From: Chara braunii
Lineage: Eukaryota > Plantae > Charophyceae
Length of the DNA: 52,951 bases
Direction: 5' to 3'
Assembly: GCA_003427395.1 (NCBI GenBank)
Contig: BFEA01000034.1
Span: 3,937,668-3,990,618, forward strand
Within the stretch, counting starts at the first letter, position 1, and each line of letters opens with the position of its first letter. Made by a program: the position numbers and the translations under genes. The notes under the pieces were generated by a model. That model saw only the letters and a program-made list of their open reading frames with translations, searched no databases and was not told where the DNA came from. Shown in pieces: positions 1-52,951 of this stretch.

Positions 1-2612
1 CCCCCCCCCCCCCCCCCCCCCCCCCCTTTTTCTGAAACATCCGAGTGGAAGGGTTCCAACGTGAAAGCGGTAAGAGAACTTCAAGGATTGACGCTTGCTA
101 TTGGTGATGAGAGATGGCTCCAGTCTATTGATGGGGAGCTTCACCTTCTGGAAACTGGGTCTACTGTCCCACATTATAACAGTCGCAAGCAATATCTTGA
201 TGGGCTTTGTCGTCAATCCCGAATGGTACACCGGACGACATCCCATATCTCGTCTCTCCTATTGCTGTGAGCTGAGCGGTACTATGTGCGCCACGTGTGA
301 GGGAAAAGAATCTGGACTTGTGGTGATGTCTACTTTAGCAGTTGTCGAGTGCTGTGGGTTGTGTGAGAGTGTGTGTGGTGTGTCATGATTTCCGAGAAAA
401 TTGTTTGGGCTTTGTGACTTGGCAAGGGGAAAAGAAACACAAAGTCAAAGAAAAAAACATGTGGCCTGTGTGTGGCATTGCCCTGTGCGTGGTTTGCTTG
501 TGGGTCGGAATTGCAGTGTTATGTCGGCTTCTATGTAGGTGTGCTTCTATGTTGCTGGTTTTGCTCCCGCATTATTTGTGTGCAATGGGCTTTGAGTGTG
601 ACTTTGTCAACTGTGTGTGCCAAGTGGGTGGGCATTGCAGTGGTATGCCTGCTTGTATGTGGGTGTTGTGCCACAATAGCAAATGCGTGCAGTGCAGTGC
701 CATGTGAGTTAAGTGGTGCTGATCGGTGAAACTATGAATTGCGCAGTGTCCATTGCTCTGTGAGACTATATGAGTTGCGCAGTGTCCATTGCTCTGTGAG
801 ACTATATGAGTTAGGGAATGAAGATGTAGGGGAGTTGAAGAGGAGTTGAAGAGGAGATGAAGGGGAGTTGAAGAGGAGATGAAGGGGAGATGAGGAGGAG
901 ATGCAATGGAGAGGATGTGGAGATGGAGGGGAGATGAGCTGGATATGAAGGGGATATGAAGAAGGGATGGAGTGGAGATGATGAGGAGGAGGAGGAGGGG
1001 GAGCAGGACGTGGACGAGGAGGAGGAGAAGAGATTAACAAAAAACAGGCATGTCATGTGGCAAGCGATGGGAGGAGAAGGAGAAGAAGGAGAAGAAGGAG
1101 AAGAAGGAGAAGAAGGAGAAGAAGGAGAAGAAGAACGAGAAGAAGAGGAAGAGGAGGACTAGGAGGAGGAGGAGGAGGAGGAGGAGGACCGCAGCTATGA
1201 GTGCGCCAACTTACATGGCGTGCTGGCTCCCTGCAGGCAATGGCATGCTGTTGTGCAAGGCGCGAGGAGAGTCACGAACATGGCAGCAGCAGTGCCAATT
1301 CGAACGGGAACAGGGATTGCCAGCAGCAGCAGCGCGTAGGTGAGTTTGGCAGCACGAGTGGGAAGGGGGGGTTGCGTGGGTCAGGGAGGCCACCAGTTCT
1401 CATTCAAAAAGAGAGGCCTGCAGGCCCTGTTTTTTCTTTTCTTTTTGAAAGCGGCGGCGGCCTCCACGAGGCTGTGGGAGGCAACCCAGGCTGTTTCCTG
1501 GCCGGTACCTCCGCCCAGCAAGAACCCGCTGGGAGCAACCGCATGCCAGGCGGCTTGGTGCATCAGCCGGTTCTACCAGGGGGCTTCCAGGCCGAGGAGA
1601 CCCCCCCGCTCGAACCGGGGACCAGCACTGGTTAGAGGTTGCTATGTCGATTGTGTGTCCCGTCTCATAGTTGAGCAGGTATCTACGCCGCTGTTTGAAG
1701 ATAATCTGACTCATCTGCATTACATAGATAAGAGCTTCATGGTCTAATAAACAACCTACAGAACGAGGTCACAGAGTTTTATACATACTAACAGTATATA
1801 ATTACGCGCTGCAGCTGCTGGCAATCCTTGTTCCCGTTCGAATTGACTAAATTGTTTAGGTTGTGTGGGTTGTATATTACAGTTTCGCAGAAAATTGGTT
1901 AGGTTGTGTGGGTGCTGCGGAGCAGTGGTACATGCATTGAATTCACTGATATGCAAGTCGTGTTGTACTGGTGTACTATCTGGATAGTACACAGTGCTAT
2001 GTCGGTTGATCCATACCGAGGACTATATGGAGTGGGTGATTGTTTAGGTTGTGTGGGTGCTGCAGAACAGTAGGACATGTGTTCAATGCACCGATATTCA
2101 AGTCGTGGTGTGCCGATGTAGTATCTTGATAGTACACAGTGCGATGTCAGTTTATCTATAGAGAGGACTATGGGGAGTGGGTAATGCAGTTGCTGTGTCG
2201 TAGTATGTGAACTGGGCACTACCATGCCAACTGTCGGTTATACATGGGCCTCGCCGCACCAGCACACGGAAGAAAAACAAAGAAAACTTATGCATCTGGA
2301 CAAAGCAGGCGGCAAAATACACTTGTTACTGTTATATACCAAATGGATGAATCATTCCATTTTCTGTGGAAAGATGCATTAGTTTCATTTTGTGTGCCGG
2401 TGTGGTCTGGAGCGTGCAACTAACTTGTTGATTTTTTTTTTCTCGCGACTTGCTGATCATTTTTCTGTGATCTTCAGATAAGGAACTTTTTCTTTGGCTG
2501 TTTTGCAGAAAGACATTCTGTGAGATCGCTGTGGTGTGGGTGTGGTGGGGAGTGAATAACTTTATCGTTTTTGGCATCCATTGGGACATTGTAAGAAGAG
2601 AGAAAGAGAGAA

Positions 2613-2647
<35 letters not shown>

Positions 2648-3858
2648 CAGAGATAAAGACAGAGAGAGAGAGAGATGTGGATCGTGGAGGAGCAGTTCGA
2701 CTCGTTGTTTTTTCTGCATAACCCTCGCCGCAACAATTCATGTCAGCAACTTACTGGAATACCCTAACTCCTCTTGTCTCCTTCTTCCTCTTTGCCACAC
2801 GGCGATCTCGCATGTAAAGATCATGACCATGGCCAGTCAACCTCGCCAGAAAATATACTCTTTGTACCCATAAAAAAACGCAAAAAAAGCGGGGGGGGGG
2901 GGGTCCTTCGGCCAGACGGAAGGAAGCGTGAGTGCATTATTGTCGTAATGCTTATTCAGACTCGCCGGTGGAATAGGAACCGGACTGACGCTCCCCAGAA
3001 TGGAAAAGGAGCCAGGATCGTAAGGTCCTGTTTAAAAAAAAAAAAAAAAACTGTGGATAAGACCATTTACTAAGTAAAAGAACGGAAAAACGGAGAAAAA
3101 CAATGAGCCACACTGCTCCTCCATGATCCACATCTCCTCCCCTCCCCCTCCCCCCTCCCCCCCCCTCTCTCTCTCTCTTTTTTCTTACAATGTTGAATGT
3201 CCCCATCGCTGACATGATGAGCATTACGTGACGGTCTACTAAACCACTATGTGGATAAGACAATTTAGAAAAAAAAAAAGAGAACAAAACGGAAGAAAAC
3301 AAAACAATGTCCCAATCACTGCCACCTGTCCTGGCGCTCACAAGAGCCTGACAGGGCATGCACGGTGAAAAAAAAAAAAGACACCAGCCCCAAAAACCCT
3401 ACGCACAGCGTTCTGGCACAGCCCCAACAATGCCCAACACGACAAAAATAAAGAAATCCCTCAGGATTCGTACCAAAACGAAACAGAACATCACCATTCT
3501 GGCACTGCCCTAATGATGGCCGAAACAACACCTGAAAAAAAAAAAACAAAAAAAAACTCGCATGCGACAAAGATCACCCAACACACCCACTAGTCCCGAG
3601 TGTCGAGAGGGTTTCATGCAAACGTTATGCGAGACACACCTTACAGTTTGATTACAACTTAATCATGCTGTCTGTGGTTTTGCAAGGCATGAGACGGAAT
3701 CCAGGGGTTGACGCTCTCAGTTCATGTCCGCCTTCTTTGGGGCAGGTGGGCTGGTGGATTGGGGTAGGGGGGAGGTGGGGCTGAGGCGGGAGAGAAAACC
3801 GTTGTCACCTCCTACATGTGTTCTCGTGCGCATCTACCAACATTTAAACACTATCAAC

Positions 3859-4536
3859 CTAGGCTACCAGGGTGGCCCGGGGTCACTTGCCCGGCCGGGC
3901 AAAGAAAGTAAAATAAAAATAAAAATATTTTTTAATTTTATTTTTTATTATAAATTTGGTGAAGAATTTCGATGTGACCCTGAGGCAAAAGTTGCTCATT
4001 GTATTTTTCTGCGTAAAATAGTATTTTTCTGCGTAAAATAGTATTTTTCCGGATTTTTTGGATTTTATTATTATTATTATTTTTTGCTGGGATCTAGGCT
4101 ACCAGCCGGGCGGCCCGGGTCCCGGGTGGCCAGCCCGTGCAAGGACCAGGGAAGTTCCCAGCAAACAAAAAAAAAAAAATCCAAAAAATCCAAAAAAATG
4201 CAGAAAAATAAACTGAACAACTTTTGCCTCAGGGTCACATCGAAATTCTTCACCAATTTTAAAATAAAAAATAAAACTTAAAAATAAGTTTTTTATTTTT
4301 ATTTTATTTTTATTTTTTTGGCCTGGCCCGGCAAGTGACCCCGGGCCACTCTGGTAGCCTAGGCTGGGATAGTATTTTTCCGGATTTTTTGGATTTTATT
4401 ATTATTACTTTTTTGCTGGGATAGTTTTTTTCGGATTTTTTGGATTTTATTATTTCTTTTTTTTTTTGCTGGGACCTTCCCTGGTCCTTGCACGGGCTGG
4501 CCACCCAGGACCCGGGCGGCCCGGCTGGTAGCCTAG
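3859..4536. mobile_element. hAT-like MITE (outer copy), TIR CTAGGCTACCAG, 8-bp TSD CTATCAAC
   Basis: CTAGGCTACCAG at 3859 and CTGGTAGCCTAG ending 4536; identical CTATCAAC at 3851-3858 and 4537-4544; 8-bp TSDs typify hAT. Confidence 0.85.
4094..4362. mobile_element. hAT-like MITE of the same family nested in inverted orientation, 8-bp TSD GCTGGGAT
   Basis: Same termini at 4094 and 4362; GCTGGGAT at 4086-4093 and 4363-4370; internal sequence is the reverse complement of the outer copy. Confidence 0.85.
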
Positions 4537-4798
4537 CTATCAACACACAGAATGCAAGAGGGGTTCGTAAGAAGGGGGAAGAGGGGGAGGGGGGGAGGGA
4601 CAATTGGGCAAAGCTTTCCAAGGACCGCAAGGCCACACAAAAGCCCATCCACTCCCTGAGAAATGCAGTCTGCAAACGTCAAGCACTGACGTAACTGACA
4701 AGGAGGCAGACACTCAGCAGACTCGCCATAGCATACAGCGATGACTTGAGAAGGACGCTGAGATACAACAAGCAAAGCAACTTTCCTGTACCCTTTAA

Positions 4799-5954
4799 AC
4801 CACCAGTAGCCTACGAGCCACCTTCCCAAACCTCTTTTTTGGGGGGCTACCAAAGCTCTTTGTTTCATGTGAACGCAACTGGTAGAGTAGCGGGCGACTG
4901 GCCCTTCAATGTGGGCGCCCAGTACTTGGTGTTTCTTCCTTTTTCGGCTTGATTTTTTTTTCCCTGTTGTTTTGTTGAAAGAATAAAAAATCCGTGTTGG
5001 GCAGTCGCGACCGAGGAAAGAGCTGCCAACGACATTGGTGGCAGGCCTGAGGGCTTCGCTCCACTACTTCCCAAATGTGCAAAAGAGGAATGGATCTTTC
5101 GCTAGAACAGTGGAAATATACACAGCCATGATTTTTTTCTCTTGTGCATGTGGTGAGCAATGGAGCCAGGCCCCAGGCATATCTCGTAAGCATGGGGGAC
5201 CTTGCTGACTGCCCGCCACATGCACAAAAGACGAAAGTTATGTGCTGGCGCTGTCTTTCTTTTCCTTCTTTTTTTTGTGGGACCGTATCTCTATTCATGC
5301 GTGTGTCATCCGTGTCCAGGGCCATATGCTAATCTTCTCTGTATCGTTCCGAATTATGCAGCAAAGTTCATTCTCATGTGGACAGAGTGTAGCTGCCCAC
5401 TACGTCCAGAAAAGACAAACTGTGTGCTGTACCCTCCTCGTTTTCTTTTTTCTTTTTTTGACCATATCTCGATTTATGTGTCATCCTTGCCCTGGGCCGT
5501 GTTGTTCCAAGTTACGGCACAAGGTGCATTCCCACTTTGAACAACTGGAGGCAGCGCAGCTGCCCAGCCTCCTCGTTTTAGGACTTGCAGCGCGTCAAAC
5601 ATGCCATTTCAGGGGCAGTACGCGACGTTTTCGGGGCAGTCCCCCCCCCCCCCCCCTCCCCTTCCTCCCCACCTTGTCTCGGATGTTTTCTTTTTTGTAC
5701 GAGCCAACACTGGCAGTACCCTCACTCCTCACCACACGAACAAAGGACAAACGTTCTGTTTTGTTTTGTTTTTCTGCTTTTTTTTTTCGTTGTGAGAAAT
5801 CATGATATTGTGGTCACTGGTCGTTGCTTCTCGTTTTCAAAACGAACGACCTCCGTAGCTCTGTCGAGGCTCTACCCAGCCTCTACCGACCCTGCCTAGG
5901 CCTTCCATGAATTCAGGAAGAGCAACAAGTTTAGCTGGGCGGGGTACTGGTGGT
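4799..5954. mobile_element. Non-autonomous TIR element flanked by TTAA, termini ACCACCAGTA
   Basis: TTAA|ACCACCAGTAG at 4795-4809 and GTACTGGTGGT|TTAA at 5944-5958; same termini recur at 29449/29599 and 42901/43563. Confidence 0.7.
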
Positions 5955-6219
5955 TTAAGAACGACATGGTGTACATAGCTAGAAAGGGATCGCTTGGAAA
6001 AGGCCATCCTTCTCGAATGGAGAAGACAAGATTGCCCTTATTCGGGGTAGAAATTCCACTTTCTCTCCCGAATGAGCAATGAAAGGACGCAACAGGAAAA
6101 GAGGCTTGAAAGTGGAGAGAAGGTATACTCAGAAGGGTCGAAACTTGTAAATTGAGGACGAGGATGGAGGAGGGAAAGCGAATGTGGGAAGAAAAAGAAG
6201 GCTGAATCAAAGTCCATAC

Positions 6220-6888
6220 CTGAATCTCAACCACAGTGCTCATGACATGAGCACGCCCTTGCTCTTGGATAGCCTTCTTGAAGATTTCTTCGCTCTCACC
6301 GGAATCCATCATCCGCTCGACCTCCTCTTCCGTCGGCTTTTGTCCGGTAACGGTGAAAACTCTCCTGGACAAGTTATCCCTCTGCTCATTCCTAATATCC
6401 TCCCTCACCCCGTTGAATTTTCCCATCAGCTCGTGGAACTTGCGTAATTCAACTCCAGTTCGGATGGCTCGCATTCTGTCTGTGGCATTTATGGGGCCGC
6501 CACCACGAAGCACGCTCTCGTTCTGGCCACTCAACGACTCAAGACGTGATTTCACATACTTTGCCTTGTGACTCACCTCATTCACCCTCTGGTTCATTCT
6601 CTCCATGATAACCTTAACTTGTGCACTGCTTGTGGCCAATTTGCTTTCCTCTTGATCATCTTTCAGCTTTGCCAACAATGACTCTATCACTCCCATTACA
6701 CCATCGATCTCCTTAATATCTTTTTCCAAGTCAGCCATTTTTTGCACCTCAGCTGGGTCAGGGACAACTCCCGTTTCCACATCCCTGGCAGGGTCACTCC
6801 CACCGTAAGACCTCCTCATGCCATCGTCATCGTCCTGTCCTAATTTGATCAACCTCCTGAAACTCGCTGTTTCCAGAAGGTTATTCAT
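6220..6888 (-). CDS. SYP1-family (plasma-membrane Qa-SNARE) syntaxin, first coding exon (N-peptide, Habc, start of SNARE motif)
   Basis: MNNLL N-peptide, Habc helices, TDRMR, RRVFTVTGQKPTEEEVERMMDSGESEEIFKKAIQEQGR..VVEIQ match plant SYP11/12/13; GTATGG donor at 6219 directly after EIQ (phase 0); ORF extension to 5896 is intron read-through; downstream exons not found in window. Confidence 0.9.
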
Positions 6889-7659
6889 TGTTTCGGTCTA
6901 TGCAGCAGCGCTTTGGAATTCACTCCCCCAGGCTGGCCCCAAAATACTCGCACGTTTTGAAGTGGGTGGATTATAGACGCGTCCTATTCTACTTCAGTCT
7001 TAGCAGCTCTGTACCAGCCACATTCCGGTTCCAGCTCATCACATTCACCTTCCCCTTACAATGACATCGCGCTGAACTCACTGCCCTGCCATATTGAGCC
7101 AACAGACCAAGTGACGACAATACTTGCACGGTCAAATCCACTGCACGGAGCAGTTGCATGGTTTCAAGCGACCTGTGCATGAAACAGCAGCCACGGCCTA
7201 AAACAATACACAAGCTAGAGGACAGATACAAATGCAATCAGTTGCNCAATCAGTTGCATGGTTTCAAGCGACCTGTGCATGAAACAGCAGCCACGGCCTA
7301 AAACAATACACAAGCTAGAGGACAGATACAAATGCAATCAGATTCCACAGCTCAGGCGTGCAGCACTAGTTACGGGGACATCTAATAACACCCATCGTTG
7401 CTGCTCACGTTGAGCATGTGCAGCATATTTGAATGATTCAGTTCGGGAAAAGGCAGCATACTTGGATATGATAACTTTGTCTTTCCTGAAAAAAGGATGA
7501 GCTGTTTGTACTACAGTGTCTAACAGAGGTTTGAAGTCATCATTGGTACATACTACTACAGTCCTGCTTCGTTGCAAGTACAGGTTCGCAACAATGCAGC
7601 AACATGCACAGACATAAACATTGTGAAGACATATCGACCCTCACCTATTGCTGGTGTCT

Positions 7660-7690
<31 letters not shown>

Positions 7691-7713
7691 ACCCTCACCT
7701 ATTGCTGGTGTCT

Positions 7714-7776
<63 letters not shown>

Positions 7777-10700
7777 TGGGGACTGTCTAGCCATGGGGTG
7801 ATAGAGATAGTGGTGGCGTGAGTGGGTTGTTTGGGGTGCCAGTGCTGCTGCGCTTGTGGGATCTCCAAGTTTTTCCCGACTATGCTGTGGTGGCGTGAGT
7901 GGGTTGTTTGGGGTGCCAGTGCTGCTGCGCTTGTGGGATCTCCAAGTTTTTCCCGACTATGCTGCCTCTGGTCGGTGCTTTCTTGCTGGCGAAGCCTTCT
8001 GTTTCAGGTATGTTGTCTCCTGCCGTTTACCTTTGCTTTTATAGATTGAAAGAAGTTCAGAAAACTATATCTTTGTGCGAGTGTGCCGCTTCGGTGTCAG
8101 GCGTGTGTGTGGGCACTTCCCACTCAACCACACAAACGTAGGGAACCTTGCACCTTCTATTATATTGCTCATCTGTACGTTTTTGTTTATGGATGTTTTT
8201 TTTTGTTTGTATTTGGATGGAATGAGAGAGAGGGTTTCGGGATGTTGACTAGCACACAAACACACACACCCACACACACACACACATTGGCTTATACAAT
8301 GACCCTCAAAAGTTAAGACTAAGAAACCTACATTTTTCTGGGAAAGTTGCTGTCTTTTATCTGTTTCTGGAGGTGTCCGAGTCCGAGTCTGTTTTGATGT
8401 GTTTTCTGACACTGTGTGCCCTGCTGATAATGTATGGATGTACGTGTTCCTATCGAAATGAAGTCTGAGTCTAAGTGTGTGTCGATGTGCGAACTCTGTA
8501 ACCTCTTACCTTGTTTTTGTGTACCCGACATGGGTAGGTTAGATACGGGGCTCAGTACTGAAATTTGCCTATAGAGACCGTATCAGGAATTCTAAGAAGG
8601 CCAGTGGTAGAAGCAGAGTGGTTTCGGGACACTGAAGGGATTCTTCAGCAACTCAAAGAGGCCCTAGAAATTGGTAGGTAGGGTAATTGTAGGTAATGAT
8701 GGGACCAGTACTGTGTGTAAGGCCCTGGATAGGTCTAGGTACATGGTCTGCAGGTGGGATAACAGTCTGCGATGATGTTCCCGGCAGGAAACCATCAGGC
8801 CCAATTGCACAGGTAGAGGCTGAGAGTACACAGAGCGGAAGGACCGGAGGCTGAAAAGCTCGTGTATGGTTCGATGCATTAAGTAGTCCAGGTCCTTCAC
8901 TCAGCAGTCATGCAGCAGATCCCCCAAGAGAGAATAGGTGTCGGAGCACCTGGGTGCTGGAGGAGTTGAGGGTGATGGAGAAGCAGGGGAGAGCCTAGCC
9001 GTGGTGGGAGTAGCAGACACCCTCATGGGGCCATGGAGTTTGCAGGAGGGCATAATAGGTGAGAGGAGAAAGGAGGGAACCATCAAGAAGACTTATATGC
9101 GGCTAAGGTGTGGCTTCATCTTCACGTCCTTGGTTGGCGCTGCATCACCAAGGCCCCTGTTGAGGTAACGGCTGAACTAGGACTTCATCCGTGAGTCAGG
9201 CAAGGCGGTAGGGGATGGGAGAGGCAGGGTATGTACTGCGTTGTACGAACTCTGCACATTCCCTGTTGAAGGGGACGATCTGCCATAGCCAGTAGCGCTC
9301 CTAGCAGGAGAGAGAAGAAAGAGAGGGCTAAAGGAGAGTTCTTTCAGCATTAGGGGATCTTTCAGACAATGACTCTTCCTCATTCATACATTCATTGTTA
9401 TTATATTATATTGAATACTGAAGAGTTATGTGAGGGATCACAATGGACGTGGGGAGGAGGGAGGAGACATTAATCTTATCTTGTGCTCCTCTCCTTCTTT
9501 TCTTCATTCCCATCTCGTACCGTCTTCTTCCACTTCTTTGAGTTGCCATGAATGGCATTCTCCCGAAGTTGAGGTTTCCTCTACCAATCAGTCAGGACGA
9601 TCACCGTTATTCATAATGTGGGGGAAAAGGGGGGGGGAGGGGGGTATTGATGCTTCCTTGACAACGCAGACAAACACACCCAGACACACCCACTCCAATG
9701 CAAGGACTACGATTCTGAAGACCACCAGTTCCTCATTCATTTTGAAGCTGTAACCTCCCCCGAGAAGCACACAACCATCAATGTGGGTGGTGCTGATGGA
9801 TGCTATGTTTGTGTTTGGTGAGCACGCGCCTGATTGAAAAAGAATGGCCAGGTTTGTCCGTTCTTCCTTAGCAATTCCCTTTCCACATTTTTCAAAGGGG
9901 ACTGTGCCAAAAGGCCATCCAGAGCTGTAAACACAACAGCTCAGAATAACTCACAACCGACTTGCAAACCAAACTTGCATGGTGCCTTCTCATGGAAGAC
10001 ATGCACTAAAAAAAGAGAAAGAAAGAGCGGACGCAACAGACCTGCATATGGACGTGCAACTGTGCGAAGCGTCGCACATCAACATACAGCGCACACACGA
10101 TGCTCCGAGCTTGAGCAACCGATGTCCCAGAACCTATACTGCTCTACACAAATGCGCATAACAGAGCAGGAGAATCCTCGACATCTCCCTCTCTGGACTC
10201 TGCAGACAGTTTTACCATGTCCTGATCAAACTACTGCATATTTTACACAAAGCAGCCCACTTCCAACCGACATCGTAGACTGCAACCACTTCCATCAAAG
10301 TTGCACACTACTCGACGGCACGCGCAGTGACCGAGATGGTATAAACGACTGACAGACTAATCAGCGCACAGTTATACGGACAAGTAACCCTGTTCTTTTT
10401 GTCCTTCGTTTACCCTATTCACTAACACTGACATATGTCCTTACACTCACATGCAGTTTTCACGCTTATCGTCAGAAATTTTCACGCTTATCGTCAGAAA
10501 TTGTTCGACTTCCCATGACCACAACAAGACCGGATACTCACCACTTTCTTCAGACAAATCATCGCCACCTCCGGCCAAGTGTTGCCCATGCTGCCGTAGT
10601 AACACGAACATCAGACACAACACCACCAGTCCGTAAGTCTTCTTCCCCAGCAGCACAGCAAGTAATGCATTTGAGCTCACCCTACACAGACGCTCTTTCT

Positions 10701-12423
10701 GACCAGCGGGCACGCACTGCGGCCACTTTACTTGTATTTATTAATAGCAACACGAACGAATTGCAAGGAACATGAATGTGGACGAAGCACAGAAATCCAG
10801 ATTGCAAAATCACACGGAAGTCCAAGTAGTCAAAGCAAGAGCAGATAGCACAATGGAACCGAGTAACCATCCATTTGAGAACGATACAGAAGAATCGTGA
10901 GTCAATGTCCAAGCCCAATCGGGCAACACCAACAGCATAACCCAATGTAGCTCTCTCTTGAATGGCGCCAGGCGCCCTACCTACTCTACAGCCTATCACT
11001 ACAACTACAGCATGGAAGCAACCAGACAACTTGACGACCAGCGAGTGATGATGTCAACACCAATGCCGACCTCCTCTCCACCAGGTACGTCCCACTCTTC
11101 ACCCTCACTCTCCCTTGTTATTCCACAGCACCCTTCACCTCCGAAGAACCACCTTCGCCCTTCACCTCCTACTGCGCCCACAGGCAGCCCGGCTATGGCC
11201 GCCAGCGCCCTGCGCCCAGGCTGCGCTCTACTGCTTAGCGCCAGCCTGCCCTGCTCAGCCTAGCGCAGCGCAGCACACATGCAACGCAGCAGCGTGCCGG
11301 CCTTGCTCGCGATGGCCAAGATCCCTGCCCACTCGCCCTCTCTGCCTATATGCCAGTGTTGCGTGTGGGCGGCCTCCCTTGATCCTGCGCCTGGGCCCCA
11401 GTACCTGTACCCAGGCCCAATGCGGTTGTGGCCCACGCAGTACAGTTGTGCCTCTTTCATCCAGGCCTGAGTCCAGATCCAGATAGTGGACCGGTATCCC
11501 ATTGGCATTTTCGGCCTCTATTTCCAGTATGCAATGTCGGCCTCACGTTTATGTGCCCAGGGCCTAACCAACTGAAATGGGCCCTGGTCCTTCTGCAATT
11601 TGCAGAGATCCGGTACTCGGTGCACTCCAACCAACTGGTGTGCGGCAACTGTATGGACCTCACTTCGTGAAATGTTTGAACAGAGGGCTCTCGTTGATTT
11701 GCTGGCCCGCCTTCAATTAGGGCGGGCACGATGCTTGCTGGGGGCCTTGGCCCAGAACATGTACACCACGGCATCTGTTACACACGCTCGTCATGCACAC
11801 AGGTAGCCATGACTCGAACTTTTAATGACAGTCGCTGTTGGACCACTTCAGGAATAACAACAACGATTTGTTGGACTGAGGTTTTATGAATGACATCACC
11901 TGTCAGCAGCTGGGGAAAAAAAATCTTCGTGATTTCACAACCGATCTGCACTAAAGCTGACTCCAAGGCTGGCACATGGGTGTAAGAAAGATGGTTATTG
12001 ATGGATACTGTTTGCAGTGAATCTATTGCATGCACCTGCCTTATTTACTGAAATACCGGGGAACAATTCCCAAACTCCACCCCACCTTATCTCCTCCTAA
12101 GCCCCCCCCCCTTCCCCTTCTCCCCCTCTCTAGCCTTTGCCTCCCTTCCCTCTCCGTTCCTTGCCCACACCCCACCCATCCAAGCCACCCCAATGGAGAA
12201 ATCGCCAGGACAAAGACCACATGCGGGTGGTGCAGAACAGCTGCATGTACACAAGATATTCAAATGAGGACCGAATTCAGAGTTCTGCTGAACAGGAAAA
12301 CCCCATTAAAAAAAATAGTGCTATCTGTGTGACTCTTACCATTAAAAAAAAATAGCACAAACTCAGAACGAAGTGCAGCGTGTGACTTAATTTCCTTGAC
12401 GTCTAAATAGAGGTGAGATATAC

Positions 12424-12525
12424 CTGGCATGTACATTGGTACTGATTCGCCCAGCTGCCTCTGCACAGCTGTGTTTGCTGGAGGGCCTCTGTATTTCCTG
12501 TCAAATCTGTCAGCCGGATCTTCCT
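12424..12525 (-). CDS. RRM RNA-binding protein, probable exon 4 (EEDPADRFDRKYRGPP...SVPMYMP)
   Basis: pyrimidine-rich CAG acceptor, GTATAT donor, phase 1 continuity with exon 3; resembles the linker after RRM1 in plant homologs. Confidence 0.6.
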
Positions 12526-13501
12526 CTGTAGGGAACAAAAGAGCAGAAAACACAAACATCTTAGGGCATACTCACTTTCGTACTTTTGACAATGAATCCA
12601 ATAGCAATGCAGGGCATATTCAGTCAAGAAAACGGATTTTGACATGCTCTTTCTTAGAGAACTACTGCTGTTGATCTCTCCCATTGAGATTTATGCTAGA
12701 AGGGAAAGGCAACACTCCACTACATTTGCACCACCAACCACCAAGAGGAGTCGAGCGACAAAAACAAGAACCTGCACCACTACCGAGCAGGCAGTTAGCA
12801 ACCTCAACTTTTCAACATACTCTCCAATCAAACGACGCAGCTGCAAAATACGTTAGGGACTTGAACCAAGAAGACAGCTAGGGACTCGGACATTCGCAAA
12901 ATACTCTACTTGGATGACATACATTTATAATCTGAAGACTCTATCAGGAACACGCACGCGTTTGATGGTAACAATGTTTTCCCCATTCAGTGGCATTCAC
13001 GGGATTTTTTATCTTGTCCTTTTTTTTCCCTTTCTTTTAGAGGGCAACGGCCTTGAGATATCATCATCCAATTGAACGTCCCCAAGCAATTACCTGATTC
13101 CATCAGTATTCAAACTCAGGTCTGTTTATCAAGCATCAACAGTTGGCAAGTGTGTCATTCAGCCACATGCACAGGGGTTTCATACGGCTGTTTCACTGTA
13201 TAATATGACAAGTACAGATTCAACCGCACACAGCAGTAAACAGAACGTGCACAAACCTCAGGGATACTGTTTACAGATGTCAAACTAAAAATGCATACAT
13301 ACATAAAGTCGGAAAAGCCGTGCATACGGGGAGGACCGCTCAACTAGGAATAACAATTGTTGCCGTCCAGCGGTCTGTTCTCTTGTGTTTTCAACTTTTC
13401 ATGCTTTTAGTCATTTCAATTATTACATACTGAGGATGGAAACCATGCAAAGAAAAAACACAACCCAGTTGTACGTGACTGCAAGGTAGACCTGCGCACC
13501 G

Positions 13502-14019
13502 GTGGTTTGGTGCCCACAGGGAGCAGGAAACCAGCCATGTGTGTGTGAGCGCAAGGAGTGCAGTGGGCAGCTGCCCTCCCCTTGTCATCTTTTCTCTTGC
13601 ATACCCTCCCTCCTCCCTTCCTCCTTTTTCTCTTCTTCCTCATCAGGTTCACCCTTGTCCGGTCCTCCCCCTCCCGTGCCCACGGTTCCTCCACCTCCTG
13701 CTTCATCACTCGTCTCCTTCACCTTCGTTTCCCTCCTTGCTTTCTTTCCTTCCATGCCTTCGTGGTTTGGTGCCCACAGGGAGCCGGAAACCAGCCATGT
13801 GTGTGTGAGCGCAAGGAGCGCAGTGGGCAGCTGCCCTCCCCTTGTCATCTTTTCTCTTACATACCCTCCCTCCTACCCTTCCTCCTTTTTCTCTTCTTCG
13901 TCATCAGGTTCACCCTTGTCCGGTCCTCCCCCTCCCGTGCCCACGGTTCCTCCACCTCCTGCTTCATCACTTGTCTCCTTCACCTTCGTTTCCCTCCTTG
14001 CTTTCTTTCCTTCCATGCC
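13502..14019. repeat. Tandem duplication of a ~260-bp unit
   Basis: GTGGTTTGGTGCCCACAGGGAGC...CTTCCATGCC repeated twice nearly identically. Confidence 0.9.
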
Positions 14020-15194
14020 GTCCTTGCTATCCTCCCTGTTTACTGTCCACCCCATCTTCCTCTTCATCCATACCTACATCATCTTGTTTCTTTTTTTCAC
14101 TATTTGTCCTTTACTCTCCCACGACCTATTCCTTGTCCTCATCGTTGCCCCTTTTTTGCAGTTGATCATCCATCCCCCCATCATCATCTTCACGTCTTTC
14201 TCACCATCCTCCTTGCCTTCTTTGAGCGTTCTCCCTCTCCCCCCCTTGGCGTATTGCCAGTGTCCAGGCACATCAACACACTTAGTCCATCCCAATACAC
14301 ACACAAAACAACGTGTGTGAGCAAGACAGGAAGCAATAAGCAACTGTCCGCCCCTTTTCCTCCTTTCGCACATTTTCCTCCTTTCGTGTATACATCATCC
14401 TGCACTAAAACCTCTCCCTCCCACCATTCCTACGTCCTGTGCTTCTCCTCAGCGGCATCATTTTCGCTGCCTTACTTCCTTCTTCCTCCTCGCCTCCACA
14501 CTATTCCTCCTCGTCGTGCGCCAACTCTCATCTCACCATCCTCGCCGCCTATCCCTGTAGCCTCGTACTTCGCCTCCATGCCCTCCTCACTGTTCATCAC
14601 CCACACCACCTTCATCTCCATCCTCGTCCCGACAACCTTGCTCAACTTCACCTATATGCCCTTTCCAACCCCAACCCTCCTCCCCAAAAACATCCTCACC
14701 ACCGTCCTCCTCATCTACCTCCTCCCTGTTCATCACCCACACGACCTTCCCCTTCCTCTCCATCTTCGTCCCCATAACCTTGCTTAACTTTCATCTATTC
14801 GCCCTTTCCAACCCCAACGCTCCTCCCCCAGAACCTCCTCACCGCCGTCCTCTCATCTACATCGCTGTTGCTCTCCTAATCATCCTCCCCTTTCCCCGCA
14901 CCCCTCCCCCCTCATGGTATTCCGCCTCTTCCTGCTTGGTCCTTCCTGACCCCTCTTCCTCCAAGAGCTTTTTCCACTGGACCTCTTCGTTCAAACCGCA
15001 TTGTCTTCTGTGCCTCATCAAGCTTCCTCTCTCTTAGGGATATAGGGCAACCCTGCACACCAACGTCACCTCCATCCAACACGACATTGCAGCCTGCGAG
15101 GCCCGGAAGGATACAGAGGAAATGGAGAAGGTAGCAGGGCAAGGTACCAGCTTTCCTTTGGGTGGGCCTTTGGCTGCAGACATTTGAATTCTAG

Positions 15195-15258
15195 TCGGCT
15201 AACTCTGTGCCAGCAGCCGCGGTAAGACAGAGGATGCAAGCGTTATCTGGACTGATTG
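15195..15258 (+). pseudogene. Plastid-type 16S rRNA fragment (NUPT)
   Basis: GGCTAACTCTGTGCCAGCAGCCGCGGTAAGACAGAGGATGCAAGCGTTATC: universal 515 region with plastid-type flanks. Confidence 0.85.
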
Positions 15259-15605
15259 CGACTTATTGACCTTGCTCGCAAGTGTGCAACCGCTGTGAGA
15301 GAAAAGTCGTACACACTTTGCTTCAGTTATGTATGCTGGTTTTCTTTTTCCTTCCCGCTAAGGAAGTAGGAACACCCGTAACCTTCGGTTCAGTGAACGG
15401 GTTTCACGCTATTCGGGGAATTGTAAGCTAAAGGATGGAGTTTGGGCAAATCAATAAGACCATGAATACCCGCTGGTCCAACAGGGCGCGAGACAGCCGG
15501 TCATGGAAGGTTTTGGTTGTCAGAGCGGACCAGGCAAAGACTGTGCATGGCAATGCCTCAGCCAGGATGAGGAAGGAGGGGGCATGCCATTGCCTCCTGC
15601 CCATC

Positions 15606-15790
15606 AAGACTAGGACGCTGAAAAATTTCCGTTCTTGATTATCGAGAATGTCTGTGGCAAATGCTTTGGCTTAACTTCCTCATCCATATATCCAAGAATT
15701 TCACTTCTGACAACGGAGTACGAATGCCCCAACCGTGCATCCCGAAGATCAACGAAATAGAGGACCAGACTCGTATCGCGTTATTCCACG
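15606..15790 (-). pseudogene. Degenerate 18S rRNA fragment
   Basis: Reverse complement reads GGGGCATTCGTA..GTCAGAaGTGAAATTCTTGGAT..AAAGCATTTGCCA..AATCAAGAACG..CGTCCTAGTCT, matching the conserved SSU region after V4 with substitutions and deletions. Confidence 0.8.
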
Positions 15791-15848
15791 CGGATATGTT
15801 CCGCCAACCATTGTAATCAGCACGAAGGTTGAGTTATTTTCCCCCTTC

Positions 15849-15903
<55 letters not shown>

Positions 15904-16273
15904 ACAATAATTCTCACATTATCGGTGCATGATTCGTCATATGAGTAATTACATGATAGCTTACGCCTATGTTTGGCACTCCATCAATAAAGACCGATGG
16001 AAGTTATACACCAATTCCTGTGCTCAAGTCACTTCCATGTCACTGTCACAAATATCTTGGAGAAGGTCTAAAAGCCCTGAAAGCAGTTCCCATGTAATAG
16101 ACTAGTACAGTTCCGATAACTGTTGATAAACCAGACATGAGTTAAGACACAATTCAAATCCTGACGGAGACATCATGCTGGTAGAAGAAGTGGTCCATTA
16201 CTCTTGCGGGCAATGAAGAGGCGTATAATAGATGCACAAATAGACAAGTTTGGGAGTGTCATGGTACTCGTAC

Positions 16274-16361
16274 CTGGCCGCGCTCGTTTCGGTTTCGAGT
16301 TGGTTTTTGCCAACTCAACTCTGAGCTTCACGGATGGATTGCTAGGATCGAAAATGGTACC
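16274..16361 (-). CDS. RRM RNA-binding protein exon 3 (GTIFDPSNPSVKLRVELAKTNSKPKRARP)
   Basis: CAG acceptor and GTACGA donor; G..FDP....LR.ELAK.N is the C-terminal part of the RBPMS/MEC-8/Scw1-like RRM. Confidence 0.85.
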
Positions 16362-16744
16362 CTGGAGTAGAAGCACGACGAGCGAAACCTGTTTGTCAGA
16401 ACTTCGTCTGCAAACTATTTTGAGGAAATTGCATAACCTTGTTCACAAAGATACGCACAAAAACCTGCAGTGTATAAGAGGAGTTGTTATCTACATTGAG
16501 GTGTGCATTCCCTTCCTCTCTCCCCGTATCTGCTGTATGATCTGTTATACCCTCCTCATCCGATCACATTGTACCCTCATTATGAAGGTATACAAACTAG
16601 CTTTCCGGTCTTATACAGTCGTGATAAGGGTACGTTATCGTGTTCAGGGGAAGACTGTAAAGCAGATCGACATGCCAGGCCAACAGATGTGGATAATGGT
16701 GAGAAACAGGTCAGTAGCAATGATGGAACAGTTCAAAGAACTAA

Positions 16745-16863
16745 GGGTAAAGTCACTCTAGCACCATCTTAAATGTATCTGACCGCATTTACGCCTGCAC
16801 CTGGATGTATCAGGCGACAATTACGTCCAGAAATAAGTACAGAGTCTCAGTGTGAGTATGCCC
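16745..16863. mobile_element. PIF/Harbinger (Tourist-like) MITE, TSD TAA
   Basis: Ends GTGTGAGTATGCCC with degenerate left TIR; TAA on both sides; internal similarity to copy at 28270-28390. Confidence 0.7.
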
Positions 16864-17386
16864 TAAGCATTCTCACAAAAATAGTCGACTGGAAAGGAGT
16901 TGTACTTAAGATACCATTAGTAACCTTAATTTCACTGGAAAAAATAAACTTTTCTCAATCCAATACTGACTGGATTCATGTTTGATTTCCCAAACTCTTA
17001 TAAAAAAAACAGCAGTTATCGCGTGATGGTGTCCAGCAAGATACTTTCCCCATTGGATCCAGGGCCACCCGCTTTTTTTCATTTCGGGTCTGGCGTCAGG
17101 CCCAGGTGACGTCCACATGTAGTCGCTAATGTGGCGTGGCACAGAGAATTGTGACCGCACGCTGTCCAGTTTTGTCCTCTTCAGGTGCCATGCACGGTGT
17201 TCTGTTGTGCAAGGGACTCGGCCCATACAGGGCGACACATGACGCGTGGCGAGGCAGCGAAAAAAGAGCTGGAGCTCATGGGACACAACGTGCGGTGGAA
17301 CGGGAGGGGGTGCCTCTGTGGCCCACAGTGAACGTGCAAATGAGCCCGTGCAGTCTCCACATTGCTTTGGTTGCTTGATGATTGAA

Positions 17387-17423
<37 letters not shown>

Positions 17424-17562
17424 CCACCCACCCACCAACACACACATGCTCATTGAGCCCGGCCAGTGTGGTCTGCCCTGATCCACCACCGTTGACGCAA
17501 ACTCGCATTCACACTTTCCACATCGCTCTGTGTGGCTTCCCCAAAGCAACGGAGAGTGACCA

Positions 17563-17648
<86 letters not shown>

Positions 17649-17676
17649 NNNNNNNNNNNNACACACACACACACAG

Positions 17677-17708
<32 letters not shown>

Positions 17709-17846
17709 ACGCACACGCACACATGCACGCACATCGAGCCGGGGCAGTGCGGTCCACCCTGTTCCACCACCATTGACGCAAACTCACGTTCATGCTTTCT
17801 GCATCTCTCCATGTCGGTTCCATGAAGCAACGGAGAGTGACCAAAG

Positions 17847-17894
<48 letters not shown>

Positions 17895-18989
17895 AATAGG
17901 CGGTTGTACCGCGAATCCATCAGGCCTTTCTCTGTTGCAGCATTGATCAGTTGTGCTGTGACTAATGTGCATACACAATTGTGCTGCATCGATCAGCCTG
18001 GGTGGCCTCCCACTGCCTCGCTCTACTGCCGAGAATTGCGAGGGGACATTGTACCTATGTTGTCTCTTTCTTTCTCGCAGTGTGGATCGGCGTGGATTGA
18101 TAGCGTGATAGGTGACCACATGGGGAGTGAAGGGAGCAGGACGAAAAGGGGGAGAGGAACAACGTAGAAGAAGGGAGCAAGGAGGAAGTGGCAGAAGGAG
18201 GCGCCTCTGACAGAGGAGGGCGAGGAGGATAAGGCGGAGAAGAGGGAAGGACAAGGACGAGGTGGACCTTTTTTGGGGTTTCAGGGCATATTGGTCGTCT
18301 AGCGGGAGGAGGATGGACACATCAGGGGGAGAGGGCAGGAGGAGGAGCATGTGGTGCATGATGACGGGGCAGAGGGGGAAGTGGCGAATGAGAGCGTGAT
18401 GGCAGAACAGGAGGGGGAGGAGGAGGAGCAGGACGGAGAAGGGGTTGACGGAGAAGCGGGTGATGGAGGAGGAGGGGAAGGAGAAGAAGCAGATCGACGT
18501 TTTGAGAGGTGAATTTCTTTTTTGGGGGGTAAGGCGCGACTCGAAAGACCAGATAGGTGGTGGCAGAGGAGGGAATGCACTGGAACAAAAGGAGGGAATG
18601 CACTGGAACACAAGGAGGGGAGGAGGATGCTTGGGAGGACGGGGAAGAGGAGCAGGTGGTGGAGGATGACAAGGGGGAGGACGTGGCAGAGGACAAGGGG
18701 GTTGCTGAGGAGGGGACGGATATCCAAGATGAGGAGCGGGAAGGGGGGCAGGGTGGAACGTGAGGAGAGAGGAGAAGGAGGTGGTGGAGTGAGAGCGAGA
18801 GCAGCAGAACAAGATTGCAAAGCAGGAGAGGGTGCAGGAGGGATGGGGATGGCAGAGCTGGAGGGGGAGGACGAGAAGGAGGTGATGGAGCGGAAGGAGA
18901 AGGAGGAGGAAATTGATAATAGGGAGAACGACGACGATGTAGCAGAATACCCCCCCCCCCTCAAAATAGAAGTACGCTGCCACCCTGCA

Positions 18990-19033
<44 letters not shown>

Positions 19034-19986
19034 CAATTATACAAGCAATGCTTCAACAAGAGGGAACGGAGAGGTGCAATTATACAAGCAATGCTTCAAC
19101 AAGAGGGAACGGAGAGGGTGAGCAGCCCAAACTTCCTCCCTCTCATCGAAGCATTGCTCTCCATGCAATTAGGCGAGCAATTCTTCCACGACAGGGGAGC
19201 GGGACGGGGGAAGTAAGGGAGAGAGCAGGAGAGAGATCGTCGTATGTGAAGCCTTCGGAACCTCCCAAATGATAACGTTCCCACTTTTGTATCAAGGGGC
19301 CATGGGAGGTTGACTGTACAGGGCATGCACACATCCATGTCTGCACCAACTTGAAAACATGCATCCATCTGCCCAGTAGCGCCTATTGATTGTCTGACGG
19401 CAAGAACGTGGCGGAGGAGGAGGGGCAAGAGGAGACTGCAGTGGAGGACGAGGAGGCGGTGGAGGAGGGGGATGGGGGAGCAGCACATGTCCATCACATG
19501 TAGCCGCGCCGAGCATCTGCCTGTTATTGAAAAATAAAAGAAAATCACTTCACTCTTTTCTGAAGTCTTCAGTTTCATGGAAAAAAATTCTCCTTTCCAT
19601 CTTCTCTAAAGTTTCTTTGAGTTCAAAAATGTTTCTTTTCACTTCGACCTTGTCTGAATTTGTCTCAATCCATTGGGCCTGGCTTCCATTACGTTTAACT
19701 GCAAGGATCAGGCCTCTTTGGTGCCAGGTACACATGAACATGGCTACTTTTACGACTAGATTCGTGCTTCCTTTCTTGGGATAGGCATCGTACAAGTAGG
19801 GCCAGTCCCTTCGCCAAATGGTACACAACCTCACATGTCCACTCGTAACATGTAGATTGTGTTGAGTACTTCTTTGATGCAATGAAGGCAAAAGGTGGTC
19901 TCCATTCTTGCGGTAAAGGGAGAGGGGGGAAAGGGGGGAGGGGGAAAGGGGGCGGCCACAGAGAGAGAGAGAGTGAGGAGGTGGGA

Positions 19987-20019
<33 letters not shown>

Positions 20020-20131
20020 GAGAGGGAGAGAGAGAGTGGACCCTGTTCATGAACTTGGAATTGTCCCCATGAAAGATAAGATCTTTGCCATTGAAGTGAC
20101 GGGATCAACACGCCAAGGATCAAAAACTTAC

Positions 20132-20194
20132 ATTCAGACCATCCCTGGCCACCACCGCTGTTGCCTGATCGACAAACACTGCAAAACCAACAGG
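20132..20194 (-). CDS. RRM RNA-binding protein exon 2 (PVGFAVFVDQATAVVARDGLN; RNP1)
   Basis: CAG acceptor, GTAAGT donor, 63 nt phase 0/0 joining exons 1 and 3 into a complete RRM. Confidence 0.85.
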
Positions 20195-20395
20195 CTGGCA
20201 GGGAGACACAGGCAGAAAACAAAAAGCAAACGAATCACATACACACTCTCAGAGATGGACAAAGGCAGCAGCAAGAGCAGCAAGAAGTAAAGGCAGCAAT
20301 TGCAGTTTGTTAAGGATGTGTCGGTAATCAAGCTCCCACTAGAACCACACATTTTATTCATAGAAATGTAGACAGTGAACCACAACTCGTGTGAA

Positions 20396-20480
<85 letters not shown>

Positions 20481-21692
20481 GTGAGCCAGTTCCCCCCGTT
20501 GATTGGCCTCCACAGTCGGCGATATTTTCAGTTGAATCTGTACTACCTTCTTTGTGTACGCTTTAGCTTGGCCACAAAGTTGAAGCGTAAACAAAGAAGA
20601 AGGTAGCACACTACCCTCAAGCAACATGTAGGCGCAACAGCTACTCCCCTGGCTTGCTATGGTGAACAAAGCCCATCGGCAGTTACTCGAATGGCCATCC
20701 ATTTTTTACTTGGGTGCACTTAAATGACCCTGTGGGAGCAACATCTGACTCTATCCAACTGGAGGCATCCATGTTCACGAGTGGGTTCACAAGCAGAGCT
20801 TCGCTTGCTGACGTCCACGTTCAAGGAGAAAACGTTTAAACATACGTTTTTCAAAGAAAGAAAACCTAAACGCCAGCATGAGAGGAGAACCTAAACGCGC
20901 TTATCCACAACAACAAAGAGACAGAAAAGCACAACAATAAGAACCAAGTATTTCCTTGAAACACTAGAACGTTTTCTGGTGTTCCTTCTTCTCGGACGAT
21001 GGAATAGCACGATGGAAGCGTGCACGTTTTCTGGAGGTACGGTGTACGGGAAAGATTACTGTACGTCGACGAACGAACAGGCAGATAGCGGGAGAAATAT
21101 TAGGAAAATGCATTTTTTCTGAAGCTATGAGTACGGGAAAGGTGCTGGAAATCGGCGCGTGTATAGACTAAGAGCGGGAAAAATTTCTTTGTCCGGTAGT
21201 AGTAGATTTTGTCATTTTCTGTTTCGCCTGGATTTCACCTGGATGTACCCTCTGTTTGTTGTGGTTTGCTTTGGTTTGTATAGATCTCGAGTGGATTCTG
21301 GCTCTAAATCTCGTGATACTGAGCTCCGATCGCTGTAGATTGTGAAGGAACTCTGTCTTTCGTAGATTTGGTAGATACGGAAGATTAAGTAGGATCGATA
21401 CCTCCAGGTACGTAAAATGGACAAACCTTCTGGATGGCGCGCGTTCTTTCTGAGAAAGATCAGTCTTGCGCGGGTTCTGGCTGCACGAAGCGGCGGGAAA
21501 ACGGGGGAGCCTGCCAGCAGGTTGGACGGTGGCACCGTAGGAAACGCGCGAGAACTGGTTTTTATTTTATTTTATTTTATTATTTTTGTAGGAAAGCTCG
21601 GAAGTGAGAAACGCAGTAGGCTTGAGTGACGGCAGCAAGGAAGTTTCAAGTATAAGTACGCTAGTTCTTAGGCATCAAAGCATCTCGAACCA

Positions 21693-21738
21693 CCCCCTGA
21701 TGAGGTCGCTATCTGGCAGCGACCGAAACTAGTCGGGG
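21693..21738 (+). ncRNA. Minimal type I hammerhead ribozyme
   Basis: CCCC-CTGATGA-GGTCGCT(atctggc)AGCGACC-GAAA-CTAG-TC-GGGG: complete core, 7-bp stem II, palindromic ACTAGT stem III, GUC cleavage site at 21734, stem I CCCC/GGGG extendable by GCATC/GATGC. Confidence 0.85.
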
Positions 21739-22247
21739 ATGCCAGCGCCTCGGTCTGAGCGCCACTCTTTCTTTCGGTCGACGGAGGTGTCATAGCTGAA
21801 GCTATGGAGTCATAGCTGAAGCTGTGAAATGAGCTTCATGTCTGTCTTTCTTTAAACTCGGGTTTCGAGGTTGAGTTTCACATATGATCGCTGCGCATGT
21901 CGCGGCTATGTGTCTAGCGTTTGTTGGTCTTGACTGACTATGCTTTATCACCTTCTTCTCTCTAGAACTTTCCCAAGTACCGTGAGAAGAAGGAACACTA
22001 GACTTTCACAGCGGTAATGAAGAGCTGACCCATCTGTCACTCTACGTACCTTATCAGACGGGTAAAACAGGGCCATGAACGGTCAAATCCAGCCTTCACT
22101 TCAAAAATATGATTTCCACAAGGAAGAGGCGGCTGCTGAGGAGGGAGGGAGGAGGATAACCAGGCAAAGCTATTTAGGGATGAAGGACCTGTTTAGTCAT
22201 CCAGACCCTTTCCAGCTACCAATCAGGCCTTCACCAAAAAAAAAAAA

Positions 22248-22576
22248 NNNNNNNNNNNNNNNNNNNNNNNNNNNNNNNNNNNNNNNNNNNNNNNNNNNNN
22301 NNNNNNNNNNNNNNNNNNNNNNNNNNNNNNNNNNNNNNNNNNNNNNNNNNNNNNNNNNNNNNNNNNNNNNNNNNNNNNNNNNNNNNNNNNNNNNNNNNNN
22401 NNNNNNNNNNNNNNNNNNNNNNNNNNNNNNNNNNNNNNNNNNNNNNNNNNNNNNNNNNNNNNNNNNNNNNNNNNNNNNNNNNNNNNNNNNNNNNNNNNNN
22501 NNNNNNNNNNNNNNNNNNNNNNNNNNNNNNNNNNNNNNNNNNNNNNNNNNNNNNNNNNNNNNNNNNNNNNNNNNNN
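22248..22576. other. Assembly gap (N run) abutting an A-rich ~16-bp tandem repeat (A9-11CGGATT)
   Basis: Run of N; five A-tract/CGGATT units at 22577-22668. Confidence 0.95.
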
Positions 22577-23309
22577 TAAAAAAAAAACGGATTAAAAAAA
22601 AAACGGATTAAAAAAAAAAACGGATTAAAAAAAAACGGATTAAAAAAAAAAACGGATTAAAAAAAAAAGTTGGTGTGTTAATCTTGATGATCGACAAAGA
22701 AAAAGACTATACAAACTTCCCCTTCATTTGGTGCTCTCACAATCTGGTTCCACTAAGCTCTCTATCCATCCACATCAGTAGAAGAGCGCAATTCATTCAT
22801 AGAAGATACCATCACCTCCAATCATTCCAACGACTTGGCTAACGACGCATCTTTTTTTTTTTCAACTCAGCGCTAACCAATGTTGAGTTTTCATGGCAAA
22901 AAACATGGGTGCGGGCTTTTTTAAATAAAACCCTTTTTTTCAGACAGTCCTTTTACCAGCAAACCTATCACTCGTCACCTCTGACCCCTCTACGCATTTT
23001 AGGGTTTGCTTTAACTGAAGGAAGGGAAAAGAAAAAGAAAAAAGAAAAAAAACGTACGGTCAGCAGTTGTGAAGCAGCGAGGTTCAAACTCTTATTACAT
23101 GCATGCATGCATGCACGCAGCGGGCAAAAGGTGCAAAATTAAGTTCATTCCGTCAGCAACACTGGGTAAACCAGATCCCGATCCAGGCAGAGGGGCTCCT
23201 AACAGTCTGGATCTGGATCGTCCCATGCACACACACCTAATAATGTAGTGGATAAGAAAGAAAAAAAAGACCATCCATTGCCCGAATAACAAGTATATGA
23301 GTCACCTAC

Positions 23310-23492
23310 GTGTGGAGACCGCGAAGGCACTCGAATCTGGGAGCTCTCGTATCCGTCATACGGCCGAAAGAGTACGTAGAGTTCTCGATCCTTGACGTCC
23401 TGTGGCAAGCCGGAGACGAAGAGTGTCCTCACAGCTTCAACTCCATTTCCGTCTCCGTGGTCATCCGTCTCAGTCAAAACTAGCTCGCTCAT
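23310..23492 (-). CDS. RRM RNA-binding protein (RBPMS/MEC-8/Scw1-like) exon 1
   Basis: MSELV...[34 protein letters not shown]: RNP2 and helix of the RBPMS/couch-potato/MEC-8-type RRM; GTAGGT donor at 23309; start codon choice uncertain. Confidence 0.88.
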
Positions 23493-24797
23493 CTTTTTTT
23501 TGGGTACCGCCACCACCTCTTTGCCAATCACCCCCGCCGAGTCTGATGCCTGCCTGCGCTTTCACTTCTCAGCCTCCCCGGCCAACTCGTTACTGTGCGG
23601 ATCGCCTTCAACCACCATGGTCAGCACATAGCGTCGTTCCTGTGCTATGATACACCAAACAGTTTCCTACAGTAGATTAGAACAACAGATTGCATACGCA
23701 CATTTTCGTCATTTTTCACGATCTCGAAGGTGGTGACCACAAGAACACAGCACAAAAATTGCACAGGCAGCAGCAGAACGACCAGCAGAACGACAAGTTG
23801 TCATCACGTTGTTGGCTTTCACAACTCCGAGTAGAACGAACAGTCATTTTTTCGCTGCACCTACACTAGAAGTTTCCTAGTGTGGCTGATATATTGTCAC
23901 AAAGTTATCAGAGCGCAAAAGCGAAAAACAAAACAAAAGGATATGTATAAAATATAGGCTACCAGATGTCCAGGTACCCGGATATCAAGGCGGATGCCCG
24001 GTCCCGGGATCCGATCCTGGATGTCCGTGTTCTTTTTGTCTGGAAATCCCGGGCAGCTTTATTGTTAGAATTTAATAAAAATAAATAACACATTTTCGCT
24101 TCTGTTTGTTACCTTCATTTTTTTACGAACTTGGAATTGCCCCTCAGTCACAAGTTATTTGCTTTGTTTGTCTTTCGGGACACCCATTAAAACTCGAATG
24201 ATACCGAGAAGACTACCGTTTTCCCCCGAACACAACGCACCCTGCCTGATAAAGAATGTATACAAGCTATGTTTCCGGTCCCGTGCACCCAAAATGAGGG
24301 TGCGTTGTGTTCCGGGGGACGACGGTAGCATGCCCCTGGCGCAAGGATGAAACGCATAAACCGAGAAATAATTTTTAAAAAAGAAGTTACGTGCTTTGGA
24401 GTCCTCTACAAACACTTTTTTACCATATTCACACCCTCCCATCCCTCACNNNNNNNNNNNNNNNTCCCCCCCCACGGGTTTTAGGTTTAACCCCCCATCG
24501 TCTATTTGCGACGAGCTGCACAGCCCGTCATCCGGACGGATGTCCGGGTCCGGATCCAGGTATCCGACTGGCCATTCCCGACATGCACCGCAGAGGCAGA
24601 GCATTCTCTCCTACCGTCGTTGAACTGAAAAACCGGGCTACGTTACCCAGAGGGTGTAAGTAGAGAGGGGGGGAAAACCAACATAAAAAACAGCACAAAC
24701 AAAGAAAAAAATGCAAAGCTTCTAAATATCGCAAACACACAAAATGACATAAACGAATTCGGAGAAACACACACACTTCTGAATGCCGTCCAGAAAC

Positions 24798-25056
24798 CTA
24801 GGGGGCTACCAGAGTGGCCCGGGGCCACTTACACGGCCGGGCCAAAAAAAAAAACAAAAAAAAAACATGATATTTCATTTTAAATTTGGTAAAGAAATTC
24901 GATATGACCCTGAGGCAAACGTTGTTCAGTTTATTTTCCTCCATAAAATTGTTTTTTTTTCGGATTTTTTTGTTTTTTTTTGTTTTTTTTTGTTTTTGCG
25001 AGCACCTTCCCTGGTCCTTGCACGGCCGGGCCGTCCGGGAAACTAGGGTAGCCTAG
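24798..25056. mobile_element. hAT-like MITE (same family as 3859-4536), 8-bp TSD CCAGAAAC
   Basis: CTAGG(GGG)CTACCAG...GGTAGCCTAG termini, shared internal sequence, CCAGAAAC on both sides. Confidence 0.85.
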
Positions 25057-26211
25057 CCAGAAACCAGAAATCAAATGAACGATAAATGAAAAGCGCGGTA
25101 ACAAAAGGGTATAAGGCTGAGATCCCACGAGGATCCTAGCACATTGTTTCCCTTCCTTTCCTTTCTTGTGAAGAAGGTAAGTAGTCTCAGCCCCTAACAT
25201 TATATTCTATCCATCGGATTCTTCAGGGTTCGCACACGCATAAATTGAGAAATGGTCCAAATTTTTTAAATAAAAAAGAAGTGATAGATATACAATATGA
25301 TAATTATTATTACAACGATAATTATCATACATTTGATATTTATCATACTGTAATATGATCTATGATCTGTTCATCAACGCCATTACATGCATGCTTCAGT
25401 CATATGGGCCGAGCATCTATTGTCGTACCGCATTTACGTTTTATCAAGGCGAGAAGAGGCTGATATGGCAAAAGAAAGGTCGGATTCAAGACACTAAGGA
25501 GGATCCAAAGGAAGGAGAGGAGACAAGAGGAAAGGGGAGGAGAGGAGAGGAGAAAGGGATGGGGAGGAGGAGGAGGAGGAGAACTAGCAGGAGGAGGAAG
25601 AGAACAACAACGGGGGAGTCAAAGAATCGAAAGGCTGGAGAGGAGAGGAGAGGAGAAAGCAGGAAGGGATGGGAGAATCAGCCAGTATGGAATTGGGAGG
25701 AGGAGGAGGAGGAGGACAACGTGAAAGAGGGCGAAGAAAGAACGAGACAATGGAAGACAAAGAATGCAAAACAACGGTTTTGCTCTTTTCGGATCTGCAG
25801 AAGCAACAGGATCAGATTAACCTTCAAACGGAAAAGAGAAAAAAGAAAAACATCACAATAGCCATGGTGAGGAACGGGAACAGACAGATCAAGCATGAGA
25901 GAAACACAGACCCACCGGGAACGGTACACGTCTCTCTTTCCGCTGCACACACACACACTCTCTGTAGGAAGAAATCGAGATCGTGGTCCTTAGATAACGT
26001 GTCGGCCGGTTCACGATTGAAAGAACAAAAAAGACACAGACCAGCTCAACAGGCACACGTCTCTTTCCTCTCTCTACAAACACGTGGCTTGCTCCACATA
26101 CACTACGCAGATATGTTTTGCGAGAAGAGGGATGCAAATCAAACCTACAAGTATCGGGCCGAAAATCACGGTGCGCTCACGCTACCGGTAGGGCTTTTTT
26201 TCTGCTAAGCT

Positions 26212-26551
26212 CGGGACTTGATCGCGGTCACATTCATTCATCCGGTTCTGGCCGTACTTGCCGTCACACACATTTTCGACAGTGCAAGTGTAAGTATGCC
26301 CTCTCCAATCTGCAATATCATCGTATCGGGACTTGATCGCGGTCAATATTCATTCATCCGGTTCTGGCCGTACTTGCCGTCACACATTTTCGACGGTGCA
26401 AGTGTCAGTATGCCCTCTCCAATCTGCAATATCATCGTATCGGGACTTGATCGCGGTCATATTCATTCATCCGGTTCTGGCCGTAATTGCCGTCACACAT
26501 TTTCGACGGTGCAAGTGTCAGTATGCCCTCTCAAATCTCCAACATCATCGT
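26212..26551. repeat. Three tandem copies of a ~115-bp unit containing a Harbinger-MITE terminus (GTGTCAGTATGCCC)
   Basis: CGGGACTTGATCGCGGTCA...AGTATGCCCTCT...ATCATCGTA x3. Confidence 0.85.
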
Positions 26552-27950
26552 AAACAACCCTAATGACCGTAAACCATCGGAAAACGACAAAAAGCAAACG
26601 ATCAAACGTCGGGCAGGCGGGATCTGCTGAGGGAAACATGTCTCGTTCTTAAATCGTTGAACAAGCAAACAGTGCCTCGCTGCCCCACTCGCCCGAATCT
26701 AACAAAAACGGAGTGAATCTTCCCGTAGAAGTTGGACAAATGCACTCATCAATTTTGACACTTGTCGAGTGGTGCAGCGAGGCCAACGGTGACGATGCTG
26801 TGATCTTTAACAATTGGTCAGGGTTGTGCTGTCTTTGAAAAACAATCTTTCCGTCAGAAGGAAAAAAAAAAAAAGGAAAGAAAGAGAAAATAAGTCGTCT
26901 TGAGATCATTGGAATCGAGCTTTGTAGGCATCATATACACTAGCATATGAGTTGGCCAAGGCTTATGAATTCAACTTTTAGTTTTATATTTATATTTATA
27001 TTTATATTTATATTTATTTTTATATTTATATTTATATTTATGTTTATTATTTATGATAATATCGGCAACTAATTACTAATGAAACCAACCCAGATCATAT
27101 GGCTGCTGAATGATATACAGTACTATACACATACAACTGGTAAGATAAACAGGTCAGAAGCTCTCGACTGCAAACAGATGGATGCAATAAGGTTAGGACG
27201 GCCTACCGACCTCCTTCGGAAAAAAAAAAAAAAAAAAAGAACTCACGAATACTCACACTTGGGACTTCTTTTTTCGACTGAACTTTGCACGTGATTACGG
27301 TTGGATGCACCCAGGTTCGCCCGTCATCGCAGTCAGTCGGAATCAGGAAGGTGCTACCTAGTGTTAGTATAGCATTTTTACTTTTGGAGCGGTCTCCAAC
27401 GAGCTTTTTGGATTTTATTTTTTTTGTCCTTTTTTTCCTTTAAAAAAGCACACAAGGACAGCTGCGAGTGTACGTACTATTGCGACTCGTACGGAAAGAT
27501 ACAGACGATTTCTTGTGTACCATTGGAATTTTTTCGGACGCACTTAGAAGTCGACAAACTCACATTTTTTTTCCTTTCACATGAATCTAGACATTCCCAC
27601 ACATAGCAATTCTGACAAGTACTCTATTGCGGAATTCACAGTTATGTGAACAACAAGGTCAACTAAGTCAATACATACTTAAATATATATCATCACATGA
27701 ATATGAGAGCGCAAAAGCGAAAAAAAGAAAAAAAAAAAAGAATGAATTCGTTTTTTTTATATCTTCTTCCTTATAACTCCCCCTGTTCAAAACCTCTTGC
27801 GTACAAGGCCGCCCACGTGGATGTAGGTTGAGCGGCGGTATATATATATGCAGCCCCTGCTTTGTTCTCTTCTTCTCCCTCTCTGCCTACGGTTTACCGG
27901 GCTGCTCCGTCGGACGATATGTAAACATATGGATACATATATACAGCCTC

Positions 27951-27987
27951 CTGATGAGTCGCTGACACTCCGATGAAACAGTCTGTC
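27951..27987 (+). ncRNA. Degenerate hammerhead ribozyme core (second family)
   Basis: CTGATGA-GTCG(ctgacactc)CGAT-GAAA-CAGTCTG-TC; an inverted partial copy at 28207-28237 shows perfect stem II GTCGG/CCGAC; stem I pairing not evident. Confidence 0.5.
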
Positions 27988-28269
27988 ACAGCGCCTCGTT
28001 TGTTGCCCTCTCTCCCTCTCTGCCTACGGTTCACCGGGCTCTCTCTCTCTCTATCTCTCTCTCTTATATATCGTCACAGAGTTAGTGTATACATCGTCAC
28101 AAACAGAACTGCCCGGTAAACCGTAGGCAGAGAGAGAGAAGAGGACAACAAACGAGGGGCTGTGACAAGGCAGAGAGGGATAAGAGGACAAGAAACAAGG
28201 GGCTGAGACAAACTGTTTCGTCGGAGTTTCACCGACTATATACAGGTATTTATTTAGTAGGTAGATTTA

Positions 28270-28390
28270 GGGCGCACTCACACTAGCTGTATCTTAAATG
28301 TATTTGACCGCTTTTACGGCCCAGCCTGGGTGCATCTGACCTGAACTACGGCCACGGAGAAGTTCAAAAAGTCCTAGTGCGAGTATGCCC
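28270..28390. mobile_element. PIF/Harbinger MITE, TSD TTA
   Basis: TTA|GGGCGCACTCACACTAG ... CTAGTGCGAGTATGCCC|TTA. Confidence 0.8.
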
Positions 28391-29448
28391 TTATTCAGCT
28401 ACGACCAGCAGATGGTGCCACAGCCATATATTTTCAATCGTCCTGTTACGAACGGTAATCGCTACTGGGTGCAAGCCATCCCATCCCAGAGAGTACATCG
28501 GGATCTCCTCTATATATCGGGAGTCTGTAGGAGCAAAGCGCATTATCGAATCGGGAATTCGATCGACGTACCTGACCACAGGCACGGGCAGATTCAGCCC
28601 AAAAAGAGCTGGGCGTGAGCGTGAGTACGGCCTACGAGCTGTTTAGAGCGCCGATTGCTTTCAAGACCGTTAACTAATCACAACCTTATACTTTATACTA
28701 TTATTATTACTATTATTTTATTTATTACTATATTACAATTCTAGTTCATATCTATTATTCTTATTATCTATTATATTGCTATATTTATATGTATTGTCAC
28801 ATGAATACATATATTATCTATTATATTGCTACATTTATATGTATTGTCACACGAAGATATATTGTCACAAGAATATCAGAGCGCAAATGCGAAAGAAAAA
28901 AAGAAAGAAAAACAAAAAAAAAATGAATTCAGTTTCTTATCTTCTTCCTTATAACTCCCCCTGTTCAGAACCACTTGCGTACAAGGCCGCCCACGTGGAT
29001 GTAGGTTGAGCGGCGGCTGCCCCCATATTTATATCGATAATCTATATTGATAATTTATAGTCTTTATTACATATGTATATAACGATATATATATTATCAC
29101 ACATTGCATATTTATTCATAGAGAATTATTTTTTTTATTATTTTATTATAATTACTACTCTTATACTATTATATTATAATTAATATATAATAAGAATAAT
29201 TTCATAGAGAATTATTTTTTATACTATTTCATTATAATTACTACTCTTATACTATTACATTATAATTAACATATAATAAGGACAATCAATACATTAATAT
29301 AAAGAGTTCTCTTTTTCTCTTCACAAAAATTTTGGACCTTCACTCTCAGTGGAGACGGAGCGAAAAAATAAGCCCCCGTGAATATCATCTTCGTTGGCGC
29401 CATCTCACGAACTCATTTATCGACCTTGAGGACAAACTCTTTTCTTAA

Positions 29449-29599
29449 ACCACCAGTACTTGCCCCAGCTATCGGCCGCGGAAAAAAGTAGAGTAGAAAC
29501 GTTTCTAGTTGGATGAATTTGGGCGCTCCTGTAGTGGCCCGTACGTTTCCTAAAATTGCGTAGCGTTAACGCTACGCGACTTTAGGAAGTACTGGTGGT
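29449..29599. mobile_element. Short TTAA-type TIR element (ACCACCAGTACTT termini) with internal 42-nt hairpin
   Basis: TTAA|ACCACCAGTACTT ... AAGTACTGGTGGT|TCAA; hairpin 29547-29588. Confidence 0.6.
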
Positions 29600-30118
29600 T
29601 CAAGGGGCCAAATGCCAAAATCGTTCGACGCCCAAAGAGAAAATTTTTGGCGCGACAAATGACGAAGTTGTTCAGCGCGCCAAATGAAGATAATTCTCGG
29701 GGCGCGCCAAATGACAGAACTATTTGGCGCCAAGAATGACACTCGGTTGGCCGGCCAAAATCACGAAAATGCCTGGCGCCAAACTTCAGCCTTGTTTGGC
29801 GCCAAATCGCCATGTGAAGAAAACGAAGAAGAAATACAAAAAGGTGAAACGTGCACGAAAACCCCATATATACCGCTGAAGCAGACGACAACGCAATGAC
29901 AAGGACAATCCTCCTCCATTCCTTAGCTACTCCCAACTTCCCACCATTTCCCCCACTTCCCACCGTTTCCCGCCGTCTCCCGCCGTTTCCCACCGTTTCT
30001 CGCCGTCCCCCACCGTTTCCCACCGATTCTCTCTCACACACAGACCTACTCCCTTTCCCGTCGCCCCCCACCGTTTCTCACCGATTCTCGCTCTGGCTCT
30101 CTCACGCAGAGACTTCCT

Positions 30119-30222
30119 CCCTTTCCCGCCGTTTTCCTCCCTTTCCCGCCGTTTTCCGTCCTTTCCCGCCGTTTTCCGTCCTTTCCCGCCGTTTTCCGTC
30201 CTTTCCCGCCGTTTTCCGCCGT
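30119..30222. repeat. 20-bp minisatellite (CCTTTCCCGCCGTTTTCCGT)n
   Basis: About five near-identical tandem units, with degenerate related units from ~29945 to 30262. Confidence 0.9.
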
Positions 30223-31141
30223 CTCCCAAGTTTCCCACCGTTTCCAACTGCTTCCCGCCGCTTTTCTTTGTCTGGCTCTGTCACGCATAGATCGGATCAG
30301 TACTTCCACAGCCTCGGATGCCTCCAGGACACGGATTTGACGAAGAAGAAAAAGGAGGAGGAGGAGGAGGAGGAGGGGGAGGAGGAGGAGGAGGAGGAGA
30401 AGAAGAAAGGACAAGCACCCGGACGGAGGGGCAAGACGAGGAGGAGGTGAGCGTAAGGAAAGAGGACGAATAAGAGTAACACGAAGAAGACGCTGTGCAG
30501 TTTGCCAAACAACGATTACGTCTTGAAGTGCACGACCGGGCCAGCTAGGTCGAAGGACGGGCGGAGAGGGCGGGAAGAAGGAGGGTAGGAGGAGGAGGAG
30601 GAGGAGGAGGAGGAGGAGAGTAGCAATGTGACAACGAGCAGGAGGAGGAGGACGACGAAAAGTAAGAGCGGGGAGGAGGAAGAGTAGTATCACCACAGAG
30701 GAGGCGGAAGGAGATGAAGAGTAGGAGCAGGAAGGAGAAGGAGGAGCAGGGCGTAGGAGGACGAGGAGAAGGAGCTGCTCAGCTCACCTACGTTGAAGGC
30801 CACGTTGCGTGGCGACGCCTGCGAAGGCAAGGCCGGCCTTGAGCTGTGGTCAAGATGTCAAGGGTCCTTCCCAGCGTGCCGCGCTGGTCCTGAGAAAGCA
30901 GCTGATCCTGTTTGACACCCCTCCGCTGATGACACTCGGCAAAAAACTACAGTCCTAAGAATGCAGCCCACCGCCCTCCGCCCCGCCGGTCCTCCGTTCT
31001 CAGGTCGGGAGTCGTCTTCCGGCTGAAGAGGGTTTCCGTGTCCGTTGCGCGCGAACTTCCCTTTTTTCTCTGCTTTCCTGTTTCGGGCGCCGTCGATGGC
31101 AGCACAGCAAAGTTGCAAACCTTAGTTCCCAAGGGCCCTAA

Positions 31142-31731
31142 GGCCCTCGTTCCACACCACTTGTGTTCAAGAGCGAAGCGAAAAATCATCCTTCCATCGC
31201 CCCCTTAGAGCGACCAGCTTTGTTTTCACTTTTTTGCGTCCCAAGGGTGCGCCCTTGAAACTCAAGGGCGACACAGCCCAAAAAAAATCGCCCTTGAATT
31301 CAAGTCGCCTCCCGGAGGTACCTTGAGTTCAAATGCCAGTGGATACCGCCAGCACTCCGAGTGGGGCCTTTTTTCCCTTCTCTTTTTTTCCAGCAGGAGA
31401 TCCTGGTCCAGGATTGGTCAAGCCGTGGAGTTCTGTTTCAAGTGCAGCTTGTTCAAGGGTTTCCTCAAGTGTACATGGAACCATAAATTGAGTAAGTGTA
31501 AATTAATCACAATTTCTCATTTATTGAGTAAGTGTAAATTAATCACAATTATACCTTTCTCGGCCTTTTGGCTAAGATCAAGTCTAGTATCTGTTCTGAT
31601 CAGTTTAATATCTGATCCGTGGTCCATCGGGCCATATTAAAAAATAAATAAAAATAAATAAATTAATCACAATTTCTCATTTAGTGAGCACTTGAAACTC
31701 AAGTATTTTCAAGTGGTGTGGAAGGAGGCTC
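31142..31731. mobile_element. PIF/Harbinger non-autonomous element, TSD TAA
   Basis: TAA|GGCCCTCGTTCCACACCACTT ... AAGTGGTGTGGAAGGAGGCTC|TAA. Confidence 0.8.
31551..31635 (+). pseudogene. U2: 3'-truncated U2 snRNA retrocopy with A-rich tail and 16-bp TSD
   Basis: ATACCTTTCTCGGCCTTTTGGCTAAGATCAAGTcTAGTATCTGTTCT.ATCAGTTTAATATCTGAT = plant U2 5' end; branch-point pairing motif mutated, no Sm site; TAAATTAATCACAATT at 31535-31550 and 31659-31674. Confidence 0.92.
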
Positions 31732-31864
31732 TAAGTGCAGAACTAACCATAGGCCAGCATTTTGAATGCATCTGAACACGTTTCTTGCCCCTATTCATCC
31801 GAAATCTTGGCCGATAGCCAGTGGAGCAACTACTGGTAGGCCCCAAATCTCGCCTAGAGGCATG

Positions 31865-32876
31865 GGGCCTTGTTCCACACCACTTCACTTCAAACTCGAG
31901 TGCGCACTCGAGTTCCAATCGTGATGAAAAAGTACTTGAGGCCTGGACCCCACAGGAATGCAGAAAGGAAAAACTTTGTCGCATAACTGTTTCCAGACCC
32001 CACCACCCGCCGAAGAGGTCCTGGAAAGTTGAGATGTATTCCGCAGAGCTGTTTCCGAGGACCCAACAGCCCCCTTTTTTGGCCTGGAAGAGGCCAGGAA
32101 TTTGTTTTCACTTCGTTCGCGACCTGGAAAAGTCCCGTAGGAGGGAAAATTTCCACGATTTTGTGTCAAGTGGAGAGTATCGAGGGGGGCGACATCTCGA
32201 AAGTTTCCAAGGCAAGGTCTCCTCCCCCGGTCAGACGAGAAGGTGTCCACCCACGGGTCTTGTTCCGCAAGTGCCGCCCCAACGTCACCCACTACGGGAC
32301 CTCACCGGTTCCTGTGCTCCCCAGCCGGCCACCAAGACAAACCACCACTTTCCCTTTCAGGATGGTGGCCATGGGAGTTTCCTGTTAGGGGAAATTTTGG
32401 CGTCATTTTGCCGCAAAACTCTCCGCGGTGGGGGCCCCACATAACTCTTTCCAGAGTTTCCAAAGCTCTTCCACCGTCTTTTGGGGGTAGACGTCTTCTC
32501 CAGTGGAATTCCTTTGGGGTCCAGGCATGAGTCACGTTTCGTACCACTCAGCCCTCGAGTCCGCCCTTGAAATGAGCAGGAATGGTGCTGCAATAGCTCA
32601 CGCTAGGTTCAACAAGGACAAATGCGGTACAACAAGGAGAATACACATATCGGCAACACCGTTTTCAAGTGCAGCTCAAGTGTGGTCAGAGAGGTGACTT
32701 GAAAAATGAGGAGGTTTGCCTATGCCGCATTTGAGCCGCACTTGAGCTTTTCCCGCTCGTTTGCTAAAACCCAGAAACCTAATCGTGGTCGGGCCGTGAT
32801 TAATGAAACTCAAGGGCACCGTGGAATGGTGTTGGGCAAAAAATACTCGAGTTTTGAGTAGTGTGAAACGAGGCCC
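31865..32876. mobile_element. Second non-autonomous PIF/Harbinger-like element with related TIR
   Basis: GGGCCTTGTTCCACACCAC at 31865 and GTAGTGTGAAACGAGGCCC|TTA ending 32876; left TSD not preserved. Confidence 0.6.
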
Positions 32877-33958
32877 TTATTCGTCGCGAGACCGGGGTCT
32901 TTTTTTTCCTGGGCTCTAGCGGGACACGACTTCCGTTTTCTTTGTTTTTTGTTTTTGCTTCGTTTTGTCGAACGCACGGTCTCTGCAAAAGAGGGGACCT
33001 TCCCGATCGCGTTACGCAGGATTTTGCAGGACTTTGTCGTAGAGCGTTGCCACTCCGGCTGAGTGCGCCAGCCATACCTCTCGCGACCCCCTACGACAGG
33101 ATAGGGCCACACGAGGTACGACTTACCTCCACCTGTGAGAGTTGTCACCATCCCTTAGGTGGGTGTATCCCCGCCGAGCTACCATTCCACAGTACGAAAG
33201 TTTTACATGCAATCGCAAAGGTGGACCAGCCGAGGGCGTTTTCTCATGTGCTGTAGCATAGGGGGTACGAGCGGTTGCACACCATATCGGCCCCGTATGC
33301 GAGCTTTTTATGGGAGTTGAAGTCCCAAACGCGACTTGTCGCCGATCGACTATGACACATCCTTCTTACCATGTGTTACACCACACAAAAAAAAATAAAG
33401 AATCAAATTACTCACATAAACACTCCTAATTCCTTTATTATCCAACCCATAACCTTCCCAACACTGAATCGGTTAGGCGTCGCGTGCAAAACTTACAATG
33501 AATACCACGCGGGCGCAGACTTACTCATATCGACTAGCCATGGCTGAATATGCATGCAATCGCAATGATGGCGTACTCTGTAGTACCCATAATCGCGTGA
33601 CCCTCGATAGTGTCGAGGGTCGCGTTCGACATTCAAGTGTCGGTTGACACGCGCCTTGAGGAGTTAATCTCTCGACGCTAGACAATCGCCAAGGCGGTTG
33701 AGAACCACGCCCTCTTCTGCATCCTGCGGAGAGTGGGTGATAAACAGGTTCTGACCTCTCGTGACAGTCAGCGCTTATGACCTTGGAGACGACCTCTATC
33801 ATCTAAGGTCTGAAAACATGTCAAGGGTTTTGCCTTTGACGACTGTCATGAACTTCAACGTCCAAGTATAAAATTTAACAAGCAAATCAATCATAAAATA
33901 AATAGACATCCAAATACCCACATTGAAATCAGAAGTCGATATAAGATAAAAGAGTGAA

Positions 33959-34708
33959 AGATAAACCCATCAGGTATGCAGGTTGTCGGACGCATGGTTG
34001 TCATTCTCACTGCCTTCAAGGTAAGACTCGTACACAAGCTTCAAATACTAACCTGCATGAAGCACATTCACATACGAAAGCCACATTGCCATACACCAAT
34101 ATGGTCAATTTTACTATTTCTTGTAACTCACACCGCGCCTCACATACTTAAGCCACAACCATTGTCTAGTTTTCCATTAAAAAAAAAAATCAGTTCTTTA
34201 TAATAGTCATTTATAAGAAGTTTAGTTAAAACCCTAAAAGAAACACATCAAATCTCAAGGCTAAGGCATCAAGTTGAGGTACAGGTGCAAGCAATAAAAG
34301 AGAGGAAGATAAACATCAAATCTTAGGGCTAAAGCATCAAGTTGAGGTACAAGTGCAAGTAATAAAATAAAAAAAAGGATAAACCCATCAGATATGCGGG
34401 TTGTGCGACACATGGTTGTCATTCTCATTGCTTTCAAGGTAAGACTTATACACAAGCTTTAAATATTAACCTGCATGAAGCACAGACACATACGAAAGTC
34501 ACATTGTCATACACTAATGTGGTCAATTTTACTATTCCCTGTAACTCACACCGCGCCTCACACGCTCAAACCCCAACTATTGTCAAATTTTCCATTAAAA
34601 AAAATCATTAGTTCTTTATAATGGCCATTTATAAGAAGTCTGGTTAAAACCCTCAAAGAAACACATCAAATCTCAGGGCTAAGACATCAAGTTGAGGTAC
34701 AGGTGCAA
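33959..34708. repeat. Diverged ~420-bp tandem duplication (probably non-coding part of a retroelement relic)
   Basis: GATAAACCCATCAG...CATCAAGTTGAGGTACAGGTGCAA present twice (starts ~33959 and ~34378). Confidence 0.8.
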
Positions 34709-35009
34709 ACAAAGTTATGTCGTGAGTCGACGAATCGACAATTAACAAACTGACCTGTTATAAAAAAATAAAAAAAAACGACGGTCCTTGTAGGATCGGG
34801 CTGAATTAGTCAGATTTTGAATCAAAACGGCAAAGAAGGACTTGTTACACAATACAAGTCAAATCCCAAATACTTGAACTTTAAGTGAATGAAGAATAAA
34901 TCCCCATATCACATTTCACTCAAAATATCATAAAACTAAATTTTAAACCTAAAAAAAAAAAAAAAAAAAAAAAAAACCAAAAAAAAAAAAAATTTTAAAA
35001 AAATTTCCC

Positions 35010-35076
<67 letters not shown>

Positions 35077-35888
35077 AAAAAAAAAAAAATTTTGACAGCA
35101 TTTGCCCTATACATGATGGAATGCCAAGACATCTCCTACTATAATATAATATAACTCTCCAAAACTAAGAAAATTAATGCAACGTTTCCTGTAGAAAAAA
35201 TGTATTTTCATCATTTATACGAGGCTAAATATAAAACTCAGAAATAACTCTGACTTTTCAAAGTCAAATTTTTATAACTCTCCGATTTAGTAAAAGTTTG
35301 GGTAACAGCTCCCCAAGAAAAGTAGGATGCCCAGATTTTAACTAAGCCATATGTAAAACTCAGACAAAAGTTAAACTTCGAAAAATCAAAATTTGACTAA
35401 ATCCTTGATTTTGTAGAAATTTCAGTAGCACTTCCCGTAGAAAAAATAGTTATTCAAAATTTATACAGCGCCAAGTAAAAATAAATTATCCAGAAAATGC
35501 GACAACTTGAACTAAGTAAAATAAACATAACTCAGAAAATGTAGGAGTTGAACTAACTCCTATAGCTCCAACACGTGACGAACACTAACAAATTACCCTA
35601 CTAAGCAACAAAAACAGACAGAGTTTGAGCAAAAAACAAGGCATTGCTAGCAAGCATATCACGTCAACAACGTATTCAACCAGTTCAAAAACAAGGGTTC
35701 GTTCATATAAAGTTTTCATTTTCTGCTTGTCCTGATCCACAAAGATATGAGTCTTGCATCTCATTTAGTTAATTTTTAACCCTCCAAGTTGTTCTCAGTC
35801 AAACTTTATGCAAGCACTGACACCCTAGTCTGAACTATTCTTACAAGGAGGAGAGTCAAACCTTTGTCAACAAGCAAAACTGACCGAC

Positions 35889-36645
35889 TTAGCAAGGCGA
35901 CCGAATCAGTCAGAAGGACCTCATGTCCAGTTCCAGTTCAACATCTTAGGCAAACGAGCAAGGGGACCAGATGAATCAGGAGGACCCCATCTCCAACCCC
36001 AGTTCAATATCTTCGACAAACCAGCAAGGCGGTCGGATCAGTCAGGAGAACCTTATCTCTAGTCCCAGTTCAATGTCTTAGGCAAATGAGCAAGGCAATC
36101 GGATCAGTCAGGAGGACCTTATCTCCAACCTCAGTTCAATGTCTTAGGTAAATGAGTAAGGCGACATGATCAGTCAGGAGGACCTCATCTCTAGCTCCAG
36201 TTCAATGTCTTAGGCAAATATGCAAGGCGACCGGATTAGTCAGGAGGACCTTATCTCCAGCCCAGTTCAATATCTTAGGCAAACGAGCAAAGCAACCAGA
36301 TCAATAAGGAGGTTCTGATCTCCAACCCAGTTCAATGTCTTAGGCAAACGAGCAAGGCAACCAGATCATTCAGGAGGACCTCATCTCCAACCTCAGTTCA
36401 ATGTTTTAGGTAAATGAGCAAGGGCGACCTCATCTCCAGCCACAGTTCAATGTTTTAGGCAAATGAGCAAGGGGACCGGATCAGTTTGGAAGACCTTATC
36501 TCCAACCTCAGTTCAATGTCTTAGGCAAACGAGCAAGGCGACTGGATCAGTCAGGCGGACCTCATCTCCAACCCCAGTTCAATGTCTTAGGCAAACGAGC
36601 AAGGCGACCGGATCAGTCAGGCGGACCTCATCTCCAACCCCATTC
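35889..36645. repeat. 66-bp tandem minisatellite, ~11 diverged units
   Basis: Unit TTAGGCAAACGAGCAAGGCGACCGGATCAGTCAGGAGGACCTCATCTCCAACCCCAGTTCAATGTC repeated head-to-tail, one unit shortened. Confidence 0.9.
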
Positions 36646-39566
36646 AAATCATCGCAAGCAGACATCGTGGATTCCATTTCAAGCAAAATGAAATTAAACA
36701 AGCAAAGTAAAATTTTCTAATTTAGTTGAAGTTTTGAATTAAAGTCAAGAAAATATACAAAAAGTCAAAACTCAGTCAAACTGAATGAAGGGTGGTATAA
36801 ATAGGGGTATACGGGATCCTAAGGGATATCGGGTCGACCTACCTTAAAGTCCTTTGCCTCCAGGATCCTGCCTGAGCCCTGACAGAGTTCTCGCAATCGG
36901 TGGGGTAAACCTCCCACAGAGGCCTTGGCACAAATTACGGGTTTCAATCCCGCCTGCTGCCTTCCTCTCTGTACCAAAAGACTAGACTGAGAGTCAGAAA
37001 GGCAGAATGAGAATCAGTAAGTCGCTCAGATACAAGGAAGGTGTGCCCAAACTCCCGTGAGAGGGCCTTGATTCCTTCAAGCGCCTAAGGGTCCCGCAAT
37101 GGTGGTCAAAATCATAAGAGGATGGCCAATCCATGCACAATTGCCGATCAAGCGGCTCTCTGACGGACTTCCAAGTTGCAGGAATAACTCTCCTTTCGCA
37201 GGCTGCTCACTCCCCCAAGCCGTGGCGTCACTCTCCCTAACCAAACCACCGCTACACAACCTTAAGGAGCCATGCTTGAGTACTGCACACCCTCGTGCTC
37301 TATTTGAGATGCAAACTGGAATGCTACAAACTCATCACAAGAATGCGCTACACACAATCATGAGCACTACCGTGTACAAATAGTAAAACTCAGTAGTACT
37401 TATCAGGCCACCGAGTCCCCGCAAGGTCTGGCTCCTTGGGTTACAGGTAAATTCCTCCTTCGGGCTAGTTCCAGTCGGCAAAGTGCGAGGAGTTTACACA
37501 GTCTAACACCGCTGGTTGCATCCGCTCACTGGATTGGTCATAAGCAGCACTCCGCCCGCCCTCGCTGCTAGATCATGTAGTCACCACACTCCCGGCGTCC
37601 ATGTGTAGGCAAGCCTCAACGAAAGATCAACAAGGCCTTGCATGTATGACAACTACGCGTCGCAATACCATAGGATGAGGAATGCACTCCCAATCCGTCG
37701 ATCCTTACTATGTCCGGACTCGGTGAGCTTTAGAACGGTCACGCACGCTGAGCAGCGATGCACCGCATCCGTAGCAGAATGGCAACCTTCCAACTAGCAC
37801 TTTGCGTGTGAAAGCCTCATGCAAAGAGGTCGCAGCGAGCCGATTGTGGCTGCAGATAACATCACCCTCTAGAAAAGTAACAACTGACTACTCCTATAAG
37901 GTATCGATAATAGTTGCAACTGAGGGACAATGCTTCTTCTTAGTAGCAGCAGTGACACAATACCCCAGCCTGGGTGAACAACAACAAGCAATGAGAAACT
38001 CAGTTGTAGCGCAGTAAAGAACTAGTAACAACATCAGTTGAAAACATCATAACTTTGATGACGACTGAGAACTTTAGTAGTTGCAACAATTTTGCACTTG
38101 CTCCTCCTCGCTCTTGTTAGTGTACTTGGCCAAAATCCCGACTCAATGCAAAGGCAATATAGCACTTTGAAACATGTCAGTATCCTTATGAGAGGAAATG
38201 GCAGTTGTGCGAATACTAACCACCAGGAGTACGAGTGCCATGCTACTTTTCGAAGCGTGCAGAAACAATAATGAACCTACCACTAGTCCGTGGTTAGGTA
38301 CGTGCATACTCTACCTCCCAGATTCTTCTTCTCCCTCGATCTCTTCCTACTCCCTCTATCTCAATCTCTCCTTCCTCGCTTGCCCACTGTTCTAACGCCC
38401 TCTCGTCTACTAGTTCATACTCATTCGATGTTGTGCCATGCTTCAAACTCTCGGATAGTCACAACATGAGAGGGAGAGGGAAACTTCTGCTAGATCAGGG
38501 AGAGATACGTGTAGCTTCACTGTAGGCCCCCTCTTCCCACCTTCCAATGCACCTGGCCGACACCTCGACAAGGTTCATATGTTCTAAACCATGTGTATGT
38601 GGGGGAGTAATCCGAGGGCGCACAAAACCATCTCAAGCCAAACACGACGAAGTTGGGCTGCGTGGCGAAGGTGACCGATATGGTGGAAAACACGATCACG
38701 AGGGAGAAAAATTGCCACTACTACGAGGAAGAGGACCTCGACGATTACGAGGTGGATGCAGACGATCCAGCGCCCTGTGCCAACAATCACTTAAGCGCAG
38801 GATGAACTTGAATCTTCAGCTAGACGTTCAGTAGGTACACCTCGACAAAGTCATTTGTTGCTGCCCCGTTTATCACATAGAAAAATTAGAAAAAAACTTT
38901 CGTTGGAACAAGCGAAGATACATTATCTTTAAGGCCCCCGCCCCCCCCCCCCCTCCCACGCATCCTATGCACACCGTAGCACCAAATCTGTTGCCCGACC
39001 ATCAAATCTGACATCGCCATTGAACTCACAACAGTTAGAAACCCCCAAACCGCACCATCATCTGCCTGCTAAGTATCGAGGGAGATTCCAAATTTTAGCT
39101 CCCGTCATGATCCTACTGCTCGATAGCTCCGCGCAGCCCATCACCTTCGTAGCCCCAAACCAACGATCAACCGGCCAAACTAACGCTCCCATTAAACTCG
39201 CAACGGCCAAACCCCCCTGGTTAGCATGTTTCCTCGCCCGATTCTGTTGAGAATCGAGCGAGATATTGTTTTTCTCCTTCTTGCCATAACCAACTTTTGC
39301 CATCTCTCCATGCAATCTTCCTTCCTGCCACCTCTCCCTGCACTAACTTTCTTTTGGATCCGACGTCGGATATGATGCCGCCTGCCCCTAAAACCCCAGT
39401 CTAACACTTTGTCCCGCCTTTTTCTGATAAGAAATGAGTATGATATCAACTTTCCTCTCCTGCCATGATCGTCTTTCTTTTCTCCTCGACGTCCTCGCTG
39501 TTGAATGTACTTGGCGCGACTCAACACCCAGGTTTGTCCCCTTTTTGCTGCCTTCGTACCACCGCT

Positions 39567-39898
39567 TGGTGCCAAACTGCGTGCTAACCAGGCCACCACA
39601 ACGGGTGCTCATTGATACAAGTAGCAGGACGGCGGCCGTGGATGTTGAAATCCGCTAAGGAGTGTATCACAACTCACCTGCCGATCAATCAGCCCCAAAA
39701 GATAACGCTGCAGCTTGCGACATATGCTCGACCGCTTGGGCTACTCCAACGCCTTGATGAGTTGGGGGGCGCAGGGCTGCTGCGTAGCCTGCAGCGTGAG
39801 CTTCGGTGAGGCAGGCCCTAGTGCAGATCTTGATGGTAGTAGCAAATATGCAAATAAGAACTTTGAAGGCCGAGGTGGGGAGGGGTCCTATGTGACCA
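39567..39898 (+). pseudogene. Degenerate 25S/28S rRNA fragment
   Basis: AGCAGGACGG..GAAATCCGCTAAGGAGTGT..ACAACTCACCTGCCGA and GTGCAGATCTTG.TGGTAGTAGCAAATAT.CAAAT.AGAACTTTGAAGGCCGA are conserved eukaryotic LSU motifs. Confidence 0.85.
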
Positions 39899-41155
39899 GC
39901 CTGCTGCAGCCAACATTGCTGTGAGCCTCTCGACAGTGCCCTGGGCCGCCCTCAAAGACCGAAGTGGAGCCGGTTCCATGGGAACAGCCACTGCAGCCGG
40001 TATCGCTGCAGGCCTTCCGATAGTGCCTTGGGCCACCTGTGCCCAGGCACAATCCGTTTGCCGGGTCCCAACAGGCATGCTCACACTCAAACCTCTCACG
40101 GTAGCTGGTGGTAGGCGGACGGTGCATCCACATCGAGCCCCACCACCTAGGCTTCTTCCTCCTCGTGGGCTAGGCTCCCACCGGGCCTACCAAGGCAAGC
40201 GCACGCTCAAGATCCTCGACTTCCGTGACGACCATCTGTGTCTAGTAATGTAATAGCCGAGCCAGACCCGTAGGTCCCGACGTCGGTCTCAAAACCGGTC
40301 ACCTAAGTCAAAGGCATCGGTAGCAATAAAAGCAGGAAAAAAAAAAAAAAAACTAAAAGCGAGGACACACGAAAAAAGTAAGGGGACGAGAGGTCGCGCG
40401 TCCCACTGGCCTGTGATGTAGCACACACCCAGATCACGCATGGTTGCACCTTGTTGTCGATACCATGAGCATGCCGCTCACCCAGGCGAGGACCTAAATT
40501 TCCTCTCCCCATGCGCGCCGTCAAGCAGATGAGGCTGCACTGGCGTGACTTGCAACCTTCCGTCTCAGTGCAGCGCTGCCCAGTAGGTCTCTCGCGCACA
40601 TGCTACTCGCTGATAGCGCACAAGTGCTTCAACAACACTTCAACACTTCTCACGAATGAGCAATCTCCGTTAAATGTGGCTTGCCAGTCCTTATATTGAA
40701 TTACATTGAGCCTCGATTCGTCCCAGCCTCTGCTTCCTTTGGCTTGACTTGGACCCGGTACCACATGCCCACGGTCTGCTTGCTTCAGAATGTCAAGGCC
40801 TGGTACTTTGCCCGAATTTCATTGGTGTGCTGCTGCTTGGGACTACGAGTCACAACTTTTCGTCTGTGGAAAATGATTTTTGAGTGTGGGATATGACTCT
40901 TGCCTCTGGGACGCAACTTTTGCCTGTAGAAGTGCACTTTGCCTATGGGATATGACTATTCAATATGAGACGTGACTTTTGCTTACAGAATGCAACTTTT
41001 GCGTTTGGGATGTGACTGTTTACCAGGTGCCTGTTGGACTTGACTCATAAGCTACCCGACTATGACCTTTATGAACTGGCCGACTCGGCCTCCCCTTGCT
41101 TGAGACCTTGACCCTGAAATTCGGATTTAGGGTCTGCATCGTGGAATGCCTTTCA

Positions 41156-41243
41156 AACAACAAGAACAAAACAACAACAATGACAACAACAACAATAACA
41201 ACGACAATAACCACAACAACCACAACCACCACCACAACAACAA

Positions 41244-41298
<55 letters not shown>

Positions 41299-41312
41299 TA
41301 TAAGAACAACAT
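41156..41312. repeat. (AAC)n microsatellite
   Basis: Long imperfect AAC run. Confidence 0.95.
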
Positions 41313-42728
41313 CATACGGATCAGGAGCACCCTGAGCTTCACAGATATCTATCACAACAGAACTCAGAGCCCCACCATCGAGTCCTTAAAAGTTAAAAAT
41401 CACTACAACTGGCAGATGCGAGTGCCCAAACACTAGAGATATACCGTCAACTAAGGAGGCTAATCCTTGTCAGGTGGAGTGTTGGAATCCAACTGCTTAG
41501 CCCAAGCCCTTTTGGGGTATGCCAGAGCAATGGGTGAAACTTGACAGTTGTCTAGTGCTGACGTGTAAGAATACATCCTTCTAGTGAATAAACGAATGGA
41601 ACTAGAGCTCAAGTATTCAAGATCGTGGGAAGGGATCTGGGTAAACGTTTAAGTGCGAAACCAGACAAATTCAGCTTGACCATCAATGTATTTGGAATAG
41701 TTTTAGCTTTACGTCAAAATCGTTTAAAATATATAGCGGATTTGCCATGCTAGCGTTGAATTGTTTTCGTAATTTGAAAATTCGACTTATTTTCGGTAAT
41801 CCATCATTACATAATAACACATGTACTATGGAAACTCTGACGCCACACTTCGTGCCGGCACACGGACAAAAAAGTTAAAGGCGTTCCCAAATTTTCTTGG
41901 TAGAGGCAACTTCGTTGCACTTAGGATCGCCGACCCTAAAGTTGACAGTTAGAGTTACTGCCGTCGTTTACTGGGGCTTCCATTCGAAGCTTATATGTCA
42001 TAAACGAATGAAGAGAAGGGTCTTTCCAGGAGCGCTAGGGCCAACCTGGTTAGTGTTACTGGACCATTAAAAGGCATTGATCCACAAACGACGAACTTGG
42101 ACAAAGATGATGACCACCGCGCATGGAAGAGGGCTGACATCAGCGCCCCTCCATAGCCGCGCTGTGAAGGAGACATGATAGGCGAGGGTGAGGTGGCACA
42201 CAGCCCGGAAGGAGGGTCCACCATCACGCAGACCCTCCACCAGCGAAAGTGACGTGGCGAACGACACAAGCCTCTGGGGGAAGCCCCGCTCTCGTGCAAC
42301 CCCTCCACTAGAGGCGCAAGCAAAGGAGAAACGCAACCGGTCATCCTGAACACACAACAAGAGGACAAGAGCCGTCCTTTGTTGGGGAACAGGAAAGAGA
42401 GTGGGACGACGAGCGAGCACAACAGCAGCGAAGAGAGCGAGACCAAAAGCGAGCACAACAGCAGGGAAGGGAGCGGGACGATGAGCGAGCGTGAAGGGAG
42501 TGGGACGATGAGTGAGCGCAACAGCGTGAGCAACACCGAGGGATACGGATCCCCAAAAATAAAAATAATTTTAAGAACAACTCACTGGCACGCCGCGGCA
42601 GGCCGGGCGACGCGATGCGGCCTGGAGGGGAAAACAATGGCCAAAAGGGGAAAAGGCCCAACAAACCAAGAGGGCAGAAAAATAGGGGGAAAAGAAAAGA
42701 ACAGGAAAAAATAGCCATGAGGAAGTAA

Positions 42729-42871
42729 GGGCATACTCACATAGGGACACGTTTGGAAGAGCTCTCTCCTCGATTGCATTCAGATGCACGAAACTTTCGG
42801 TCAATTACATCCAGATACAATCAAGTGTGAGTGTGGCCTAAGTCATCTTAGGTCCCAATGTGAGTATGTCC
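42729..42871. mobile_element. PIF/Harbinger MITE
   Basis: TAA|GGGCATACTCACATAGGGAC ... GTCCCAATGTGAGTATGTCC|CAA; ~20-bp TIR, right TSD one substitution from TAA. Confidence 0.7.
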
Positions 42872-42900
42872 CAAGAGGTCTGAGTGTCAGCATGCCTTAA

Positions 42901-43563
42901 ACCACCAATACACGGCCTCAGCCTTGCAACAAAATAACTTATCGCCACAACATTAAAAGGAGGGCTCGGGGCATGGTTGGAGCATCAGAAGGTTTTCAAA
43001 TTTTTGGGCCCATTCAAATCCGTATGTCCCAAAAAACAAAACAAGCTTTGGCCGTGATTGCAGTTGGATACACTTTTTGGAGTACCGCCCTCAGTGAGGG
43101 CACTTCGGCATAACGAGGAACACAGGGAGTACGACTGTCAGACTCACAAAAAAAGAAATTGGCCGTGAAAGTGGTTGGTTACATTTCGAACGGCGCTAGT
43201 GTGAGTATGCCCTCAGCAAGGGCGTTTTGCGCAAGAGGAATATGCGCTGCCTTGCTGGCAGGGAAATAAAGAAAGAAAAAAAGAGAAAAAAAGAAAAAAC
43301 AACAAATTGAATGTTTCCCTCTCCCCGTAATAGTGGTCAGATGAACTATGGAAAGTGATCGTTTGAGTATGGCCTCCACAACGTCCTTTCACGACATCAT
43401 TGACCTCTGGCATGTTTTTTCCTTTCTATTTTTTTTGTCCTTCAGGTAGACCGTCGGCATCAGTGCCACTTCCAAAATTCCCACTGCAGGTACCCACACG
43501 CAGAAGGCTCGGACAATAGCGGCGCTCAGTGGGCAGGTAGCTTCGGTCAGGTGTACTGGTGGT
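42901..43563. mobile_element. Non-autonomous TIR element flanked by TTAA (ACCACCARTACAC termini)
   Basis: TTAA|ACCACCAATACAC ... GTGTACTGGTGGT|TTAA. Confidence 0.75.
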
Positions 43564-44325
43564 TTAAAAGAAAGTTGGTGTGTCTGTGTGCCCTAAGTCG
43601 TTCGACACTCCTTGGGGACGCGATTCCGAGGATTCCATCGTCGTTCCACCTGTCCTCGGAGCCGATTTTCGGAACAGAAATGTGAAAACACTTCGAGGAC
43701 AAATCCTTGGGCTCCGAGGATTTCCCAGCCAAATCGTCCTCAGCTCCAAAGGACCTCGCGAGGTCCTTTGGAGCCCGAGGATCCGCGATTATCGGGGTGT
43801 TGGCGGCGAGTCCAAAAGGAAAAATGGAGGTCGAAGGTGGTTCACTGATGATCCACCGTCCGGAAGACGGACATCGCGGACCGTCCTCGTCCAAAACGTC
43901 CACCAACGGCCTCGTCATTTTACCGTTGGCGGTGATTGGCGGTACGGCCCTGTCGGTTCGTCGGGCGGCCCCACGCTGGTGCCGTGGCTAGCATCGGACG
44001 TCTTCGGCCGGGTCCTGGAGGGGTCGTGGCGTTCCCACCGGCTTCCCAACGGTCAAAAATACGGATTTTTTAAGCGTCCTCCCCCAGCCGGTGCTTGCAG
44101 CAATTTCGTACGTTGGGGTCTTCCCTCTCGCAACGTGTGTCTCCGGTCGTCGCGATCGCGACAGCACGTGTTCTGTCTCGGCTGGCCTGTCGTTCATGGC
44201 TGACCTGTACCGCAGGCTGCCTTTGCTGCTGCTCGTCGCTTGTCGTTGTCATCTTCCATATCTGCATCCTCGGTCGTGTCCCTGGGAGGAAACAAACGAG
44301 GCGAACGCCAAAAACGGGCGGGAAG

Positions 44326-46007
44326 ATGGAGACACCACAGACGAAGACCACGTTGTCCGTCGGGGCTGGGGGGTCGTCACATCAGCGTTGCAGCACTGCG
44401 GAAGGCGGAAGGCGGCAGGCGGCTGTACGACCCAACTTTGTACAACCACCTGCCGTCCCACGAGATTCTGTTGCCTCCGAGTGACGACGACGGTGACGAC
44501 ACCCGATCCTCAACGGTTCCTCTGGGAAGCGGTTCGACGCAGGATTGGATGGGGAGCCAGCTGTACAGACAGACATCAACGCCGACGTACACTGATCTGC
44601 TGGAGAGGCGGACCCCCGTTGGTTATGACGCAGGACTCGTAGATCTCAGCTTCGGTTTGAGGTCTGGGAGTGCAGAGGACGTCACACACACCGTTCTCGT
44701 GAACCCAACTTCCGACACCAACCACGCACCGCCTTCAGTGGGGCTGTCGGGCCTTCCTGATACCCACGCCTGGTGTTCTGGTCAGTCGGGCGACGAACGT
44801 GGAGTCCTTTTGCGAAGGCGGGGGGCAGTGGTTACAGCAGGTGTGGCCGTGTCGAGGACAAGGACAGGTGGATCGACGACGCCAACCGGTAGAATCGACG
44901 GACGAGGGGATGACGATGAGGGCTCCGCTGCGGAGGTCGTGGGACGAAAGGTTTGGGATGATCATCGGCGACAATCCCGTCAATCGAGCAAGTCCGCCAT
45001 AACGAGAGGGGTGGCGAACATTAATGTGAGGGCGGACGATGTATTCGGCGATTGCGATGGTGCAGGGGGCGAAGATTGCGCTGCAGGCAACGGGAGCAAT
45101 GACAACGACGAGGACGATGACGGGAAGATGGAGATTCGTCCGATAGGGAGGAAGCGGGGAGGGTCAAGGGCCACAAACAAGTCTACAGAGCCGCGCGCGG
45201 GGCGGGGAGGCAAGAAGGGTGCGGGAGATACGTCGACATGTGAGGTAGCAAAAAGCAGGGATTTTTGGACCGTGGACCACATGATTGCTGTGATCCGAGC
45301 TAAAAGAGACCAGGACTTGCATCTGGCCGGCCTCGGCCACAACAGCGGAAGGATGAAGACGAAGACATGGAAGTGGGACGACGTCGAGAAGAGGCTCGTG
45401 CAGATGGGGTTGATGAGTAGAAAGGCCGAGGACTGCAGGAAAAAATGGGACAACCTGTACCAGCAGTTCAAAACCGTGCACAAGTTCATGGGCGAATCGG
45501 GGAAGCCAAATTTCTTCACACTAACGCCGGGAGAGAGGAAGGAGCGGGGGTTCGATTTTCGGATGGATGAACGTGTGTATTCGAAGATGAAGGCCATGTC
45601 CAGGGGCGATCACACTATACACCCCACGAATCTCGCGGACACAGGTGTGGCCGAAGGTGTTCAAATGCCCTGTCCACGTGGAGGTCGGAATGAATCCGGC
45701 GGTAGCGAGGGATGCGGGGATGGACAGGACGACGATCAGGGATCGACGAGGGATTCAACGTTCAGCGGCGTTGGTGGTGGCGGGGGCGGCAGACGGAAGA
45801 ATGTAAGACAGCAGACCTTCGACACGATTGCGGACGACGGTGGACAGCGCGAGCAAGAGGCAGTGCTCAATTCTGATGAGGCAATGCAACATTCTGGAGC
45901 GAGAGCTAGAAGTGCAGAAGGAACACTACGTGAAGGCCGACCAGACGAACTTCATGATGTGCAACGCCCTTCTGGAGATTGCTAAAGCGATCCGCGAGCG
46001 ATCCTAA
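44326..46007 (+). pseudogene. Harbinger Myb/SANT-like (trihelix GT-type) DNA-binding protein, frameshifted
   Basis: FWTVDHMIAVIRAKR..KWDDVEKRL..DCRKKWDNLYQQFK trihelix domain; ATG 44326 joins the long ORF if a 7-bp duplication (GCGGAAG, ~44398-44411) is removed; second frameshift ~45833 leads to coiled-coil tail QCSILMRQCNILERELEVQK..LLEIAKAIRERS*. Confidence 0.85.
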
Positions 46008-46954
46008 TGCCGCTGGGCCACACATGTCCTACGTCCACGCGAATGCCACGTGTGCACTTCCGGAGCATCGGCGTTTACCGTCGTCCTGCGTGCTGCAGTG
46101 CGGTGTTGGGCAGGTTGTGGAGAGACGGCGGATCGTTTTTGGCACCACAGTTTTTTTTAAGCGTGGATTTGTTGGATGAGTGTGAAGGGTATTCATTGTT
46201 GTCATGCCCTGCGGCGCGTCCTTCGGTTTTGCATTAGGACCTCCGATTTTGAATACTGTTTAACGTTGTGAGGCGTTGCCGTCACGCGTGGATGGCGATC
46301 CACCAGGGTCTTGTTTGGGGGGGTGTCGGTGAAGGAATAGGTGTCAGGGTGTGTTTTTCGGACGGGAGGGGGGGAAATGGCGGACAGGGGTACCTCGAGT
46401 TTTTGGGGGTGGCGGACGAAGGATATGTGGCGGGATCTTTCGACCTCCCCCAGGGTCCTCCCGCGCGCCCGCATGCGTTGTTGGCCATGCGAGGGATCAA
46501 CAGCAGCCGGTGGGGAAAATGGTCCGTGCGTGATCGGCGAAGGGGCGGACTCTTGTGGATGGCGAGGCGTGTCCATGGTGTGCTGCGAGAGCGCGATATG
46601 TACAAAAGGAGAGTACGAGGGGCACTCCGTACGGCAATGATTCATTTCCCACTGTTCCAACGGCACTGTCTGTGAATTGAGTCGTCGCCGCAGGCCTGCA
46701 CATCCGCTTCGTCGCTCCACGCTTCCGCTTTGGGCTCCGCTGGCAGTGCCCCTTCATGCGCATCAAGCACGTGCGCCTCCTCGAACGTCGCCATCATTGT
46801 CGCGGCTCCGTGGCCAGTGCCCCTTCCTGCGCATCATCCACGTGCTCCTTCGGCCACGTGCCCGTCGTCGACTTCCACGCGTCCACCATCCACGTGGTCC
46901 TTCGTCGACGTCCTCCTTCGTCCACGTGGTCGTCGTTCCCGATTTGCGGATGAG

Positions 46955-48556
46955 ATGGCACCGAGGAACGCCTCAGGGAAGGGCAGGAAAGATAGCGGAG
47001 TAGGGGATGGGGGGGAAACCCAAAAAGGCAGAGGCCACGTGCCAAAGTCAAAAAGGAAGCGCGTCGATGAGGCTAGCTCCGAACACAATGACGACTTCCA
47101 GGCAGAGCAAGTGGTGATGGTGGATCCGCAAGGGACAACAGGGGCGATGCGATTGGGTTTTGGGCGGGATGGGGTGTCGAGGGAACAACTGTCCCCTATC
47201 AAACAGAGCATCGTTGTTGGTGGCGCCGGGATGTTGCCAAGGACCCCGAAGGCGGCAGGGGTTGTCATCACGGAGGCGCGCGTTTCGAGGCAACTTCCGG
47301 CGGTGGTGGGCCAGGGTCATCCACGTCAGCCACTCCCCCTGCAATAGGCGGGGGGTTCACATGGAGGCAAAGCACCGTCCGCGCAAAAGGGCGATACGAC
47401 GGCGAGCGACACTCGTACGTCGGCGGCGGATCACAGCAGTAGAAGCGTAGTCGCCGAAGGTGCGGAGGAGGCGAGGGTCGATGACGTCCGTCACGACGAT
47501 GGGAGAAGAGAAGGAAAGCGGGAGGGCGATGACGACGACGACCGTCCACTTGTCACGAGGTTGAAGGGAGCGGCAAAGGAGGACGATGTGGAGGAGAGGT
47601 CGAAGTTGTGGGTTGATTGCGACGCTTTCTGGGATCAGGGCCCGGGGAAACCATTGAGGGAGGCGGTAGGTGACTGCGCGGACTACTTTGTCGCCATCGC
47701 TAACGGAGGTGCAGGAGCTGAACCGCCTGCGATGCTCGTAATGCCGCCGAATGATGTGCCGCGCTTCAAGATCGAGGACCCTGCGAAGCGCGAACCCGCT
47801 TTGTGCAGAGCGCGCAACGTGGAAAAACTGGTGTTGCGCACCATCCACGGCTGGATCTTCAAATCGTCGTCGAGGTCGACTGGCTTCGCTTGTGCAGAGT
47901 CGTACATCAGCGTGGACTTAGCTACAGACGTCGCACGAGCAGTTTGGCAGGGATACGAATGGTCGAACGTGGTTTCCCCTACCCTGGTCTACCACACGCT
48001 GGCGATAAAGATGGACGTTCCTTTGTGGTTCGCGGGGGTGAAGATTGTGGACCGGCCTGAAGACGACGACATGGCGGCGCGGCAGGAGGCGACAATTCTT
48101 CGCATGGTGGACTGCTGGACAGATGCAGTCTGGTGTGGATAACGGGCGGATGGCGGCCGTGTGAAACAGGAGAGGTAGTCTCGGCTTGCGGATGATTGTC
48201 TTCGAGCGTTGTTGAGCGCGTGCATGTGGATCATGCGCATGGGTGGTGACGACGACCGATCGCACTACGAGGCGTGGTTCTACGCGTCCATGGTCGCCAA
48301 ACCCACAATGATAGCAGCGGGGTCCTACATCTTCAACTGGCGGCGACACATCGTCGACACCGCCAACCTCGTCTTGGATCGTATAGGGAAGGCTCACCTG
48401 ACGTTGGGAGATTACCCGCATTGCATTCCGGAATGGTCTGATTGTGGGTTGGTGTTCGGGCACAACGCGGCCCTGAAGAATGCAGCGGAAGCCGCGAAAC
48501 ACGGCTGGATCGGCAGCGGGCCCCCGGCGGAGGATGATGGAGATGACGACAGTTGA
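46955..48556 (+). pseudogene. Third transposon-internal gene, ~533 aa, unknown family (three in-frame stops)
   Basis: Track ORFs 46730-47347, 47561-48142 and 48209-48556 share one frame, broken only by TAG 47345, TAA 48140 and TAG 48176; basic NLS-like KSKRKR in disordered N-terminus, then a ~320-aa complex W/C/Y-rich domain. Confidence 0.75.
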
Positions 48557-49756
48557 CACGTCGGTTCGTCCACAACGCAGCGGCGGGGTGCGGATCGGCG
48601 ACCGATTGGCGAGGGGGATCACGAAACGACCAACTGGCCGCCTTCGACTGCAGACGTTGGCGCACGGGCGGGACAAGTGTTGGCGGGTGTTGGTGGTTGA
48701 GCAGGGGGAAAGGTGAGCTGGCCGGTCCTGCGCAGCTCGAACGACGTGGCGACGTCAGCAGGTGGCAGGACTGGCAGCAGGCGGTCCAACGGCGTGGCGA
48801 CGTCAACAGATGGCGTCGTAGTACATGTCTTGTGAACGATTTATTCGTGTTTTTTTTTATTTTTTATTTTTTTTTATTTTTATTTTTTATCGGAGCACAC
48901 TTTACACTTGTGCTCCACAAAAGGGTTTCTTAACTCGGTGGATGACACCACCGAAATGTACGTAAACGGCAGGAGTAGTGCGTCTTTGGTGTGGGTCGCT
49001 TGAACGGTGGACAGTCAGGAGAGAAGTGGATCGCCGCCTGAACTTTGTTGTGTTGTTCAAATGATTTCCTCAAATTTATGTTTTTGTGTCGACGGCGTGT
49101 GTGTGCATGCTTACGATTGCGTACGCAGTGCTTCTTTTATTGTCGTCTGTGTGGGTTTATCATGTAACGCAGGCGTTAATGACCATCGCATGCTCGTCCA
49201 CATCTTCTTTTGTATGCGGCATACTCATTCGGTCGTACGACTCGTGGCGTCGTTATCATCGCCGACACCTGAGAAAGCAAAAGAAAACAAGGAAATAGGA
49301 AGGAACCTATCCACACACTTTCATTGTCATCCTTTTATGTTTGCTGCCCGTGTTTCCCTTCATAATGCCATCGCTAAAACCTGATGATCGCGCGCACCGC
49401 ATGAAAGCCAAAATAAACGAAAAAACAAATAAATGGATGGTCACCGCGCAGTTGCCGAATAAACACATCTTTCGTGAGTTTTTCTTTCATTTCTTTTTCA
49501 ATGCACGTGAGTTATTAGTGGAACAACGAAGCTTTTCCGACTGCATTTAGCAAACACAAAGACGCGCAGACGACATGCATGACAGACATTCCATGTAGTT
49601 GAGAAAAAACATGTGTGCTCGAAAGAAGGATAGCAATTGAACGCACGAACATGTCCTCACACAAACATCATAAGAAAGCACACACCGTTCAAGCTCAAGG
49701 AAAACTGCGCTGTAAAGCACTTGCGAAACAGCGGGCTGACGAATTTGTTTGTGCCG

Positions 49757-49789
<33 letters not shown>

Positions 49790-50072
49790 CCCCCACCCGC
49801 CCCTCCCTATTTCTCGTCCCGGATTCCACAGAAATTGCGCGGGAATACCATTTCGTCGGCTACAACAACAATGAACCCGCACCACTGCCAATGATCGACG
49901 GACTGGACAACAAGTCTGCCCTCAACTACAACAAAAAACACCTAAAAACAACCTGTCCGCAACGGCGAACCCTCCGAAGCAATCATGCGCATAAGAGGAA
50001 GACGTAGGCGTTGTCGATCGATGATGGCGGAACACGAGTTGAAGGGGACAAACAGGCCGGCGGCAGGCAGGA

Positions 50073-51424
50073 TCACATGTGTTTCATTCGCTCCGCCAGC
50101 GCATTGCGGAGCGAGTGAGCCGCGTGCGTCGAAGTCAACATCGTCACCGGCTGCGGGGGACGATGAATCCCCAGGTCCACGCGACGCCTCACCCCGTTCT
50201 CATCGACCTCCCACAACAAATTCTCGTTGAACTCGATACCGGCATCGAGCAGGATGTTGTGGAGAATGCAGACTGCCGTGAACTGTTGCAGTAGAGTGTC
50301 GAGGTTCGTCTTGTGCGTCCGAAGGAAGAGCCTCTACATCCCCTTCAACCTCCCGAGCACCCTCTCCACAACACCTCTTGCGACCTTCTGTTTCGTGTCG
50401 AACCTTTCCTCGTCCGGGTGCTGACTGATTCCTCCGTATGACACCACTACCCATTCAGAAGGAGGATACCCGTTGTCGCCCAAGATGTATCCGTTCGTCC
50501 TCACCCCTCTCGGCAGCGTGACAAGCGGCCCTCGAAACAACAGTCCCTCTTCCGCTCGCCTCGACAGACTTGACAGCTGGATCACCCTAATGTCGTGGCA
50601 GCTCCCAGGATATCCAACGAACACGTCAAGCACGCGCAGATCCAGGTCCACCACCACTTGCGCAATGACGGAGAAATGGTGCTTGCGGTCGAAGTAGTTC
50701 TCGCTCAGCGCGTTCGCCGGTTTGTCCACGTAGATGTGTGTGCAGTCAACTGCGCCATGGCAGTTGGGAAAACCCTTCTCCAGAAACGCCTGTAGCACGA
50801 CGTGTTTCCGCAGCCCAGTCGGCCACGATATCTTGTCCCCGTACGCCCTCAACAAAGCGGCTGTCACATCGCGCACAGCTCGAACTCCAGAAGTCTTGCC
50901 TATGCCGAAGGATGATGTGCTGTTCTCGTATGACTCTCCTGTAGCCCACCTATAGAGCGCGTACGCGACGATCTGCTCTGGCTGAAGTGGTTCCCTGTAA
51001 AACGTCACCTGTCATTGCAAATGAGGCGCACAGGCTTCGCTGATCTCCATGAACACTCTCCTGGACATGCGGAGCTTTTCACGGAAGTAGTCGTCTGTCG
51101 CGTCATCGCACACCCGCAAATCCTCCCAAGTCCCGCCAGTTCTCCGCCTCATCCACCAACGTGGCGTCGCCCGAGGAAGCAAACCGCACCCGATTGCAGC
51201 GCACAGCTGAACCACGGCCTCCGAAGTGGCGATGCAGTCCGGGGCGTCCAACACCCTCTGCAACAGAAGCCTCTGCCGCCGCCTCGAAAGCGCTGCCTTC
51301 ATGCGCCCGGCCCGGCCGCCCTCTCCAATTGGAAATGACGGACAACGACAACTGCAGCCGCCGCGACAGCTGTCTTCTCCCTCGTCGACAACACAACACG
51401 GACATCGCCATCGCAGCCCTCCAT
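50073..51424 (-). pseudogene. PIF/Harbinger (HARBI1/ALP1-like, DDE_Tnp_4) transposase, inactivated
   Basis: FREKLRMSRRVF, ALYRWATGESY HTH, GAVDCTHI (D), PGSCHD, LGDNGY (D), RGVVERVLGRLKG (E), CILHN; stops TGA 51012-51014 and TAG 50334-50336; 5-bp duplication frameshift near 51306-51315. Confidence 0.93.
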
Positions 51425-52129
51425 GACGCCCTTCCAACACGAAAAACAACGTCCACAGCCACCCACCTGCGTGTACCTCTGCCACCACGATTGAAGACGC
51501 CTGCAACCAGGTGAGGAGGACAGCCCTGCCTAACGATGTTCTGCCCCGGTTGGAGCGTCCGCCCACCACCGCTGAAGTAAGGAACCGCCGCGCGGCTCCA
51601 CGTGGCGAGCGCAACTGCTGATCAGACGTCTTCGTTTTGCCGCGTCGACCACACTTGAGCGTTTCGCCGCGTTGACCACAGTGGTGGTGCGGCGGCGCAG
51701 AAATACGCAACGCGATGGAAACCGAAACCCTGCGAGGCGTGGACTGCCCCCTCGACGACCCGCCTGTGCGCCGCCACCACGTCGCTACGCAAGAAGAAAA
51801 TTCGAATTTCGAATTTCGAACGGGGCCGTTCCCGCCTTGCCGATTTTCTTTTCCAGGGCCCGTGACGCATTCCCGTTGTTCGCCTTTTGGACCACCACGA
51901 CTCCTACACGGACATCCTGATTCGGAGGCCGGACAAGCCCCTCGCGGCCGTCTGTAATCTCATGAAACTGGCCGCGGGAGGGCCCCGAGGATTCGTCCTC
52001 GGGGCGATTCTCCGAGGACAGGTGGAATGACACCTCGAAAAATCAATCTTGGACCCCGGCCTGTTCCATTTCCGGGTAGACTGTGAGGACCCCGGCCTCA
52101 AAATCTTATTGGCAATTCAAGTGCTGTTC

Positions 52130-52181
<52 letters not shown>

Positions 52182-52951
52182 GGACCATGAATCTTGCCTT
52201 TGAAATGGAAATGTACATTGTACACCACAAATTGGAAATGTACATTGTACACCACAAATTAGATCCATCTTGGATCCTATGCCATCGTGTCAGTGTTGAT
52301 CATGGTGTACGCGGTGTTTCCCTTGATGCTTGTCCTCCCCTCTCTCTTTCCCTTCCGTCCTATCTGCTTGCATCGATCCGTTTTATCCTTGTAGTCTCCC
52401 CTCCTGCTATTACGCGCCAGGTGTGTCGCTCCCCGTTTGCACCCCCCCCCCCCCCCCAGTCGATGCCTCTTGACTCCGTCGTTTTCCTCCTCCCTGCCGC
52501 CCGTTGAGAGCATCACCACAAGCAAGGTCGTTAAAAATTTTGCGAACAAACAATGCAGGCTCATAATAGCCTCTGCTGCTACTCAATGAAGGGTGGGGGA
52601 TGATGAGAAAGGGAGGCACAGCTACTGGCAGGTCCCGGTCTTTGTGTTAGCCAGACCCCCACTGGCGGCCCCAACCCTATACCCTAACCATTAGGGGCAA
52701 GGGGCAACATGAAATCTCCCCTTCACAGAGAGAGGAAACTATGCTTGCAGGGGTCCCCTCTAGATAGTCTTAGGAGTAGGTAGTAGTTGAGAGAAGAATA
52801 TAGAAAAAAAAAAAAAAAAAAAAAAGGGGGAAAAAAAAAAGAAAAAAAGCATGGCAACCGCGGACCCGGACCTGGACCCGGACATGTCTGGACCGAGGCC
52901 CAGACATTTGTCTGGACTGGTCCAGACATCTGGGAATCTGGACAGGCACCG

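Follow-up and report, generated by a model that had tools for sequence, protein, structure and literature searches.

PIF/Harbinger elements are the textbook two-protein DNA transposons. The stretch of Chara braunii DNA analysed here (the window, 52,951 nucleotides) contains, between positions 43597 and 52046, a single decayed copy of a PIF/Harbinger family of ~8.8 kb. Autonomous members of the family have three genes: one for a Myb/trihelix DNA-binding protein, one that we call ORF3 and one for a DDE transposase. We propose, with a probability of roughly 60%, that ORF3 is a selected third element gene encoding a nuclear protein-binding accessory factor, most likely a cofactor of the Myb protein and the transposase.

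Extent and ends of the element

The family is a multi-copy, cut-and-paste PIF/Harbinger family, and the copy in the window is dead and slightly truncated. Its preserved extent (43597-52046, + strand) was defined by blastn against the full sister copies L003, L004 and L005, homology starting at 43597 and stopping at 52042-52046. The first 4 nt (GGGC) are missing on the left and the last ~65 nt, terminal TIR included, on the right; because both ends are damaged, the copy shows no target-site duplication (TSD) of its own. A remnant of the left TIR (GTCGTTCGACACTCCTTGGGG) remains at 43597-43617 (+), the family form starting 4 nt earlier with GGGC after TTA.

An earlier note on this DNA, made from the sequence alone, had proposed looking for the termini and for TWA duplications, and both were recovered from the sister copies. 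The true family ends read GGGCGTCGTTCGACAC...GTGTCGAACGACGCCC, with TTA directly outside on each side, and the TIR, GGGCGTCGTTCGACAC(N)CCTC, is present at both ends of L003, L004 and L005, as in other Harbinger elements. A 3-bp TTA duplication, of the TWA type, flanks L003 and L005 on both sides, L004 having TCA and TTA; at the left end, TTA precedes GGGCGTCGTTCGACAC in L002, L003, L005 and L006 and TAA takes its place in L001, 5 of the 7 copies having one or the other triplet as their left flank.

The matching inverted end repeats described in the note stood in part: the 22-nt pair at 43640-43661 (+) and 52010-52031 (-) is real, with 95% complementarity, but the sister-copy ends place it in a subterminal position and not at the element termini. 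The left repeat sits amid many CCGAGGA/TCCTCGG heptamers, a motif also seen in L003 and L004; within the window, 7 of its 15 sites fall in the subterminal DNA (~0.5 kb).

The three genes in the window

The transposase gene occupies 50073-51424 on the - strand and has 448 codons, judging by the intact 448-aa protein P0167, to which it is 89% identical over 412 aa. Pfam matches at 50334-51008 to PF13359 (E 5.3e-24) and PF04827 (Plant_tran, E 8e-11) identify it as a DDE_Tnp_4 transposase of the PIF/Harbinger type. It is interrupted by in-frame stops at 51012-51014 and 50334-50336 and by a 5-bp insertion near 51305.

The separate Myb/SANT-like gene expected of a Harbinger lies at about 44218-46007 (+), as placed by Pfam and by tblastn of intact relatives, and it is kept in the sister copies and subfamilies. 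A trihelix-type Myb_DNA-bind_4 domain (PF13837, E 3e-9) spans residues 340-422 of the frame 44240-45985, that is, about 45257-45505. The reading frame changes twice, near 44405 and again near 45830; the C-terminus of the gene is conserved across subfamilies (...QKEHYVKADQ..LLEIAKAIRERS) and ends at its own conserved stop.

ORF3 (46955-48556, +) is a single frame of 533 codons plus stop between these two genes, just as the earlier note had it for a third reading frame between convergent genes. Exactly three in-frame stops were found, all of them point mutations (47345 CAG>TAG, 48140 CAA>TAA and 48176 TTG>TAG), and no frameshifts; all three positions hold sense codons in the sister copies, the stops being private to the window copy. 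The light decay that the note had ascribed to all three genes alike is seen in each of them. Downstream, ORF3 and the transposase gene converge, their 3' ends separated by a non-coding, AT-richer spacer (48557-50072) that diverges at an approximately neutral rate (K 0.24-0.48 between copies).

ORF3 is fully open in none of the copies fetched: L002 and L008 have one stop each, and the frame of L010 is open for ~600 codons and broken near its end. The gene model P0016, with a seemingly intact ORF3, splices out an in-frame stop (L008 14286), and the annotated introns in these elements are thus unreliable. This bears on the idea that ORF3 is the downstream exon or exons of the Myb gene, in which case only two proteins would be made by the element and one would be a fusion of Myb and ORF3. 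Both frames lie on the same strand ~950 bp apart, and the models P0013, P0014, P0019, P0024, P0035, P0043 and P0166 do join the Myb domain to ORF3 sequence; however, these models come from the same annotation that removes in-frame stops, they skip the conserved C-terminus (...LLEIAKAIR...) through which the Myb frame reaches its own stop, and their ORF3 part begins precisely at the conserved ATG. Moreover, ORF3-only models exist (P0016, P0017, P0051 and P0060), the spacer diverges at a neutral rate, and no spliced reads, at very low depth, link Myb to ORF3, all of which makes a fusion improbable. The start of ORF3 itself is conserved as M-x-x-R-G...G-K.

Three RNA-seq runs (oligo-dT, same species) compared with 43600-49500 at 80% likeness gave thin reads over the Myb gene and the C-terminal half of ORF3. 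Cover was ~0.5-5x, mostly from other copies and without spliced joints, a depth too low for transcripts, strand or splicing, that between Myb and ORF3 included, to be read from it.

Co-inheritance of the three genes

Of the loci retrieved from the genome, 10 were usable, and ORF3 was found in Harbinger context at all of them; they had been reached through ORF3 gene models (L001-L008) or transposase models (L009 and L010), one ORF3 being a neighbouring fragment; the comparison covers few copies (11 loci), sampled non-randomly. Wherever the genes survive, their order is Myb, ORF3 and, convergent with them, the transposase, in three subfamilies that include the divergent L007 and L010. At the level of annotation, 13 of the 43 gene models of the ORF3 family adjoin a DDE_Tnp_4 model by gene number. 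At L011 (transposase P0206, with 11 near-identical members), the assembly has a gap directly after the transposase gene.

Between the three subfamilies, ORF3 is only 34-45% identical, and the transposase 60-69%. Across copies, with broken frames translated through their stops as X, the identity matrix of ORF3 correlates with that of the transposase (Spearman 0.96) and with that of Myb (0.80), and the trees of the three genes are congruent, sharing their main splits. The three genes are thus one co-inherited module, in line with the suggestion of the earlier note that they were inherited together and that ORF3 is no later insertion; the position of the ORF3 homologues between Myb and transposase, wherever all three survive, and the comparison of trees agree with what it had anticipated. 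ORF3 has neither TIRs nor a TSD specific to it, and no homologue outside Harbinger context was seen in the loci and gene models inspected.

In a divergent Harbinger copy at L004 16856-20820, the Myb and transposase genes lie 1.4 kb apart with no ORF3 between them, so the third gene may be neither universal nor indispensable.

Selection on ORF3

The dN/dS of ORF3 was 0.27-0.43 in frame, with bootstrap upper limits of at most 0.59, whereas the off-frame control gave 0.9-1.8; dS was near the intergenic divergence. The dN/dS test had been put forward in the earlier note, with values near 1 counting against ORF3, and the in-frame values fall clear of that range. For the C-terminal domain the ratio was 0.20-0.35, compared with 0.20-0.27 for the transposase core; ORF3 has experienced purifying selection equal in strength to that on the transposase core, and is very probably a real, selected protein-coding gene of the element.

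These values speak against the reading of ORF3 as passive cargo, either a captured (transduplicated) fragment of a host gene or a later nested insertion. Such an origin could be suspected from the lack of a recognisable domain and from the fact that every sampled copy of ORF3 is broken somewhere. It is nonetheless largely refuted, and we give it very little credence: in addition to the contrast between in-frame and off-frame ratios, ORF3 keeps its position and orientation over three subfamilies as distant as 34-45% identity, its tree is congruent with that of the transposase, it lacks TIRs and a TSD of its own, and none of the loci and gene models inspected shows a homologue outside Harbinger context.

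Features of the ORF3 product

The ORF3 product is laid out as a basic, NLS-like N-terminus, a disordered linker, an all-helical C-terminal domain of ~320 aa (from ~47555) and an acidic tail. The basic cluster near the start reads KSKRKR, KGKRVR or RKRK in the three subfamilies, and the C-terminal domain is tryptophan-rich and near-neutral, with a pI of about 6. AlphaFold2 with a diverse alignment of 59 sequences (A3) predicted an all-alpha fold at pLDDT 74.7; this replaced a model from an alignment of close relatives (A2), unusable at pLDDT 36.5.

ORF3 appears, from the sequence searches, to be an orphan family with relatives undetected outside Chara braunii, all 137 of the 137 profile matches checked being from Chara. 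For pieces of ORF3, for full-length relatives and for 59 family members, Pfam returned no match even with E values up to 1 admitted, and a profile search of the PDB returned none. With the ORF3 model, the best Foldseek PDB hit was unconvincing (E 0.35), the best VIA-align (wide) hit (Z 8.7, designed helical repeats) lay within the noise for helical bundles, and ESM Atlas gave TM values of at most 0.33; look-alikes in two language-model atlas searches scored at most 0.82, which was likewise unconvincing. Compared profile to profile with the transposase and the Myb protein of its own element, ORF3 gave probabilities of at most 0.2%, leaving an origin by duplication unsupported.

The motifs HGW... 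and ...DCG... suggested a Ulp1/C48-type protease, a candidate that we rejected. Neither a conserved His-Asp-Cys triad nor an alpha/beta papain-like fold was found: divergent members (ASCSF, SIGV) do not keep the DCG cysteine, the gap between His and Cys is ~200 residues against the roughly 60-70 expected, and the model is all-alpha.

Proposed role

An old, large and diversified lineage keeps ORF3 under selection of transposase strength, which implies that its protein serves a need of the element. Its product would enter the nucleus through the basic N-terminal cluster, and the all-helical C-terminal domain may act as a protein-binding accessory factor required for the spread of the element; an accessory role in propagation, in whatever sense, is probable. 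The most likely form of that role would be a cofactor of the Myb/transposase machinery assembling on the subterminal CCGAGGA-rich repeats, although we hold this specific role in a transposition complex only tentatively. A complex prediction for the transposase, the Myb protein and the ORF3 C-terminal domain, run with alignments unused and with the partner fold uncertain, gave no verdict (score 0.00) and counts neither for binding nor against it. The ORF3 protein is probably neither a nuclease nor a DNA-binding protein.

Alternatively, by analogy with VANC, the ORF3 product could be an anti-silencing or host-interaction factor, guarding its own family or steering it to permissive chromatin, outside the cut-and-paste reaction itself. 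Several observations are compatible with this: the family is an orphan restricted to one lineage, its lower identity between subfamilies (34-45% versus 60-69% for the transposase) points to faster evolution, the protein begins with a basic stretch of nuclear type and ends in an acidic tail, and the Harbinger copy lacking ORF3 between Myb and transposase fits a dispensable helper. Epigenetic modifiers and regulators carried by transposons are moreover documented (VANDAL, HarbingerS-SET and TET/JBP elements; reviewed in PMC12730594). However, ORF3 resembles no chromatin or methylation enzyme or reader in the Pfam, PDB profile and fold searches, and within a subfamily it is constrained like the transposase core, not fast-evolving. 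An anti-silencing function accordingly seems to us unlikely, if far from negligible.

Comparison with known systems

The family shares with the canonical PIF/Harbinger elements (rice Ping/Pong, maize PIF and zebrafish Harbinger3_DR) a DDE_Tnp_4 transposase, a separate Myb/SANT-like gene (trihelix/MADF-type), short TIRs, subterminal repeats and a 3-bp TWA duplication, TTA in Chara. It differs from them in its length (~8.8 kb) and in adding, between the canonical two genes, a conserved and selected gene of ~530-600 codons. Among other plant DNA transposons, MURB of MuDR and TnpA of En/Spm-CACTA are nuclear proteins that the element encodes as a second or third product, distinct from the catalytic transposase and needed for transposition or modulating it; TnpA binds subterminal repeats, a role that belongs to the Myb-like protein in Harbingers. 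The superfamilies and sequences of those elements are unrelated to the Chara family.

In canonical elements two proteins are required for mobilisation (PMC2836001). Extra genes have been described in HarbingerS of oomycetes, which has a SET histone methyltransferase gene, and in the PHISTA TET+ families of rust fungi, which have a TET/JBP dioxygenase plus a further protein (PMC12730594). As in the Chara family, the extra gene lies within the TIRs and is inherited with the transposase, which is a precedent for three-gene Harbingers. The earlier note had suggested an undescribed three-component system; the protein family is indeed undescribed, but the idea of a third gene is not new in view of these SET and TET/JBP elements (PMC12730594). 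Their extra genes are recognisable enzymes derived from hosts or other transposons, whereas the Chara protein is an orphan with a predicted all-helical fold; moreover, PHISTA elements make TA duplications and have no Myb gene, in contrast to the canonical Myb and transposase genes and TTA duplications in Chara.

VANDAL21/Hiun of Arabidopsis (MuDR superfamily; VANA, VANB and VANC) is likewise a three-gene DNA transposon with lineage-specific proteins without known domains, VANC being an element-specific anti-silencing factor (cited in PMC12730594). Factors of the VANC type are marked by sequence-specific binding to repeats of their own element and by loss of DNA methylation when they are expressed. 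The superfamily is a different one, and the likeness of ORF3 to VANC would be a functional analogy only. In the papers searched, there was no account of Chara braunii Harbingers or of their third gene.

Implications

Harbinger elements have repeatedly given rise to co-domesticated gene pairs in plants and animals (ALP1/ALP2, HDP1/HDP2 and HARBI1/NAIF1), and Chara braunii belongs to the algae more closely related to land plants; given this position, the family could also be a source of host genes specific to the lineage. ORF3 could represent a transposition subunit of a new kind, or a novel means by which a transposon copes with silencing by its host. It is possible, if doubtful, that it founds a new class of accessory proteins (an orphan all-helical nuclear factor), either as an obligatory third Harbinger component in Charophyceae or as an element-specific counter-silencing factor; were this so, the two-protein model of PIF/Harbinger mobilisation would fail in Charophyceae.

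Among the Chara gene models, dozens are fragments of the element or artefactual fusions of it, some of them named 'Reverse transcriptase domain-containing' or 'Myb-like', and models derived from it should be masked in annotation.

Identity and termini of the Harbinger element

The element copy at 43597-52046 was compared with 11 loci of assembly GCA_003427395.1, chosen via annotated models either of ORF3, the third gene of this Chara braunii family (L001-L008), or of the transposase (L009-L011). Its plus-strand frame of the Myb/trihelix type matched Myb_DNA-bind_4 (PF13837, E 3e-9), and the convergent frame on the minus strand matched the transposase models DDE_Tnp_4 (E 5e-24) and Plant_tran (E 8e-11). 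Blastn of the window placed the start of homology to the full-length sisters in L003, L004 and L005 at 43597 and its end at 52042-52046, and end alignments gave the family termini as TTA-GGGCGTCGTTCGACAC(N)CCTC ... GAGG(N)GTGTCGAACGACGCCC-TTA. L003 and L005 are flanked by an identical TTA target-site duplication, L004 by TCA/TTA, and five of the seven left flanks read TTA or TAA; the termini and TWA duplications that the earlier note had proposed to look for are present among the sisters. The Chara family has every defining feature of PIF/Harbinger elements.

A full copy of the family measures ~8.8 kb (L003 5740-14576). In the window copy, four bases are missing from the left end and ~65 nt, terminal repeat included, from the right, and because both ends are incomplete and the right terminal repeat is gone, it has no readable target duplication. 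The coordinates of the 22-nt inverted repeat that the earlier note took for the element ends are exact, but the family termini lie farther out: the pair sits 43 nt inside the left end, and on the right a full copy carries ~80 nt of family sequence outside it. The heptamer CCGAGGA/TCCTCGG is enriched around this pair, with 7 of the 15 sites of the window in about 0.5 kb.

Directly before the first preserved base, positions 43590-43596 read GCCCTAA, the exact reverse complement of TTAGGGC in the sisters (target duplication plus the first 4 nt of the terminal repeat); a 7-mer match of this kind has a chance of about 6e-5, and it suggests that the left end bears a very small inversion or a scar of repair. 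Past the right end, 52047-52170 is unrelated sequence. It contains two direct copies of the 12-mer GGACCCCGGCCT, and after them comes an A-run, about 60 nt long, at 52103-52165. One possibility is that a retroposon with a poly(A) tail, or some other insertion, took away or shifted the terminal repeat; a search for the lost end in the 900 bp that are left of the window did not find it.

State of the three genes

ORF3 of the window copy (46955-48556, plus strand) has kept one frame throughout, free of frameshifts but interrupted by three stops, which are single-base changes private to this copy (CAG>TAG, CAA>TAA and TTG>TAG). The transposase (51424-50073, minus strand), whose span was set by the intact 448-aa gene-model protein P0167 at 89% identity, carries two stops and a 5-bp insertion, and the Myb gene (~44218-46007, plus strand) two frame changes, so that the similarly light decay ascribed to the three genes in the earlier note holds. 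The long open frame given by the ORF finder misses the true C-terminus of the Myb protein, ...QKEHYVKADQ..LLEIAKAIRERS followed by a stop, which is encoded in another frame.

No fully open ORF3 was found among the copies examined. In L002 and in L008 the frame is interrupted by a single stop; in L010 it stays open for ~600 codons and breaks near its end. In the 528-aa gene model P0016 (L008:10001-15512) an in-frame stop at L008 14286 is spliced out through a predicted mini-intron.

ORF3 as part of the element

All eight loci found via ORF3 homologues have a Harbinger context. In five of them (L003, L004, L005, L007 and L008) ORF3 has Myb sequence on one side and a convergent transposase on the other; L002 shows left terminal repeat, Myb and ORF3 before it breaks, and L001 and L006 are internal-deletion derivatives retaining a family terminal repeat. 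In the reciprocal test, L009 and L010, which were found via transposases, also contain ORF3 and Myb in unchanged order, and the position between Myb and transposase suggested from the window is borne out at those five loci and at these two. Moreover, the arrangement is unchanged in the subfamilies of L007 and L010 despite identities to that of the window of only 34-45% for ORF3, 40-47% for Myb and 60-69% for the transposase. A DDE_Tnp_4 model stands at the adjoining gene number for 13 of 43 ORF3-family gene models, a count that rests on the 120 best transposase matches. Inverted repeats or a duplication of ORF3's own, which would mark a separate insertion, were not found.

Two further Harbinger sequences differ from this layout. 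A divergent copy at L004:16856-20820 has Myb and transposase genes 30-38% and 64-68% identical to those of the window and only about 1.4 kb apart, and a profile search detected no ORF3 in it; it represents either a lineage without ORF3 or a copy that lost the gene by deletion, and ORF3 may thus be dispensable or lineage-restricted. L003:2141-4080 (minus strand) preserves part of a copy from another subfamily, in which only ~270 bp separate a Myb gene (41-43% identity) from the C-terminal ~115 residues of ORF3 (36% identity, frame open), probably through internal deletion. At L011:10001-11347 and 11560-12130, an intact 448-aa Harbinger transposase, P0206, stands directly beside an assembly gap; neither Myb nor ORF3 was detected within 10 kb, a stretch broken by that gap. 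P0206 has 11 near-identical members, hence its subfamily is probably young.

Co-inheritance and selection

For eight copies, identity matrices of the three genes were derived from query-anchored alignments. Their Spearman correlations, which are descriptive since the pairs are non-independent, were 0.96 for ORF3 and transposase; the two comparisons that involve Myb gave 0.80 and 0.77. Maximum-likelihood trees of the three genes have the same main splits, namely (L003, L005, L009), then the window copy and L004, then L008, L010 and L007, the Myb tree being without L008. Both results agree with the single co-inherited module put forward in the earlier note.

Five copies, aligned as nucleotides, served for codon-wise estimates of selection by the Nei-Gojobori method. 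For whole ORF3 dN/dS was 0.27-0.52, with all bootstrap intervals <0.6, and not near 1 as expected of a passenger sequence; off-frame readings of these sites, in either of the other two frames, gave 0.9-1.8. The C-terminal domain of ORF3 (0.20-0.35 between lineages, 0.46 in the closest pair) is comparable to the transposase core (0.20-0.27 and 0.43), and the whole Myb gene gave 0.46-0.67 and 1.08. The intergenic spacers have diverged to the same extent as dS (0.25-0.55). This pattern indicates that the copies diverged mostly while ORF3 still worked as a gene, and its few private stops fit a brief neutral decay after insertion.

A gene probably separate from Myb

Several Chara gene models merge the Myb domain with ORF3, as if the latter were part of a fusion gene. 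We consider this very improbable and took the fused models as predictor artefacts on five points: the Myb frame reaches a C-terminus and stop that are conserved between subfamilies and that the fused models skip; these models join ORF3 precisely at its conserved ATG; models with ORF3 alone exist; the 0.95-kb spacer between the two genes evolves neutrally; and the Chara annotation also splices stop codons out. RNA-seq of Chara braunii covers Myb and ORF3 thinly, mostly with reads of other copies, and at this depth of only about 0.5-5x no read contained a Myb-ORF3 joint.

Many annotated Chara genes (gene models P0001-P0166) are pieces of this transposon. Several ORF3-only models bear the UniRef names 'Reverse transcriptase domain-containing' or 'Helitron helicase-like', and no such domain is present.

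The ORF3 protein and its possible role

Searched with a profile, a set of 1.84 billion representatives yielded 137 clusters of ORF3 relatives at 50% identity, and the 10 that were identified, the weakest included, are all from Chara braunii; annotated relatives are 'hypothetical protein CBR_g...' of GCA_003427395.1, which marks the window as nuclear DNA of this charophyte. The N-terminus common to the subfamilies reads M-x-x-R-G...G-K, with a basic cluster behind it (KSKRKR, KGKRVR, RKRK). Between this cluster and a domain of ~320 residues lies a linker of little conservation, 150-200 residues long; the domain contains motifs such as IHGWxFKS, MDLPLWF, EDRxEDDDMAAxQE, MWxMRMxGDDxRSHYEA and DWLGxGP, and the protein ends in an acidic tail kept across subfamilies. 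AlphaFold2, with a 59-sequence alignment, predicted roughly twelve helices for the domain (pLDDT 74.7, core >85).

ORF3 had no match in Pfam or among PDB sequences and is unrelated to the element's own transposase and Myb protein. The domain model gave a best E of 0.35 in Foldseek and a TM of at most 0.33 against Atlas structures; the best VIA-align hit (Z 8.7) was to designed helical repeats, under that tool's own helical-bundle noise level. The domain is near neutral (pI ~6 in two subfamilies), which gives no hint of a surface for binding DNA.

The comparisons show ORF3 to be an element-specific gene that is under selection and inherited together with the other two, and we infer that its product would be a nuclear accessory protein needed for propagation of the element. 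The likeliest single role, at roughly 40%, is that of a protein-binding cofactor of the Myb/transposase machinery. Ranked close behind, and on the unlikely side, it could by analogy resemble VANC from the Arabidopsis VANDAL elements and serve its own element specifically, either against silencing or in chromatin targeting; the ORF3-less Harbinger in L004 would suit such a dispensable helper.

Comparison with known systems

Canonical PIF/Harbinger elements require two proteins (PMC2836001; PMC13668399), whereas the Chara family has an orphan helical protein besides the full canonical pair. Extra genes are known from HarbingerS, where it is a SET methyltransferase, and from PHISTA families, which have a TET/JBP dioxygenase and a further non-Myb protein (PMC12730594); unlike these, the Chara family unites canonical pair, TTA duplications and orphan helical protein. 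Orphan accessory genes also occur in VANDAL elements of the MuDR superfamily (as cited in PMC12730594). Our literature search found no paper on the Chara three-gene family.

Other repeats in the window

Three Harbinger-like termini, GGGCC[TC][TC]GTT[CT]CACACC..., flanked by TAA or TTA, lie at 31142-31157, 31865-31880 and 32861-32876; the pair 31865/32876 or 31142/32876 could bound a non-autonomous (MITE-like) element of 1-1.7 kb of a related family. Immediately upstream of the Harbinger copy, the 17-nt inverted pair TTAAACCACCAATACAC (42897-42913) and GTGTACTGGTGGTTTAA (43551-43567), 637 bp apart, may mark a small unrelated inverted-repeat element.
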